From a plasmid, in the sequence record OW969666.1: a stretch of 64,000 nt of DNA; one strand, written 5' to 3'. This document shows, in pieces, positions 1 through 64,000 of this stretch (positions within the stretch are counted from its first letter, which is position 1; the number at the start of each line of letters is the position of its first letter). The notes beneath the pieces were generated by a model, which saw only the letters and a list, made by a program, of their open reading frames with translations, ran no database searches and had not been told where the DNA came from. The position numbers and the translations under genes were made by a program.

Positions 1-1014
1 GTGAATGACAATCAGATTTCTGTTCACTGGTCAGATCTACCGAAAGATGAGCTAACCCGTTTCTGCCAGGATGTCGATGCCGGCACTCAGGGTAATTTCC
101 TCATTGCACCGGTCAAAAAACTGACCCGCCGCAAACGCGGTGAGCATTCCACAAAAGCCAAATGTGAGAACCCGGCCTGGTATCGCCCGGAGCATTATAA
201 AAAGCTCTCCGGACAGCTCGGTCATGCCTACAATCGCCTGGTGAAAAAAGACAAAGAAACCGGGCAGGTCAGCCTGCGCATGCATGTTTCTCGTCACCCT
301 CTCTATGTCGCCGGCCGCCGTAAGGCGGGACGTAAATATGGCTTCCGTCCGGAACGTCAGCGCCTGCTCGATGCGCTCTGGCCAGTGCTCATCAGCTTCT
401 GTGATGCCGGCAAGCATACCGTCGGCATGTGTATCTCCCGTCTTGCAAAAGAACTCAGTGCAAAGGACGCAAAAGGCAATGTCATTCCTGAAACGGAGGT
501 GACGGTGTCACGCCTTTCACGGCTTATTGAGGAACAGGTACGGTTTGGCGTTCTGGGCCTCGCAGAAGAACGCGCCTGGGATCGTGAATCCCGCACCTGG
601 TTGCCAACGTATGTCTATATAACCCCCGTGGGATTCCAGATGCTGGGCGTCGATATGGACAAGCTGTTTAAAGAGCAGGAGAAGAAGCTCCGTCAGAGCG
701 CCGAGCGTGAGCAGCTGATCCGGGAAGGAGTGATGAGCGAACATGATGATGTTCAGGCCCACTCTGCGCGGAAATGCTGGTCTGGCCGTAAGCGTCGGGA
801 GGCACTCGTTTACCGCCGCAATAAAGGCGCGGAGCGTAAACGTGCCAACAATCTGATTAAGCTGCCGGCAGATGAACGACTCCATGCAATGTCTGAATGG
901 ATTTACCGCACCCTCCCGCCTGACGAAGCGTACTGGTGCACATCTGAGCGCCTGAAGGCTCTGGCCATCCAGCATCTTTACCAGCTGGATCTGGCGCTTT
1001 CTCCCCCGGACTAG
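1..1014 (+). CDS. repA: IncFII-family plasmid replication initiator RepA (RepA1-like). May be clipped at the window start, since it begins with GTG at position 1.
   Basis: 337-aa ORF with the basic C-terminal region and overall composition typical of IncFII_repA family initiators. It is followed by a terminator and an A/T-rich region carrying a DnaA box. Confidence 0.7.
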   Translation: MNDNQISVHWSDLPKDELTRFCQDVDAGTQGNFLIAPVKKLTRRKRGEHSTKAKCENPAWYRPEHYKKLSGQLGHAYNRLVKKDKETGQVSLRMHVSRHPLYVAGRRKAGRKYGFRPERQRLLDALWPVLISFCDAGKHTVGMCISRLAKELSAKDAKGNVIPETEVTVSRLSRLIEEQVRFGVLGLAEERAWDRESRTWLPTYVYITPVGFQMLGVDMDKLFKEQEKKLRQSAEREQLIREGVMSEHDDVQAHSARKCWSGRKRREALVYRRNKGAERKRANNLIKLPADERLHAMSEWIYRTLPPDEAYWCTSERLKALAIQHLYQLDLALSPPD

Positions 1015-1043
1015 TCACAGACGACACAACAGTCTTCTTGTTT

Positions 1044-1085
1044 ACGGGCCCCTCACCGGGGCTTTTCGTGCTGGTTTTTTTCGGC
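1044..1085 (+). terminator. Rho-independent terminator downstream of repA
   Basis: GC hairpin gggcccctcaccggggc followed by a T-run (ttttcgtgctggttttttt). Confidence 0.5.
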
Positions 1086-1317
1086 CACTCTGCTCATTTT
1101 TCAACCTTCACTCCGTTCTCCTTCCGGTCACCATGACGTTCTGCTTGTCGTTATGGCCCCCAGTGGCCACTGTCTCTTTTTTTTACACAGAAATCCGCAA
1201 ACGAATAAGTGAAGTAACCCGGAAACGAATAAAAGACATTCCGCAAAACAGTCTTACTTCACCGTTTTTATCTCTCTGTTCATTTCATTCCAGAGTAGAT
1301 CTTTGTCTGCAGTCACT

Positions 1318-1326
1318 CTGTGGATA
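1318..1326 (-). promoter_or_regulatory. DnaA box (TTATCCACA on the minus strand) within the putative oriR region, roughly 1100–1450
   Basis: Exact 9-mer TGTGGATAA, the reverse complement of the DnaA box consensus, ~300 bp downstream of repA, as in IncFII oriR. Confidence 0.4.
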
Positions 1327-1955
1327 ACGAAAAATGCCTTCGCATGCAGCGGCCTCACGGCCTCGCGCTCAGAACAAAATCAAAAGTACCTCCCGTCGCA
1401 AGCGCCGGGCCCCTTTCTGGCCAGAACCCGGCACCGCATACATACCTAACCCCTGCTAAACCGACGCCGCCCCGGCCCAAAGGGCCGGAACACCCTCGCT
1501 TTAAGAGGGATGTTGTAACTAGTATCAAGAGTAGCTGTAGTTAAGTCGCGGTAATCACTTCATACACGCTCGTAAGCGCCTGACGGCGCTAACGCGGAGA
1601 TACAGCCCGTCAGCGGCCATCGGCCTTGACGGACTCACTCCGACCGCGCACATTAGCAATCGGAAAGCTTTAAGCGGGTATAGCTTTGCAGGGAAAGGGA
1701 TGGGATTGGCAGAACCTATCAATCCGTAACGGCTGATGCCGGTTACGACGCCCCTCACCAGAATCACCCGGTTCAGCTCCGGCTGGCGTCTCCATGCCGC
1801 TTCGCGGCATACATGTTCCATGAACCCTGGACTACACAGGCTGGCCATCATGGGCGAAGGTTTACTGACAGCATCAGACTATTATTTTACCCTTTAAAGC
1901 AGGGTTGCCTAAATCCGGGAGCGCGATAAGCTTTAACGGGTGATTTTCAATCAGG

Positions 1956-2771
1956 ATGAGTAAAATGGATATAATTCTTCCGGGAAACAAAAGCCAGGCA
2001 CGACTCTGGGCAGAAACCATGATTAATCTGGAGGCCCGCAAACTCGTCAATACCGCTAATATTGTTGGCGCCCGACATCTGGGGGATGGATTGACGCGTC
2101 TCAAATTCATCGATGAAATTAAATCTGTCATTAATGGCGAATTTGAGCGTGCCCGGCGGGCAAAGTCTGACGAAGAGTGCATGACCTGCCTGCGTAACCT
2201 GCAGGCAGAAAACAGCAGTCTGCTTGAGCAGAGCCGGCAGCTCCAGACCGGTTATGCGAAACTATATGCCCAGATCAAATACGTCAGGGATGAAGACCGG
2301 ATGGTCGGTTATGTCATCTCAGGAATTAAAGTGGTGCTGGCAGGTATGCAGGGCGTATTTGGCTTCGTGCTGACTTCCTCAATGACCCCCGTAGGCGTTC
2401 TTGCCGGGGCTATTCTGATTGTCGACTCGGCCAACACGATAACCCGTGAAGTTGGTCGTCAGTTCCTGAATGAACCTGACACGCAGGGTATGTTTGGTGA
2501 TGGTGCCATGAACATCGCTAAATTCATGGGATTTGAACGATCAACAGGGTTAGGGATATACAACGGGATCGCGCTTGCAGGCAATATCTACAGTGTCTAT
2601 GGATTAATGGCCAGACCTGGGACATGGCGTCTGTTTAACTATATCAGCACCGATTTTTACCGGAAAATCGACACCATGTCCCGGGGTAAACTGACAATGA
2701 AAATTGTGGGATGGGGGGTAAAGGCTAAGGTTGTTTTCGATCTGATCACTTCTGATGACTCCGGGAAATGA
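1956..2771 (+). CDS. Hypothetical protein (DUF4225-like). N-terminal coiled-coil region plus a central glycine-rich hydrophobic helical hairpin, possibly a membrane-inserting toxin-like protein.
   Basis: 271-aa ORF with an SD-like 'aggatgagtaaaATG' just upstream. The central segment VVLAGMQGVFGFVLTSSMTPVGVLAGAILIV...GIALAGNIYSVYGL is strongly hydrophobic. Confidence 0.6.
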   Translation: MSKMDIILPGNKSQARLWAETMINLEARKLVNTANIVGARHLGDGLTRLKFIDEIKSVINGEFERARRAKSDEECMTCLRNLQAENSSLLEQSRQLQTGYAKLYAQIKYVRDEDRMVGYVISGIKVVLAGMQGVFGFVLTSSMTPVGVLAGAILIVDSANTITREVGRQFLNEPDTQGMFGDGAMNIAKFMGFERSTGLGIYNGIALAGNIYSVYGLMARPGTWRLFNYISTDFYRKIDTMSRGKLTMKIVGWGVKAKVVFDLITSDDSGK

Positions 2772-3075
2772 GATTTTTCCGGCGGTAATGCCATGATTTA
2801 TAGGCCAGCTTCAAAGGCATGGTAATCGTAAACAGAGTGCCAAGAACAAGAATAGCCACGCCGAAGGAAATGGTATGCATCCTCGAGCCAGCCAAAAGTG
2901 TGGCCACAAAAATCAGTAACATGACTGACAACACCCATATCAGGGCCTTAAAACGGTTTGCCAGATCGTTCAGCAGGGTATCCATCTCCGTACCCGTCTT
3001 AGCTGAACTGGCCCGCAGCCGGACAATGTCCTCTTCACTGAAGCCGTGGTTCATCAGATCACTTTCATGGTTCAT
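2746..3075 (-). CDS. Small inner-membrane protein, paralog A (soluble N-terminal ~45 aa followed by two TM helices), immunity-like
   Basis: 109-aa ORF convergent with the 271-aa gene and overlapping its 3' end. Its two-helix hydrophobic core is paralogous to the 113-aa ORF upstream of it. Confidence 0.55.
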   Translation of the reverse strand: MNHESDLMNHGFSEEDIVRLRASSAKTGTEMDTLLNDLANRFKALIWVLSVMLLIFVATLLAGSRMHTISFGVAILVLGTLFTITMPLKLAYKSWHYRRKNLISRSHQK

Positions 3076-3157
3076 GCTTCTCTCCTTTTCCCTGCGGGAA
3101 GTTTAACATGCCCTGCGCCAATAACCAGTTAAGCCCGACCGATAATCTGTCAGGTGG

Positions 3158-3499
3158 TTACGGGCTATCACTTTGCTGAAACCTGCCCCGGGCATTCTTC
3201 TGCAGGCGGAATGCTTTCCAGCCAAGAGCCGGTGGAAAGGTCAACCAGGCAATGGTCAGGACAACGAGGGAACTCATGCCGCCAGACAGGATATGTGTCC
3301 GGCTGCCGGCGATGAGAATGACCAGCATAATCAGAGCGAGCGCGACCGTGATCCATACCGATACCCGGAAGCGTCGTGAAAGTGCTGCAATGAAGCCCTG
3401 CATAGTGCCACCGGTTGCTGAAAGCCGCTCCAGTAAAGTATCCACATCACGGTTACTGAAACCTGCCTCAAGAAGCTCTTTCTCACTGATAGCCATCAC
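3158..3499 (-). CDS. Small inner-membrane protein, paralog B (same architecture as 2746–3075)
   Basis: 113-aa ORF with an N-terminal 'EKELLEAGFSNRDVDTLLERL' segment aligning to 'SEEDIVRLRASSAKTGTEMDTLLNDL' of paralog A, then two TM helices. Confidence 0.55.
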   Translation of the reverse strand: MMAISEKELLEAGFSNRDVDTLLERLSATGGTMQGFIAALSRRFRVSVWITVALALIMLVILIAGSRTHILSGGMSSLVVLTIAWLTFPPALGWKAFRLQKNARGRFQQSDSP

Positions 3500-3510
3500 G
3501 TCATCCTAAG

Positions 3511-4281
3511 TCAGCCAAAAGTAGTCTGTACCAGACCAATGATCCCCAGGTGGCCGGCGTAAGCATAATAAAAGAAATTACGCGGCATGAAACGCCTACG
3601 GCCCTCCGGACATATTTGCCTGCAGAATGAAACCACTGCCAGGGGGAATGCCAGAGTAGGCAGCGTGGCCAGTAATAATGTTTCTGCGGGCATATCCAGG
3701 AGATGCGATAACCCGTTTAAACAAATCAGTGACAGCACGGCAGTGATGGCTGCCAGCCGCTGCACTCCGGGTGTATCGCTGCCAGAAACCGTTGCCATAC
3801 TGATGGCCAGCGTTATTCCTGCCAGTCCGTAACTTGCCGGCTGCAGGGGCCAAATCATAAGGGCCAGGAGCAGATACCCGGCAAGCATTCCTTTCCGGCC
3901 GTGCCGGTACTGCAGGGCAAGCAGCTGCGTGACGCCTGCAAACACGAACAGAATGTTCAGGGCCCACCAGGGCTGTTGATTCTGGAAGGCCAGGCTGAAC
4001 ACCGGCTGCGTTATGACTGCCCAGATCCACAGACGATTGGCTCTCTTCTGCAGTCGCTCCGGGGTGCGCTGTACGTTCATCGCCCATATAAGCGTGAACA
4101 GGGGGAAGGCCATCCGGCCAAGCGCATACATCACCGGCAAGGCTGACGACAGAAACACCGTATTGGTGTGGTCGATAATCATGGCCAGAAGTGCGAGAAG
4201 TTTGACCATATCGAGTGCAGCGGGACTGAGCTGGCTGGCGTTCCGGATAGTGGGAAGAACGTCGGGTAATGAATGATTCAT
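3511..4281 (-). CDS. traX: F-pilin acetylase TraX
   Basis: 256-aa polytopic membrane protein with a TraX-family signature. It is an orphan: no traI upstream and no finO downstream. Confidence 0.8.
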   Translation of the reverse strand: MNHSLPDVLPTIRNASQLSPAALDMVKLLALLAMIIDHTNTVFLSSALPVMYALGRMAFPLFTLIWAMNVQRTPERLQKRANRLWIWAVITQPVFSLAFQNQQPWWALNILFVFAGVTQLLALQYRHGRKGMLAGYLLLALMIWPLQPASYGLAGITLAISMATVSGSDTPGVQRLAAITAVLSLICLNGLSHLLDMPAETLLLATLPTLAFPLAVVSFCRQICPEGRRRFMPRNFFYYAYAGHLGIIGLVQTTFG

Positions 4282-4647
4282 GCTGTATATTCCCCTGGCG
4301 ACACGCGGTTAACAGCCAGCCCTGAACATAATGCCAGAATGCCCTGCCGGTTTGCGTTGTGATCCTGACTCTGAGTTTCTCCAGAATCTTGCGCACCGCA
4401 AATTCTGATTTATCACGCAGCACGCGCATTGCGCCTGCCACATCCTTATTCTGAATACAGATACTTAAAATATGAAAATCGTTCATGACACTCCCTTACT
4501 TACTATATATATCGGCAAAAATATTGATATATTTAGATTAAGGAGTGTAATTGTTTATTATTTTACCATAGTTTGCAGGAGCAGTTTTTTATAATTATAA
4601 AACATGCTGCTGCAAAATAACTTCATATACATCTCAACCTAAACCTA

Positions 4648-5172
4648 TTATTCCTGGCTGATATCCGAAGAGGGAGCAGGATGAAGCTTTGCATAATCTT
4701 CTCGAAGCGATTTTGCCGCGGGTTTCCAGGCTTTCGCCCACTCATCATCCATTCTACCTACACCAACAATCTTCAGTGCGACAGCATAGGGAGTGCGCCC
4801 TTGCTGTTTTGAAAGCCACAGGATGTGATCATCAATTCTGTCATCAGGTATATCGTCGATAATGGAATGGATAACATCGAGGTCCTCTGATAGCCACGGC
4901 TTTCCAGTACGGGGAAACACCAGGTCCGGTTCGCGCGGTTTCTTTACCTTCTCGTTTTTGGCGATCTGTCTGGCTTCTTTCTCCGCAGAAATGAGTCGTA
5001 GTCGCTCCTTAAGCCCACCCAATGTGGCAACCGTTTTAATTAAATTTTCTCGCTGTTCGCGAGTAATACTTTGCTCATCACAGATCAGGTCGTTCAGGGT
5101 ATCGATGAGTGTATCCACCCGATTTTCTGTTAATTTCATTTCCAGTTCTCGCTTAAGGCTACAACTCAGCAT
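4648..5172 (-). CDS. Hypothetical acidic protein (likely start at MKLTENR, ~5139)
   Basis: 174-aa ORF with a coiled-coil/charged N-terminus. No family recognised. Confidence 0.45.
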   Translation of the reverse strand: MLSCSLKRELEMKLTENRVDTLIDTLNDLICDEQSITREQRENLIKTVATLGGLKERLRLISAEKEARQIAKNEKVKKPREPDLVFPRTGKPWLSEDLDVIHSIIDDIPDDRIDDHILWLSKQQGRTPYAVALKIVGVGRMDDEWAKAWKPAAKSLREDYAKLHPAPSSDISQE

Positions 5173-5313
5173 TCTATTAGATATCTATCTGATTTCGCAT
5201 CCCTGTTGATCTCATAAATGCAGCCCATAGTCTCGATCACTGACCATGGAAGCCTGATGCTAAAATGATATACTTATGTAAGAACAAATCTTACATAATG
5301 AAACGGAGGGGTT

Positions 5314-5574
5314 ATGGCCCGTACAATGACGGTGGACGTGGGTGATGAGCTGCGTGAATTTATCGATTCCCTGGTTAAGGCCGGTGATTACCGAACCCAG
5401 AGCGAAGTCATGCGTGACGCGCTGCGGCTGCTGCGCGAGAAGCAAGCTGAATCACGCCTTCAGGAACTGCGTGATCTGCTGGCCGAAGGCATCAGCAGCG
5501 GCGAGGCGAAACCATGGAACAAGGATGCATTCCTGAATAATGTCAGGGCCAGGATGGCAAATGAAAGAGATTGA
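5314..5574 (+). CDS. parD: ParD/RHH-type antitoxin
   Basis: 86 aa with an RHH-like N-terminus (MARTMTVDVGDELREFIDSLVKAGDYRTQSEVMRDALRLL). Its 3' end overlaps the toxin gene. Confidence 0.8.
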   Translation: MARTMTVDVGDELREFIDSLVKAGDYRTQSEVMRDALRLLREKQAESRLQELRDLLAEGISSGEAKPWNKDAFLNNVRARMANERD

Positions 5575-5857
5575 GCTGACACCAAAAGCAGAAGAAGATC
5601 TGGAGGCTATCTGGGACTACAGCTTCAGACAGTTCGGGGTTGTTCAGGCGGATGCGTATATCGGGCGTATAGCCGCAGTGTTTGATGTGCTGGCCATGCA
5701 TGACATCGGCACGCATCGCGCAGAGCTGGGAGAAGATATCTGCTCGCTGCCGGTGGAACAGCACATGATCTATTTTGTGTCATCACATTCGGTGGTTACG
5801 ATCATACGTATTCTCAGTCAGTCTCAGGATACGGCGCGGCATGAACCATGGATATAA
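5561..5857 (+). CDS. parE: ParE/RelE-family toxin
   Basis: Starts MKEIELTPKAEEDLEAIWDYS, typical of ParE. It overlaps parD and has a conserved C-terminus. Confidence 0.8.
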   Translation: MKEIELTPKAEEDLEAIWDYSFRQFGVVQADAYIGRIAAVFDVLAMHDIGTHRAELGEDICSLPVEQHMIYFVSSHSVVTIIRILSQSQDTARHEPWI

Positions 5858-6000
5858 CTGAATGTGTAAAATAACAATCAAATTAAATACTTAGTTCGCG
5901 CAATCTATCTTATGTTAAATTTAGTCCGTCGTTCATTTATTTTATACCCGACCGCAGACTACGATTAGTCATACACAGATATACTCTTTCATTTAGTTTA

Positions 6001-6030
6001 AAAAAAACGCTCCCTATCAGGAGCGTAAGC
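6001..6030 (-). terminator. Rho-independent terminator after pcoE (minus strand)
   Basis: On the minus strand, hairpin cgctcc-tgatag-ggagcg followed by a T8 run. Confidence 0.5.
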
Positions 6031-6076
6031 CAGTGACTTCGGCGTCAAATGAGGGTCTAACAAGTGGAGCTGCGGG

Positions 6077-6511
6077 TTAATTCTGGGTGATCTGACTACG
6101 ATGCTTATCAGCCTGCTGCTGGTGAACAACGGAAGACTGACCATTATTCGCCTTCTCATGCACAGCTGCGGCCTTCTCATGCTCGCTCATTTCAGAAAAT
6201 GACTTTGCTGTTTCGTTGGTAGCTCCTGGTTTAGCTTTCATCATTTTTTTATGCATTTCAGCCATGTCCTGGTGGGCAGCAGAATTGCTGTTTTGCATCA
6301 TGTCATGGGACATTGCGGCCTGATCGTGACTGCTCATATCCATCATTGTCATGCTGTCTCCCTGAATTGCACTTTTTTCAGCAGATGACTGCATCTGGTG
6401 GGCAGGTGCCTGTGCATTATTTACCTGGTCATGCATGTTCATTGTCTCTGCAGCCATGGCAGATGAAGCGGCAGCCATAATGGCAACAAATGATACAAGG
6501 ATCTTTTTCAT
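6077..6511 (-). CDS. pcoE: Periplasmic Cu/Ag-binding protein PcoE (SilE/PcoE family)
   Basis: Signal peptide MKKILVSFVAIMAAASSAMA, then repeated H/M-rich motifs (MxxH, HxxM). It is the last gene of the pcoABCDRSE order. Confidence 0.85.
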   Translation of the reverse strand: MKKILVSFVAIMAAASSAMAAETMNMHDQVNNAQAPAHQMQSSAEKSAIQGDSMTMMDMSSHDQAAMSHDMMQNSNSAAHQDMAEMHKKMMKAKPGATNETAKSFSEMSEHEKAAAVHEKANNGQSSVVHQQQADKHRSQITQN

Positions 6512-6685
6512 GGTTGGGTCTCCGGTGTTTACATCCCCAAACAATCAACGGCTTATGACAGAGAAAGCATTTGATCTCAGGGCGGGTTATTCATCACTCC
6601 AGGAACCAGGTGATTGCGTTATCACCCTGCTCCTGATTTATGAATGATTATAAAAAACCGCATCTGTTTATCGCGTGACTGGATG

Positions 6686-6701
6686 ATGACAATTTTGTCA
6701 C
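6686..6701. promoter_or_regulatory. CusR/PcoR-type box upstream of pcoE
   Basis: Palindrome ATGACAATTTTGTCAC in the pcoS–pcoE intergenic region. Confidence 0.5.
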
Positions 6702-6728
6702 CTTCCAGGTTTCTCCTGAATAACGGGG

Positions 6729-8129
6729 TTAATCCATTAACAGGCGCACTTTGAACACAATTTCCCGCCCCTGCTGTTCTGCTGACAGCTCGCCGCCGTG
6801 AGCATGAATGATTGACCTCGTTATTGATAACCCCAGCCCCGCGCCTTCCGTGTTGTGGACCCGTGATGAGTCTGCGCGATAGAACCGGTCAAACAAACGT
6901 TCAAGATTAGCGGGAACCGGGCCAGACATCGTATTCGTAATCATCACGTTCACACAGTCACTGTCATGCTCAAGGCGTATCGCTGTACAGGTGTTATCGG
7001 GAGAATACTTGATTGCATTCGAAAGCAGGTTACTGAAAGCACGCCGCAGCATGTCGCTGTCTCCGGCAATAACCCCTTCACCTTCAACCGTGATTGTCTT
7101 TCCTGTCTCGTCTGCAAGGGGCTCGAATAACTCACGTAATTCATTCAGTTCGGCGGCCAGATCCACATCATGTTTATCCAGCTGCAGCAGACCATGCTCT
7201 GAACGTGCCAGAAAAAGCATGTCACTGGTCATTCGTGACAACCTTTTCAGTTCTTCCAGGTTAGCGAATAAAATTTCGCGGTAATGCGAAACATCCCTTT
7301 CCTTAGCCAGTGCAAACTGCGTCTGCATCATCAGATTACTGACCGGTGTGCGCAGCTCATGCGCGATGTCAGACGAGAAATCTGACAGTTTCCGGAATGA
7401 ACCCTCCAGGCGATCGAACATGTTATTGAATTCCTGCATGGTCTCTGAGATTTCCGGCGGAGCCAGATCGGGATTAAGACGCTGATCCAGGCTGTGCACG
7501 GTCATGGAGGAAGCCAGACTGGTCATTTCCCGTAACGGTTTCAGACCAATGCGTGTGGTCAGCCAGCCCAGAAAAACAGAAATAAAAACCAGACCGATAT
7601 TGAACCAGAACAGCCAGGTACTGAGCTTATCCATAAACAGGGTGTGATACCCGGTATCCGTGGCAACCGTAACGATGAAATGTTTGCTTTTACCCTGTTC
7701 CGGCGTCACGGCAACCCGCCGCGAGATACTGCGGTATACGGTGTTATTTTCTTCCGTCTGGATCATATAGTCGAGAATATCCCCCGACTTATTTAGCAGG
7801 ACCGCTGGAACAACAGAATTTTTGGCATACAGTTCCACCAGTTTTTCATTTTCCATATTTTTTATAGAAATGAATAAGCCATTGTGCCCCACCATCGCAT
7901 CGTTTATTTTTTCTGATAATGACTTAATATCCGTTTTGTTCCTGAACGTCTCTGTTTTAAGAAACTCTTCGGTGAGCTGAAGTTTACCAGTCAGAAAATC
8001 GCGATCCTGATTATCGAAATAGCCATTAAGGGTGCTAATCAGGATAAAACTTGATAACCACCATACCGTAAGCATCACTGCAGAAAAAATCAGGCTCAGG
8101 CGTGTGGTCAGGGAAATTTTGAACCTCAC
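6729..8129 (-). CDS. pcoS: Copper-sensing histidine kinase PcoS
   Basis: 466 aa with two TM segments, HAMP, the HisKA H-box 'AHELRTP' and an HATPase_c domain. It overlaps pcoR by 4 bp. Confidence 0.85.
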
Positions 8130-8812
8130 TCTTCTCTGATCTCCAGGACATATCCGGCACCGCGAACGGTATGGATCAGTTTTGGTTCAAAGTCATCATC
8201 AATTTTACTTCTCAGACGTCTCACGGCGACATCAATCACATTCGTATCACTGTCAAAGTTCATATTCCAGACCAAGGACGAGATAAGACTCCTGGGTAAC
8301 ACTTCTCCGGTGCGTTGCAACAGCAACTCAAGCAGAACGTATTCTTTACCGGTGAGATGGATCTTCTTCCCCGAACGGATCACGGTTCGGCGCACCATAT
8401 CAACGGTCATATCGGCGATGGTGCAAACCGTTGCGGACTGCGAGCGTGCCCGCCGCAGTAAGGTTCTTACACGTGCAACCAGCTCCGTAAAATCGAAGGG
8501 CTTAATCAGGTAGTCATCTGCACCAAGCTCCAGTCCTTTCACTTTGTCCCGCACGTTGTCTTTTGCGGTTAAAAACAGGACCGGTTCTTCGTGCCCGGAC
8601 TTCCTCAGTGCGCTGATGATTTGCCACCCGTCGAGGAAAGGCAGCATCACGTCCAGTATTATCAAATCATACTGTCCCTTCGACGCGGCCCCAAGACCAT
8701 CGCGGCCATTATTAAAGAGATCGGCCTGATAGCCTTCCTCAACCAGTCCCTGCTGCAGGTAACGACCTGTTTTTTGTTCGTCTTCAACGATTAAAATACG
8801 CTGCATGGTCAA
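8126..8812 (-). CDS. pcoR: OmpR-family response regulator PcoR
   Basis: 228 aa with a receiver domain ([11 protein letters not shown]) and a winged-helix C-terminus, similar to SilR downstream. Confidence 0.85.
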
Positions 8813-8860
8813 CTCGCTGATATGAAAGTAAAAATCTCACGCGTGAGCGTTGGTTGTCCC

Positions 8861-9790
8861 TTAGCTGACCTGAGACGGAGCAAGCATTCCGAGCCACGCT
8901 ACGGCACCCAGAATGATAATCGCAACAACGAATTCTGTCAGGATGCTGTTTCGCATCAGGGCAACGCTGCGATCATAATTCCCTTCCCTGACCATAACTT
9001 CAAGCCGGGGACCCAGGTGAAACCGGTTTGCTGCAGCCAGAAGAAGCATCAGAACAAACAGAGCCGTCTTAGCAAGCAATATTCCCCCCCAGGAGCTGTT
9101 GAATAAGGGGGTTAAGTTACCTTCAGCAATATACAGATAGTTGACCATCGCACTCAGGATCAGGGCTACAACAATCACCGTACCTGCCGTGGCAAATTTT
9201 GCCAGGGAGTCAGATATCACAATGACGCTCTGTGCATTGTGCGCGTTTCTGCGCATCAGCAGGATAGCAAATGCAACCAGAGCACCTGTCCAGGCACCTG
9301 CAGCGCCGAGATGAGTCAGATCGCTCAGTAAATGGAGATAGTAATGCAGACCGTCATGCATGACGGCGTGTCCTCCCCAGGCAAGTGTAGCCAGCGCCAC
9401 GCCCCCACTCATCGTCATCAGCAGGCAGGACAATAGTCTCTTGTTAGTGTAAAGGAACAAAGCACCGAGAGTGATAAACAGTGCACAAAGTCTGACAATC
9501 CAGCTAATACCTACATCAGTTTCTTCTATAACCATCTCGATAATATGGATGGATAATTCCCTGAGATCAGTTACTCCGCTCATGGCATTAGATACCAGGA
9601 GCATATTAATGCCAGTAAGAATGATGCCTGCAACAACAGCAAAGGTTATAAACGACCTGAAATTAGTCAGGTTATACGTTTCATGTCTGACACCACTTAA
9701 TCCATATATCTGAAAAAATGGCAATCCAAATATTACCATCAAATCAAGATAAAGAAGAAAACGAATAACAATCATAATCAGGTCGTTCAT
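8861..9790 (-). CDS. pcoD: Copper resistance inner-membrane protein PcoD
   Basis: 309-aa polytopic membrane protein in the position of pcoD. Confidence 0.8.
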
Positions 9791-9794
9791 AATA

Positions 9795-10175
9795 TTACTT
9801 CACTGTAAAGGTGTAATTACCGGTAATAGGGTGCGTATCTGAAGAAACTGCGCGCCAGTCAACACGATAAGTGCCAGCGGGTAAAGGTTCTCGCGGAATA
9901 ATGACCATCGATTTAGGGTCAGCGCCTGGTGCCACTTTTGCCGCGACCGGCATCGGAGAATGTGATGACATACCTTTCATACCCGTCATCGTTAATTTTG
10001 CACCTGAGAATTTCACGGTCAGATCTTCCGAGAAATTAAGCTGAATCTTATCCGGGGCCGCTACGGCCGAATCAGCCTGTGGCACAGAGCTTTTTAATTC
10101 CGGATGGGCCATAGCAGAAAAAGCGACGCCCATAACCAGGCCACCTGTAAGAATGGCTTTATGTAAAATCGACAT
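9795..10175 (-). CDS. pcoC: Periplasmic copper-binding protein PcoC
   Basis: 126 aa with a signal peptide, a CopC fold and a Met-rich loop ([13 protein letters not shown]). Confidence 0.85.
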
Positions 10176-10214
10176 ATTATTTACCTGTTTAGTTTAGTGT
10201 TTTAAGTCAACGCA

Positions 10215-11114
10215 TTAAAACCAGATTCTGGCTCCCGCCAGGAATACTACCTGATGGTCTTTCTCACCCTCTCTTTTCGCCATATCGGACGTTTTCCCGT
10301 AAAGCTGATTCCAGGAGACGCCTATATAGGGTGCAAACTCACGGCGTATTTCGTAGCGCAGCCGAAGGCCCAGCTCTGTGTCAGCTAATCCTCTGCCGCG
10401 CTCCCGCGATTCATCATCCTGACTGTAGAGATTTACCTCATAGGATGGCTGGAGTATGAGCCGGTTAGTCAGTAAAACGTCGTATTCTCCCCCCAGACGG
10501 AGGGCTGCTTTTCCGTCATTACTGACAAAAGCCGTAATTTCAGACTCAAAATTATAGAGCGCGAGCCCCTGAAAACCGACAGCAGCCCAGGTCTGGGCTG
10601 AAGCAGGTCTGAAATCCTGTCTTACACCCGCAACCAAATCCCACCAGGGGCCAACCGCATGCCCCCAGAGTAGCTGGGCTTCTGCCGTCTCCGTTTTCCC
10701 CCCGCTTCGTTCGCCTTCACTCTTTAGCCAGAGCCGGTCAGTGTCGCCTCCAATCCAGCTGTTAACACTCCAGCTGAAATTATTGGTGTTATCCGACCGT
10801 TGCCATTCCAGTTGATCCAGCAAGACCAGATAATTAATCGCACTGTCGTGAATCGCATGCCCCGGTAAATTGCCGAATGCAGCCTTCCGGTCGGCATCGG
10901 TAACAGGCGGAATTGGCGTTCTGCTCTCAGTTACAATGGGCTCCATTGACGTCATCTCAGTGAAATTCTCATCTACCGGCATCTGCATGGAAGACATGTC
11001 GTGCCCGGCATGAGGATCTGCAGAGACGGAGCCCGCCGCAATAGAAAACGGTGAGGTAAACAAACCAGCGACCAGAACAGTTATGGCCTTAAAACTTCTC
11101 TTCATTCGCATCAT
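10215..11114 (-). CDS. pcoB: Outer-membrane copper resistance protein PcoB
   Basis: 299 aa with a signal peptide, a Met/His-rich N-terminus and a C-terminal terminal-Phe beta-barrel signature (ARIWF). Confidence 0.85.
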
Positions 11115-12928
11115 TCCTCCACCCGGACTTCACGAAACATTCCCATTTCCATGTGATAGAGCAAATGGCAGTGATACGCCCAGCGGCCAAGCGCATCTGC
11201 TGTCACTCTGTAACTGCGTTTTGTACCAGGGGGAATATCTATTGTGTGTTTACGAACCATGAAATTACCGTTTTCATCTTCCAGATCGCTCCACATACCA
11301 TGCAGGTGAATGGGGTGAGTCATCATGGTATCGTTGACCAGAGTGATCCTGAGTCGCTCACCGTATTTCAGCAGCACCGGTGCGGCATCTGAAAACTTGA
11401 TTCCGTTAAATGACCAGGCAAACTTTTCCATGTGACCGGTTAAATGCAGTTCTATGGTGCGGCCAGGTTCACGTCCGTCAGGATCCTCAAAGCGGCTTTT
11501 CAAATCCGCGTACGTGAGAACCTTTCTTCCGTTATTTCGAAGACCGATACCCGGATCGTTTAATTTCGGAGAGACGCTCATCGCCTGCATATCAACCAGT
11601 GGGTTACCCGTTTCTGACGCAGGATGACTTTGCATACCCGGCATTCCGGCCATCTGGGAATGATCCATACCAGTCATGCTGCTGTGATCCATGGGTGCGG
11701 AGGATGTCCCGCTATCCGCAAGCTCAGCACCGTCCATAGACATCATCTCTCCGCTGTTATTCATGCCCCCCATCTGGCTGTGGTCCATTCCTGCCATATC
11801 ATGCCCCATTCCTCCCATACCCATATCTTCCATGGTCAACAGAGGACGTGGATCCAGGGCGGGAACGGCAGCACTTAACCCCTCTCTCGTGGCCAGTGTC
11901 CCCCGAGCGTAGCCGGTCCTGTCCATGGATTGTGCGAAGATGGTATAGGCCTCACCCTGAGGCTCCACAATGACATCATAGGTTTCGGCAACGGCAATCC
12001 TGAATTCGTCAACGGTAACCGGGTTTACATACTGGCCATCTGCAGCCACGACCGTCATTTTCAGCCCGGGGATGCGGATATCGAAATAGGTCATTGCCGA
12101 ACCGTTGATAAACCGTAAGCGTATCTTTTCACCGGGACGGAACAGCCCGGTCCAGTTTTTCAGCGGGGCCTGACCGTTCATGAGATAGGTGTAGGTGTAG
12201 CCACTGACATCCGCGAGGTCAGTCGGATTCATTTTCATTTCAGCCCACATTTTCCGATCGGCAATAGTGGCTGACAGCCCCCTGGTATTCACGTCGCGGA
12301 AAAAAGAGCCAATGGTTGGTTTATTGAAATTGTAGTAATCCGACTGTTTTTTTAATTTTTTCAGAAGACTGTGAGGATTTTCATCGGTCCAGTCAGACAA
12401 CATGACCACGTGCTCACGATCGTAAGCAAACGGTTCCGGCTCCCTGGCATCGATGATAATGGCACCGTATACCCCCTCCTGTTCCTGCAGACCGGAATGG
12501 CTGTGGTACCAGTAAGTCCCGTTCTGCTTAACCTTAAAGGTGTAAACGTAGGTATCATCAGGCTCTATGCCCCTAAAACTCAGCCCCGGAACACCATCCA
12601 TATTGGCTGGAAGAATAATGCCGTGCCAGTGAATGGACGTCTGTTCATTAAGACGGTTCTTGACCTTCAGGGTAATGGTGTCACCTTCTTTCCAGCGAAG
12701 AACGGGCCCCGGCAGGCCTCCATTGATTGTTTTGGCCTGACGCTCACTGCCAGTGATATTGACGGCCGTTTCACCAATGGTCAGGTCAAACTGAGTACCC
12801 TGCAGGGATGCGGCAACTGGCAGGCTCAGACTGGAACGCGCATTGAAACTCCATACGCCAAGACTTCCGGCTACGCCAGAGAGGGTTAATCCCTTCAGGA
12901 AAGTTCGTCGAGACGTTTTCAACAGCAT
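11111..12928 (-). CDS. pcoA: Multicopper oxidase PcoA (Tat-secreted)
   Basis: Twin-arginine signal [13 protein letters not shown], multicopper oxidase His motifs ([16 protein letters not shown]) and a Met-rich insert. Confidence 0.9.
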
Positions 12929-13044
12929 GCGCGTTCCCTTATTTAAAGTATGGTTACTGACAAAGTTCGAGAACCGATTTAAATTAAATTTCTGGTTCAT
13001 CCTCTTACAATGAAATGAAGCTAGCACACCTTAAGAAACAAATT

Positions 13045-13062
13045 CATTACAATCGTGTAATG
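13045..13062. promoter_or_regulatory. Copper-box-like palindrome in the pcoA / pcoE-like divergent promoter region
   Basis: Perfect inverted repeat CATTACA-ATCG-TGTAATG. Confidence 0.45.
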
Positions 13063-13162
13063 TACGTAGCTGTATTACATTTACGTCATCTTCACCACAG
13101 ATTGATTATTTTTATATATGATCGTGATGACATCTTTTATGTACCTAAGAAGGTAATCACAC

Positions 13163-13612
13163 ATGAATATATTAATCACTACCACTGCGTTTACAGCTTT
13201 ATTTTGTGGGGCAGTTTTTGCCAAGTCCAGTGATATTGCCCATGAAGCACATCGATTCGTGAACAATGCCTCAGCCGTCAGTCATGTTAATTCCTCGACG
13301 CATGAAAACTTGCCGGGCAGGATTAATAAAAAGAGCACGCCATCATTCTCTGAAATGAATGAACATGAAAGGGCCATTGTTGCGCATTCATTTATGAACA
13401 ACAGCGCGTCCTATGCACATCAAAAAATGATTGAGGAACATAAAAAAATGCTGTCCGGGAGTGACGCAAATTCAGAGACATCATCTTCTTCTTTTAACGA
13501 ACTGAATGCCGGAGAGAAAGCCGCCCTCGTGCATGAGCAGGTCAATAATGCCGCTGCGGAAGCTCATCAGACGCAGGCAAGAAAGCTTCGTGGGCTGGAT
13601 TCGTCCAGGTAA
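13163..13612 (+). CDS. Second PcoE/SilE-family metal-binding periplasmic protein (pcoE1-like)
   Basis: 149 aa with a signal peptide and repeated (N/M)xxH(E/Q) motifs shared with SilE and PcoE. It is divergent from pcoA. Confidence 0.7.
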   Translation: MNILITTTAFTALFCGAVFAKSSDIAHEAHRFVNNASAVSHVNSSTHENLPGRINKKSTPSFSEMNEHERAIVAHSFMNNSASYAHQKMIEEHKKMLSGSDANSETSSSSFNELNAGEKAALVHEQVNNAAAEAHQTQARKLRGLDSSR

Positions 13613-13900
13613 AGGCAGGTGGGTTAGTGCTTAGCGTCAGGTGCGCAGCAGGGTTTCACTGACGGGTTACGTCGCAGGACATGAGCTTCATATTGCTCTG
13701 CCGTAACCTGTTTCAGACCCGTTAATCATCACCGCCGGGCTGGTCATACACTTCCCAGAGCTTCAGGAGCAAACGGGAAACAAGATATGTTACAAAAATG
13801 ACGACCATCAACGGTGCTCCCGATTAACTGGCAGATGACACTCCTCCTGAAAACCCCTAGCATACGCCGCAGTGTTCATGCTAACGGCGAATTCCAGTAA

Positions 13901-14638
13901 ATGTATTCTACCGATGTCGTAAAAGAAAATGCTTACCTTTCAGCCACCCGCTCGGGGCTGGAATCGAACGAGATCGCTATCCTTCAGCGCTCTTTGCCTT
14001 CCCGCTTTAATCTTCGGCATTTGAAAAAAAATGAATCATTAAAACTCGTACTGCAAAAGAAAGCGGGAAAATCACGTGTAGTGGCTTATAAATTTACGTC
14101 CGGCTCATTTAATTACACGGCGTATCGTATATCAGACAAAAAGTTCTATAATCTTTCCGATACTTCCGGGAAAGGCAGTCTCGATTATCCGTTACCAGCC
14201 ACAGCAAGACTCAGTTCACCTTTCAATCCTGCAAGACTTAACCCGGTATCGGGAAAAGTGAGTCCCCATAATGGCATTGATTATTCCATGCCCATGAACA
14301 CGAAAATAGTCAGCGTCATCGACGGAAAAATCACCCGGGCCGAATACAACAGTACCATGGGATATTTTGTTGAAGTAACGGGAAAAGCCGGTGTTAAAAC
14401 TCGCTATCTCCACCTCAATAAAATACTCGTTACTAAAGGGGCCAGAGTTACCCGGGGAGGTGCTATTGCGTTATCCGGTAACAGCGGACGTTCATCCGGT
14501 CCTCATTTACATTACGAGCTGGTCATCAATAACAATCCTGTTAATTCACTGGCGTTCCGGGCATCGGCACCCGCTGATAACAAACTCGAACAGCATGCCT
14601 TTGCGCATGCCAGAGACTACGAACGATACCTGGACTGA
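13901..14638 (+). CDS. M23-family metallopeptidase (pcoG-like)
   Basis: Conserved M23 motifs (HNGIDY...GNSGRSSGPHLHYEL). Confidence 0.75.
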   Translation: MYSTDVVKENAYLSATRSGLESNEIAILQRSLPSRFNLRHLKKNESLKLVLQKKAGKSRVVAYKFTSGSFNYTAYRISDKKFYNLSDTSGKGSLDYPLPATARLSSPFNPARLNPVSGKVSPHNGIDYSMPMNTKIVSVIDGKITRAEYNSTMGYFVEVTGKAGVKTRYLHLNKILVTKGARVTRGGAIALSGNSGRSSGPHLHYELVINNNPVNSLAFRASAPADNKLEQHAFAHARDYERYLD

Positions 14639-14671
14639 TAACGGGACCGCGACGCGGCCCCGTTTGCCGGA

Positions 14672-14869
14672 TTAATTTTTTTTATCGTTTTCACTTCCGT
14701 GATGTTGGTGATCCCCATGCCCTCCGTGGCCGTGGAAAAGATGCATTAGCGGGCAGACCAGCAATAACAGATATGGCCAGTAACCTGCCACATGTGACCA
14801 GTGTTCTCGCAGGAGGGCAAATGCCGCGATCGCGGCGACAGCAATAAGCGCATAGGTGGTACTTTTCAT
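14672..14869 (-). CDS. Small His-rich membrane protein (DUF2933-like) downstream of silP
   Basis: 65 aa with two TM helices and an HGHGGHGDHQHHG tail. Confidence 0.5.
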   Translation of the reverse strand: MKSTTYALIAVAAIAAFALLREHWSHVAGYWPYLLLLVCPLMHLFHGHGGHGDHQHHGSENDKKN

Positions 14870-14909
14870 ACTGGACTCCTTCTGTTCATAACAGACCCTT
14901 CACTCAGTG

Positions 14910-17351
14910 TTATTTCCCGAGCCTGACACTTTTCAGACGCAACGCATTCACAATGACGCTGACGGAAGAAAGAGCCATGGCCGCCGCCGCAATAACTGGC
15001 GACAGCAGTATTCCATACACAGGATAAAGCAGGCCTGCAGCCACCGGCACACCAAGTGCGTTGTAGATAAATGCAAAAAACAGATTCTGTCGGATATTTT
15101 TCATGGTGATCTCTGACAGATGACGGGCCCTGTTCAGTATCATCAGGTCGCCTTTGAGAAGGGTGACTCCGGCACTTTCAATTGCCACATCTGTACCCGT
15201 TCCCATGGCTATACCCACGTCAGCCGCTGCCAGCGCCGGGGCATCATTCACACCGTCTCCGGCCATCGCAACCACATGACCAGACGCTTTCAGTCGGGTT
15301 ATCACTGCTTTTTTGCCATCCGGCAGAATCCCGGCTTCAACATCCTCTATTCCCAGTTTTCGTGCGACGGCTTCAGCTGTTAGCTGGTTATCCCCGGTGA
15401 GCATAACAATGCGGATCCCCGCCTGACGCAACGCTTTAAGTGCATCCGGCGTGGTTGCTTTCACGGGATCCGAAATAGCTATCAGGCCTGCAAGGTCCCC
15501 GTCCGTGGCCACATAGATAACGGTAGCGCCTTCCATCCGCAACGTATCCGCAACGGCCTTTTGATTATCAATAACGATACTGTTTTCCTGCATAACCAGT
15601 TCATTACCAATAACAATCCGTTGACCTTCGACATCGCCTGTGACACCTTTACCCGACGGCGCATCGAAATGAGTGACTGCGGGTATTGCGATCCCCTTTT
15701 CCTGTGCTGCTCTGACGACTGCCATACCCAGCGGATGCTGCGAGCCTTTTTCCACTGCGGCCGTTACACGCAAAAGAGAGGCTTCCCCACCCGGACTGAG
15801 ACTGATAATTCCTGTCACCGTAGGCGAACCTTCGGTGAGCGTGCCTGTTTTGTCGACAACCAGCGTGTCCACTTTTTCAAGACGCTCAAGGGCTTCGGCA
15901 TTTTTGATTAACACCCCGGCCTGGGCTCCTTTGCCCACCCCCACCATTATCGACATCGGCGTGGCCAGCCCCAGCGCGCAGGGACAGGCAATAATCAGGA
16001 CCGACACAGCCGCAATCAGACCGTGCGCCATCCTGGGCTCGGGCCCCCAGACAGACCAGATCACGAAAGCAACAACCGCGATAAGTATCACCAGAGGAAC
16101 AAACCAGCCTGAAACGCTGTCAGCCATTCTCTGGATGGGGGCTCGCGAACGCTGTGCATCAGCGACCATCTGAACAATTCGTGAGAGCATCGTTTCATCT
16201 CCGACTTTCTCTGCACGGATGATAAGACTACCTGTCTGATTAATCGTCCCCCCAATGACAGGGGCACCCTCCGTTTTGGTAACCGGCATAGACTCCCCGG
16301 TCACCATCGATTCATCAACGGTTGTTGTGCCTTCGACCACGATACCGTCGACCGGAATACTCTCCCCAGGTCTGATGCGGAGCTTATCGCCAGGCAGGAC
16401 ATCTTCCGCATTAATATCCGTTTCATGACCGTCATGGTCCAGCCGCCTGGCGGTTTTGGGGGCAAGGTTCAGAAGCGCAGTAATGGCACCTGAGGTTTGT
16501 TCCCGTGCCCGCAGCTCAAGAACCTGTCCCAGCAGTACAAGCACCGTAATTACTGCCGCGGCTTCAAAATAAACGGCCACCAGGCCATCCATGTTTCTGA
16601 ACGATGCAGGAAACCAGGAGGGGAAGACAGTTGCAATGACGCTGTAAACCCAGGCTACGCCGGTCCCCATAGCAACAAGGGTAAACATATTCAGGGAACG
16701 GTTACGTAACGACATCCCGGCCCGGGCGAAAAATGGCCAGCCACACCACAACACGACAGGAGAGGCCAGAAGCAGCTGCAGCCATGTGTTGTACTGTGGC
16801 GATACTGTATTTCTCAAGGCGGGAAACAGATGAGATCCCATTTCGAGTATCAGAACCGGAAACGCCAGCAACAACCCCAGCCAGAAGCGTCTTGTCATGT
16901 CGCGAAGTTCATCACTCGGCCCCGTGGATGCCGTGGCTACGAGTGGTTCCAGTGCCATTCCACAGACAGGACAGCTTCCTGGACCACGACGGCGTATCTC
17001 CGGGTGCATCGGGCATGTCCACACACCTTCAGAAATATCGTTCTCCGCCTGGTGGTGAGGCTGTTTTATCTGATCAGGGATGACCTCGTGGTGATGGTGG
17101 TGATGGGAATGTTCACTGGCATCTTCTGTAAGATAATGATCGGGATGAGCTTTAAATTTGCTCTCACAGCTGGCGGAGCAGAAATAAAGCTGATGCTCCT
17201 GGTATCGAATGCTGCTGTGCGCCTTATCGGGCATGATTGTCATCCCGCACACGGGATCTCTCACCTTATGCAATACGTGACTCTCGTCCGGGGATAATGT
17301 CTGTTCAGAGGCAGTCTGGTTGTTGTGTTGCACTGCATTGTCATTTTTCAC
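14910..17351 (-). CDS. silP: Cu(I)/Ag(I)-translocating P1B-type ATPase SilP
   Basis: 813 aa with an N-terminal His-rich region and CxxC motifs, the CPC transmembrane motif, DKTGTLT, and a GDGVNDAP hinge. Confidence 0.9.
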   Translation of the reverse strand: MKNDNAVQHNNQTASEQTLSPDESHVLHKVRDPVCGMTIMPDKAHSSIRYQEHQLYFCSASCESKFKAHPDHYLTEDASEHSHHHHHHEVIPDQIKQPHHQAENDISEGVWTCPMHPEIRRRGPGSCPVCGMALEPLVATASTGPSDELRDMTRRFWLGLLLAFPVLILEMGSHLFPALRNTVSPQYNTWLQLLLASPVVLWCGWPFFARAGMSLRNRSLNMFTLVAMGTGVAWVYSVIATVFPSWFPASFRNMDGLVAVYFEAAAVITVLVLLGQVLELRAREQTSGAITALLNLAPKTARRLDHDGHETDINAEDVLPGDKLRIRPGESIPVDGIVVEGTTTVDESMVTGESMPVTKTEGAPVIGGTINQTGSLIIRAEKVGDETMLSRIVQMVADAQRSRAPIQRMADSVSGWFVPLVILIAVVAFVIWSVWGPEPRMAHGLIAAVSVLIIACPCALGLATPMSIMVGVGKGAQAGVLIKNAEALERLEKVDTLVVDKTGTLTEGSPTVTGIISLSPGGEASLLRVTAAVEKGSQHPLGMAVVRAAQEKGIAIPAVTHFDAPSGKGVTGDVEGQRIVIGNELVMQENSIVIDNQKAVADTLRMEGATVIYVATDGDLAGLIAISDPVKATTPDALKALRQAGIRIVMLTGDNQLTAEAVARKLGIEDVEAGILPDGKKAVITRLKASGHVVAMAGDGVNDAPALAAADVGIAMGTGTDVAIESAGVTLLKGDLMILNRARHLSEITMKNIRQNLFFAFIYNALGVPVAAGLLYPVYGILLSPVIAAAAMALSSVSVIVNALRLKSVRLGK

Positions 17352-17478
17352 AGTAACTCTCCTTATGCAAACCTGAAGCGTCTTCTGTATTCAGGTTATG
17401 TCATGGATGCGATTACCACGAATGTCGCCGGCACAGGAGTGCCTGCTACCGGCGTCCCGTTAACAGCCGTTCCGCTGA

Positions 17479-17925
17479 CTATTCGATTCGCTGGAAGATC
17501 TTTTTACTGCCCTCCGGAGAGAATGCGATAACATCGTAAGCCTCTTTACGGGCCCCCATCTCCATTCCCGGGCTTCCCGCAGGCATACCGGGGGTGGCAA
17601 GGCCATAAATCCCTGAATCAGACTGCATTGCCTTATGTATCGTTGTGGCAGGCACATGACCTTCAATGATCAAATTACCAGTAACTGCGGTATGACAGCT
17701 TCTCAGCTCAGCAGGAACAGCATATTTTTCTTTCAGGGCTGACAGAGCCTGATCATTCATGACGTGGGTCCGTACCTCAAACCCGTCCTTTTCCATCGCC
17801 TTGCCCCACAGGGAACAGCAACCACAGTTTTCAGACTTGTACATGTCTATTACTTTTTCACCTGCCATTGCCGGAAGTGAAAGGCCAAAAGCCAGGGCCA
17901 TTAAAATTATTTTTTTCATACTCAC
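17479..17925 (-). CDS. Periplasmic DUF411/CopG-like protein (the sil 'ORF105' position)
   Basis: 148 aa with a signal peptide and a CxCC motif (ENCGCCSLW). It sits between silA and silP. Confidence 0.7.
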   Translation of the reverse strand: MSMKKIILMALAFGLSLPAMAGEKVIDMYKSENCGCCSLWGKAMEKDGFEVRTHVMNDQALSALKEKYAVPAELRSCHTAVTGNLIIEGHVPATTIHKAMQSDSGIYGLATPGMPAGSPGMEMGARKEAYDVIAFSPEGSKKIFQRIE

Positions 17926-18004
17926 CTCTGTATGTTATCGATGTAAACCCTGACGTCAGGGTGAATTTATGCAAAAGGACACCCGCAGGGGTGTCCTTTC
18001 AGGG

Positions 18005-21000
18005 TTATGACACGCTCTTTTTATGTCTGCGCAGCCAGATGAGTTTATAGGCGGCAGGAATAATGAACAGGGACAGCAGCGGAGCTGTGATCATCCCGCC
18101 AATCATGGGGGCCGCAATACGGCTCATGACTTCTGAACCTGCGCCGGTTCCCCAGAGTATCGGCAGCAGACCCGCGATGATCACCGCCACGGTCATGGCT
18201 TTCGGCCGGACACGCAGCACGGCACCATGATAAAGGGCTTCATCAAGACCTTCCGGTGTGAACGTTTCCTTGTTTGACAGTTCCGGATGCGCTTCAATGG
18301 CATGACGCAGATACATCAGCATGACCACGCCAAACTCTGCTGCCACACCGGCCAGGGCGATAAACCCGGTTCCGGTTGCGACTGACATATGGAAGCCCTG
18401 CCAGTACAGGAACCATATCCCGCCAACCAGGGCGAACGGCAGACTCATCAGGATCAACAACGCTTCATCAACCCGGCGGAACGCCAGATACAACAGGATG
18501 AAAATGATCATCACCGTCATCGGCACCATCAGTTTAAGTTTCTTGTTGGCGTGCTCAAGCAGTTCAAATTGTCCGGAGAATGACACGCTGGTACCCGGTC
18601 TCAGTTTCACTTTCTGACTGATAGCCGTTTTAATATCATTAACCACCGACACCATATCCCTGCCGCGCGCGTCAATGTAAATCCAGCTGGCTGGACGGGC
18701 ATTTTCCGTTTTCAGCATAGTCGGCCCTGAAACGACCTTAATATCCGCGACATCGCCCAGCGTGATCTGCTGCTTCATCGGGGTCAGGATCGGCATCTGT
18801 TTCAATGCATTTGGACTGTTCCGGTAATCCTGCGGATAGCGAATATTAATCGGGTAGCGGGCCACGCCTTCAACCGTTTCCCCTACCGTTGCGCCGCCGA
18901 TGGCTGATGAGACAAACAGCTGTACATCACCGACAGTCATACCGTAACGGGACCCTTTTTCCCGGTTGATATCGATATCGATGTAACGCCCGCCTTCAAG
19001 TCGCTCAGCCAGGGCAGACACCACGCCCGGCACGGTTTTGGCTACCGCCTCAATACTCTGCGCAGTCGCATCAATATCGGCCAGGACAGTCCCTGAGACC
19101 TTGATACCTATCGGGCTTTTGATCCCGGTTGAGAGCATATCAATACGGTTACGGATTGGCGGAACCCACAGGTTTGCCAGACCCGGTAAACGGACGGTCT
19201 TGTCGAGTTCTTCAATAATCTTGTCAATCGTCATACCCGGACGCCACTGATCCTCAGGTTTGAGCTGGATCGTGGTTTCCACCATTTCAAGCGGTGCGGA
19301 ATCCGTTGCGGTCTCTGCTTTACCGGTCTTGCCAAATACAGAGGCCACTTCAGGAACGCTTTTGATTAACTTGTCCGTCGTCTGCAGGAGTGCTGCAGCT
19401 TCTGCCGGAGAGACGCCAGGCAATGTTGACGGCATATACAGCAGGTCGCCCTCATTGATCTTCGGCAGAAACTCCCCCCCCACCTGACTCAATGGCCATA
19501 CAACGGTGAAAATGGACAAGGCCGCAACCAGCAGGGTTGTTTTTGGCCAGTGGAGGACCCGCAGCAGCAATGGATGATACGCTTTGATCAGCACCCGGTT
19601 CAGGGGGTTACTGGTCTCGGCAGGAATTTTTCCCCGGATCCAGAATCCCATCAGGATCGGAATGACAATGATGGCCAGCGCGGCCGCGCCCGCCATGGAG
19701 TACGTTTTCGTGAATGCCAGCGGGCCAAACAGACGTCCTTCCTGACCTTCCAGGGTAAAGATAGGTATAAAGGACAGGGTGATGATCAGCAGGCTGATAA
19801 ACAGTGCGGGTCCCACTTCCACGGAGGCGTCGGTAATCACCTTCCAGCGGGTGACGTTGTCAATCTGCTCACCCGGATGCCGATGATCCCACTCCTCAAG
19901 CCGTTTATGCGCATTCTCAATCATCACAATGGCGGCATCCACCATCGCACCGACGGCAATAGCTATCCCTCCCAGCGACATGATATTGGCGTTCAGTCCC
20001 TGGAAGTGCATGACGATAAAGGCGATACACAGGCCAAGCGGCAGAGAGATAATCGCCACCAGGGCAGAACGTACGTGCCACAGGAACAGGGCACAGACGA
20101 TGGCCACCACGAAAAACTCTTCCAGAAGTTTGGAACTGAGGTTATCAATCGCCCGGTCGATTAACTGGCTGCGATCGTAGGTGGTCACGATTTCAACACC
20201 TTCCGGCAGACTGGCCTTCAGTGTCTCCAGTTTATCCCTCACTGCCGTGATTACGTCACGCGCGTTTTTACCCGACCGCAGGATCACCACGCCGCCAGCG
20301 ACTTCCCCCTGGCCGTTCAGTTCGGCAATACCACGCCGCATTTCAGGCCCTGTCTGCACGCGGGCAACATCCCGCAAATAAACCGGCACGCCGTTCTCGC
20401 CTGTTTTCAGGACGATGTTATTAAAATCATCAATGCTCTGCAGATAGCCGCTGGCGCGGACCATATACTCCGCTTCGGCTATTTCAACGGATGAACCACC
20501 GGCCTCCTGGTTAGACGATTCAAGAGCCTGTTTCACTTCGGGCAGGCTGATCCCATACTGAGACAGTTTTACCGGATTGACCTGAATCTGGTACTGCTTC
20601 ACCACGCCACCAACCGAGGCTACCTCAGCCACGTTCGGGATGGTCTTCAGTTCAAATTTCAGAAACCAGTCCTGCAAAGAACGCAGTTCTGAAAGGTCGT
20701 GTTTTCCGCTGCGATCGACCAGGGCATATTCAAATATCCAGCCCACTCCCGTGGCGTCCGGACCGATTTCAGAACTCACACCCGCAGGCAGTTTGCCCTG
20801 AACCTGATTCAGGTATTCCAGCACGCGCGAACGGGCCCAGTACAGATCGGTCCCGTCTTCAAAAATGACATACACATACGAATCACCGAACTGTGAAAAG
20901 CCACGCACAGTTTTTGCGCCAGGTACGGACAGCATGGTGGTGGTAAGCGGATAGGTGACCTGGTTTTCTACAATCTGCGGAGCCTGTCCGGGATAGCTGG

Positions 21001-21151
21001 TTTTAATAATGACCTGCACATCTGACAGGTCAGGCAGCGCATCGACCGGCGTGTTAATTATCGTCCATGTGCCCCAGATGCTGAGAAACAGGGCACCCAT
21101 CATGACCAGGAAACGGTTGGCGACAGAGCGCCGGATAATCCATTCAATCAT
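18005..21151 (-). CDS. silA: RND efflux pump SilA (CusA family)
   Basis: 1048-aa, 12-TM RND transporter. Confidence 0.9.
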
Positions 21152-21161
21152 CGTCGTCTCC

Positions 21162-22454
21162 TCAGTGCCCTGAATGCATATTTACAGGCTGCTCAGACAT
21201 TGCTGGCATACTGTTTTCTGTTTTTTCAGGGTGGCGCATACGTTCCAGCGCGCCCGTAATATTGGCTTCGGAGTCAATGAGGAACAGGCCACTGACCACC
21301 ACGGTATCGCCTTCATTAAGACCGGAGCCAATGCCGGACTGTTGCTGTGATTCATGCAGAACGTGGATCTGTTTCGGCACAAACTTGCCTTCATCATCAA
21401 CAGTAATCACGCGCTGTTCTTTGCCGGTATCGATAACGGCCTGGCTTGGTATCAGCAGCATCTCCTGACTTTGGGTATTCAGTTTGAGATAGGCATTCAT
21501 GCCCGGCTTGAGAAACTCATCCTTGTTAGTAACCTGGAGGCGGACCTGAAGCGTGCGGGTTGTCTGATCCACGCTGGGAAGAATGTTCCATTTTTCGACA
21601 TGGAATGTTTTATCCGGATAAGCCGGTACCGAAATTTCAAACTGCGACGTATCTTTCAGCAGATAGGCGATAGATTCTGGCACTGCAGCGCTGATCCAGA
21701 CCGGGTCCATCCCCTGAATCTGAGCCACCACCTTATCTTTGGAAATATTCATGCCGGTGCGCAGGTCAAATGCAGTAATGACACCATCAATAGGTGCTTT
21801 AATGGTAAAACGGGTCTGGATTGTGCGGGTTGAACGCAGCCTTTGAATATCCTCTTCCGGCATACCAGCCAGACGAAGTCGCTCCAGAACCCCTTTTATC
21901 TGGGTTGGCGTACCGCCTGTACCGGATAACAGCAGAAACTCACTTTGTGCCTCAACCCATTCAGGAATGGTGATATCGATAAGCGGAGTGCCTTTCTTCA
22001 CATGATCGCCAATCGTCAGGGGATACACTTTTTCGACGAAACCGTCAGAACGCGCCTGCACAATGACAAACTGATATTCGTTGTAACTGACATTAGCCGG
22101 GATTGTCTGAGAATAATTCAGCATTCCTCGCGTGACTTTTTGCGTTTTTAATCCCAGATTCTGAACCTGAGTTGGATCGATACGGATCCCGCCACTGCTT
22201 TTATCGCCACTTTCATCAGCATATTTCGGCACAAGGTCCATATCCATAAAAGGCGATTTTCCGGGTTTATCAAATTTGGTATCCGGTTTCATAGGATCAT
22301 ACCAGAAAAGCACCTTTTTCTCCGGTGCCTTTTGTTCTGCTGGTACTGTTTTTTGTGATGAGTTTAAATACTGCCAGGCAGTAACCGATATCAGCCCTCC
22401 TGCTATGAGGCTGCTGATAATTATTGCAGCATATTTTATCTTTAAAGAAGCCAT
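21162..22454 (-). CDS. silB: Membrane fusion protein SilB (CusB family)
   Basis: 430 aa with an N-terminal TM and a Met-rich N-terminus, directly upstream of silA. Confidence 0.9.
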
Positions 22455-22567
22455 ACAATTTCTCGCTGAAAAATCAAAACACCTGGCATATGCGCCCGAT
22501 CATTCATTCACAGTAATCCCATAATGAATGTTCAGGCGCACTGGATGTATTCGCTCCGGACTGTTAA

Positions 22568-22921
22568 TCAGGATTGCGTAACGTTAATGCTTTTGAGTAA
22601 GGAGATATTGCCCTGCTGAATAAACGAGAAATCGACATGGTTGCCGGTTTTCAGGGCATTGATAGCGTCGTCTGCATTAACAAAAGTGAAGCGCATGGTC
22701 ATTGCAGGCCAGCCCACCGCCGGGATTGCTTCGTGCGAAATGGTAATCTTTTTACTATTCATATCAATGTCTTTAACGATACCGGTGCCCTTGATAACCT
22801 GCTGTACCGAAGCATCACTGGCAGCATTCATATCGCCATGCTGATGTGTTTCAGCATGAAGACTGGCAGAAAACATGACAGAGAAGGCACCAAATAAAAC
22901 GGCTTTAAGTGAATTACGCAT
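22568..22921 (-). CDS. silF: Periplasmic Cu/Ag chaperone SilF (CusF family)
   Basis: 117 aa with a signal peptide and a CusF-like Met/His/Trp site. Confidence 0.85.
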   Translation of the reverse strand: MRNSLKAVLFGAFSVMFSASLHAETHQHGDMNAASDASVQQVIKGTGIVKDIDMNSKKITISHEAIPAVGWPAMTMRFTFVNADDAINALKTGNHVDFSFIQQGNISLLKSINVTQS

Positions 22922-22949
22922 TTTTAATTTCCTGATTAATTGAATAAAT

Positions 22950-24335
22950 TTACTCTACCCAACCGCCACCCAGCGCGGTAAACAGATTAATTTCGTTAAC
23001 CTGTCGGGAATAGGTAAGATCGAGAATGGTTTGCTGCGTCGCGAAGAGGGAACGTTCTGCATCCAGCACTTCGATGTAACTGACAGCACCACTTGCATAC
23101 AATCCTCTGGCACGCTGTAGAGTTATCTGAAGTGAATCAAGATAACGCTGCTGTGACTCAAGTTGCTGGCTAAGGCTGTCGCGCAGCGCAAGCGTGTCGG
23201 AAACATCCTTAAAGGCTGACTGAATTTTTTGTTCGTAATTAACCACGGACTGTTGCTGGCGAATTTCAGCCAGCTTCAGATTGGCTTTGTTTCTGCCGGC
23301 ATTGAAAATAGGAATTTCAATTTTAGGGATAAAATTCCACATTCCACTTCCTGACGTAAAGAGGCTGGACAGCTCCGTACTGCTTGCGGAAAGGCCACTG
23401 GTCAGGGTAATGGACGGGAAAAAAGCCGCTCGCGCTGCGCCAATATTAGCATCAGCCGCTTTCAACAGGTATTCCGCTTCCATAATATCCGGACGCTGCA
23501 GCAATATTTGTGACGACAGATTTGGTGGCAATTTTACTGGTGCGATCTCCCCACCTTTCATCCCTTTTTCTGACGGAACTGCGCGGTACGTTCCCAGCAC
23601 CAGTTGCAGGGCATTGTTTGCCTGAGCCAGATCGCCTTCTCGTTTGGCTATTTCGGCGCGGGTACTTTCGATTTGCCCCCTGGCTTGTTCAAGCGCCAGA
23701 ACGTTCGTACTCCCGGTCACCAGTTGTTGCTCAACGAATGCATAAGACTGTTCATAATTTTTCAGCGTTTCCCGCGCAATACGGAGTTGTTCGTACGCCA
23801 GTTGCTGGCTGAAATAGCTCTGTGAAACGTTGGAGACCAGCAGGATGTGTACGGCACGACGGGCTTCTTCGCTGGCAAAGTAGTTCTGGCGATCAGCCTC
23901 ACTCATGTTCTTAAGTTTGCCAAAAAAATCGAGCTCATAGCTGAGCTCCAGACCCGCGTCGTACTCCTGTGTGGTCGGCTTGTCACCTTTCAGACCACCG
24001 CTGTATGTGATCCCGGATGAGGCATTCAGTTGAGGATAACGATCTGCATCCGTGACGTTGAACTGGGCCCGGGCCTCTTCAACCTTCAGGGCAGCCATTC
24101 TCAAATCACGGTTATTATTCAGGGCTTCACCGATCAGCCTGCTGACCTGGGGATCGACAAAAAAGTTTCGCCAGCCCGTATCCTGATAGCTGTTTACCGC
24201 AGGCGTCAGACTGTTTTTAGACAATGAAAACTGCTGGGGAACCGGAGCTGGCGGACGCTGATATTCAGGTGCCAGAGAAACACAACCAGCCAGGATGAAT
24301 ATGGTACTGATGCTGAGTAATTTTAATTTGAACAT
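22950..24335 (-). CDS. silC: Outer-membrane factor SilC (CusC family lipoprotein). True start at MFKLKLL, 24335.
   Basis: OMF family with a lipobox (ILAGC) and a coiled-coil/beta-barrel repeat structure. Confidence 0.9.
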   Translation of the reverse strand: MFKLKLLSISTIFILAGCVSLAPEYQRPPAPVPQQFSLSKNSLTPAVNSYQDTGWRNFFVDPQVSRLIGEALNNNRDLRMAALKVEEARAQFNVTDADRYPQLNASSGITYSGGLKGDKPTTQEYDAGLELSYELDFFGKLKNMSEADRQNYFASEEARRAVHILLVSNVSQSYFSQQLAYEQLRIARETLKNYEQSYAFVEQQLVTGSTNVLALEQARGQIESTRAEIAKREGDLAQANNALQLVLGTYRAVPSEKGMKGGEIAPVKLPPNLSSQILLQRPDIMEAEYLLKAADANIGAARAAFFPSITLTSGLSASSTELSSLFTSGSGMWNFIPKIEIPIFNAGRNKANLKLAEIRQQQSVVNYEQKIQSAFKDVSDTLALRDSLSQQLESQQRYLDSLQITLQRARGLYASGAVSYIEVLDAERSLFATQQTILDLTYSRQVNEINLFTALGGGWVE

Positions 24336-24437
24336 AACGCTTCTCGTACAGGCAGACCTGGTAAATGGTTCAAACGAAGTCCAGAGTATTGATAGGGATA
24401 CTTTACCGAACGCTCTCTGTTTGCCGGGTGACAGGAT

Positions 24438-24455
24438 AATGACAATGTTGTCATT
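24438..24455. promoter_or_regulatory. SilR/CusR box in the silC–silR divergent promoter region
   Basis: Palindrome AATGACAATGTTGTCATT. Confidence 0.55.
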
Positions 24456-24524
24456 TTTGCTGTAATCCGTTGATAACGATCGTGGGCGCAATAAAATGAC
24501 ATTAGCAGCCAGCCAGGGAGCATA

Positions 24525-25205
24525 ATGAAAATATTAATCGTTGAAGACGAAATTAAAACAGGTGAATATCTCAGCAAGGGGCTGACAGAGGCGGGGTTCG
24601 TCGTGGATCACGCTGATAATGGTCTGACCGGATATCATCTTGCCATGACAGCCGAGTATGATTTAGTCATCCTGGATATCATGCTGCCTGATGTAAACGG
24701 CTGGGATATCATCCGTATGCTGCGCAGTGCCGGAAAGGGGATGCCGGTATTACTGCTGACGGCCCTTGGCACGATTGAACACAGGGTCAAAGGACTTGAG
24801 CTGGGTGCGGACGATTATCTGGTGAAGCCCTTTGCGTTTGCTGAACTGCTCGCCCGGGTAAGAACCCTCCTCAGGCGGGGAAACACGATGATCACGGAAA
24901 GCCAGCTTAAAGTGGCTGACCTCTCGGTTGATCTCGTATCCAGAAAAGTCAGCCGCGCCGGGAACCGCATTGTGCTCACCAGTAAAGAGTTCAGCCTGCT
25001 GGAATTCTTCATTCGCCATCAAGGAGAAGTTCTTCCCCGCTCCCTGATTGCCTCTCAGGTCTGGGACATGAATTTTGACAGCGACACTAACGCGATTGAT
25101 GTCGCAGTAAAGCGACTCCGCGCTAAAATTGACAACGATTACGAGACAAAACTGATCCAGACAGTGCGGGGCGTGGGCTACATGCTGGAGATCCCGGATG
25201 CATAG
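24525..25205 (+). CDS. silR: Response regulator SilR
   Basis: 226-aa OmpR-family regulator paralogous to PcoR. Confidence 0.9.
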
Positions 25206-26673
25206 CAAACCGTCCAGACGACCTTTCTCACTCGCTCTGCGGCTGACCTTTTTTATCAGCCTGTCCACAATACTGGCGTTTATCGCCTTCACCTGGTTTA
25301 TGCTGCATTCTGTTGATAAGCATTTTGCCGAGCAGGATGTCAGCGATCTGCAACAAATCAGCACCACACTAAACCGTATCCTGCAGTCTCCGGTTGATCC
25401 GGATGAAAAAAAAGTAAGCAAAATAAAGGAATCGATCGCCAGCTACCGTAACGTTGCTCTTTTGCTCCTCAATCCCCGGGGAGAGGTGCTGTACAGCTCT
25501 GTGCAGGGGGCTGCTTTACGCTCTGCTGTGAATTCAGCCGATTTTAGCGAGCACAGCCGTGCACGTGATGTCTTTCTCTGGACGGTGGAGGATCCTGCGA
25601 GAGCGATGGATACCGGGTCCGGAATGAAGATGGAAACATACAGAATTATCGCCTCATCTGGTCAGGCGATATTTCAGGGCAAACAGCAGAACTATGTCAT
25701 GCTGACTGGCCTCTCCATTAATTTCCATCTCCATTACCTCGATGCGCTGAAAAAAAATCTGATTGCGATCGCTGTCGTGATAAGTCTGCTAATTGTTCTG
25801 ATCATTCGCATTGCTGTCCGTCAGGGGCACCTGCCCCTTCGTAATGTCAGCAATGCCATTAAAAACATCACCTCCGAGAATCTTGATGCGCGGCTGGAAC
25901 CGACACGCGTTCCCATTGAGCTGGAGCAGCTGGTTATCTCGTTCAATCATATGATTGGAAAGATTGAGGATGTTTTTACCCGCCAGGCCAATTTCTCTGC
26001 CGATATCGCGCACGAGATCAGAACCCCCATCACCAATCTGGTGACGCAGACTGAAATCGCTCTGAGTCAGGATCGAACCCAGAAGGAACTTGAGGATGTC
26101 CTCTATTCCAGCCTTGAAGAGTATAACCGGATGACAAAAATGGTCAGCGACATGCTGTTCCTGGCCCAGGCGGACAATAATCAGCTGATACCTGACAGGG
26201 TTCGGTTTGACCTCAGAGCAGAAGTCATGAAAGTCTTCGAGTTTTTCGAAGCCTGGGCCGAAGAACGAAATATCACGCTCAAATTTAACGGGATGCCCTG
26301 CCTGGTTGAGGGAGATCCACAAATGTTCAGAAGAGCGATCAATAATCTGTTATCCAATGCCCTGCGTTATACCCCAGAGGGACAGGCAATCACCGTCTCA
26401 ATAAGAGAGCAGGAGAGCTTTTTTGACCTTGTGATTGAAAATCCGGGGAAACCAATCCCTGAAGAGCATTTATCAAAGCTGTTTGATCGCTTTTATCGGG
26501 TGGATCCGTCCAGACAACGAAAAGGAGAAGGCAGCGGCATCGGCCTTGCGATTGTGAAGTCAATCGTGGAAGCACATCACGGAAGAGTGCAGGTGGAATC
26601 GGACGTACACTCAACGCGTTTTATCTTATCCGTGCCCAGACTGGAGAAAATGATTCCGGAAACCCAATACTGA
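25198..26673 (+). CDS. silS: Sensor kinase SilS
   Basis: 491 aa with TM helices, HAMP and the HisKA motif AHEIRTP. It overlaps the silR stop. Confidence 0.9.
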
Positions 26674-26686
26674 GAATAAAGATTTA

Positions 26687-26704
26687 AATGACAAAGATGT
26701 CATT
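26687..26704. promoter_or_regulatory. CusR/SilR-type box upstream of silE
   Basis: Palindrome AATGACAAAGATGTCATT. Confidence 0.5.
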
Positions 26705-26923
26705 AGCCTGTCATGCAGCAAACAGAAGCCATTCGATATAATTAGTGCAACTTATCAGGAAGGCTGGATTGCTTCATCAATACCCGGCGTCAGAGTACGC
26801 CAGGAAATGAATATCCAGTCCTCTCCCGGAGAAATAAACACTGCCGAACCTGTTTCAGTTATGGAACTGAAAACGTCGGTTGTACTTCCCCGGACATCAC
26901 TAATTCAGAAATGGAGATTTATC

Positions 26924-27355
26924 ATGAAAAATATCGTATTAGCATCCTTGCTGGGCTTTGGTTTAATTTCTTCGGCCTGGGCCACTGAAACCGTGAATAT
27001 CCATGAGCGGGTCAACAATGCACAGGCTCCTGCTCACCAGATGCAGTCTGCTGCGGCTCCTGTCGGGATCCAGGGGACTGCTCCTCGTATGGCCGGTATG
27101 GACCAGCATGAACAGGCCATTATTGCTCATGAAACCATGACGAACGGGTCGGCGGATGCGCACCAGAAAATGGTTGAAAGTCATCAGAGGATGATGGGAA
27201 GTCAGACCGTTTCCCCTACCGGGCCGTCGAAGTCATTAGCGGCAATGAATGAGCATGAAAGAGCTGCAGTTGCCCATGAATTTATGAATAACGGTCAGTC
27301 TGGCCCACATCAGGCCATGGCCGAAGCGCATCGTCGCATGCTCAGTGCAGGCTGA
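26924..27355 (+). CDS. silE: Periplasmic silver-binding protein SilE
   Basis: Signal peptide MKNIVLASLLGFGLISSAWA, then repeated HxxM/MxxH motifs. Confidence 0.9.
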   Translation: MKNIVLASLLGFGLISSAWATETVNIHERVNNAQAPAHQMQSAAAPVGIQGTAPRMAGMDQHEQAIIAHETMTNGSADAHQKMVESHQRMMGSQTVSPTGPSKSLAAMNEHERAAVAHEFMNNGQSGPHQAMAEAHRRMLSAG

Positions 27356-27500
27356 CGGCGAGGGAAGTATCTGTGCTGTCCTTATTTCCTTGATAGATTT
27401 TTCCGTAACCGGATATATGGCAACATCTTTGCCCCCTACAGGGGCATTTTTATCAGATTCTGCTACAGTTAACGGGTATCAACTTAAAAGGATATTTTTT

Positions 27501-27851
27501 ATGAAAGCCAGAAACACTTTATTTGCAGTATTATTGTTATCCCTGCCAGCGATTTCAGCAGAACATTCAGAAATGAAAATGACTGATATGTCTACCTCGG
27601 CTTCGTCACAGGAATATATGGCTGGCATGAAAGACATGCATGACAAAATGATGGCTGCCGTAAATGAATCCGATCCCGACAAGGCTTTTGCGAAAGGCAT
27701 GGTAGCGCACCATGAAGGGGCAATAGCAATGGCTGAGACCGAGCTAAAATACGGAAAAGATCCGGAAATGAGAAAGCTCGCACAGGACATCATTAAAGCT
27801 CAAAAAGGTGAAATTGAGCAGATGAATAAATGGCTTGATAGTCAAAAGTAA
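27501..27851 (+). CDS. DUF305-family periplasmic protein (copper-resistance associated)
   Basis: 116 aa with a signal peptide and the DUF305-like region MVAHHEGAIAMA...AQKGEIEQM. Confidence 0.7.
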   Translation: MKARNTLFAVLLLSLPAISAEHSEMKMTDMSTSASSQEYMAGMKDMHDKMMAAVNESDPDKAFAKGMVAHHEGAIAMAETELKYGKDPEMRKLAQDIIKAQKGEIEQMNKWLDSQK

Positions 27852-27927
27852 ACATTGCAGAAATGTCACGACAAGCGTGATTTTACATCGCTCCTGGGCA
27901 CGGGAGTCTGTTAATCTTTATATAATT

Positions 27928-27958
27928 CAAACCCGATTAATTTCGGGTTTTGTATTTT
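27928..27958 (+). terminator. Hairpin terminator between the DUF305 gene and the HNH gene
   Basis: aaacccgattaatttcgggttt followed by a T-rich tract. Confidence 0.45.
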
Positions 27959-28036
27959 CACGCGCCAAATCGGTAACTACCAGGAAATAATGACCGTCTC
28001 TGCAAGCAAGGTAAAAGCATTACTATTGAATAACAC

Positions 28037-28945
28037 TCACCTGTTCTCACCTTTATAATAGCGAATCAAATCCTCCAGAGATATATCGATAGCTACCTGT
28101 TTTAATAACTCCTTTCTCTCATTATATATTTTCTCAAGCATTTCTTCATATCCCTGGCCGAGGTGAATTTGCTTATGGCAATTGCAACACAGCGATATTA
28201 TATTTTCTTCGACGTCAAGCGAAGTGTTAAAATCATCCTGCATGGACATAGGTACAATGTGATGAGGTTCAGTATAATTCAGGGAAGAGTTACGCCTTCT
28301 GAAGGTTGGGTGTTCACCATCGACTTCACATCTGTAACCTGCTTTGTTCAGTGCATTTTTCGAAACCCCTTTATTTCTTGGGTACGAGACGCCATTTTTT
28401 ACTTCAATTGCATGTTTCTTTGGTTTAGCTTCCCCTGTATATTCAAATGCCTGGGCGATATCAAATGTATTATTCGCTTCCATGGCGTTGATCAACTCAT
28501 CGTCTGAGTAATACTCATTGATGGTTATTTCTTCCACACCAAATAAATCCAGCTCTTTAATTGCCTGAACAAGTTCATCACGAATAGTCCATAAGTATCT
28601 TTTTGGTTTTTCACCGGTTTCTTTACTCTTCATGACTGTAATGAATTTTGTGCCAGGTGCTATATTCCCGATCCCTTTAACTTCAAACCTTCCTAGCTCT
28701 TTTTGAACTCTACCACCGAGCCCGTTAATAACGCCATTAGCACTCATACTGTGCTGGTCGTACTTTTTGCCTATATCAAAACATGTGCAGGAATGATTTG
28801 GTTCAATATACCATTTTTTTAACGCCTCAATACTTTTAGAGTCAAAAACCTTTTCATTCATTAACAGATTTTTCCATTCTTCCACACTGATATCAATGTC
28901 GCAGACGTACTCCCCGTCAATTACCTGGCAAATCTTATAGATCAC
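28037..28945 (-). CDS. HNH endonuclease-domain protein with an uncharacterised N-terminal domain
   Basis: 302 aa. The C-terminal HNH motif is EPHHIVP...CCNCHKQIH, and the N-terminal ~200 aa has no recognised family. Confidence 0.75.
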   Translation of the reverse strand: MIYKICQVIDGEYVCDIDISVEEWKNLLMNEKVFDSKSIEALKKWYIEPNHSCTCFDIGKKYDQHSMSANGVINGLGGRVQKELGRFEVKGIGNIAPGTKFITVMKSKETGEKPKRYLWTIRDELVQAIKELDLFGVEEITINEYYSDDELINAMEANNTFDIAQAFEYTGEAKPKKHAIEVKNGVSYPRNKGVSKNALNKAGYRCEVDGEHPTFRRRNSSLNYTEPHHIVPMSMQDDFNTSLDVEENIISLCCNCHKQIHLGQGYEEMLEKIYNERKELLKQVAIDISLEDLIRYYKGENR

Positions 28946-29491
28946 GATCTATCCCCCCTGTAATAAAAAAATCATCACAATACACAGTCCGTTACCCGGT
29001 ATGAGTGCAGTCAGGTAACATCTGCAGTATGCCATATTTTCAGCTCTGGTAAATCAGAAAAACCATTGTCATGGCATCTCAAATTAAATTATTTCTGAAA
29101 TTACTAAACTTCAGCATCCATCACCGACTATACCATGTTTTCTGTCTGGCCCAGATATAATGGACAGTTAGTTCCGCTCATTATCCGCGATGATGAAATA
29201 GTCTCCGGCCAACAAAACCGTACAATGTTTTCAATGACCTGCACTTTTAACTGAACAAGTGAAAAACCATTCAGAACTTAAAATGTTAACAATAATTTCA
29301 TGCTGGCGTGTATGCCACATTATTCACATTTTGCGAATGAAAATAACTGGCATAATTGAATTTAATGATAATGTTACATATTGTCAGCCAGGTTCCGGAA
29401 AGCGAGAACCGGAACCGCACCTGTCCAGCCGGTATTTCCGTCGATGACCCTCGCTTTTTACTGATTTGTGCCCGACTGAGAAATCGGTAAC

Positions 29492-30514
29492 TCAGTTTCG
29501 GAATCGGCGCAGATGAGTTTCCGGAACAAAATAAATGTTGCCGCGCGCCCGTGAGCATGCCACGTACAGCCTGTTACGGGACGATGGTGGAAGGGCTGCC
29601 AGTTCCTGACGGGTCAGAAGCTTCCAGTGGGCGGGCCCCATCACAATGCAGACATCCTGAAAGTGATCGAGCCCTTTGCTGACGCCCCAGTTCATGGAAT
29701 AGCAGCCGTAACGGTGATGCTCACGATAGAAGAGCTTAATCACCGTATTATCGGCGTGCAGGGCGGCTGTGCGCTCTGCATCTGTGATCGTTTCAATCAG
29801 GGTGGCATGTATCCCATGGGCAGCGATACGGATGTTCAGTTGCCCGGTGATAAACTCGCACACCGAAGTCGAGCAACGCCATGTTCGGTTGAGCGTGTTA
29901 CGGTCAACCATGAAACCTGCTGCGGCGAAGCGGGCCTCATATCGCGTAATGTCATCGTGCAGCGCTGAATTAACGTTGCCGTCACGGCTTGTATCAAAGG
30001 TATGCTGATAAAAATCACCGCAACACAGCACAGTGATTTCCGCACGGCAGAGCTCCAGCAGAAAATCAAAGTCATGTCCGGCAAAGTCCTGGACTTCATC
30101 GACAAGCAGTTCATCGTAGTAACGGGCAAGCCGGGTACGGATATCCGGCAGCAGCCCCCGGGCTGTCAGCAAGTGTGCGAGCCTCCGGTGATATAGCCGT
30201 CCGGCGGGATCCTGATAATGCCGGGCATTCGTGCGCGGTATTCCGGGAGGGGGTCGGTCGAAGCTCAGGCCACGCGATGCCAGCCGCTCCTGCAGGAAAG
30301 GCCGGAAGCAAAAACCGTGCAGAAACTCAAACCAGGTCATCACCCTGATCCCGTCCGGGATAAAGCCAAAACGTCTGATAATCTGCGCCCGCAGATGCGC
30401 TTCATTATTCACGGTGAAGGTCAGGATCAGCGTTCTCCGGTCCTCACTCAACCGCCGTATCAGCAGCGTGGTCTTGCCCGAGCCGGCAACCGCAAATATC
30501 ACTCTCTTATCCAT
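29492..30514 (-). CDS. Minimal UvrD/Rep-like SF1 helicase core (GajB-like partner of an OLD nuclease)
   Basis: 340 aa with Walker A AGSGKTT at residues 10–16, DEVQDF (motif II), GDFYQ (motif III), WRCS (motif IV-like) and VACSRARG (motif VI). It lacks the 1B/2B accessory domains. Confidence 0.7.
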   Translation of the reverse strand: MDKRVIFAVAGSGKTTLLIRRLSEDRRTLILTFTVNNEAHLRAQIIRRFGFIPDGIRVMTWFEFLHGFCFRPFLQERLASRGLSFDRPPPGIPRTNARHYQDPAGRLYHRRLAHLLTARGLLPDIRTRLARYYDELLVDEVQDFAGHDFDFLLELCRAEITVLCCGDFYQHTFDTSRDGNVNSALHDDITRYEARFAAAGFMVDRNTLNRTWRCSTSVCEFITGQLNIRIAAHGIHATLIETITDAERTAALHADNTVIKLFYREHHRYGCYSMNWGVSKGLDHFQDVCIVMGPAHWKLLTRQELAALPPSSRNRLYVACSRARGNIYFVPETHLRRFRN

Positions 30515-30747
30515 GCCAGTGCCTCCTGAATATAATCAGGTACCGTCAGCTCTTCGGCGTGCAGCTGTAACAGCCGGAATGCTGCTTCTGCCTTATTGGC
30601 CAGCATGTATTCCTGCACCGTGAGTGTTCGGCGGGTTCCGCGGAAAAGCGCGTCACACAGAGCAGCGTTATCCTGATACAGGCAGATTTCAAATGTGGAT
30701 CGGGTGTTGTCGCGATCAGCAAATGCCCGGGTGCGGGAACACAGCAC
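30499..30747 (-). pseudogene. C-terminal TOPRIM segment of the OLD-family gene in an alternative frame (apparent frameshift at ~30790–30850)
   Basis: 82-aa ORF in a different minus-strand frame. It contains AFADRDNT (TOPRIM DxD motif) and a conserved-looking C-terminus, and overlaps the helicase start by 16 bp. Confidence 0.5.
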
Positions 30748-32060
30748 GTCAGCATAGCGTTCATCGCAGTTTTGCTGATAGTTTCCGTCATTATCACGAA
30801 GGGCCGCGACGCGATTTTCCAGAAGACGGGCAGTTCAAGATAACGACGGAAACTCGTTCCGCCGATAGCGATGATGTGAACCCCGTCATCCTCCGGCGCC
30901 CTGCCATACAGGCGGCGATAAAAGGCCTCAATCAGAATAAACTCAGCATCCCCCTCCACGAGCAGTGCACGTCTGGCTAGCGCAAATTCCAGCACGTTAT
31001 TATCCGGTGCTTTCATGAAGAAGGCGGCAGTCTCAGCGGAAAGTTCATTCATCAGTACCGGCCGGGTAGATCCGAGGAGGATTGCCTTACGTAGATCGAG
31101 GCGGGAGGAGATATGGCTGCTGTGTGTGGCAATAAACACCTGCGTCTGCCGTTCAGTGGCAAGCTGATTAACCAGCCTCTTCATACTGACATGGCTGAGA
31201 TGATTCTCCGGCTCCTCAAGCAACAGTGCGTGGAGCTCTCCCTGCTGCTGATGCCGCTGCAGCGCAAACTCTGTTTTGATGAAGCACTGCCTTCCTTTTC
31301 CACGGTGACGAATGGAAATACCGTCCTCGGTAATGTCCAGATTCGCCTCAAGACCTGATTTAGCACCGGAACGCACGCCAAACTGATACGTTTCCAGCGT
31401 GTCGTTTATGGCTGACAGATGCCGGGTGCAGAAGAGCATTTTCTGTTGCCGGTAACTGTTTTCAAGCCGGTAACGATCGGCCACCGGCACATTGACGCTG
31501 TAAACTGTGCGCGTATATTCCTGTGCGGCGTGCTCGTTATCGATGCGTGCACTGTCTAACAGCAGATGGCGCAGATAGCGTCTGAAGCCGGCGAAATGAC
31601 CACCGGAGAAGGTGCTGAACCGCACGGAATAGTATTCATAGGGAAAATTATCGGGATCCTGCTGTAGTACATTGTGAATATCCTGACCGTATTCCTCCGT
31701 CATTGGTGCAATGCGCATTCTGAGTCCATCCGCATCGATACCCGCCAGATTTTGCCTGCCGTTCAGGTCAGGATCTCCCCCATTACTCAGGAAAACGTCA
31801 GCTGTCAGCACGGGTAACAGCTCGGCGCGGCGCTCACCTTCCTGAAAATGCCTGACTGCTGACTGGGACAGGAGCGATTCCACACCCAATGCCTCGACCC
31901 GGTGCCGGCTGTCACTCAGCACAAGGTCAAGGGCCAGCAGAATCGTGCTTTTCCCGGACTCGTTGTCACCGACCAGAATGTTACGGTCATGAGTGAAGCG
32001 CAGATCCAGTTCCGGAAACTTTTTAAAGTTTTGCAGCATAAGCCGCGTGATCAGAGGCAT
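30546..32060 (-). CDS. OLD-family ABC-ATPase / TOPRIM nuclease (class-2 OLD, GajA-like). Its 3' end reads out of frame (see 30499–30747).
   Basis: N-terminal P-loop GDNESGKST, an ABC signature/D-loop region, then the TOPRIM glutamate LLVEGDAEFILIEAF. The last ~50 residues of the ORF look like frame-shifted junk. Confidence 0.75.
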   Translation of the reverse strand: MPLITRLMLQNFKKFPELDLRFTHDRNILVGDNESGKSTILLALDLVLSDSRHRVEALGVESLLSQSAVRHFQEGERRAELLPVLTADVFLSNGGDPDLNGRQNLAGIDADGLRMRIAPMTEEYGQDIHNVLQQDPDNFPYEYYSVRFSTFSGGHFAGFRRYLRHLLLDSARIDNEHAAQEYTRTVYSVNVPVADRYRLENSYRQQKMLFCTRHLSAINDTLETYQFGVRSGAKSGLEANLDITEDGISIRHRGKGRQCFIKTEFALQRHQQQGELHALLLEEPENHLSHVSMKRLVNQLATERQTQVFIATHSSHISSRLDLRKAILLGSTRPVLMNELSAETAAFFMKAPDNNVLEFALARRALLVEGDAEFILIEAFYRRLYGRAPEDDGVHIIAIGGTSFRRYLELPVFWKIASRPFVIMTETISKTAMNAMLTCCVPAPGHLLIATTPDPHLKSACIRITLLCVTRFSAEPAEHSRCRNTCWPIRQKQHSGCYSCTPKS

Positions 32061-32133
32061 CTTTTATTCCTTTATATACCGCTGACTGAAAGAGTGTCCG
32101 GCAGCGCCAGACCGCCTGTTTTGTATTACAGCG

Positions 32134-32544
32134 TTATCTTACCCAGTCTTCCAGCACCAGACCCGGCACCCGCTCAAATTCCCGCACATTATTGGTCACC
32201 AGCACGGCACCGGCGGCGATGGCGTGCCCGGCGATCGCCGTGTCGTTCGGCCCGATCGGCGTGCCGGCGAGGCGCAGCGCCACCTTAATTTCCGTGGTCG
32301 CGTCCACCGCGGTACGGTCCCAGGGCAGGATGGCATCAAGGCGGGCAGCGAAGGCGTCAGCCAGCTTCTGTGCGGCTGGTCCTGCTTCCTGTGATGCCAG
32401 TGACACTTCGGCCCAGGTGATGGCCGAAACCACAATGCGGTGACCCCGCAGCACCGCCTGCTCCAGGCGCTTCAGGACGGCTTCCGGCTGCTCGCGCATG
32501 ATGAACGAGCAGATGTTGGTGTCGAGCATATACATTTTGTTCAC
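32134..32544 (-). CDS. vapC: PIN-domain toxin VapC
   Basis: MLDTNICSF...PIN acidic residues. Overlaps vapB by 4 bp. Confidence 0.8.
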   Translation of the reverse strand: MNKMYMLDTNICSFIMREQPEAVLKRLEQAVLRGHRIVVSAITWAEVSLASQEAGPAAQKLADAFAARLDAILPWDRTAVDATTEIKVALRLAGTPIGPNDTAIAGHAIAAGAVLVTNNVREFERVPGLVLEDWVR

Positions 32545-32771
32545 AGGTTAACCCGTCCTTCGTCGCTGACAACGTCCCCGCGCTCAGCCATAAAGTCCGG
32601 GTCAGCTTTTTCGAGCTCCAGGAACGAGCCCCAGGTCGGCCGGACGGGACGCAGAATAATGCTGTCCCCTTCCCGGACGATCTCCAGCTCGCTCACCCCC
32701 TCAAAATCCAGATCGCGGGGCAGGCGGATGGCGCGGTTGTTGCCGTTTTTGAAAATAGATACGGTTCTCAT
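32541..32771 (-). CDS. vapB: AbrB/SpoVT-type antitoxin VapB
   Basis: 76 aa, 'KNGNNRAIRLPRDL' swapped-hairpin motif. Confidence 0.75.
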   Translation of the reverse strand: MRTVSIFKNGNNRAIRLPRDLDFEGVSELEIVREGDSIILRPVRPTWGSFLELEKADPDFMAERGDVVSDEGRVNL

Positions 32772-32779
32772 GATTTTTC

Positions 32780-32965
32780 TCCCGGGTAAGTATGGATATG
32801 TGATGCATATCCGGAATGAGGTTCATTGCACCGGGTGTGTGCATATGTTCAGTATAGGCAGATGTTCGGCATATGTATATATAGAGCATATGCAGATGGT
32901 GAGTATATGCGTATGCCATACCTATGCAGATGTCAGGCATATGGATATGCTTTGCATATCCTTTC
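32780..32965. repeat. Cluster of GCATATG / GCAGATG heptamer repeats bounded by ~20-bp direct repeats, immediately upstream of vapBC
   Basis: TATGGATATG-N3-GCATATCC occurs at ~32787 and ~32941. There are at least 8 copies of GCA(T/G)ATG between them. Confidence 0.45.
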
Positions 32966-33306
32966 TTTTCACTTTTCCCGGTCAGATCCGAAAAAAGGTA
33001 GTTCCGGATCACGGCGATTTTCTGCGCTGATTTGTGAAACGAAAATTAAAAATGTGCTACACTTTAAGTAGTTAGATAACTTTCACCCTCTCCGCATCAG
33101 ACCGACCTGACGAGTAAATCCTGTTAATCTGTTCATCATCGCTTCCGAAAACTTTGCTATTATGAATTTTTCGGAAGTCAAAAAGAGTGAGATCCGGTAA
33201 TTGCGGGCGGTGACTGTTATTCTGCTAATCACTGCGGGCGGGCAACGGAATGTTCTGCTGGCGATGATAAATAAATAGAACTAATAGATATTAAATAATA
33301 AGGAAG

Positions 33307-33603
33307 TTGATTATGAATATGAAAATTACACTGAGTGTTTTATTTGAGGCTCTCATAATCCTTGGGCATGACAGAGTCTGGATGGAAGAATCGGAGTTTG
33401 AGCACATATACGGATACGGCTGCTACCGTGAGATACACACTTGGGACGATCGCACAGTTGCCTGGTGGGATGATGCTGATGACACATGGTATCTGTCCAC
33501 AGAAGTCGATGTGATAACTCCTTTCCTTGGCCCTCTCCCAAAGAAAGAAGGAGAGCTCTCCGAGGAAAAATGCTTCCAGTTAATGACTCTTGGTCGCTAC
33601 TGA
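33307..33603 (+). CDS. Hypothetical protein
   Basis: 98-aa ORF, Trp/Asp-rich, with a good SD (aaggaag). Confidence 0.4.
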   Translation: MIMNMKITLSVLFEALIILGHDRVWMEESEFEHIYGYGCYREIHTWDDRTVAWWDDADDTWYLSTEVDVITPFLGPLPKKEGELSEEKCFQLMTLGRY

Positions 33604-33733
33604 TAGCCGACAGCAGCATTTAATGAGTGGTCGGCTGGACACCCTCTGGCGGCCACATGTCACTCGATAGTGTAGTCCGGCGGGATTTCTCCCTGAAGAT
33701 GATCCAGACATTAACGTAAAGGATACAGGAACG

Positions 33734-34264
33734 ATGTGTAAACTGACCGGTTTTATAATGGGGCTGACGATCCTGCTGGGTGTGACTGCACGGGATGCAG
33801 GGGCGGCAACGCTCAGTGAAATGCGGATGGTTAATGCCAGTCAGAAACCCGGGATGGTGATTATCTGCAGCCGGACCTCGGAGATTCCGCAGAAAGGTGA
33901 ATCCCCCGTTCGTATAGAAAGTCTCCTCAGGGGCGTGGTACTGCAGAACGACGGTGATCGCATGATGTTTGACGTGACCTATACACAGCGAAACGCTGAA
34001 GAGAGTATTCCTTTTCGTACGGAAAAATACCGGCTGACCACTGAGCTGGAAGCCACCCGCCAGAAAATGGCCATCGATCCTGAGACGATAGAACTATCGC
34101 TTCCGCGTGCCCGCGGTCTTGAAGAAACTTTTCTCGCGGGGATGAAAGCAAGCCCGGTTTCGTTTGAAGATTACACCAATTACCGTGTCAAATCTGCTAC
34201 CGAGTATCTGATCCTGCCGGGTCCGGCATCCCCGGATGCACCGGTGATGCACTGCACACTCTAA
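33734..34264 (+). CDS. Hypothetical secreted protein
   Basis: 176 aa with signal-peptide-like MGLTILLGVTARDAGAA. Confidence 0.45.
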   Translation: MCKLTGFIMGLTILLGVTARDAGAATLSEMRMVNASQKPGMVIICSRTSEIPQKGESPVRIESLLRGVVLQNDGDRMMFDVTYTQRNAEESIPFRTEKYRLTTELEATRQKMAIDPETIELSLPRARGLEETFLAGMKASPVSFEDYTNYRVKSATEYLILPGPASPDAPVMHCTL

Positions 34265-34282
34265 TGACAATGGTGACATAAC

Positions 34283-35059
34283 ATGATGCCAGCACTGCCA
34301 GGCCATAGCGGGGCTTTTTCCTCTGCTCAGCTGCCGGTGGCCATCGATTACCCGGCCGCGCTGGCACTGCGCCAGATGGCGCTCGTTCAGGACGAACTGC
34401 CGAAATACCTGCTGGCGCCGGAAGTGAGCGCCCTGCTCCACTACGTGCCCGATCTTCACCGTAAGATGCTGCTGACCACCCTGTGGAACACCGGCGCCCG
34501 TATTAACGAAGCACTGGCCCTGACCCGGAGTGATTTTTCCCTGGCCCCGCCCTACCCGTTCGTGCAACTGGCAACCCTCAAACAGCGGGTGGAGAAAGCG
34601 GCCCGAACGGCCGGCCGTGCTCCGGCCGGCAGCCAGCCTCATCGTAACGTTCCGCTTTCCGATCCGCAGTATGCCCGCCAGCTGGAAATGATGGTGGCCA
34701 CCCTGAAAATACCGCTGGAACGCCGGAATAAGCGCACCGGCAGAACGGAAAAGGTGCGCATCTGGGAGATCACCGACCGTACCGTTCGCACCTGGCTGGG
34801 CGAAGCTGTTGAAGCGGCAGCCGCCGACGGGGTGACGTTCTCCGTGCCGGTGACGCCACACACGTTCCGCCACTCCTACGCCATGCACATGCTGTATGCC
34901 GGAATTCCGCTGAAGGTGCTGCAGAGCCTGATGGGGCACAAGTCGATCAGCTCGACGGAAGTCTATACAAAGGTATTTGCGCTCGATGTTGCTGCAAGGC
35001 ATCGTGTGCAATTTTCAATGGCAGAGGCTGATGCTGTTGCCATGCTGAAAAAAAGATAA
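34283..35059 (+). CDS. resD: Tyrosine site-specific recombinase / multimer resolvase (F ResD-like)
   Basis: 258 aa with C-terminal R-H-R-Y catalytic motifs (HTFRHSYAMHML...GHKSISSTEVYT). Confidence 0.8.
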   Translation: MMPALPGHSGAFSSAQLPVAIDYPAALALRQMALVQDELPKYLLAPEVSALLHYVPDLHRKMLLTTLWNTGARINEALALTRSDFSLAPPYPFVQLATLKQRVEKAARTAGRAPAGSQPHRNVPLSDPQYARQLEMMVATLKIPLERRNKRTGRTEKVRIWEITDRTVRTWLGEAVEAAAADGVTFSVPVTPHTFRHSYAMHMLYAGIPLKVLQSLMGHKSISSTEVYTKVFALDVAARHRVQFSMAEADAVAMLKKR

Positions 35060-35319
35060 CTAAATTTGTCAAAATTTACAGACAGTTGTAATGACATCCA
35101 CTTATTCGATAATAAATTAATCTTGCGTTACGTGAAAACTGACAGGGGTCCAGGCTGTACCAGGCCGGAATTCACGTAACGCACTTTACGTCTTCTTCAT
35201 TACTTACCTTTTCGTTCCGATCCTGTTCATCCCTGCATTGCCCCCTTTTCTTCATAACGCATTTCACTGTTGCCGAAAGCCCATGGGGTCGACTTTGCGA
35301 CCGCGGCCGCACTCAGAAG

Positions 35320-35500
35320 GATGGCCACTTTAACCGGCGCCACCCTGGCGTACCTACTCGTCCCCGAAGTGAGAGCCCTACTCTTCTATATGCCGGATCT
35401 TCACCATTAAATGCTGTTCTCTACTTTCTGGAACACGGGAGTGCGGATCAGTGAATCCCGGACGCTGCCCCCGGAATCCTTTGATCTCGGTGGGTTAAGA
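35320..35500 (+). pseudogene. Degenerate remnant of a second resD-like recombinase gene
   Basis: The translation '[33 protein letters not shown]' parallels ResD residues 'LLAPEVSALLHYVPDLHRKMLLTTLWNTGARINE', with an in-frame stop. Confidence 0.45.
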
Positions 35501-35544
35501 CCCTTTGTGAAAGTACTGGGCTAAGGGCATCCGCCCTGACGAAC

Positions 35545-35760
35545 AATATTGACTAAGTGATGAAAGTAAACATATCGCAGTGAAGATGTTGAGCAGACTG
35601 CCCGCTCTTCCACACACCGCAGTCAATATCAATACTCCGGTAGGCCTATCCGCATATCGCAGTCAAGGCAAGCAAAACCTAAACGGAATGATGAATCAGT
35701 ATAAATTGACTGTGGTATGCGCTCTGCATACCACAGTCAACAAACTCTAAAACGGCATTC
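35545..35760. repeat. RepFIB iteron set, downstream side
   Basis: Repeated ~13-nt units (ATATCGCAGTCAA, CACCGCAGTCAAT, CATACCACAGTCAAC, TTGACTGTGGTATG). Confidence 0.5.
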
Positions 35761-35761
35761 C

Positions 35762-36772
35762 TCAGTCATTTCCCGGTTTCACGCTGGCGAGCGCTTTTGC
35801 TAGTTTCTGAGGATCAATACCTGCAGCCTTCAGGGCTTTAATAACTTCGTCATAGTTCTGCTCAGGTACTTCCTCTTCCGGCTCACGGGGAACAACGACC
35901 TTGCTACTGATGAGTTTCGGATTACGGTAATGCACGCTGAAGTAGGTGGCCCGGCCGCGTTTGAATTCGGTGTAATCCAGATAGCCGATATCCTTCAGCT
36001 GCGCCATGGCTTTGCGCACCGTGTGGTTCTGCGTGTAGAGGTTAGACGTCAGGTTGAGTCTGTCTCGCATACGCTTCATGGAGATGGGGGCCGGATTCTG
36101 TGGCAGACTTTCAATGTAGGTATAGAGTGCCTGTGCGGACTCCTTGCGCTGCAGGGCATCAATGGCTTTCAGACGCAACAGGACCCGCCTGTCCATCTGA
36201 TAAAGCTCAAAGAGCTTGGGCTCTGCCCTGATCTCCACGACATCGGCAGTGATGTCGTAATAGGCAGACTGAACCAGGTGCGTAGTCCACCCTTTCGTTT
36301 CACTCTGAAACTTGAGGGTTACGGATGCCAGCTTGAACAGGGAGTTGCTTATCCTGTCACGCATTTTCTTGTTAGAGCGCCGGGAGTCAAAGCCACACAT
36401 TTTAACAAACTCAACAAAAGACAGCTTGAGCGTGTCATCCTTAACGCCAAAATCATACATTGAACGGATGATTCCAAGCCAGACTTTGAAGTCCGTATCC
36501 ATATCGAGGCGCGATCCGGTGATCCTGACATCGGTATACCCTTCACTCCGGGCAATGGACAGCTGTACGAGCTCCTCAGTCGCATCCGTGACGTTTTTGC
36601 GGTTCGTCTTACTCCTAGAGGTCGATTTGAGGGTAGGAACGAACAGACCAAGCCTCATGAGCGCAACAGGCTGAACAGTACTGGCGCTGTTGACATCCAG
36701 CTTAACAACTTCACCCGTTGTCTTATTGACCTCCTGAAGATTCAGGGGTAACTCATTATTTTCCATAGCCAT
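35762..36772 (-). CDS. repB: Iteron-binding replication initiator (RepFIB/RepE family)
   Basis: 336-aa Rep_3-type initiator flanked on both sides by iterons. Confidence 0.85.
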   Translation of the reverse strand: MAMENNELPLNLQEVNKTTGEVVKLDVNSASTVQPVALMRLGLFVPTLKSTSRSKTNRKNVTDATEELVQLSIARSEGYTDVRITGSRLDMDTDFKVWLGIIRSMYDFGVKDDTLKLSFVEFVKMCGFDSRRSNKKMRDRISNSLFKLASVTLKFQSETKGWTTHLVQSAYYDITADVVEIRAEPKLFELYQMDRRVLLRLKAIDALQRKESAQALYTYIESLPQNPAPISMKRMRDRLNLTSNLYTQNHTVRKAMAQLKDIGYLDYTEFKRGRATYFSVHYRNPKLISSKVVVPREPEEEVPEQNYDEVIKALKAAGIDPQKLAKALASVKPGND

Positions 36773-36789
36773 TTTATTAACCCGCGGTT

Positions 36790-37230
36790 ATCCACAAACG
36801 AAAGTATATACGCATATCACAGTCAACGGAAATACATACCCCAGTTAATACAATTGCATACCGCAATAGTTGATCTCGCACACAACAGTCAACATACCAC
36901 ACACCACAGTTAATGAAGATAGTCTCCAGGCTCAGGCGTAGCGGGGCGCTAAACGATCCGGGGATCTCTTTTTGATCTCAACATGATCTCCTTAAGGATC
37001 AATTACTGGATCGAAATATGGAATAACAGCCAGCATCCAATACATATGGACCACTGACATGACACAATGTGAATCTTGGTACAACAACCCAGTAATACAA
37101 CACCAGGAAAGGCAATAGTCTTGACTGTGATATGCAGAAAAATGCATGTCATTACTCTTCCCTATTCCTATTCAGCTTCATACCGCAGTCAATAATCTGC
37201 ATACTATAGTCAATTCCTTACCATTCAGTT
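36790..37230. repeat. RepFIB iteron set, upstream side (includes the rep promoter/operator)
   Basis: At least 9 copies of the (C/A)ACAGTCAA(C/T) / ACCGCAGTCAAT core in both orientations. Confidence 0.5.
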
Positions 37231-37512
37231 CCTTCCAGTGGAGCTTCGTTAGCTTCAGAGCGTCAGCCACACCTTGTTAGTACGGAGTAATTCCGCTTCC
37301 TCGACGCATGCGCCTACGCGCGCATACTTTCTGCGGCGAGCGGATGATATTGACTGAAGCATGCGGCAGCCTTTCAGGCGGATGCTGAACTGAACAAGAC
37401 TATATTTTGATCGGCTTTGCAATATTTAAGACGGTTTGCAACTTTAATGTTGCTTTGCGCCTTTTACCAAGATTTAATAGATTAATGCAAAGATAATAAT
37501 AAGGAACAAAGA

Positions 37513-38679
37513 ATGGGACTGATGGAAACGCTTGACCAGTGCATTACGGCCGGTCATGAAATGACGAAAGCTATCGCGATTGCACAGTTTAACGATGATA
37601 GCCCGGAAGCCAGGAAAATTACCCGTCGCTGGCGTGTGGGTGAGGCCGCCGATCTGATTGGCGTTTCTTCTCAGGCAATCCGTGATGCAGAAAAAGCAGG
37701 ACGCCTTCCCCATCCTGATATGGAAATGCGTGGACGTGTAGAGCAGCGGGTGGGCTACACCATTGAACAAATCAACCATATGCGGGATGTATTTGGCACC
37801 CGTCTGCGCCGTCCTGATGACAGCGTTCCGCCCGTCATCGCGGTGGCAGCACATAAAGGGGGTGTCTATAAGACATCTGTATCTGTACATTTGGCACAGG
37901 ACCTGGCGCTGAAAGGGCTGCGAGTACTGCTTGTCGAAGGGAACGATCCTCAAGGCACAGCCTCCATGTACCACGGCTGGGTCCCTGATTTGCATATCCA
38001 TGCCGAAGACACACTGCTGCCTTTTTATCTTGGTGAGCGCGATGATGCAGCCTATGCCGTCAAAGCCACCTGCTGGCCGGGTCTCGACATCATACCTTCA
38101 TGCCTGGCTCTGCACCGCATTGAGACAGAACTAATGGGAAGGTTTGACAACGGGAAACTGCCGACAGAACCTCATATGATGCTTCGCCTGGCCATCGAAA
38201 CAGTGGCCCATGATTATGATGTCATTGTTATCGACAGTGCACCGAACCTCGGTATTGGTACCATCAATGTCGTCTGTGCTGCAGATGTACTCATCGTGCC
38301 AACGCCAGCAGAGTTATTTGATTACACCTCTGCCCTTCAGTTTTTTGACATGCTGCGCGACCTGTTAAAAAACGTGGACCTGCAGGGTTTTGAACCTGAC
38401 GTTAGAATTCTTCTGACCAAGTACAGCAATAACAATGGCTCACAGTCACCCTGGATGGAAGAACAGATCCGCGATGCCTGGGGAAGCATGGTACTGAAAA
38501 ACGTTGTTCGCGAGACCGACGAAGTCGGTAAAGGTCAGATCCGTATGAGAACGGTGTTTGAGCAGGCTATCGATCAGCGCTCATCTACAGGAGCCTGGCG
38601 AAATGCGCTGTCTATCTGGGAGCCTGTCTGTAATGAAATTTTTGATCGCCTGATTAAACCTCGCTGGGAGATCAGATAA
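37513..38679 (+). CDS. sopA: Partition ATPase SopA/ParA (type Ia)
   Basis: 388 aa with an N-terminal HTH extension and a deviant Walker A (KGGVYKTS). Confidence 0.85.
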
Positions 38680-39644
38680 TGAAACGTGCACCAGTCATTC
38701 CAAAACATACCGTAAAAGATATCCGCCCCGAAACTGAACCTTCAGCGGCACCCGCTGCACCGATGGTTGATTCATTAATTGCACGGGTTGGAGCCATGGC
38801 CCGCGGGAATACCATTCTGCTTCCGGTTTGTGGCCGGGAAGTGAAATTTATTCTGGAAGCGATCCCGGGCGAGAGTGTTGAGACGGCATCAAGAGTCTGG
38901 TCAGGTAATGAACGTGACCAGGAACTACTGACCGAAGACGCGCTTGATGATCTGATTCCCTCTTTTATGCTGAGTGGTCAACAGACGCCTGCGTTCGGAC
39001 GAAGGGTAGAAGGTGTCATTGAAATTGCTGATGGTAGTCGCCGTCGTAAAGCCGCCATACTGACATCATCAGATTATCGTGTTCTCGTCGGGGATCTCGA
39101 TGACGAACAGATGATGGCTTTATCACGGCTGGGTAATGATTATCGTCCTGTCAGCGCTTATGAACGGGGCAACCGTTATGCACAGCGGTTGGAAAATGAT
39201 TTTAACGGCAATATCTCTGCTCTGGCTGAAGCTGAGAATATTTCCCGTAAAATCATCACGCGTTGCATCAACACGGCCCATTTGCCAAAATCAGTGGTTG
39301 CCCTGTTTACTCATCCTGGTGAACTTTCCGCCCGCTCTGGGGAGACGCTGTACAAAGCATTTTCGGGAAAAGAAGCTTTATTGTTGCAACGGACACAACA
39401 GCTTCATGAGCAAAAGAAAGCGGGAGTTATCTTTGAATCCGAGGAAGTTATTGGTTTACTGACGGATGTTCTGAAAGAGCCATCAGGTAAAAAAGTAAAC
39501 CTTAATACCCGTCATCAATTTGTACCTGGTGCGACAGCCCTATACAAAGGCGATAAGGTGATTTTTAATCTCGATAAATCTCGTTTGCCTGCCGAGTGTA
39601 TCGAGAAGATAGAAAGCATACTGCGCGACTTACAAAAAGTTTAG
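38679..39644 (+). CDS. sopB: Centromere-binding protein SopB/ParB
   Basis: 321-aa ParB-family protein overlapping the sopA stop (ATGA). Confidence 0.85.
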
Positions 39645-39849
39645 CCTGTTTAATGATACACGCGAGAGTCTTCATTAATTTCCAATATCCTTAATGCGTT
39701 ACATGCTGCTTCGGAATATATACATCCGAAGCAGTTATTTTCTGCACTATAGCCCAGTGTTGTTAAAAAGATCTGTTTACTTCTCCCAACCTGATTGTTA
39801 CCACAATCTAAAGATCCAGTTTTTTCTAGTTTTCCTTAACTAGTTCCGC

Positions 39850-40130
39850 AGTTCACCCCTCAACCTGCATATCAGAACTCAGACGGTAACCCATCCCGGA
39901 ATACTGATTTCATACACCAGATTAACTGGGACCACGGTCCCACTTCCTACTTGCGTGTCAGAACTCACCCGTCAAGCCCGCTTGGAATATCGATTCCACA
40001 CGCCGGATTTAACTGGGACCACGGTCCCACCTCCTACTTGCGTGTCAGAACTCATCCTTCAACCCCGTCTGGAATATCGATTCCACACGCCGGATTTAAC
40101 TGGGACCATGGTCCCACTCTATTCAGCTGT
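39850..40130. repeat. sopC-like centromere: ~3.5 direct repeats of 87 bp, each with the palindrome TGGGACCACGGTCCCA
   Basis: The palindrome occurs at 39927, 40014 and 40101 (the third has ACCATGG). The inter-palindrome sequence is conserved. Confidence 0.65.
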
Positions 40131-40293
40131 TTCTATCACAATACAGATTTTGAGATTGTTACTGTGATTCCTGTATTAGGTGCGTAAGAAGATTATGTTC
40201 GTTTTGTTCCCTGGTGCTTCCTCGCTCACTCGCGGGCTTCGCCCTGTCGTTCGGCTGCGGCGAGCACTACTGGCTCTCTCAGAAAAGCAGAAT

Positions 40294-40989
40294 TTATCTG
40301 ATCCTCGCAACGGGAATATCTTTCCAGCGGGTGGTGTACGCAGGGGAGAGCATATCGCGTTTCATTTGCCATGATGGCGCTATCCCTCGCCCGGCAAACC
40401 AGATCTGTCCCAGACCGGAATGATTAATGCCATCGAGAACCTTCATCAGCTCAGAGCTGTGAGGACGTGGCGGACGTTCGTCGAACAGCTGCAGCTGCGA
40501 AACGCCGGAGCCGGTGAAGTCATTCAGCATCACACCGGCTTTGGCATACAGGTGCCCATCCTTCCAGATACGCTCCAGAGCCGTTGTGGCGGCCGCAATA
40601 ATGTCCCGGGTGTCCTGAGTGGGTGTAAGCAGTTTCTCCGTGGCCACGTTGCCGTAGTAAGGCTCTTTAACGGCGAACGGAGACGTTTTGATGAAAACGG
40701 AAATATGCCGGCAGTACTGGCGCTCTTTCCGCAGCTTTTCAGAGGCCCGCTCTGCGTACTGACAGACAGCCTGGCGGAGCGAATCGTACTCCGTGATTTT
40801 CTCTCCAAAGCTGCGGCTGCAGACGATCTGCTGTTTCGTCGGTGGTGCTTCCTCAAGCGACATGCAGCTTTCCCCGTTCAGTTCGCGTACTGTTCGCTCG
40901 AGAACGACGGAGAAATTTTTGCGTATAAAGGCCGGGTTCGTCAGGGCCAGATCGAGCGCGGTCCTGATACCCAGTACATTAAGTTTGCG
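40294..40989 (-). pseudogene. umuC: Y-family DNA polymerase subunit UmuC/MucB, C-terminal part only (5' end removed by IS26)
   Basis: The frame is open up to the IS26 boundary at 40990, and the C-terminal UmuC-family region is recognisable. Confidence 0.7.
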
Positions 40990-42419
<1,430 letters not shown>

Positions 42420-42428
42420 TCAGATTGA

Positions 42429-42477
42429 CACTCTATCATTGATAGGGATATATTCCAACTCTATCAATGATAGGGAA
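42429..42477. promoter_or_regulatory. Tandem tet operators (tetO1/tetO2)
   Basis: ACTCTATCATTGATAGGGAT and ACTCTATCAATGATAGGGAA palindromes. Confidence 0.65.
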
Positions 42478-42496
42478 TTAACACAGGATCTGAAAA

Positions 42497-44885
<2,389 letters not shown>

Positions 44886-44906
44886 TAACGTATTCAGGGA
44901 GATACT

Positions 44907-45321
44907 ATGGAACGGATTGAACATCACGTCTGTTTCGGCGGCAGCCAGGAAGTCTGGCGTCACCACTCTGCGGTGACCGGCACGCCGATGACTTTTTCCG
45001 TGTTTCTGCCGCCGCAGGCAAAAACAGAGAAATGTCCTGTGCTGTACTGGCTTTCCGGGCTGACCTGCAACGAGCAGAATTTTATCACCAAAGCCGGGGC
45101 ACAGCGTTACGCAGCGGAACACGGCCTGGTGATTGTCGCGCCGGATACCAGTCCGCGCGGCAGTCAGGTGGCGGATGATAAAGAGTACGATCTCGGCCAG
45201 GGTGCCGGGTTTTATGTCAATGCCACACAGGAGCCGTGGAAAGCGCATTATCAGATGTATGATTATATTCTGAATGAGCTGCACACCCTGGTAAGCGGGC
45301 ATTTCGGCACATCGGAAAAAC
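44907..45321 (+). pseudogene. frmB: S-formylglutathione hydrolase (FrmB/esterase D), 3' end truncated by IS26
   Basis: N-terminal 138 aa of an ~278-aa esterase, with its reading frame running into the IS26 IR. Confidence 0.7.
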
Positions 45322-46142
45322 GGGCACTGTTGCAAAGTTAGCGATGAGGCAGCCTTTTGTCTTATTCAAAGGCCTTACATTTCAAAAACTCTGCTTACCA
45401 GGCGCATTTCGCCCAGGGGATCACCATAATAAAATGCTGAGGCCTGGCCTTTGCGTAGTGCACGCATCACCTCAATACCTTTGATGGTGGCGTAAGCCGT
45501 CTTCATGGATTTAAATCCCAGCGTGGCGCCGATTATCCGTTTCAGTTTGCCATGATCGCATTCAATCACGTTGTTCCGGTACTTAATCTGTCGGTGTTCA
45601 ACGTCAGACGGGCACCGGCCTTCGCGTTTGAGCAGAGCAAGCGCGCGACCATAGGCGGGCGCTTTATCCGTGTTGATGAATCGCGGGATCTGCCACTTCT
45701 TCACGTTGTTGAGGATTTTACCCAGAAACCGGTATGCAGCTTTGCTGTTACGACGGGAGGAGAGATAAAAATCGACAGTGCGGCCCCGGCTGTCGACGGC
45801 CCGGTACAGATACGCCCAGCGGCCATTGACCTTCACGTAGGTTTCATCCATGTGCCACGGGCAAAGATCGGAAGGGTTACGCCAGTACCAGCGCAGCCGT
45901 TTTTCCATTTCAGGCGCATAACGCTGAACCCAGCGGTAAATCGTGGAGTGATCGACATTCACTCCGCGTTCAGCCAGCATCTCCTGCAGCTCACGGTAAC
46001 TGATGCCGTATTTGCAGTACCAGCGTACGGCCCACAGAATGATGTCACGCTGAAAATGCCGGCCTTTGAATGGGTTCATGTGCAGCTCCATCAGCAAAAG
46101 GGGATGATAAGTTTATCACCACCGACTATTTGCAACAGTGCC
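45322..46142 (-). mobile_element. IS26 (copy 2), directly abutting the 3' end of intI1
   Basis: Identical sequence and IRs. Same orientation as copy 1. Confidence 0.9.
45375..46079 (-). CDS. tnp26: IS26 transposase
   Basis: Identical to the other Tnp26 copies. Confidence 0.9.
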   Translation of the reverse strand: MNPFKGRHFQRDIILWAVRWYCKYGISYRELQEMLAERGVNVDHSTIYRWVQRYAPEMEKRLRWYWRNPSDLCPWHMDETYVKVNGRWAYLYRAVDSRGRTVDFYLSSRRNSKAAYRFLGKILNNVKKWQIPRFINTDKAPAYGRALALLKREGRCPSDVEHRQIKYRNNVIECDHGKLKRIIGATLGFKSMKTAYATIKGIEVMRALRKGQASAFYYGDPLGEMRLVSRVFEM

Positions 46143-46149
46143 CGCTGCC

Positions 46150-47163
46150 CTACCTCTCACTAGTGAGGGGCGGCAGCGCATCAAGCGGTGAGCGCACTCC
46201 GGCACCGCCAACTTTCAGCACATGCGTGTAAATCATCGTCGTAGAGACGTCGGAATGGCCGAGCAGATCCTGCACGGTTCGAATGTCGTAACCGCTGCGG
46301 AGCAAGGCCGTCGCGAACGAGTGGCGGAGGGTGTGCGGTGTGGCGGGCTTCGTGATGCCTGCTTGTTCTACGGCACGTTTGAAGGCGCGCTGAAAGGTCT
46401 GGTCATACATGTGATGGCGACGCACGACACCGCTCCGTGGATCGGTCGAATGCGTGTGCTGCGCAAAAACCCAGAACCACGGCCAGGAATGCCCGGCGCG
46501 CGGATACTTCCGCTCAAGGGCGTCGGGAAGCGCAACGCCGCTGCGGCCCTCGGCCTGGTCCTTCAGCCACCATGCCCGTGCACGCGACAGCTGCTCGCGC
46601 AGGCTGGGTGCCAAGCTCTCGGGTAACATCAAGGCCCGATCCTTGGAGCCCTTGCCCTCCCGCACGATGATCGTGCCGTGATCGAAATCCAGATCCTTGA
46701 CCCGCAGTTGCAAACCCTCACTGATCCGCATGCCCGTTCCATACAGAAGCTGGGCGAACAAACGATGCTCGCCTTCCAGAAAACCGAGGATGCGAACCAC
46801 TTCATCCGGGGTCAGCACCACCGGCAAGCGCCGCGACGGCCGAGGTCTTCCGATCTCCTGAAGCCAGGGCAGATCCGTGCACAGCACCTTGCCGTAGAAG
46901 AACAGCAAGGCCGCCAATGCCTGACGATGCGTGGAGACCGAAACCTTGCGCTCGTTCGCCAGCCAGGACAGAAATGCCTCGACTTCGCTGCTGCCCAAGG
47001 TTGCCGGGTGACGCACACCGTGGAAACGGATGAAGGCACGAACCCAGTGGACATAAGCCTGTTCGGTTCGTAAACTGTAATGCAAGTAGCGTATGCGCTC
47101 ACGCAACTGGTCCAGAACCTTGACCGAACGCAGCGGTGGTAACGGCGCAGTGGCGGTTTTCAT
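46150..47163 (-). CDS. intI1: Class 1 integron integrase IntI1
   Basis: 337 aa, [49 protein letters not shown]... Confidence 0.95.
47048..47076 (+). promoter_or_regulatory. Integron cassette promoter Pc (TGGACA-17 bp-TAAACT, PcH1-type). P2 is not activated (no GGG insertion).
   Basis: -35 TGGACA at 47048–47053 and -10 TAAACT at 47071–47076. TTGTTATGACTGTTTTTTTGTACAGTCTATG lacks GGG. Confidence 0.6.
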
Positions 47164-47169
47164 GGCTTG

Positions 47170-47300
47170 TTATGACTGTTTTTTTGTACAGTCTATGCCT
47201 CGGGCATCCAAGCAGCAAGCGCGTTACGCCGTGGGTCGATGTTTGATGTTATGGAGCAGCAACGATGTTACGCAGCAGGGCAGTCGCCCTAAAACAAAGT
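47170..47300 (+). other. attI1 recombination site
   Basis: Canonical 5'-CS sequence ending ...GCCCTAAAACAAAGTTAAC. Confidence 0.55.
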
Positions 47301-47309
47301 TAACCCAGG

Positions 47310-47792
47310 ATGAGAACCTTGAAAGTATCATTGATGGCTGCGAAAGCGAAAAACGGCGTGATTGGTTGCGGTCCAGACATACCCTGGTCCGCGAAAGGGG
47401 AGCAGCTACTTTTTAAAGCATTGACCTACAATCAGTGGCTTCTGGTGGGTCGCAAGACGTTTGAATCTATGGGCGCACTCCCCAATAGGAAATACGCGGT
47501 CGTTACCCGCTCAGGTTGGACATCAAATGATGACAATGTAGTTGTATTTCAGTCAATCGAAGAGGCCATGGACAGGCTAGCTGAATTCACCGGTCACGTT
47601 ATAGTGTCTGGTGGCGGAGAAATTTACCGAGAAACATTACCCATGGCCTCTACGCTCCACTTATCGACGATCGACATCGAGCCAGAGGGGGATGTTTTCT
47701 TCCCGAGTATTCCAAATACCTTCGAAGTTGTTTTTGAGCAACACTTTACTTCAAACATTAACTATTGCTATCAAATTTGGAAAAAGGGTTAA
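47310..47792 (+). CDS. dfrA14: Trimethoprim-resistant dihydrofolate reductase cassette (dfrA14/dfrA5-like). The native start may be the TTG just inside this ORF.
   Basis: [63 protein letters not shown]... is type-A Dfr. It lies next to attI1 and is followed by a 59-be-like element. Confidence 0.8.
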
Positions 47793-48003
47793 CAAAGCTA
47801 TGCAATCGACGGCAAAAAGCTTCGTTCGCTTCGCGCACTACGCCTTTTCCGCGATTGATAGCGACGTTATGTGAATATTGAAATGAGCATTCCAAAGAAA
47901 GGAAGTAGAAAAATTATCGTGGGCGAAAATGAGTTTTTGTGGCTCATTAGGTCAAAACTCACATATTCGCAGGACTGTTTAGGTACAGAAATGACTGCGG
48001 TCG

Positions 48004-48279
48004 TTGAACCGGATGCCGGTCCTCACTGATGAAGAAGTGAACACCGTACGGGAATCGTGCCGGCAGCTTGGAGCTATCGGCCGGAACCTCAACCAGGTGG
48101 CCAGGGCCTTGAACATCGAGTTCAGGGAAAGTGACAAGCTCAAGCAAGAGGCCATCGAAAAACTGGCCGAACGGATCGACCAGCATTTGGACCATGTGTC
48201 TGAGCTGTTCGATAAGACCTGGAGCCGGTGGCACGATTGTCATTTTCAGAAGACGACTGCACCAGTTGATTGGGCGTAA
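48004..48279 (+). CDS. mobC: MobC-like mobilisation protein fragment, as found between the dfrA14 cassette and IS6100 in In191-type integrons
   Basis: 91-aa ORF ending at IRt. Assignment rests on recalled In191 context. Confidence 0.45.
   Translation: MNRMPVLTDEEVNTVRESCRQLGAIGRNLNQVARALNIEFRESDKLKQEAIEKLAERIDQHLDHVSELFDKTWSRWHDCHFQKTTAPVDWA
48238..48262 (+). repeat. IRt, the terminal inverted repeat of class 1 integron/Tn402
   Basis: TGTCATTTTCAGAAGACGACTGCAC. Confidence 0.55.
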
Positions 48280-48358
48280 TGGCTGTTGTGCAGCCAGCTC
48301 CTGACAGTTCAATATCAGAAGTGATCTGCACCAATCTCGACTATGCTCAATACTCGTG

Positions 48359-49239
48359 TGGGCTCTGTTGCAAAAATCGTGAAGCTTGAGCATGCTTGGC
48401 GGAGATTGGACGGACGGAACGATGACGGATTTCAAGTGGCGCCATTTCCAGGGTGATGTGATCCTGTGGGCGGTGCGCTGGTATTGTCGCTATCCGATCA
48501 GCTATCGCGACCTTGAGGAAATGCTGGCGGAACGCGGCATTTCGGTCGACCATACGACGATCTATCGCTGGGTCCAGTGCTACGCCCCGGAGATGGAGAA
48601 GCGGCTGCGCTGGTTCTGGCGGCGTGGCTTTGATCCGAGCTGGCGCCTGGATGAAACCTACGTCAAGGTGCGGGGCAAGTGGACCTACCTGTACCGGGCA
48701 GTCGACAAGCGGGGCGACACGATCGATTTCTACCTGTCGCCGACCCGCAGCGCCAAGGCAGCGAAGCGGTTCCTGGGCAAGGCCCTGCGAGGCCTGAAGC
48801 ACTGGGAAAAGCCTGCCACGCTCAATACCGACAAAGCGCCGAGCTATGGTGCAGCGATCACCGAATTGAAGCGCGAAGGAAAGCTGGACCGGGAGACGGC
48901 CCACCGGCAGGTGAAGTATCTCAATAACGTGATCGAGGCCGATCACGGAAAGCTCAAGATACTGATCAAGCCGGTGCGCGGTTTCAAATCGATCCCCACG
49001 GCCTATGCCACGATCAAGGGATTCGAAGTCATGCGAGCCCTGCGCAAAGGACAGGCTCGCCCCTGGTGCCTGCAGCCCGGCATCAGGGGCGAGGTGCGCC
49101 TTGTGGAGAGAGCTTTTGGCATTGGGCCCTCGGCGCTGACGGAGGCCATGGGCATGCTCAACCACCATTTCGCAGCAGCCGCCTGATCGGCGCAGAGCGA
49201 CAGCCTACCTCTGACTGCCGCCAATCTTTGCAACAGAGC
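48359..49239 (+). mobile_element. IS6100
   Basis: ~881 bp with 14-bp IRs GGCTCTGTTGCAAA and a 254-aa IS6-family transposase. Confidence 0.9.
48422..49186 (+). CDS. tnpA: IS6100 transposase
   Basis: MTDFKWRHFQGDVILWAVRWYCRYPISYRDLEEMLAERGISVDHTTIYRW... Confidence 0.9.
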   Translation: MTDFKWRHFQGDVILWAVRWYCRYPISYRDLEEMLAERGISVDHTTIYRWVQCYAPEMEKRLRWFWRRGFDPSWRLDETYVKVRGKWTYLYRAVDKRGDTIDFYLSPTRSAKAAKRFLGKALRGLKHWEKPATLNTDKAPSYGAAITELKREGKLDRETAHRQVKYLNNVIEADHGKLKILIKPVRGFKSIPTAYATIKGFEVMRALRKGQARPWCLQPGIRGEVRLVERAFGIGPSALTEAMGMLNHHFAAAA

Positions 49240-49367
49240 CTCCGTCGCCATGCTCACCTCGCTTTGGTGCACACGAGTATTGAGCATAGTCGAGATTGGT
49301 GCAGATCACTTCTGATATTGAACTGTCAGGAGCTGGCTGCACAACAGCCATTACGCCCAATCAACTG

Positions 49368-49392
49368 GTGCAGTCGTCTTCTGAAAATGACA
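49368..49392 (-). repeat. Second, inverted copy of IRt after IS6100
   Basis: GTGCAGTCGTCTTCTGAAAATGACA, part of an inverted duplication of 48238–48350. Confidence 0.5.
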
Positions 49393-49446
49393 CTGTTTGT
49401 ATATAATCATGAAAAAATGGTGAGTAGAGTTTCAGGGTAACAGGGG

Positions 49447-50661
49447 ATGCTTATGTCGGTTTTCCACAACTGGCTACTTGAGATCGCATGTGAGAATTAC
49501 TTCGTCTACATCAAACGCCTTTCCGCCAACGATACCGGCGCAACAGGTGGTCACCAGGTAGGGCTTTATATCCCTTCAGGTATCGTTGAAAAACTCTTTC
49601 CGTCTATCAACCATACCCGTGAACTGAACCCTTCGGTTTTTCTCACCGCACATGTGTCATCGCATGATTGCCCTGACAGCGAAGCCAGGGCAATTTATTA
49701 TAACAGCCGTCATTTTGGTAAAACCCGGAATGAAAAAAGGATTACCCGCTGGGGTAGAGGCAGCCCACTTCAGGATCCTGAAAATACAGGGGCTCTGACG
49801 CTCCTGGCTTTCAAGCTTGATGAGCAAGGGGGGGACTGTAAGGAAGTAAATATTTGGGTATGCGCCAGCACTGATGAAGAGGACGTCATTGAGACCGCTA
49901 TTGGTGAAGTTATACCCGGAGCGCTTATATCCGGCCCCGCAGGACAGATTCTAGGCGGACTATCTCTACAGCAAGCGCCAGTAAATCATAAATATATTCT
50001 ACCTGAAGACTGGCACCTGCGCTTTCCGTCGGGAAGTGAAATTATTCAGTATGCAGCCAGCCATTATGTGAAAAATTCCCTTGATCCGGATGAGCAACTT
50101 CTTGACCGCCGGCGCGTGGAGTACGACATATTTCTATTGGTTGAGGAACTGCATGTTCTGGATATCATCCGGAAAGGATTTGGCTCTGTGGATGAATTTA
50201 TTGCGCTGGCCAATTCTGTCAGCAATCGCCGTAAATCCAGAGCCGGGAAGTCGCTGGAACTGCACCTGGAGCATCTATTCATTGAGCACGGCCTGCGACA
50301 CTTTGCGACGCAGGCCATCACAGAAGGTAATAAAAAACCCGATTTCCTTTTCCCTTCCGCAGGGGCTTACCACGATACTGAGTTTCCCGTAGAAAATCTG
50401 CGCATGCTGGCAGTCAAGACTACCTGTAAGGATCGCTGGCGTCAGATACTGAATGAGGCCGATAAAATTCATCAGGTGCATCTGTTTACACTCCAGGAGG
50501 GAGTTTCTCTGGCTCAATATCGGGAGATGCGGGAGTCGGGTGTCAGATTGGTCGTGCCATCATCTCTGCACAAAAAATACCCGGAGGCGGTGAGAGCTGA
50601 GCTAATGACGCTAGGTGCGTTTATTGCTGAGCTGACAGGGCTTTACGCAGATATTCCATAG
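49447..50661 (+). CDS. ecoRIIR: Type IIE restriction endonuclease EcoRII
   Basis: 404 aa. The N-terminus MSVFHNWLLEIACENYF... matches R.EcoRII as recalled. Convergent with the Dcm-type methylase. Confidence 0.85.
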   Translation: MLMSVFHNWLLEIACENYFVYIKRLSANDTGATGGHQVGLYIPSGIVEKLFPSINHTRELNPSVFLTAHVSSHDCPDSEARAIYYNSRHFGKTRNEKRITRWGRGSPLQDPENTGALTLLAFKLDEQGGDCKEVNIWVCASTDEEDVIETAIGEVIPGALISGPAGQILGGLSLQQAPVNHKYILPEDWHLRFPSGSEIIQYAASHYVKNSLDPDEQLLDRRRVEYDIFLLVEELHVLDIIRKGFGSVDEFIALANSVSNRRKSRAGKSLELHLEHLFIEHGLRHFATQAITEGNKKPDFLFPSAGAYHDTEFPVENLRMLAVKTTCKDRWRQILNEADKIHQVHLFTLQEGVSLAQYREMRESGVRLVVPSSLHKKYPEAVRAELMTLGAFIAELTGLYADIP

Positions 50662-50694
50662 ATTATCTCCCGGCATAAATACCGGGAGGAGCGA

Positions 50695-52128
50695 TCAGAT
50701 TCGTTCAACCTTGCACGAATCGGCATTAACCGCTTTCAGGATATAAGGTTCAAGCAGTTTGGCTACGGCTTCAAACACGGGCACCACTACGGAGTTACCG
50801 AACTGCCTGTACGACTGAGTGTCTGACACAGGAATGCGAAAAGGCCTGCCATCTACTTTTTCAAAACCCATAAGGCGCGCGCACTCTCGCGGAGTCAGCC
50901 TGCGGGGCCGATGCGCCTGATTTTCTTCGTTCGCGAAGTCTGTTTCACCTGTGGCCATATCCCAGCCACGGTCTATCAGAATTTCAGACCCGTCTTTGTG
51001 ATAGCGAGCAGAAAGCGTACGGGCAATGCTTTCTTTATTTTCAGGATTAACGAGGCCAAAACCGAATCCGTTACCCTTAGCTGCGTGCTTTTTGGCGTAG
51101 TTATAGAGATACTCCCAGAGTTTCGGCGTCAGTATATATTTGCTGTCAACCACGGGTTCCAGCAGTTCGCCAAATGACGGACGCTGTTCCGGATAAAAAC
51201 GACTAATATCGCGCAGGGTAAAGCCCTGGTGAATGTTCAGATCACGGCGGAAACCGACCAAAACGATACGTTCTCGGTGCTGAGGTAAAAAGTGCTTTCC
51301 GTCGATAACTTTAGGATCGTTTTTGCCCATCTCAGCTGCATCCGCAACTTCATAGCCCAGTTCGTCGAGGGTATCCATGATGACTTTAAAGGTTTTACCC
51401 TTGTCATGGCTCTTCAGGTTTTTAACGTTTTCAAGAACAAAGATGGCAGGTTTTTTTGCGCGGATAATACGCGCCACATCGAAGAAAAGCGTTCCCTGAG
51501 CCTCACATTCGAAACCATGCGCGCGCCCGAGCGAGTTTTTCTTGCTTACGCCCGCAAGGCTAAACGGTTGACAGGGGAAACCTGCTAGAAGTACATCATG
51601 ATCCGGCACATGCTCATTAATGTAAGCATAGGCATCGTTTTCAGGTACTTCAGGTTTATCACTGAGCGTGACTTCACGAATATCGAGATTGAAAGTGTGT
51701 TCCTGAGCATCGTTAAACCAGTTAGCTTTATATGTGCGCACAGCCTCTTTATTCCATTCACTGGTAAAAACGCACTGGCCACCGATGGTTTCGAAGCCCT
51801 TCCGTATACCTCCAATCCCAGCAAACAGGTCAATAAACCGGAAGGCATAGTCAGGGTGATGTGCAGGCGCTTCCGGAAGCATTTTTCGTAGAAGTTCCTC
51901 TTCGGCTAACGTCAGCGTCTTAGGTGAGCACTTACCATTAATCCAGCGATTAAGAGTCTCGCGACTCCACTCATTTTTACCAACTTTTCTAAGCAGTTCA
52001 GCCACGTACTTCTGGTCATAGATTTCCAGCACCTGCCCGAGCAGCTTTTTATCATTTTCCTGTCGCAGTTGTTCTTCCGCTTCTGCTTTCTCAAGCAGAT
52101 CCTGCGCCAGTAATTCAAATTCAGACAT
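50695..52128 (-). CDS. ecoRIIM: DNA cytosine-5 methyltransferase M.EcoRII (CCWGG). Start likely at [11 protein letters not shown].
   Basis: C5-MTase motifs FAGIGG (I), PCQPFS (IV), ENV (VI), QFGNSV (X). Confidence 0.9.
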
Positions 52129-52509
52129 ATTGCCTCCATTGGGTCTTATGGGTGAAACTGTATCACTCATTTGACCCAGATTGAATGTTTTTATCTGGAT
52201 ATTTAAACAGGTTTATTGTTAGGTAACGCACGTTGGCCACGCTGGAGCGTCTTCTGGGCCTGCTGTCGGCCTTTGAGGTCGTGGTATGGATGACGGATGG
52301 CTGGCCGCTGTATGAACCCCGCCTGAAGGGAAAGCTGCACGTTATCAGCAAGCGTTACACTCAGCGCATTGAGCGACATAACCTGAATCTGAGACAACAT
52401 CTGGCAAGGCTGGGACGGAAGTCACTGTCGTTCTCAAAATCGGTGGAGCTGCATGACAAGGTCATCGGGCATTATCTGAACATAAAACACTATCAGTAAG
52501 TTGGAGTCA

Positions 52510-52716
52510 TTACCGGTTCTCTTTGTCTTTTAGTGATTCTATAAACCTCATTACGTCTGAATATAAAAATCTATTATTTGATTTATGTGGCTCATGAGGT
52601 TGTGGGATGGTCTTGTTTTTGAATGTGCCAGTTTTCTTAATGGCAAAGATTAACTCACCTTCTGTTATTCCTAACATTTCAGCAAATGTTTTTGCTTCTA
52701 TAGTTACTGACTTCAT
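52510..52716 (-). CDS. Small hypothetical protein (possible HTH regulator)
   Basis: 68-aa ORF immediately downstream of the mrr-like gene. Confidence 0.35.
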   Translation of the reverse strand: MKSVTIEAKTFAEMLGITEGELIFAIKKTGTFKNKTIPQPHEPHKSNNRFLYSDVMRFIESLKDKENR

Positions 52717-52720
52717 TTAA

Positions 52721-53512
52721 TTAACTCTCATGGTATCGATTTTCTTTACCGGCATCTTTAACAATGGTGCTCGTTTCTAGTGTTGCTGCGGTACGCTTCA
52801 TCATCGTCTGCGGGGCGGTTGCGATAGTGAAGGAGCTGCCGGGCGTGAGCAAATCTATCAGGCGCTGGCCGCTGATAATCTCCATCCGTTCACTGGCAAT
52901 ACTGACAGATTTTGAACCTGCGCCGGTTTTCCCGGTATGGCAAAACAGACCGCGACAGTTATGACGTTTAAGCAACTTCTCGAACTCCTGTACGTGCTGT
53001 AAAGCAATATGGCCGCGATAGCGTTTAGCCTGAATAAGATAGCGATATTTTCCTATTATTACCTGGCCGTCAATGCCTCCATCGCCGGTATAGCGTTTGT
53101 TTCTGATGGTTCTGAAGCCATGCGCTTCAAATCCTTCCAGCAACAGTTCTTCAAACACAAAAGGATCAATTTTCCTCAGGTAGTTAATTTTTTGTGGGAA
53201 GCCCGGCAACGTCTTTATGCGCTCCAGCACCCGCCGCGCACTTTGCTGCTTCCTTTTGTGTCGCCTGTGCCGTACTGAACGCCGGAAGAATACAACGGCA
53301 AGCAGTGCGATGGCGCTGCAAGCCCATAGAATAAGGTTTTCTGTAGTGGGGAAGGGGATCATGGTCATAGTGGGCTTTCTGAGGGTAAAGAAAAGGGCGG
53401 TTAAACCGCCCTGGTGTTTAGCGACGGCTGTATACCTGCCACGAAGCGCTGCCTGACTGATTCTGGCAAATCCGCCCGTAAAGTACGGTGCCGGTCGAGT
53501 AGCGGGCGCCAT
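52721..53512 (-). CDS. mrr: Mrr-like restriction endonuclease-domain protein. Start probably at MTMIPFP, ~53369.
   Basis: N-terminal TM helix, then a Mrr_cat-like core (GDGGIDGQVIIGKYRYLIQAKRY). Confidence 0.7.
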   Translation of the reverse strand: MAPATRPAPYFTGGFARISQAALRGRYTAVAKHQGGLTALFFTLRKPTMTMIPFPTTENLILWACSAIALLAVVFFRRSVRHRRHKRKQQSARRVLERIKTLPGFPQKINYLRKIDPFVFEELLLEGFEAHGFRTIRNKRYTGDGGIDGQVIIGKYRYLIQAKRYRGHIALQHVQEFEKLLKRHNCRGLFCHTGKTGAGSKSVSIASERMEIISGQRLIDLLTPGSSFTIATAPQTMMKRTAATLETSTIVKDAGKENRYHES

Positions 53513-53729
53513 TCAGATAGCAATAGCCGCTGGATTGCAGCAGTTCGTTGCGCAGCTTTTCTTCCTGCTTTGATAGCCGGGACTCCGCAGACTGCAAACG
53601 AACGGATAATTCGTTAATCTGGCGTTGCTGGTTATTCAGCTGGCTCTGCATCGCATTACCTTTATCCTGGCTGACGCAACCAGTTAAGAGAGCTGTACAG
53701 GCTAATGCACTTAATATTATTTTTTTCAC
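53418..53729 (-). CDS. Lipoprotein with a coiled-coil segment
   Basis: Signal peptide plus a lipobox (LLTGC). Confidence 0.5.
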   Translation of the reverse strand: MKKIILSALACTALLTGCVSQDKGNAMQSQLNNQQRQINELSVRLQSAESRLSKQEEKLRNELLQSSGYCYLNGARYSTGTVLYGRICQNQSGSASWQVYSRR

Positions 53730-53764
53730 GTTGGCTCCTTAAATTGAGATTATTCCTAGTTCGC

Positions 53765-54079
53765 CTATAAGCGAACTTTCCCGTATTTACTTATGATCTG
53801 GCTTATCATCGACTGGTTACTTCCACCTTCGCCATTATCCGGGCATTCATTAAGAAAAGCCTTCCTGGCATCCTTCGTGTGGTTGGGTAAAAAGCCGTGC
53901 TTGTTCTTTTTAACGATATTGAAGAAAGCAGCTTCAGCACTGTTACACTCGCTTCCGCCGCTATCGCCGGTGAGCTTGCCCGCCATGCACATAATAACTT
54001 TGCAGGGATCTTCAGCATGGCTGGCAGGAATATAAAGCAGACTACCAGCTGCTATCAGAGGTATTAAGAGTTTCTTCAT
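53765..54079 (-). CDS. kikA: KikA-like lipoprotein (IncN kik region)
   Basis: 104 aa with a signal peptide and conserved cysteines. Lies upstream of korB/traL as in pKM101. Confidence 0.5.
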   Translation of the reverse strand: MKKLLIPLIAAGSLLYIPASHAEDPCKVIMCMAGKLTGDSGGSECNSAEAAFFNIVKKNKHGFLPNHTKDARKAFLNECPDNGEGGSNQSMISQIISKYGKVRL

Positions 54080-54420
54080 TGTTTTGTCCTTAACAGTTTG
54101 TTCAGATATACACTCGCCAGAATGTTGATAACGGTAAGCAATATTAATAATAACGCTGCGTTATAAATAGATTTGTAACCTATATCGCCTGCAATATATT
54201 CGACAACAAAAACGAAAATCGTTAAAATTGTGTAAAACTTGATTAACTTTCCTGTAATTTTCTTAACAATATAAGCAACTGAATAAGAGCCGGATTTGAT
54301 GATGCTGGCGAGTAACCTGATCGCATGGACACGAAATTTTCTAAAAATGGGCGGAATGGAAGATGCCTTTTTCTTCCTTCTGCTTTTTTGCCTTTCCGCA
54401 AAATCAATAAGTTCGCCCAT
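54076..54420 (-). CDS. Small membrane protein of the kik region
   Basis: 114 aa with a basic N-terminus and two TM helices. Confidence 0.45.
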   Translation of the reverse strand: MGELIDFAERQKSRRKKKASSIPPIFRKFRVHAIRLLASIIKSGSYSVAYIVKKITGKLIKFYTILTIFVFVVEYIAGDIGYKSIYNAALLLILLTVINILASVYLNKLLRTKQ

Positions 54421-54435
54421 TTTTATACCCTCCGG

Positions 54436-54813
54436 TTATATCTTCAGATCATCAAGTGATAAACCACTATCAAGCAGCTCTTTGAGCCATGTGGGTCGGC
54501 GGCCAGTCCCGGACCAGGTATTTTCTGCGTTCCTGGGGTCGCGGTATTTTGCTGGTCTATGTTCTCTGGGGTTGGCTACGCCCTGCATCTTCATGGCTTC
54601 CAGGCTAATGCCAGCGTCCAATTTTGCAGTTAGCCAGGCCGGGCGCTTCCCTATACCAGTCCACGTATTAAAAGGGTTATCCGGGTCACGATACACGGGT
54701 TCGCCTTTTGGTCGTTTTTCTGATTTCAGGGGAACCAGCATCACCTTCCTTCCTTCAGCGGTTTTCTTTTCGTTTCTTCTTGACACGATCTCATTAGCCC
54801 TTATCATAAACAA
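54436..54813 (-). CDS. korB: H-NS-like DNA-binding protein with two tandem H-NS C-terminal motifs (IncN KorB-like)
   Basis: Two copies of a TW(T/S)G(I/T)G(K/R)RP(A/T)WL motif, each followed by GISLE/GLSLDDLKI, as in the H-NS C-terminus. Confidence 0.55.
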   Translation of the reverse strand: MFMIRANEIVSRRNEKKTAEGRKVMLVPLKSEKRPKGEPVYRDPDNPFNTWTGIGKRPAWLTAKLDAGISLEAMKMQGVANPREHRPAKYRDPRNAENTWSGTGRRPTWLKELLDSGLSLDDLKI

Positions 54814-54849
54814 AAGTCGTCGAAATTACAATTACGCGGTGAAACATAA

Positions 54850-55584
54850 ATGAGTAAACATCCAAAACTCCTGGTTCTCGCTCTGGCCTGCCTTGCTTGT
54901 GCTGGCCGTGCCAGTGCTGCGCCTGCCTCCGATGAAGTTGCCAGGCTTGCGCAGAGATGTGCGCCTGATGTTTCACCCTTAACGATGGCGTACATCGTCG
55001 GCCATGAGTCCTCAAATGGGCCGTACAGGATCAATATTAACGGTAGTATTCAGTTAAAACAGCAACCGCGTACTGAAGCTGAGGCCGTCAGCGTTGCGAA
55101 AGTTCTGCTGAAGGATAATAAAAGTTTTGATATGGGCCTTGCACAAATTAACTCAAATAATTTAGTGGGCCTGGGTCTTTCGGTTGACGATATTTTCAAA
55201 CCCTGCATCAACCTGCGGGCGAGCCAGACCATCCTTAAAGCCTGTTATGATAGCGCCCTGAAATCCTACCCAGCCGGGCAGGTTGCGCTGAGACACGCGC
55301 TTTCCTGCTACAACACCGGCTCACTCACAAACGGGATTTCTAACGGGTATGTCACGAAAGTTATCAACGTGGCGCGTCAATCAACTGATTTGAAAATCCC
55401 TACGCTGCTACCTGACGGCCAGACCAGTGAGGACAGCACCGCGACTGAGCCTCAGCAGGCAAAAAGTACGGCGCCGCAGTATGACGGTGAACAAGATGTT
55501 TTTGGTTCGGGTGATGGCGATGCCTTCAGCCGAAATAATACGGATGCCTTTTTAACCAGACAGGAAACAGCGAAGGGGGAATGA
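54850..55584 (+). CDS. traL: Lytic transglycosylase TraL (VirB1 homolog, IncN)
   Basis: Signal peptide, SLT-like domain. Confidence 0.8.
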   Translation: MSKHPKLLVLALACLACAGRASAAPASDEVARLAQRCAPDVSPLTMAYIVGHESSNGPYRININGSIQLKQQPRTEAEAVSVAKVLLKDNKSFDMGLAQINSNNLVGLGLSVDDIFKPCINLRASQTILKACYDSALKSYPAGQVALRHALSCYNTGSLTNGISNGYVTKVINVARQSTDLKIPTLLPDGQTSEDSTATEPQQAKSTAPQYDGEQDVFGSGDGDAFSRNNTDAFLTRQETAKGE

Positions 55585-55874
55585 GGTTATGGATGGAACG
55601 TTTGTACCTTGTATTGCAATCACAGATCCTGGAGCTATTTGAAGCAGGAAAAGTGAAGGAGGTAACGATAGAACGGGTTTCATTAAAGAAGTGGTATCCC
55701 GTTTTTCAGATAGACGATGAACAGCTGGGCCAGATCGCATGTTCCATTAGGGTTAACAAAGAGCATGAGCTACGAACCTGGGCTGATTTAAGGCTACTGG
55801 CAGAGTTTTTGAAAGATAAGTGTGGCGTTGAAGAATGCCGGTTAAATCTGCAATCAACAGAAGATAGTGAGTAA
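55581..55874 (+). CDS. korA: KorA-like small regulator between traL and traM
   Basis: 97 aa, overlaps the traL stop (ATGA). Position as in pKM101. Confidence 0.45.
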   Translation: MRLWMERLYLVLQSQILELFEAGKVKEVTIERVSLKKWYPVFQIDDEQLGQIACSIRVNKEHELRTWADLRLLAEFLKDKCGVEECRLNLQSTEDSE

Positions 55875-55883
55875 GGAGAAAGT

Positions 55884-56177
55884 ATGACCACGTTGTTTAA
55901 GAAGTATGGCCCTGCGGTAGTTATGGGCGTTTTGTCCATTGCCCTGCCGCAAATTGCGCTGGCCGCTGGCACCGATACTGGTGAATCAACCGCTACATCA
56001 ATCCAGACGTGGTTGAGCACATGGATTCCAATTGGTTGTGCTATTGCGATCATGGTTAGTTGCTTTATGTGGATGCTTCACGTAATCCCAGCCAGCTTTA
56101 TTCCTCGTATCGTAATCTCGCTGATTGGTATTGGTTCTGCATCATTTCTGGTTTCCCTGACGGGCGTAGGAAGCTGA
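55884..56177 (+). CDS. traM: T4SS pilin TraM (VirB2 homolog)
   Basis: 97 aa with a long signal peptide and two hydrophobic helices. Confidence 0.7.
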   Translation: MTTLFKKYGPAVVMGVLSIALPQIALAAGTDTGESTATSIQTWLSTWIPIGCAIAIMVSCFMWMLHVIPASFIPRIVISLIGIGSASFLVSLTGVGS

Positions 56178-56199
56178 ACAACGCGAAAAGGGGGGACTT

Positions 56200-56544
56200 T
56201 TGTCCCCCAAAGTGAGGACTACAAAGATGTTCGTTGACGGGAAAAGACCGCTTTTCAAAGGTGCGACTCGCTTACCTCGCGCGCTGGGTGTACCACGTAA
56301 TGTAGCTATGATGATATTCATGATTTCTGCCTCGCTTTTTATGATTATTCATATGTGGGCGATTCTGGTGTTCGTCTTTTTGTGGATTCCTTCAGCTGCA
56401 TTAACAAAATATGACGACCGCATGTTTCGAATTATGGGCCTGTGGTTGAAAACCAAATTCAGTAATTGGTTTGATTCTCCGTTTAAGCAGTGGGGAGGAT
56501 CGTCTTATTCCTCTGTTGACTACAAACGTAAGGGTTTAAAATAA
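56200..56544 (+). CDS. traA: T4SS TraA (VirB3 homolog)
   Basis: Small membrane protein immediately upstream of, and overlapping, the virB4 homolog. Confidence 0.65.
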   Translation: MSPKVRTTKMFVDGKRPLFKGATRLPRALGVPRNVAMMIFMISASLFMIIHMWAILVFVFLWIPSAALTKYDDRMFRIMGLWLKTKFSNWFDSPFKQWGGSSYSSVDYKRKGLK

Positions 56545-59144
56545 TGAGAGCTGCCACCGCTACGAAGCCAAAAAAAATTGATGCCTACCGTAAGGAGCCA
56601 TCAGTAAATAAAAAGTATTTGCCCTATTCTTATCACCTCAATGATTACGTGATTTCGATGGAAAACGGCGATCTGATGGCTTTTTTCAAGCTGGATGGCC
56701 GCACACATGACTGCGCATCAGATCGGGAACTGGTCACCTGGCATAAAGACCTTAATACGCTGGTCAAGAGCTTCGGAACAGACCATGTAGAGCTGTGGAC
56801 GCATGAATATCACCATGAGGCTAAAGAGTACCCGGATGGTGAGTATGACCATTTTTTCCCTGCTTATGTTGATCAATATAACCGTAAGCTGCACGGTGAT
56901 TCCAAGCAGCTGATTAATGACCTTTATCTGACCGTTATTTACAAACAGGTAGGGGATAAAACACAGAAGTTTCTGGCGAAATTTGAAAAGCCGACTCGTG
57001 ACGAAATTCAGCAAATGCAGAATGAGGCGCTTGAAGGTCTGGAAGATATTTCTGAACAAATCCTGGAAGCAATGAAGCCGTATGGCATTCAGCAGTTGGG
57101 TATCTATTATCGTGACAAACGCGGTGTTGAAATTCCTGCGCCTGATAAAAAAGAACGTGAAGAACTTGCTGAAGTCGATGAATCAGACATTTTTGACGAA
57201 GCCATTGTTATCGAACGCAACGAGCCTGAACCTTCGCAGGCTCACGCTTATTCAAAAGCGCTGGAGTTCCTTTATTTCCTCGCAAATATGGAATGGGCCA
57301 TCGTGCCTGTTTGCCGTGATCGTATCCGTGAGTACATCATGGACAACCGCCCTGTTAGCTCCCTGTGGGGGGATGTTGTCCAGATCAGAACGGTAGATCA
57401 CAACTTCTATACCACCGGCATTGAATTTCGTGAATACGAAGAAGATACAGAGCCAGGCCAGCTTAACATGCTTAAAGAAGCCGATTTTGAATACCTTCTG
57501 ACGCAGAGTTTTTCTTGCCTCTCTGAATCTTCAGCTAAAACGTTTCTGACGCATCAGGAAAAATCTTTGCAGGAAACGCGCGACCGTGCGCAAAGCCAGC
57601 TGGCACAGCTTGGTACTGCGCTCGATATGCTGACGTCCAGAGAGTTCGTGATGGGCTACCATCATGGAACCGTGCATGTCTGGGATAATGACCAAAACGC
57701 GGTACAGCGCAAAGCGCGTCGTGTGAAGGTTATGCTAACCGGCTGTGGCGTGGTTGGCGGGACTATCAGCCTGGCCTCTGAGGCTGCATATTATGCGAGA
57801 CTGCCTGGCAACCAGAAATGGGCGCCGCGCCCGGTTCCGATAAACTCATGGAACTTCCTGCACTTCAGCCCGTTCCACAATTTTATGCGTGGCAAGCCTG
57901 ACAATAACCCGTGGGGGCCAGCGCTGACCATGTTCCGCACGATCAGCGGTACGCCACTCTATTTTAATTTCCATGTGACCCCGCTTGAAGAACTTTCCTA
58001 CGGTAAACGCCCGCTGGGCCATGCGTTAATAACGGGTATGTCGGGGGAAGGTAAAACCACGCTGCTTAACTTCCTGCTGGCGCAGTCAATGAAGTACAAC
58101 CCGCGGCTTTTTGTTTATGACCGTGACCGCGGTATGGAGCCGTTCATTCGAAGCGTTGGTGGCTACTATAAAGTTCTGCAACAGGGTATGCCGTCCGGGT
58201 TTGCCCCGCTTCAGATTGAACCGACCAAACGCAATATTGCCCTCATTAAAAACCTGTTCCGCATTTGTGTGGAAACCACCAATAACGGGCCTATCAGCGC
58301 AACGATGGCTACCGAACTGGCTGAAGGCGTTGATGCGGTTATGGGGGAAGGCTCACTTATTCCACGCGAGGCGCGCACCGTTACTATCCTGGACGGGTAC
58401 GTGAATGAAGTTGTGGAAAATGGCGTATCACTGAAAGGGCTGCTGCGCGAATGGACGCGCGAAGGCCAGTATGGCTGGCTGTTTGACAATGATAAAGACA
58501 GCCTGGATCTCAGCGCGAATGATATTTTTGGCTTCGATTTATCCGAGTTTATCGCAGCCAAAGAGGAAGTATCCAGCCCGGCCCGTACTCCGCTCATGAT
58601 GTACCTTCTGTACCGGGTACGTGACTCCATCGACGGCAAACGCCGCGTCATTCAGTGCTTTGACGAGTTCCACGCCTACCTTGACGATCCGGTTATCGAG
58701 CGTGAAGTTAAGCGTGGTATCAAAACTGACCGTAAGAAAGACGCTATCTATGTGTTTGCCACGCAGGAGCCGAACGATGCGCTGTCCAGCCGTATTGGCC
58801 GCACGATCATGTCGCAGACCGTCACAAAAATCTGCCTGCGCGATCCGGAAGCTATCCGAGAGGATTATGCCTTCCTTACTGATGCTGAATACGACGCGCT
58901 GATGTCGATTACCGAACACTCCAGACAGTTCCTGGTTAAACAAGGGCAACAGTCTGCGATTGCTTCTTTCAATCTCTACCCTCGCAACAGCGACGATATT
59001 GATGCAGATATTAAGACAATGGACAACGTTCTTAGCGTGTTGTCCGGTGAACCACAAAACGCCGAAATTGCGCATGAGCTGGTTGAACGGCTCGGTAATG
59101 ACCCTGAAGTATGGCTCAAAGAATACTGGCGCCTGACGGCTTAA
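56544..59144 (+). CDS. traB: T4SS ATPase TraB (VirB4 homolog). Downstream tra genes are removed by IS26.
   Basis: 866 aa with Walker A GMSGEGKTT and a CagE/TrbE/VirB4 domain. Confidence 0.9.
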   Translation: MRAATATKPKKIDAYRKEPSVNKKYLPYSYHLNDYVISMENGDLMAFFKLDGRTHDCASDRELVTWHKDLNTLVKSFGTDHVELWTHEYHHEAKEYPDGEYDHFFPAYVDQYNRKLHGDSKQLINDLYLTVIYKQVGDKTQKFLAKFEKPTRDEIQQMQNEALEGLEDISEQILEAMKPYGIQQLGIYYRDKRGVEIPAPDKKEREELAEVDESDIFDEAIVIERNEPEPSQAHAYSKALEFLYFLANMEWAIVPVCRDRIREYIMDNRPVSSLWGDVVQIRTVDHNFYTTGIEFREYEEDTEPGQLNMLKEADFEYLLTQSFSCLSESSAKTFLTHQEKSLQETRDRAQSQLAQLGTALDMLTSREFVMGYHHGTVHVWDNDQNAVQRKARRVKVMLTGCGVVGGTISLASEAAYYARLPGNQKWAPRPVPINSWNFLHFSPFHNFMRGKPDNNPWGPALTMFRTISGTPLYFNFHVTPLEELSYGKRPLGHALITGMSGEGKTTLLNFLLAQSMKYNPRLFVYDRDRGMEPFIRSVGGYYKVLQQGMPSGFAPLQIEPTKRNIALIKNLFRICVETTNNGPISATMATELAEGVDAVMGEGSLIPREARTVTILDGYVNEVVENGVSLKGLLREWTREGQYGWLFDNDKDSLDLSANDIFGFDLSEFIAAKEEVSSPARTPLMMYLLYRVRDSIDGKRRVIQCFDEFHAYLDDPVIEREVKRGIKTDRKKDAIYVFATQEPNDALSSRIGRTIMSQTVTKICLRDPEAIREDYAFLTDAEYDALMSITEHSRQFLVKQGQQSAIASFNLYPRNSDDIDADIKTMDNVLSVLSGEPQNAEIAHELVERLGNDPEVWLKEYWRLTA

Positions 59145-59157
59145 CAACGAGGCAAAA

Positions 59158-59977
59158 GGCACTGTTGCAAATAGTCGGTGGTGATAAACTTATCATCCCC
59201 TTTTGCTGATGGAGCTGCACATGAACCCATTCAAAGGCCGGCATTTTCAGCGTGACATCATTCTGTGGGCCGTACGCTGGTACTGCAAATACGGCATCAG
59301 TTACCGTGAGCTGCAGGAGATGCTGGCTGAACGCGGAGTGAATGTCGATCACTCCACGATTTACCGCTGGGTTCAGCGTTATGCGCCTGAAATGGAAAAA
59401 CGGCTGCGCTGGTACTGGCGTAACCCTTCCGATCTTTGCCCGTGGCACATGGATGAAACCTACGTGAAGGTCAATGGCCGCTGGGCGTATCTGTACCGGG
59501 CCGTCGACAGCCGGGGCCGCACTGTCGATTTTTATCTCTCCTCCCGTCGTAACAGCAAAGCTGCATACCGGTTTCTGGGTAAAATCCTCAACAACGTGAA
59601 GAAGTGGCAGATCCCGCGATTCATCAACACGGATAAAGCGCCCGCCTATGGTCGCGCGCTTGCTCTGCTCAAACGCGAAGGCCGGTGCCCGTCTGACGTT
59701 GAACACCGACAGATTAAGTACCGGAACAACGTGATTGAATGCGATCATGGCAAACTGAAACGGATAATCGGCGCCACGCTGGGATTTAAATCCATGAAGA
59801 CGGCTTACGCCACCATCAAAGGTATTGAGGTGATGCGTGCACTACGCAAAGGCCAGGCCTCAGCATTTTATTATGGTGATCCCCTGGGCGAAATGCGCCT
59901 GGTAAGCAGAGTTTTTGAAATGTAAGGCCTTTGAATAAGACAAAAGGCTGCCTCATCGCTAACTTTGCAACAGTGCC
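59158..59977 (+). mobile_element. IS26 (copy 3)
   Basis: Identical 820-bp element in opposite orientation to copies 1 and 2. Confidence 0.9.
59221..59925 (+). CDS. tnp26: IS26 transposase
   Basis: Identical Tnp26. Confidence 0.9.
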   Translation: MNPFKGRHFQRDIILWAVRWYCKYGISYRELQEMLAERGVNVDHSTIYRWVQRYAPEMEKRLRWYWRNPSDLCPWHMDETYVKVNGRWAYLYRAVDSRGRTVDFYLSSRRNSKAAYRFLGKILNNVKKWQIPRFINTDKAPAYGRALALLKREGRCPSDVEHRQIKYRNNVIECDHGKLKRIIGATLGFKSMKTAYATIKGIEVMRALRKGQASAFYYGDPLGEMRLVSRVFEM

Positions 59978-60343
59978 GTTCCAAGACTACCTCTTATTTT
60001 AAGAGAGTCGAAGTGTCTGGTGATCTATGGGGCCAGTCTAGCCCTCTTCCAAGTGTAGGGAGATATAGTCAAAGTTTGCTTCTCCGCCGATGAGTCCGCC
60101 CTGCGTCGGATAGTCCGATTTTTTACCGGCGAAGCACGGCTCTCCTAACCCTATCTAAAGCGAATAACTTTTTTCAACAGGGCCGCGTGCCAATGCAAGA
60201 GCGATAGGCGCTCTACGCGCCAATTTGACCACTTAAAACAGGTAAATTGAGGGGTTGTAATGTGTTGATGTAACAGGCTTTTATTTTAATGTCTTGGCAT
60301 ATGTATAATGGTAGTCTAGCCCTCCTTTCAACAAGGAGTACTC

Positions 60344-61000
60344 ATGGAAACCTACAATCATACATATCGGCACCACAACTTTTCACATAAAGACTTAAGT
60401 GATCTCACCTTCACCGCTTGCACATTCATTCGCAGCGACTTTCGACGTGCTAACTTGCGTGATACGACATTCGTCAACTGCAAGTTCATTGAACAGGGTG
60501 ATATCGAAGGCTGCCACTTTGATGTCGCAGATCTTCGTGATGCAAGTTTCCAACAATGCCAACTTGCGATGGCAAACTTCAGTAATGCCAATTGCTACGG
60601 TATAGAGTTCCGTGCGTGTGATTTAAAAGGTGCCAACTTTTCCCGAACAAACTTTGCCCATCAAGTGAGTAATCGTATGTACTTTTGCTCAGCATTTATT
60701 TCTGGATGTAATCTTTCCTATGCCAATATGGAGAGGGTTTGTTTAGAAAAATGTGAGTTGTTTGAAAATCGCTGGATAGGAACGAACCTAGCGGGTGCAT
60801 CACTGAAAGAGTCAGACTTAAGTCGAGGTGTTTTTTCCGAAGATGTCTGGGGGCAATTTAGCCTACAGGGTGCCAATTTATGCCACGCCGAACTCGACGG
60901 TTTAGATCCCCGCAAAGTCGATACATCAGGTATCAAAATTGCAGCCTGGCAGCAAGAACTGATTCTCGAAGCACTGGGTATTGTTGTTTATCCTGACTAA
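60344..61000 (+). CDS. qnrS1: Quinolone resistance pentapeptide-repeat protein QnrS1
   Basis: 218 aa, METYNHTYRHHNFSHKDLSDLTFTACTFIRSDFRRANL... Confidence 0.95.
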   Translation: METYNHTYRHHNFSHKDLSDLTFTACTFIRSDFRRANLRDTTFVNCKFIEQGDIEGCHFDVADLRDASFQQCQLAMANFSNANCYGIEFRACDLKGANFSRTNFAHQVSNRMYFCSAFISGCNLSYANMERVCLEKCELFENRWIGTNLAGASLKESDLSRGVFSEDVWGQFSLQGANLCHAELDGLDPRKVDTSGIKIAAWQQELILEALGIVVYPD

Positions 61001-61273
61001 TTGCTTTGATGTGTGATTTTAAACGCTCAAATTTATAAAACGAATAATATTGTCAACCTTGCAATAATAGACATAGGGACAACCATGTATAAATTTTTAC
61101 CCTCAGGCGTCTTCACAATAGAGCCATATAGCAGTGGGTCACTTAGTGGGCTTAATTTTTCCATTAAAGATAATATTAATATTGCTCAGTATAAAACATC
61201 ATATGGTAGCCCATCTTGGCAAGTAAACATAAGGCTGCCATTTATAAGGCACTGTTGCAAAAATGTGGAGGTG

Positions 61274-61311
61274 ATAGGGGTACTACGCCGGAACCCCAGA
61301 TTTTTCCGTCC
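61274..61311. repeat. Putative Tn3-family 38-bp terminal inverted repeat (ISKpn19/ISEcl2-like)
   Basis: GGGGTACTACGCCGGAACCCCAGATTTTTCCGTCCGTTC, immediately outside the tnpR fragment. Confidence 0.4.
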
Positions 61312-61318
61312 GTTCAAA

Positions 61319-61732
61319 TTATCCACGGTTGAACAGCTTGATCCCGTCCGCCCGCAGTTGACCAACAGGGGAAATATGCCTGTACAAAGTTTGCCGGGTT
61401 ATCCCAAGTTCCTGGCATAGCGTACTGACCTTTGTTTCTGATTGTCCCATTGATGCCATTGCCAGTCGCAGTTTGACTGGCGTCATTTTATAAGGTCGGC
61501 CGCCGTTCCGCCCACGGGCTCTTGCTGATGCCAGACCTGCAGTCGTTCTTTCAGCAATCAGTTCGCGCTCAAACTCCGCCAGTGCGGCAAAGATACCGAA
61601 GACAAGCTTGCCAGCGGCCGTTGTTGTGTCGATAGTCGCCCCGTGACCGGTCAGCACTTTCAGACCGGTCCCCCTCGCGGTCAGGTCGTGCACTGTATTA
61701 ATGGGGAGCCCGCAGAATTCGGAAAAAATCGT
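61319..61732 (-). pseudogene. tnpR: Tn3-family serine resolvase, C-terminal part only
   Basis: Contains the conserved E-helix region (GIFAALAEFERELIAERT) and the HTH. The catalytic N-terminus is missing. Confidence 0.65.
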
Positions 61733-61735
61733 ACG

Positions 61736-63252
61736 CTAAGGTTTTCCGGGCATCCGTAAGGGCCGAAACTTCCCGTCTTCCAGTCTGCGGCTCTGCCGCC
61801 AGACGTAATCGCCGGTTAGGTTGATGTGCTCCCAGCCCAGCGGCGACAGGAATTGCAGCAGCTCGCCGTCCACCGGCTTGCCGGCCTCGACCAACCCCTG
61901 GGTGGCGCGTTCCAGGTACACCGTGTTCCACAGCACGATAGCCGCCGTCACCAGGTTGAGGCCGCTGGCCCGGTAGCGCTGCTGCTCGAAGCTCCGATCC
62001 CTGATTTCCCCAAGGCGGTTGAAGAACACCGCCCTGGCCAGCGAGTTGCGCGCCTCACCTTTGTTCAGGCCGGCATGCACGCGGCGGCGCAGTTCAACAC
62101 TTTGCAGCCAGTCCAGGATGAACAGCGTGCGCTCGATCCGGCCCAGCTCGCGCAGGGCCACGGCCAGTCCGTTCTGGCGCGGGTAGCTGCCGAGCTTGCG
62201 CAGCATCAGCGAGGCGGTGACGGTGCCCTGCTTGATCGAGCTGGCCAGGCGCAGGATGTCGTCCCAGTGGGCACGCACGTGCTTGATGTTCAGGGTGCCG
62301 CCGATCAGCGGGCGCAACGTCGGGTAGGCTTGCACGCCCTGCGGCACGTACAGCTTGGTTTCGCCGAGGTCGCGGATGCGCGGCGCGAAGCGGAAGCCTA
62401 GCAGGTGCATCAGGGCAAAGACGTGATCGGTGAAGCCGGCCGTGTCGGTGTAGTGCTCCTCGATCCGCAGGTCGGACTCGTGGTACAGCAGGCCGTCGAG
62501 CACATAGGTGGAATCGCGGACGCCGACATTCACCACGCGGGTGCTGAACGGCGCGTACTGGTCGGAGATATGGGTATAGAACAGCCGTCCCGGCTCGCTA
62601 CCGTACTTCGGGTTGACGTGCCCGGTGCTCTCGCCCCGGCCACCCGCGCGGAAGCGCTGGCCATCGGAGGATGAGGTCGTGCCGTCGCCCCAGTGGGCGG
62701 CAAAGGCGTGGCGATACTGGTGGTTGACCAGCTCGGCCAAGGCCGCCGAATAGGTTTCGTCGCGGATGTGCCAGGCTTGCAGCCAGGACAGCTTGGCGTA
62801 GGTCAGGCCGGGGCTCGACTCGGCCATCTTGGTCAGCCCGAGGTTGATCGCATCACCGAGGATTGCGGACAGCAGCAACGTCCTGTCTTTGGCCTCGGCC
62901 CCGTCCTTCAAGTGGGTGAAGTGGCGGCTGAAGCCCGTCCAGTCGTCCACGTCCATCAGCAGTTCGGTGATCTTGATGCGCGGCAGTAACTGGCTGGTTT
63001 GGTCGATCAGCGCCTGCGCCCGATCCGGCACCGCCGCATCCAGCGGGGTGATTTTCAGCCCTGACTCGGTGAGGATGGCATCGGGCAGCTCGTTGTCCTT
63101 GGCCAGGCGGGTGACGGTGGCCAACTGCTCGTCCAGCAGCTGCAAACGCTCTTCCAGGTACTGGTCGCTGTTCGGGTTGATCGCCAGGGGCAGGGCCTGC
63201 TCGCGCTTGAGTGCGGCGAACTTCTCGGCCGGCAGCAGGTAGTCGTCGAAGT
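61736..63252 (-). pseudogene. tnpA: Tn3-family transposase TnpA, C-terminal ~505 aa (5' part removed by IS26 copy 4)
   Basis: DDE-transposase Tn3-family C-terminal region. The ORF's N-terminus is read-through from the IS26 IR. Confidence 0.8.
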
Positions 63253-64000
63253 GGCACTGTTGCAAATAGTCGGTGGTGATAAACTTATCATCCCCTTTTG
63301 CTGATGGAGCTGCACATGAACCCATTCAAAGGCCGGCATTTTCAGCGTGACATCATTCTGTGGGCCGTACGCTGGTACTGCAAATACGGCATCAGTTACC
63401 GTGAGCTGCAGGAGATGCTGGCTGAACGCGGAGTGAATGTCGATCACTCCACGATTTACCGCTGGGTTCAGCGTTATGCGCCTGAAATGGAAAAACGGCT
63501 GCGCTGGTACTGGCGTAACCCTTCCGATCTTTGCCCGTGGCACATGGATGAAACCTACGTGAAGGTCAATGGCCGCTGGGCGTATCTGTACCGGGCCGTC
63601 GACAGCCGGGGCCGCACTGTCGATTTTTATCTCTCCTCCCGTCGTAACAGCAAAGCTGCATACCGGTTTCTGGGTAAAATCCTCAACAACGTGAAGAAGT
63701 GGCAGATCCCGCGATTCATCAACACGGATAAAGCGCCCGCCTATGGTCGCGCGCTTGCTCTGCTCAAACGCGAAGGCCGGTGCCCGTCTGACGTTGAACA
63801 CCGACAGATTAAGTACCGGAACAACGTGATTGAATGCGATCATGGCAAACTGAAACGGATAATCGGCGCCACGCTGGGATTTAAATCCATGAAGACGGCT
63901 TACGCCACCATCAAAGGTATTGAGGTGATGCGTGCACTACGCAAAGGCCAGGCCTCAGCATTTTATTATGGTGATCCCCTGGGCGAAATGCGCCTGGTAA
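63253..64000 (+). mobile_element. IS26 (copy 4), partial at the window edge
   Basis: IR GGCACTGTTGCAAATAGTCGG and Tnp26 from 63316 running off the window. Confidence 0.85.

Follow-up and report, generated by a model that had tools for sequence, protein, structure and literature searches.

The stretch of DNA analyzed here (the window) comprises 64,000 nucleotides of a plasmid (OW969666.1), in which a first-pass annotation had singled out an unassigned module of three genes at positions 1956–3499. All three open reading frames are present, at 1956–2771 on the plus strand and at 2746–3075 and 3158–3499 on the minus strand. The first encodes a predicted antibacterial effector of the DUF4225 family (toxin A), the start of which was placed at 1965 (1965–2771, plus strand; 268 amino acids) on the basis of the conserved 'MD' start of the family and the RefSeq annotation WP_013087100.1; the alternative ORF start at 1956 gives 271 amino acids. 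Two genes for small membrane proteins follow on the opposite strand. The putative cognate immunity gene, imm109 (2746–3075, minus strand; 109 amino acids), encodes a predicted cytosolic head, two transmembrane (TM) helices and a basic tail, and imm113 (3158–3496, minus strand; 112–113 amino acids) is a second, probably non-cognate 'stacked' or orphan immunity gene of a lineage termed allele B below, read either from GTG (ORF 3158–3499, 113 amino acids) or, as in RefSeq, from ATG at 3496 (112 amino acids). The coding regions of toxin A and imm109 overlap tail to tail, as had already been noticed, and by 26 nt (2746–2771), as can be read directly from the sequence, so that there is no space for an intergenic terminator, and a strong AAGGAG Shine–Dalgarno sequence precedes imm109. 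Directly upstream of both immunity genes and in the same direction lies a gene for a TraX-family acyltransferase (3511–4281, minus strand), the stop codon of which falls 11–14 nt before the start of imm113. A ParDE pair (5314–5857) is separate from the DUF4225 cassette.

The label 'DUF4225-like', which the larger protein had been given in the first-pass annotation, is correct. Toxin A matches PF13988 with 108.6 bits (cut-off 25.9; E = 2.9e-31) over amino acids 81–242, covering positions 2–165 of the 165 in the model, and DUF4225 is the only Pfam domain found in it. Pfam and NCBIfam scans (E up to 1) gave no colicin domain and no toxin–antitoxin (TA) family domain in toxin A; NCBIfam returned nothing informative for any of the three proteins, and PADLOC found no match for toxin A or imm113 and, for imm109, merely a generic '2TM effector' model at E = 0.042. 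A total of 305 homologues of toxin A were found, the best 120 of which are 50–93% identical to it and approximately 264–299 amino acids long. By hydropathy, the N-terminus (MDIILPGNKSQARLWAETMINLEARKL) has neither a hydrophobic h-region nor a Sec-type signal sequence. It is followed by a three-helix domain (about amino acids 11–97; 1995–2255, plus strand), delimited by AlphaFold2 (AF2) modelling and column entropy, which was modelled with a pLDDT of about 77–88 in both AF2 models and is the best conserved part of the toxin family, with a near-invariant TM(I/V)NLEARKL motif; column entropy reaches its minimum for the protein (0.28 bits) at the TMINLEARKL block. In the first model, which used the 271-residue numbering, the region spans amino acids 12–97 with a pLDDT of about 80–88. 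This domain may serve in delivery or loading.

The central hydrophobic segment described in the first-pass annotation is also seen. It is a Gly- and Val-rich stretch of 50 residues within the DUF4225 domain (amino acids 113–162; 2301–2450, plus strand), with only four charged residues and a mean hydropathy of 1.20 in two peaks, and is a candidate helical hairpin. Four glycines in it are invariant (G115, G133, G144 and G148), whereas amino acids 128–137 are hypervariable (entropy of 2.0 bits). For 268-residue homologues, the accessible part of Dataset S4 of Jana et al. (2022; PMC9765294) gives a Phobius TM segment at 112–135. In two AF2 runs, using alignments of 37 and 121 sequences, the whole DUF4225 domain had a pLDDT below 40; the best Foldseek match of the model in the PDB had an E value no better than 0.48, and an hmmsearch of PDB sequences with the toxin profile returned nothing below E = 0.19. 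Structure therefore favours neither a pore-former nor an enzyme. Frameshifted copies of toxin A exist on some plasmids; its ω of 0.06–0.08 within the plasmid lineage indicates strong purifying selection and hence that the gene is being maintained.

That the small proteins are paralogous, as had been proposed, is confirmed by a BLASTP identity of 33% over 105 amino acids (E = 1e-18). Each begins with approximately 40 residues, after which come two hydrophobic 19-mers (Kyte–Doolittle 2.0–2.9), in agreement with the head and two TM helices of the first-pass description. Over 68 immunity homologues, the mean number of Lys and Arg residues is 2.0 just before TM1, 0.6 in the six-residue loop and 4.8 in the tail, a charge pattern that fits a predicted N-in/C-in topology. 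Neither protein has a Pfam match, and no colicin-immunity family was found for them in Pfam or NCBIfam (E up to 1); a ParG-like match on the head of imm109 (E = 0.031) was below the threshold and was discarded. The family comprises 104 cluster representatives (E up to 1e-3), mostly of about 100–115 amino acids, together with shorter fragments and one protein of 249 amino acids. Within the plasmid lineage, ω is 0.18–0.43 for imm109 and 0.71–0.85 for imm113; the latter evolves almost neutrally and may thus be in decay instead of giving protection.

The pairing of these genes was surveyed in 80 independent species-level DUF4225 loci. A convergent homologue of the small proteins lies at the 3' end of the toxin gene in 78 of them, a recurrence that places a toxin/immunity arrangement far beyond chance. 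It is the only conserved neighbour of the toxin: apart from it, clustering of all neighbours within 6 kb at the 80 loci yielded nothing but LysR regulators and ABC ATPases, both at background frequency. The two-gene cassette is retained across otherwise unrelated genomic contexts. An overlap of at least 4 nt is present in 61 of the 67 intact toxin/immunity pairs, the commonest lengths being 4 and 23 nt. The two partners diverge together: toxin and immunity identities are correlated with a Mantel r of 0.80, which was reached by none of 2000 permutations. The immunity protein changes faster than the toxin (at locus L010, for example, the identities are 50 and 76%, respectively), and variable regions in the immunity TM helices are matched by variable regions of the toxin at amino acids 128–137, in the hairpin candidate, and 158–177. 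The locus thus belongs to an effector family with conserved linkage and not to a housekeeping family lacking it, and the interpretation of the module as a toxin with a convergent membrane immunity protein, already put forward in the first-pass annotation, is supported by family membership, conserved pairing and allele comparison.

Sister IncFII plasmids have the order repA, cassette and traX-family gene, and carry at this position a different cassette, allele B, the toxin of which is 55% identical to toxin A and the immunity protein of which is 78% identical to imm113. In a blastn comparison of the window with one such plasmid (NZ_CP104725.1), the variable cassette extends over 1811–3195 and is flanked on both sides by backbone of 92.4% identity. 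Because the sister plasmids hold allele B at the same locus, a B-like immunity gene appears to have been added to allele A in the window, which on sequence grounds is best described as carrying allele A with a stacked B-like immunity gene. The nearest relatives of imm109 are paired with the nearest relatives of toxin A, and other plasmids carry toxin A with imm109 only, for example as a 95% identical copy in an Escherichia coli IncC hybrid; by these relationships, imm109 is the cognate immunity gene of toxin A. The protein encoded by imm113, in contrast, is 74–78% identical to immunity proteins whose partner toxins are only 53–56% identical to toxin A. Its closest relatives are paired with B-type toxins on the chromosome of Klebsiella aerogenes and on plasmids, and a toxin-free orphan copy of the imm113 type is present in the chromosome of Enterobacter sichuanensis. 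The two tandem copies therefore belong to different specificity lineages, in line with the immunity diversification that had been suggested for them. The homology of imm113 to allele-B loci stops at about 3196–3198, and its original 3' end was apparently lost at a recombination junction; a toxin 3' remnant downstream of imm113, which would be proof of displacement, was sought and is not present.

Allele counts were taken from PLSDB plasmid records. Toxin A (at least 90% identity) is present on 129 plasmids, imm109 (at least 90%) on 125 and imm113-like genes (at least 80%) on 63, while toxin B (at least 90%) is present on 96 and immB-like genes on 93. Approximately half of the A-type plasmids, including that of the window, additionally carry the B-like immunity gene, whereas no A-type immunity gene was seen on any B-type plasmid. 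The RepA proteins of the plasmids carrying A and B are 96–98% identical. No description of a fixed polymorphic plasmid locus with two alleles and a two-immunity hybrid was found in the accessible parts of Jana et al. (2022) or of the Pantoea preprint (bioRxiv 10.64898/2026.08.01.741415).

The cassette is located in an Enterobacter IncFII/IncFIB backbone, between repA/oriR and the traX-family gene. The latter matches Pfam TraX (E = 1.7e-36) and scores 123.8 against NCBIfam TraX_Ftype, below the cut-off of 149.35. The first-pass annotation had placed the module where finO would normally follow traX; this landmark does not hold, because the gene order differs, with the traX-family gene preceding the immunity genes, and because in the reference plasmid this gene stands apart from the F-type tra operon. 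An origin of the small genes as parts of an F-type tra operon, for example in entry exclusion, was considered and rejected on account of this isolation of traX and because such genes are partnered with DUF4225 genes in chromosomes without tra. The traX-family gene probably supplies read-through transcription to the immunity genes; between it and them there is no terminator-like site, although such sites occur in the region at the chance rate only. Promoter and terminator scans of the region gave counts at chance level, and a search of Rfam over 1–6000 gave nothing. In hospitals, plasmids of this type (pECL_A-like IncFII/IncFIB) disseminate heavy-metal and antibiotic resistance, and in relatives carbapenemase genes, between Enterobacter, Klebsiella, Citrobacter and E. 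coli.

The term 'unassigned' no longer applies to the subfamily, which is already represented by type VI secretion system (T6SS) effector/immunity pairs in the accessible parts of Jana et al. (2022) and the Pantoea preprint. In Vibrio, a DUF4225 effector is delivered by T6SS1, is toxic and lytic in the periplasm only, is non-toxic in the cytoplasm and can be neutralized by a small TM protein encoded next to it (Jana et al., 2022; PMC9765294). The lysis that it causes resembles that of an amidase, unlike that of the membrane-disrupting control Tme1 (PMC9765294), and its target may therefore be the cell wall and not the membrane. The accessible part of Dataset S4 of the same study includes Enterobacter and Erwinia members of 268–272 amino acids with a neighbour of 104–105 amino acids (topology 'i43-63o69-93i'; distance −4 or −7), one Erwinia member located 17 nt downstream of hcp, and additional 2-TM paralogues near DUF4225 genes, arranged in arrays in Enterobacter cloacae. 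In Pantoea agglomerans, according to the accessible part of the preprint, a proteomics approach identified the DUF4225 proteins Pse9a/b as T6SS1 effectors; they have Psi9 immunity proteins, and there is also an orphan Psi9 homologue (bioRxiv 10.64898/2026.08.01.741415). Toxin A shares its full-length architecture, including the N-terminal domain, with P. agglomerans P0107 and P0157 (51–54% identity). T6SSs are present in the host genus, but within 6 kb of the toxin no recurrent neighbour of T6SS type was found, either in the window or across the 80 loci, and none of the 80 has hcp directly upstream of the toxin. The link of toxin A to a T6SS thus rests on homology and on the literature on its relatives.

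On these grounds, the locus is probably a polymorphic DUF4225 effector/immunity cassette, fired by a T6SS and acting on membranes, with one cognate and one stacked immunity gene. Toxin A would be an orphan cargo effector which, having no signal peptide, is harmless in the cytoplasm of the producer, and a chromosomal T6SS of the host would most likely fire it into neighbouring cells. In the target cell it would act on the envelope from the periplasmic side, most likely through insertion of its Gly-rich hydrophobic hairpin in the inner membrane, with lysis as the result. The inner-membrane protein imm109 would neutralize it inside the membrane, since only about six of its residues are predicted to face the periplasm, and imm113, derived from the rival allele B, would guard carriers against B-type toxins while B cells remain sensitive to toxin A. 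Homologues elsewhere have been reported to be toxic in the periplasm, to be neutralized by a small TM protein and to be secreted in a T6SS-dependent manner (PMC9765294; accessible part of bioRxiv 10.64898/2026.08.01.741415).

Other explanations need to be weighed against a T6SS-fired cassette. The locus might mainly be a defensive island of immunity genes against DUF4225 attack by other Enterobacter, with the toxin as a passenger or in the course of being lost. Toxin-free orphan immunity genes do occur in chromosomes, the toxin is frameshifted or fragmented beside an intact immunity gene at, among others, L009, L020, L068, L081, L083 and L085–L087 and on plasmid p12379_2, and the accessible part of Dataset S4 of Jana et al. 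contains the arrays of extra 2-TM paralogues in E. cloacae. Toxin A itself, however, is intact and more strongly constrained than the immunity genes (ω of 0.06–0.08 versus 0.18–0.85), and the toxin match is near full length and in one piece in 355 of the 380 plasmid records with such a match, which makes a mainly defensive role improbable. That the three genes are ordinary membrane or housekeeping genes adjacent by chance is far less probable still. The toxicity of toxin A is a prediction and the DUF4225 fold has no confident model, but chance adjacency fits neither the conservation of the cassette in unrelated contexts nor an immunity gene that outpaces the toxin in divergence, nor the allele replacement at a fixed plasmid locus, nor the orphan immunity genes and the toxin 3' remnants beside them (for example at L059 and L072), and for one member of the family there is experimental validation (PMC9765294).

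A toxin that acts independently of a T6SS is about as unlikely as the defensive island. It could be released like a bacteriocin, delivered by the conjugation machinery or form an intracellular addiction pair causing post-segregational killing. The cassette has no locally linked T6SS gene and lies in a maintenance and transfer backbone beside repA, ParDE and the traX-family gene, and its convergent immunity gene recalls the established layout of pore-forming colicins. In addition, DUF4225 is also found fused to T5SS/CDI, Rhs and Sec-signal N-termini (Jana et al., 2022; PMC9765294), so that the domain is not bound to a single delivery route. Against these routes, toxin A lacks a signal peptide, and neither a colicin domain nor a TA-family domain was detected; no LexA box (CTGT-N8-ACAG, up to one mismatch) is present upstream of it (1015–1964), and the genes that follow it, for the two immunity proteins and the TraX-family protein, include no lysis gene. 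Most of the family members surveyed are two-gene cassettes in chromosomes, without a T4SS in the vicinity, and the Vibrio homologue is not toxic in its cytoplasmic form (PMC9765294), contrary to what post-segregational killing would require. The architecture is, moreover, common to DUF4225 proteins of P. agglomerans, the species of the T6SS1 effectors Pse9a/b, as far as the accessible part of the preprint describes them.

If the cassette is indeed an effector/immunity pair fired by the host T6SS, it could be a weapon in the competition between plasmids, with mutually exclusive A and B alleles on presumably incompatible Enterobacter IncFII/IncFIB plasmids; we offer this only tentatively and regard it as possible rather than likely. 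Carriers of the A type would then kill plasmid-free segregants and B-type carriers via the T6SS of the host, and the captured B-like immunity gene would give one-sided protection, in that its carriers kill B carriers yet resist them. Such a contact-dependent system would amount to population-level addiction or exclusion for clinically important resistance plasmids: cells with a backbone-encoded toxin and its immunity gene would have an edge over both plasmid-free cells and those that carry the rival allele, and this advantage would help to explain the persistence of the plasmids without antibiotic selection. The natural allele pairs (A/109, B/immB and the hybrid) are suited to tests of cross-immunity in the DUF4225 field, a site of specificity is indicated by the hypervariable patch of the toxin hairpin and its counterpart in the TM helices of the immunity protein, and the convergent overlapping layout found throughout the family may have a regulatory meaning. 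The basic classification has already been published, and the one unusual feature of the cassette is its second antidote gene, which looks to have been borrowed from allele B.

Among known systems, type II TA and post-segregational killing modules differ from the cassette, the genes of which are convergent and form no operon, and the 'antitoxin' of which is an integral membrane protein; none of the cassette proteins matched a known TA family in Pfam or NCBIfam. Pore-forming colicins (for example A and E1, with Cai and Cei) are plasmid-borne and have an opposite-strand immunity gene at the 3' end of the toxin gene, which encodes a small inner-membrane protein thought to recognize the hydrophobic helical hairpin of the toxin within the bilayer. 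They are released, taken up via Tol or Ton and attack from the periplasmic side. The cassette is likewise plasmid-borne, would also attack from the periplasmic side and shares with them the convergent immunity gene for an inner-membrane protein at the 3' end of the toxin gene, here with an overlap of 26 nt, but lacks a pore domain (PF01024), receptor-binding and translocation domains, an SOS box and a lysis gene. Its immunity proteins have two TM helices instead of three or four, and delivery is probably by a T6SS instead of release and Tol/Ton uptake. Of the likeness to colicins drawn in the first-pass annotation, the convergent layout with small membrane immunity proteins stands; the colicin domain, SOS box and lysis gene are missing, and the comparison is an analogy of layout only.

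Contact-dependent inhibition (CDI; cdiA-CT/cdiI) and Rhs loci contain orphan immunity genes and displaced toxin/immunity cassettes. The DUF4225 loci resemble them in allele replacement at a fixed locus, in an older immunity gene that is left behind, in fast divergence of the immunity protein and in toxin 3' remnants beside orphan immunity genes (at L059 and L072). They differ in that whole small toxin genes are exchanged instead of the C-terminal tips of a giant protein, and in that the retained immunity gene of the window, imm113, is without its original 3' end.

The Vibrio DUF4225/Imm4225 pair (V. parahaemolyticus CFSAN018764) is closer. Both systems have a stand-alone PF13988 toxin of about 245–270 amino acids with an N-terminal extension of 60–80 amino acids and no signal peptide, and in both a small membrane immunity gene is adjacent and the pair lies on or next to mobile DNA. 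The Vibrio effector differs in having 243 amino acids and no Phobius TM segment and in being encoded directly downstream of hcp, whereas there is no hcp near the window genes. Compared by description, Imm4225 has 89 amino acids and three TM helices and is encoded immediately downstream of its effector, whereas the immunity proteins of the window type have 105–113 amino acids, a conserved cytosolic head and two TM helices, and are encoded on the opposite strand with a 3' overlap. The closest likeness is to the Enterobacterales subfamily of 268–272 amino acids (Pse9/Psi9; accessible part of Dataset S4), to which the window genes belong: the full-length architecture is the same, with 50–93% identity among the best 120 of 305 homologues, as are the 2-TM neighbour of 104–105 amino acids overlapping by 4–7 nt and the orphan immunity paralogues. 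The Enterobacterales examples, as far as these sources describe them, are chromosomal or on megaplasmids, whereas the cassette of the window is a polymorphic locus in a conjugative IncFII/IncFIB resistance backbone.

The module belongs to the DUF4225 effector/immunity family, whose domain, architecture and paired immunity it shares. A function has meanwhile been assigned to DUF4225: in Vibrio parahaemolyticus, a DUF4225 protein encoded downstream of hcp is delivered by T6SS1, is toxic in E. coli solely when directed to the periplasm, results in lysis and is neutralized by an adjacent 89-aa protein with three TM helices (Jana et al., 2022; PMC9765294). Entries in Dataset S4 of that study cover the present subfamily (268–272 aa, Enterobacter and Erwinia, DUF4225 at ~76–240), with a 'Down1' gene of 104–105 aa (Phobius i43-63o69-93i) at a distance of −4 or −7, more 2-TM paralogues nearby and an Erwinia mallotivora member 17 nt downstream of hcp. 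In Pantoea agglomerans, proteomics identified the DUF4225 proteins Pse9a/b as effectors of T6SS1 (2026 preprint, bioRxiv 10.64898/2026.08.01.741415); small genes beside them are designated Psi9 immunities there, and an orphan Psi9 homologue is noted. The first-pass annotation had left the module unassigned, which these two reports supersede, while its toxin/immunity interpretation was essentially right in view of family membership, conserved pairing and co-variation.

All of the elements described from the sequence are present in the module. For the annotated DUF4225 gene (1965–2771, +; toxin A), the 'DUF4225-like' assignment was borne out by a Pfam match of 108.6 bits against a cut-off of 25.9. 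Because an 'MD' start is conserved in alignments of 37–121 homologues, the true start is at 1965, giving a protein of 268 aa. AF2 yielded a confident three-helix N-terminal region (aa 12–97 as numbered in the first, 271-aa model; pLDDT ~80–88) and a low-confidence model for the remainder; the most conserved block, TMINLEARKL, lies in the N-terminal helical domain. The central hydrophobic stretch comprises 50 residues (aa 113–162 of the 268-aa form), only four of them charged, with two hydropathy peaks, 14% Gly and 18% Val. Homologue alignments showed invariant glycines within this Gly-rich hairpin, whereas no His, Cys or Ser of the DUF4225 part is invariant; aa 128–137, in the hairpin, and aa 158–177 are among the most variable parts.

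The two small genes, both annotated as encoding hypothetical proteins, are imm109 (2746–3075, −; 109 aa), which overlaps the toxin 3' end by 26 nt, and imm113 (3158–3496, −; 112–113 aa). Their products are paralogous, as had been proposed (33% identity, E = 1e-18), and each consists of a ~40-residue head, two strongly hydrophobic helices with ~6 residues between them, and a basic tail. Neither protein matched Pfam, and among 1.84 billion cluster representatives searched with a profile only 104 relatives emerged at E ≤ 1e-3; most are ~100–115 aa long, and some shorter fragments as well as a single 249-aa protein also occur. When the two proteins were aligned with 66 homologues, the predicted cytosolic head (consensus SE..LL.SGF(S/T)..D..., DLA.RF) and the YKSWRY tail were better conserved than the TM helices, which are the most variable parts of the family. 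The conserved head might bind the conserved N-domain of the toxin in the producer cytoplasm, in the manner of a chaperone or adaptor. Both immunity genes have good Shine–Dalgarno sequences, and no terminator is predicted between them and traX, so that their transcription by read-through from traX is plausible. The tail-to-tail overlap also implies overlapping convergent transcripts, for which a regulatory role is speculation.

To survey the neighbourhoods, one genome per species was scanned with the toxin alignment, giving 80 loci in Enterobacter, Erwinia, Pantoea, Mixta, Tatumella, Kosakonia, Yersinia, Morganella and other genera. An opposite-strand small homologue (phmmer with both small proteins) abuts the toxin 3' end in 78 of the 80, the two exceptions being a locus at a contig edge and a degraded toxin gene; 61 of 67 intact pairs overlap tail to tail, most often by 4 nt (26 pairs) or 23 nt (21 pairs). 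ORF clustering within 6 kb of the 80 loci revealed no further conserved neighbour and no recurrent T6SS gene, and the mobile unit is thus a two-gene cassette. Debris of the kind common in polymorphic toxin systems occurs at several loci, among it a second complete pair (L036), toxin 3' fragments adjoining extra immunity genes (L059 and L072), extra immunity genes (L029, L062 and L066) and fragmented toxins beside intact immunity genes.

Toxins and their partner immunities co-vary strongly in pairwise identity (Mantel Spearman r = 0.80, a value reached in 0 of 2000 permutations), and the immunity diverges faster (toxin 76% with immunity 50%; toxin 61% with immunity 32%). The 109-aa protein tracks toxin A, its nearest relatives lying beside the nearest toxins (L009 and L010); some plasmids combine toxin A with a 109-like immunity alone, such as an E. 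coli IncC hybrid (toxin 98.5% and immunity 95% identical). The 113-aa protein does not: its nearest relatives (74–78%) partner toxins just 53–56% identical to toxin A. The suggestion that two tandem copies reflect immunity diversification is supported, the second copy following another toxin lineage. These nearest relatives of the 113-aa protein, convergent with their toxins, come from plasmids, from E. chuandaensis and from the chromosome of Klebsiella aerogenes, and the E. sichuanensis chromosome has an orphan 113-like copy without a toxin. Directly upstream of that orphan (7637–7969 in L006–L008) lies a gene for a 110-aa Gly/Ala-rich protein that has no relation to the immunity proteins; its N-terminus is signal-like, and glycine-zipper-like motifs recur in it (GAVAGAAIGAATG...).

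The same backbone site holds different cassettes on sister plasmids. In NZ_CP104725.1 (E. kobei), repA is followed by toxin B (55% identical), a convergent immB (78% identity with the product of imm113) and traX, with the same traX/immunity junction as the window. By blastn, window positions 1–1810 and 3196–5858 match this plasmid at 92.4% identity, 1811–3195 being replaced; the right-hand break falls within the final ~40 nt of imm113, and no toxin remnant is left. The 113-aa gene is itself an older allele, as dS is 0.56 against immB and 0.12 for the neighbouring traX. In PLSDB, toxin A and imm109 (each at at least 90% identity) occur on 129 and 125 plasmids, imm113-like genes (at least 80%) on 63, toxin B (at least 90%) on 96 and immB-like genes (60–80% identity to imm113) on 93, making A and B the two common alleles. 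A B-like immunity is additionally present on about half of the A plasmids; the PLSDB counts show no surplus of 109-like genes that would point to the reciprocal hybrid. All three ORFs are intact in two diverged three-gene copies (L092 and L093), and in p12379_2 toxin A is frameshifted, the 109-aa gene present and the 113-aa gene deleted. Omega is 0.06–0.08 for the toxin, 0.18–0.43 for imm109 and 0.71–0.85 for imm113.

Window 1500–4300 is 100% identical in many Enterobacter hormaechei/cloacae IncFII/IncFIB conjugative plasmids, such as NZ_CP012169.1 (p34998-210kb); related sequence occurs on 289 PLSDB plasmids, 206 from Enterobacter and others from Citrobacter, Klebsiella, Escherichia and Salmonella. 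The annotated repA (1–1014, +) precedes the cassette, and the annotated TraX-family gene (3511–4281, −) lies just upstream of both small genes on their strand. The module had been placed where finO would follow traX, a poor landmark given this orientation, the distance of the gene from the F-type tra operon in NZ_CP012169.1 (absent from 1–94 kb and 162–211 kb) and a score of 123.8, below the NCBIfam TraX_Ftype cut-off of 149.35. The gene accompanies the DUF4225 cassette on plasmids of several contexts, one of them the E. coli IncC hybrid. Upstream of it is an annotated gene for a conserved 174-aa hypothetical protein (4648–5172, −), without a family match in Pfam, NCBIfam or PADLOC. A ParD/ParE type II toxin–antitoxin pair (5314–5857, +) lies directly past the cassette, and after it comes a large pco/sil island for resistance to copper and silver (6077–27352); on the sister plasmid NZ_CP055006.1 parD is annotated and no parE is given after it. 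The window also has, within 28037–32060 (−), a Gabija-type anti-phage pair comprising a GajB-like UvrD helicase (29492–30514, −; PADLOC E = 1.6e-46) and a GajA-like ATPase (30546–32060, −; E = 1.2e-82), adjoined by an HNH/type IV methyl-directed restriction-like gene (28037–28945, −; E = 6.5e-8). As GajA is annotated at 30499–32061 in NZ_CP012169.1, the window differs from that plasmid by an indel here. Outside the window, ~6.4 kb ahead of repA when counted over the origin of the record, NZ_CP012169.1 encodes a 'VasL domain-containing protein' (204447–205793); VasL is a T6SS-associated domain, and the gene may be the second on this plasmid backbone with a relation to T6SS.

Homology supports the view that toxin A is an antibacterial effector, acts from the periplasm and is paired with a membrane immunity protein. 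The host T6SS would deliver it, judging from the family record, the missing signal peptide and the conservation of the N-terminal helices; this connection is indirect. The probable target is the inner membrane, to which the Gly-rich hairpin with its invariant glycines, a DUF4225 part in which no His, Cys or Ser is invariant, and an immunity exposing only ~6 residues to the periplasm all point. Specificity would be read inside the bilayer, considering the variable immunity TM helices and the variable aa 128–137 and 158–177 of the toxin. However, the lysis observed by Jana et al. (PMC9765294) was amidase-like, unlike their membrane-disrupting control, and AF2, a PDB-sequence profile search and Foldseek gave no structural evidence on this point.

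What is new appears to be limited to three points, namely the recognition of a two-allele effector/immunity locus in this resistance-plasmid backbone, the convergent overlap throughout the family and the hybrid with both immunities. The parallel drawn in the first-pass annotation with pore-forming colicin/immunity pairs stands for the gene layout, whereas the defining features of colicins are absent; the logic of immunity within the membrane is probably shared, by analogy. The stacked second immunity gene resembles the orphan immunity genes of CDI and Rhs loci.

Follow-up and report, generated by a model that had tools for sequence, protein, structure and literature searches.

A putative compact Gabija pair with a frameshifted gajA allele beside a separate McrA-like HNH gene at a plasmid block junction

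Among the described systems closest to the locus considered here, Gabija of Bacillus cereus VD045 (PDB 8SM3, 8TK0, 8JQ9) is encoded by two co-oriented genes, the first for GajA, an OLD ABC ATPase joined to a Toprim nuclease (578 aa), and the second for GajB, an SF1A UvrD-like protein of 494 aa whose 2B (Cacc) subdomain occupies residues 314-416 (PMC10681800). Its mechanism and the need for the Toprim residues have been described (PMC10781630, PMC8136825, PMC10568477), and class 2 OLD nucleases are defined as having a helicase partner (PMC10568477). On E. coli plasmids, Gabija has been found co-localised with tmn and VapBC (Wu et al., bioRxiv 10.1101/2022.08.21.504612). The modification-dependent type IV restriction enzymes EcoKMcrA (PDB 6GHC) and ScoMcrA (PDB 5ZMM) carry an HNH domain at the C-terminus. 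The window is the whole 64,000-nucleotide stretch of plasmid DNA (record OW969666.1) that was analysed. Three co-oriented open reading frames lie on its minus strand at 28037-28945, 29492-30514 and 30546-32060, bounded by silE/DUF305 and vapBC, exactly as the original prediction had placed them between the sil island and vapBC. We read the locus, with a probability of roughly 85%, as two independent things: a known two-gene compact Gabija, gajA-gajB, and a separate stand-alone McrA-like HNH gene.

The open reading frame nearest to vapBC encodes 504 aa and matches the Pfam families AAA_15, AAA_21, SMC_N and OLD-like_TOPRIM. The original prediction of a class 2 OLD protein with ABC ATPase and Toprim domains is thus borne out, while its placing of the gene end at 30546 overlooked a frameshift. 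Residues 4-412 of this product correspond to positions 3-425 of the PADLOC GajA profile PDLC00102, and positions 458-531 are found in an open reading frame in another frame, at 30499-30747. Global alignment with plasmid pC44_001 reveals that one C is absent from the window at ~30830/30831. On the plus strand, one C of the CC pair in GACGGGC^CAGTTC is gone, which turns CTG GCC CGT on the coding strand into CTG CCC GT, and three-frame translation makes the change of reading frame visible at this site (30829..30832, minus strand). The extra base is present in 1,624 of the 1,625 PLSDB records that hold the segment. The 504-aa product is identical to intact GajA through residue 410 and continues as a 94-aa out-of-frame tail; the native gene (30499..32060, minus strand) encodes 520 aa, and its last 16 nt, down to the stop at 30499, are shared with gajB. 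The 504-aa frame is therefore a frameshifted allele and not the native gene. Three public contigs encode the identical 504-aa product, which suggests a genuine minority allele.

The intact GajA matches PDLC00102 over positions 3-531 of 532 (E 5e-101) and carries K37, H313, E369 and D423/D425. Across an alignment of 21 sequences, the ABC ATPase residues K37, E282/E283 and H313 are invariant, giving the family its Walker A, Walker B/D-loop and H-loop, and so are the Toprim residues E458 and K490. A profile built from the Toprim region alone finds, in the PDB, only the class 2 OLDs XccOLD, BpOLD and BcGajA, and it aligns E369 with E379 of BcGajA and D423/D425 with D432/D434. Both the family and the intact allele hence possess the Toprim catalytic glutamate and the DxD motif. 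In gajA as written in the window, the Toprim active site is incomplete; beyond residue 410 the one-base deletion puts the sequence out of frame, and since DxD lies downstream of this point, that metal-binding motif and all residues after it are lost from the product. As judged from the reading frame, the nuclease, and hence the whole system, is most likely inactive as written, and this allele should not be counted among active defence systems. Some function could still remain with a truncated GajA reduced to its ATPase part.

The second gene of the pair, gajB (29492..30514, minus strand), encodes a 340-aa protein with Pfam matches to UvrD-helicase and Viral_helicase1. Motifs located in it are the Walker A sequence AGSGKT at residue 10, DEVQD at 139, GDFYQH at 166 and VACSRARG at 318. 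Residues 1-330 match the 369-position PADLOC GajB model PDLC00148 (E 1.6e-46), and Foldseek relates the AlphaFold model (pLDDT 88.9) to UvrD, Rep, PcrA and Gabija GajB (8tk1_F). The predicted structure has both RecA-like cores and a helical, 1B-like insert of ~70 aa at residues 61-132. A segment long enough for a 2B domain was sought in it and is absent; the predicted protein thus departs from the four-subdomain 1A/1B/2A/2B layout, which is a property of the studied member BcGajB and not a formal Gabija criterion. The original description of a helicase devoid of both 1B and 2B accordingly appears correct for 2B only.

The same description called the helicase unusually small. More than 2,400 homologues exist, the best 120 of which are nearly all 339-346 aa long, and lengths across genome loci range from 334 to 353 aa, so that 340 aa is the normal size of a large helicase family, neither truncated nor unusual. 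This distribution also bears on a second explanation, in which a canonical Gabija is decaying at the locus and its gajB, the helicase gene, has been degraded and cut short at the 3' end. The protein does fall ~150 aa short of the 494-aa BcGajB (PMC10681800), and gajA really is frameshifted here. However, conservation in the helicase alignment runs through the C-terminal motif VACSRARG up to the protein end, the missing part is by the structural model internal (the 2B domain) and not at the 3' end, and PADLOC includes GajB models of 365-369 positions. A 3'-truncated gajB is ruled out by the family-wide length distribution, and decay of a canonical Gabija is the least probable of the readings considered, with hardly any weight left to it.

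In 80 of 80 loci, drawn from many phyla, a full-length gene for a GajA of ~520 aa lies directly upstream of the ~340-aa helicase gene, and the two overlap by 16 nt in all 72 loci that could be evaluated, which suggests translational coupling. For the compact family, PADLOC provides specific GajA and GajB models, which both proteins match over nearly their full length and under which it labels them. From these profile matches the OLD-helicase pair is assigned to a reduced or compact version of the Gabija (class 2 OLD) architecture, the first of the two options offered by the original prediction. A claim of novelty cannot be sustained for this reduced variant, which is very common and for which PADLOC already has models. 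The genes that recur beside the pair in the 80 loci encode integrases, recombinases and restriction-modification systems of type I and type ISP; the surroundings are those of a defence island or a mobile element. No flanking family occurs in more than 9 of the 80 loci when a conserved third gene is sought, and vapBC is not conserved beside the pair in them. In the literature, no experimental test of any member of the compact subfamily, whether for an anti-phage phenotype or for a GajA4:GajB4 complex, was found.

The second option had been an undescribed three-component defence system, with the HNH nuclease as effector or partner. The three genes are indeed co-oriented and adjacent both in the window and in 252 PLSDB plasmids, and in one distant locus (L053) an HNH-domain open reading frame lies just upstream of gajA. 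That locus, with a weak match, is however the only one of the 80 in which the neighbourhood survey detected an HNH homologue; the other 79 are without one. Each partner also occurs without the other. Among PLSDB plasmids, gajAB is present on at least 1,581 and the HNH gene on 396, and ~1,300 plasmids have gajAB but lack the joint block. The HNH gene in turn is found without gajAB, beside silE/DUF305, sil or Cu/Ag efflux genes, in Salmonella, Leclercia, Raoultella, Enterobacter and Aeromonas, and it stands alone in Clostridium. Between the HNH gene (28037..28945, minus strand) and gajB lies an AT-rich spacer of 546 bp (28946..29491; GC 0.399), in which no Rfam match was found, and the GC content falls by 16-17 points from 0.54-0.56 in gajAB to 0.385 in the HNH gene. 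The homology blocks break within this spacer, the sil/HNH block reaching ~29482 and the gajAB-vapBC block beginning at ~29296 (blastn against L082 and L086). A three-component system is on this evidence very improbable, and the HNH gene is independent of the Gabija module. It belongs to the edge of the sil (silver/copper resistance) island, with which it travels; gajAB is situated at the junction of the sil/HNH block with a vapBC-gajAB plasmid backbone block, and not inside the heavy-metal island in which the locus had been said to be embedded.

In the 302-aa product of the HNH gene, a linker joins a conserved domain of ~135 aa at the N-terminus to the HNH domain at the C-terminus. The motif that had been noted in the latter is confirmed by a Pfam HNH match at residues 223-261 (HHIVP, residue 228; CCNCHKQIH, residue 253). 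Residues C206, H228/H229, N248, C253, C256, H257 and H261 are conserved, the pattern of a beta-beta-alpha-metal HNH nuclease domain with zinc-binding cysteines. EcoKMcrA (6ghc) is matched by phmmer over residues 186-276 (E 3.6e-7) and by Foldseek (E 2.5e-5). The N-terminal domain is highly conserved and is predicted with confidence (pLDDT ~85-95); the predicted fold gives only weak, winged-helix-like Foldseek matches, and no similarity to the 5mC-reader domain of McrA is detectable in these ~135 aa. No methyltransferase gene lies beside the HNH gene in the window or in seven other contexts. The protein is probably a type IV restriction enzyme that would depend on DNA modification, with a different, putative N-terminal DNA-reader domain.

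On the other side of the pair, vapB (32541-32771) and vapC (32134-32544), a toxin-antitoxin pair on the minus strand (32134..32771; annotated in pC44_001), lie 73 bp upstream of gajA. Plasmids pNMEC-O75A of E. coli and pKP58-1 of K. pneumoniae have the order vapB-vapC-gajA-gajB as well, and on plasmids of Enterobacter, E. coli and Klebsiella, vapBC-gajAB is located close to the RepFIB replicon; gajAB thus accompanies vapBC on the IncFIB backbone of IncF-type plasmids. Plasmid pNMEC-O75A carries Tmn and vapBC together with the same compact gajAB at 90% DNA identity. The module gajAB probably shields the plasmid-bearing cell from phages or competing mobile DNA. A different emphasis would make the upkeep of the plasmid or competition between plasmids, and not phage defence, the main role of vapBC-gajAB, which would cleave plasmid DNA that enters the cell or competes. 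The fixed position of gajAB beside vapBC near the replicon, and its presence on at least 1,581 plasmids, would suit such a role; according to a proposal by Wu et al., Gabija and tmn on plasmids help to maintain the plasmid against competing mobile elements, and the Gabija of PA14 is able to act on plasmid and transduced DNA. Outside Enterobacterales plasmids, however, the pair is chromosomal and without vapBC, with restriction-modification genes and integrases as neighbours, as in ordinary defence islands. Maintenance as the main role appears unlikely, and it and phage defence are not mutually exclusive.

In an intact copy of the compact Gabija, GajA's ABC ATPase domain is presumed to detect DNA or the level of nucleotides, and the Toprim domain would nick or cleave invading DNA by means of E369, D423/D425, E458 and K490. 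GajB would be a minimal SF1A helicase/NTPase that lacks 2B and consists of the two RecA-like cores and the small 1B-like insert. If it works as in Bacillus cereus Gabija, it would associate with GajA and work on the DNA ends left by that nuclease. With full-length sequence searches started from the compact proteins, neither BcGajA nor BcGajB was found at E<=0.01, so that the homology behind the mechanistic analogy is a distant one.

The discovery value of the locus is small, the pair being a common, catalogued Gabija subtype and the HNH gene a bystander. Annotation pipelines label the two proteins only as "AAA family ATPase" and "helicase UvrD", so that a very widespread plasmid defence module in clinical Enterobacterales goes unlabelled. 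Moreover, the variant present on the 1,581 or more PLSDB plasmids differs from those studied biochemically and tested in E. coli, and mechanistic conclusions may not transfer to it. Tentatively, the compact pair (~520 and ~340 aa, no 2B, a shortened Toprim tail and a 16-nt overlap) might represent a mechanistically distinct Gabija subtype, assembled or activated unlike the Bacillus model. Separately, the HNH protein might be a type IV enzyme that has a new N-terminal reader domain and hitch-hikes specifically with Cu/Ag efflux islands. These proposals are possible, though less likely than not.

The comparison with known systems shows both likeness and difference. In its C-terminal HNH domain the HNH protein has the motif spacing of EcoKMcrA and ScoMcrA; it shares with them a two-domain layout, a similar length and the lack of an adjacent methyltransferase, and it differs from them in the N-terminal region. 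Wu et al. cloned and tested a Gabija from E. coli ECOR49 that is of the long type and not compact (GajA E379/D495/K528, GajB K27 and D183). Their Gabija-tmn-VapBC arrangement was found on one plasmid (L085), and the window is without tmn. With Bacillus cereus Gabija, the compact pair has in common the two co-oriented genes in the same order and, in the helicase, a Walker A motif and a DExQD box. The compact GajA is ~58 aa shorter than BcGajA, and in the compact GajB the 2B (Cacc) subdomain appears to be missing and 1B to be reduced (compare PMC10681800). The best PDB sequence matches of the compact GajA Toprim region are the class 2 OLDs BpOLD and XccOLD (PDB 6NK8 and 6NJV; E 2e-5 and 1.9e-6), which share with it the C-terminal motif PxYIxxAxxxIR. 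The distance from DxD to this motif is 81 aa in the compact GajA and ~120 aa in XccOLD and BpOLD, about 40 aa less than in the solved class 2 OLDs, and by alignment the class 2 helical insert (about 50 aa) accordingly looks reduced. The predicted loss of 2B and the ~40 aa missing after DxD suggest that assembly and activation of compact Gabija may differ from those of the solved systems.

The three minus-strand ORFs lie exactly where the original prediction placed them, between silE/DUF305 on one side and vapBC on the other, and Pfam matches uphold their assignment as OLD, UvrD-like and HNH proteins. The gajA ORF as it stands in the window (30546–32060, 504 aa) matches AAA_15 and OLD-like_TOPRIM, the gajB helicase (29492–30514, 340 aa) matches UvrD-helicase and Viral_helicase1, and the 302-aa product of the HNH gene (28037–28945) matches HNH at residues 223–261. 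The motifs quoted for the HNH protein (HHIVP at 228, CCNCHKQIH at 253) and the SF1 motifs of the helicase (AGSGKT at 10, DEVQD at 139, GDFYQH at 166 and VACSRARG at 318) were also found. An NCBIfam search gave a family-level name for none of the three proteins, an Rfam scan of 27500–33500 yielded no credible match, and a promoter and terminator scan gave signal not above background and did not settle the operon structure. The locus is a two-gene compact Gabija, a pair already known, with a frameshifted gajA, beside an unrelated McrA-like HNH gene.

Residues 4–412 of the 504-aa ORF correspond to positions 3–425 of the PADLOC GajA model PDLC00102 (532 positions), and positions 458–531 of this model match a different-frame ORF at 30499–30747. 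In the three-frame translation the protein passes from ...SFRRYLEL in one frame to ...RLLENRVAALRDNDGNYQ... in another. Many Enterobacter IncFIB/IncFII plasmids are otherwise identical to the window, their match being one base longer, and a 16.7-kb alignment to pC44_001 (NZ_CP042567.1) places the difference at one missing C at 30830/30831. The sole other change in this alignment is a SNP in silS (G/T at window 26251). The intact gajA of pC44_001 encodes 520 aa (WP_032662171.1) and stops at the window equivalent of 30499, its last 16 nt being shared with the start of the helicase gene. The window ORF follows this protein up to residue 410 and continues with 94 out-of-frame residues, so its product lacks the DxD motif of the Toprim domain (D423/D425) and all that comes after it. 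The extra base is present in 1,624 of the 1,625 PLSDB records that hold the 70-nt segment; programmed frameshifting is ruled out by the in-frame gene in these plasmids. That the missing C is a sequencing artefact is unlikely, since three public contigs, among them an independent read-set assembly, encode precisely this 504-aa protein. On this evidence the 504-aa gajA is most likely a genuine minority allele, a pseudogene, and not a one-off error. As the Toprim residues are required for defence by the Bacillus and E. coli Gabija (PMC10781630), we infer by analogy that the window copy of the system would be inactive.

Scanning one genome per species gave 80 loci from Proteobacteria, Bacteroidota, Firmicutes, Acidobacteriota, Verrucomicrobiota, Nitrospirota, Spirochaetes and other phyla. 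A GajA homologue lies directly upstream of the helicase in all 80, and is full length wherever contig and gene are complete. GajA has 517–524 aa in 70 of the 72 evaluable loci (range 497–528) and GajB 334–353 aa in 71, the remaining copy being truncated. The gajA stop and gajB start overlap by exactly 16 nt in every evaluable locus (72/72) across many phyla, in the window at 30499–30514, and this fixed length, an unusually strict conservation, suggests that the two genes may be translationally coupled. The helicase, which had been called unusually small, is of ordinary size for its family: the search yielded more than 2,400 homologues, and nearly every one of the top 120 has 339–346 aa. In a 22-sequence alignment, conservation extends from Walker A through the C-terminal motif VACSRARG, and together with the lengths in 71 of 72 loci this refutes a 3'-truncated gajB. 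Recurrent neighbours of gajAB are type I restriction-modification methylase and specificity genes, integrases, recombinases and type ISP enzymes, and any one flanking gene family is shared by 9 of the 80 loci at most. The setting is that of a defence island or mobile element. As a conserved partner of gajAB, vapBC was rejected outside Enterobacterales plasmids by this flank survey.

The survey also bears on the original proposal that the OLD protein, mini-helicase and HNH protein may form a three-component system. An HNH homologue occurs in one of the 80 gajAB loci, as a weak match upstream of gajA that is confined to the HNH domain (29% identity, E 8e-4). This single case, a Prevotellaceae MAG (L053:3901–4296), has its HNH-domain ORF directly upstream of compact gajA. 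Among PLSDB plasmids, 1,581 carry gajAB (at least 80% coverage), 396 the HNH gene and 252 the joint 4.7-kb block. The HNH gene stands beside silE/DUF305, with gajAB absent, on Salmonella, Leclercia and Raoultella plasmids and on Enterobacter contigs; an Aeromonas chromosome has cueP, the HNH gene and a small ORF followed by a Cus-like RND cluster, and in Clostridium the homologues, about 60% identical, are solitary. The plasmids pNMEC-O75A of E. coli and pKP58-1 of K. pneumoniae carry vapB-vapC-gajA-gajB and then IS1, with the HNH gene absent. Within the window, the homology blocks break inside the 546-bp spacer (sil/HNH to ~29482, gajAB–vapBC from ~29296), and the GC content is 0.385 in the HNH gene, 0.399 in the spacer, 0.56 in gajB and 0.54 in gajA. 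With one weak match in 80 loci and each unit found apart on plasmids, the three-component system is refuted; the HNH gene does not belong to the Gabija module and is an unrelated gene from the sil island.

In the proteobacterial contexts examined (L082–L084, L088–L093), the HNH gene always borders a copper/silver efflux cluster, a linkage that crosses genera and replicon types; the order in Enterobacteriaceae plasmids is silE, DUF305, HNH. Enterobacter plasmids with an 80%-identical HNH gene (L088–L091:1–5446) encode an 893-aa SMC_N/AAA protein, a CAP12-PCTIR TIR-domain protein and a KAP NTPase on the side held by gajAB in the window. The position adjoining the sil island is thus a possible hotspot at which defence genes vary. 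The C-terminal 90 aa of the HNH protein align to EcoKMcrA (6ghc; E 3.6e-7), its sole PADLOC match is a type IV methyl-directed restriction model, and its predicted structure (pLDDT 78.9) matches EcoKMcrA best and then ScoMcrA. The N-terminal domain, predicted to be well folded, gives only weak winged-helix matches. The family, conserved over its full length, is named '5-methylcytosine-specific restriction protein A' in some sources. From sequence and model, the protein is best read as a putative type IV restriction enzyme that is McrA-like, encoded by a solitary gene and equipped with a reader domain of another kind. A literature search found no paper describing the sil-island HNH gene.

The gajAB pair had been described as embedded in the metal-resistance island, which is overstated, because the pair is part of the IncFIB backbone, in the order vapBC, gajAB, two hypothetical genes, integrase, RepB and sopA, and the sil island only abuts this backbone. 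Just upstream of vapB, between it and the next ORFs, 32840–32958 holds a tandem array of at least six degenerate 17-bp units (TGCAGATG..CATA-like), a possible operator, set of iterons or centromere-like element. Wu et al. (bioRxiv 10.1101/2022.08.21.504612) report E. coli plasmids on which Gabija and tmn lie together with VapBC. On one plasmid, pNMEC-O75A (L085:8529–12323), a full-length Tmn (PADLOC, 2224 bits) is directly beside vapBC and compact gajAB; the equivalent position in the window (~33300–34270) has only two small hypothetical ORFs and an integrase. The ECOR49 Gabija cloned by Wu et al. was rejected as a compact type, since its mutant list (GajA E379/D495/K528, GajB K27 and D183) and primer sequence (N-terminus MRIETVYIKGL) show it to be the long type. 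Literature searches brought up no experiments with the compact subtype.

Profile searches bore out the reading of OLD plus helicase as Gabija, without the third component. Intact GajA matches PDLC00102 over positions 3–531 of 532 (E 5e-101), and PADLOC GajB models of 365–369 positions match the helicase (E 1.6e-46 and 9e-42). Full-length GajA searches of the PDB reached TsOLD, PtuA and AriA, and did not reach the GajA of Bacillus cereus (BcGajA) at E ≤ 0.01; BcGajB was not retrieved by single-sequence or full-length profile search, the helicase profile reaching only PcrA. A Toprim-only profile retrieved only class 2 OLDs, namely XccOLD (1.9e-6), BpOLD (2e-5) and BcGajA (4.7e-5). E369 and D423/D425 of compact GajA align with E379 and D432/D434 of BcGajA, and XccOLD and BpOLD share its C-terminal PxYIxxAxxxIR motif. 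The class 2 Toprim domain has a helical insert (PMC10568477), which is probably reduced in compact GajA, because the distance from DxD to the C-terminal motif is 81 aa, compared with ~120 aa in the XccOLD and BpOLD structures. By context and active site the pair belongs with the class 2 OLD and Gabija systems, as a compact subtype that is distant in sequence and for which PADLOC already has models.

The AlphaFold model of the helicase (pLDDT 88.9, pTM 0.84) matches UvrD, Rep and PcrA (TMq 0.65) and Gabija GajB 8tk1_F (E 3.6e-10). In BcGajB, subdomain 1B (Nacc) comprises residues 73–155 and 2B (Cacc) residues 314–416 (PMC10681800). The compact GajB had been thought to lack both. Its model has no room for 2B but retains, at residues 61–132, a helical insert of ~70 aa that is 1B-like, and this matters because the GajA–GajB contacts of BcGabija are made via 1B. 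The commonest plasmid Gabija variant differs structurally from those studied, and its residual interest lies there.
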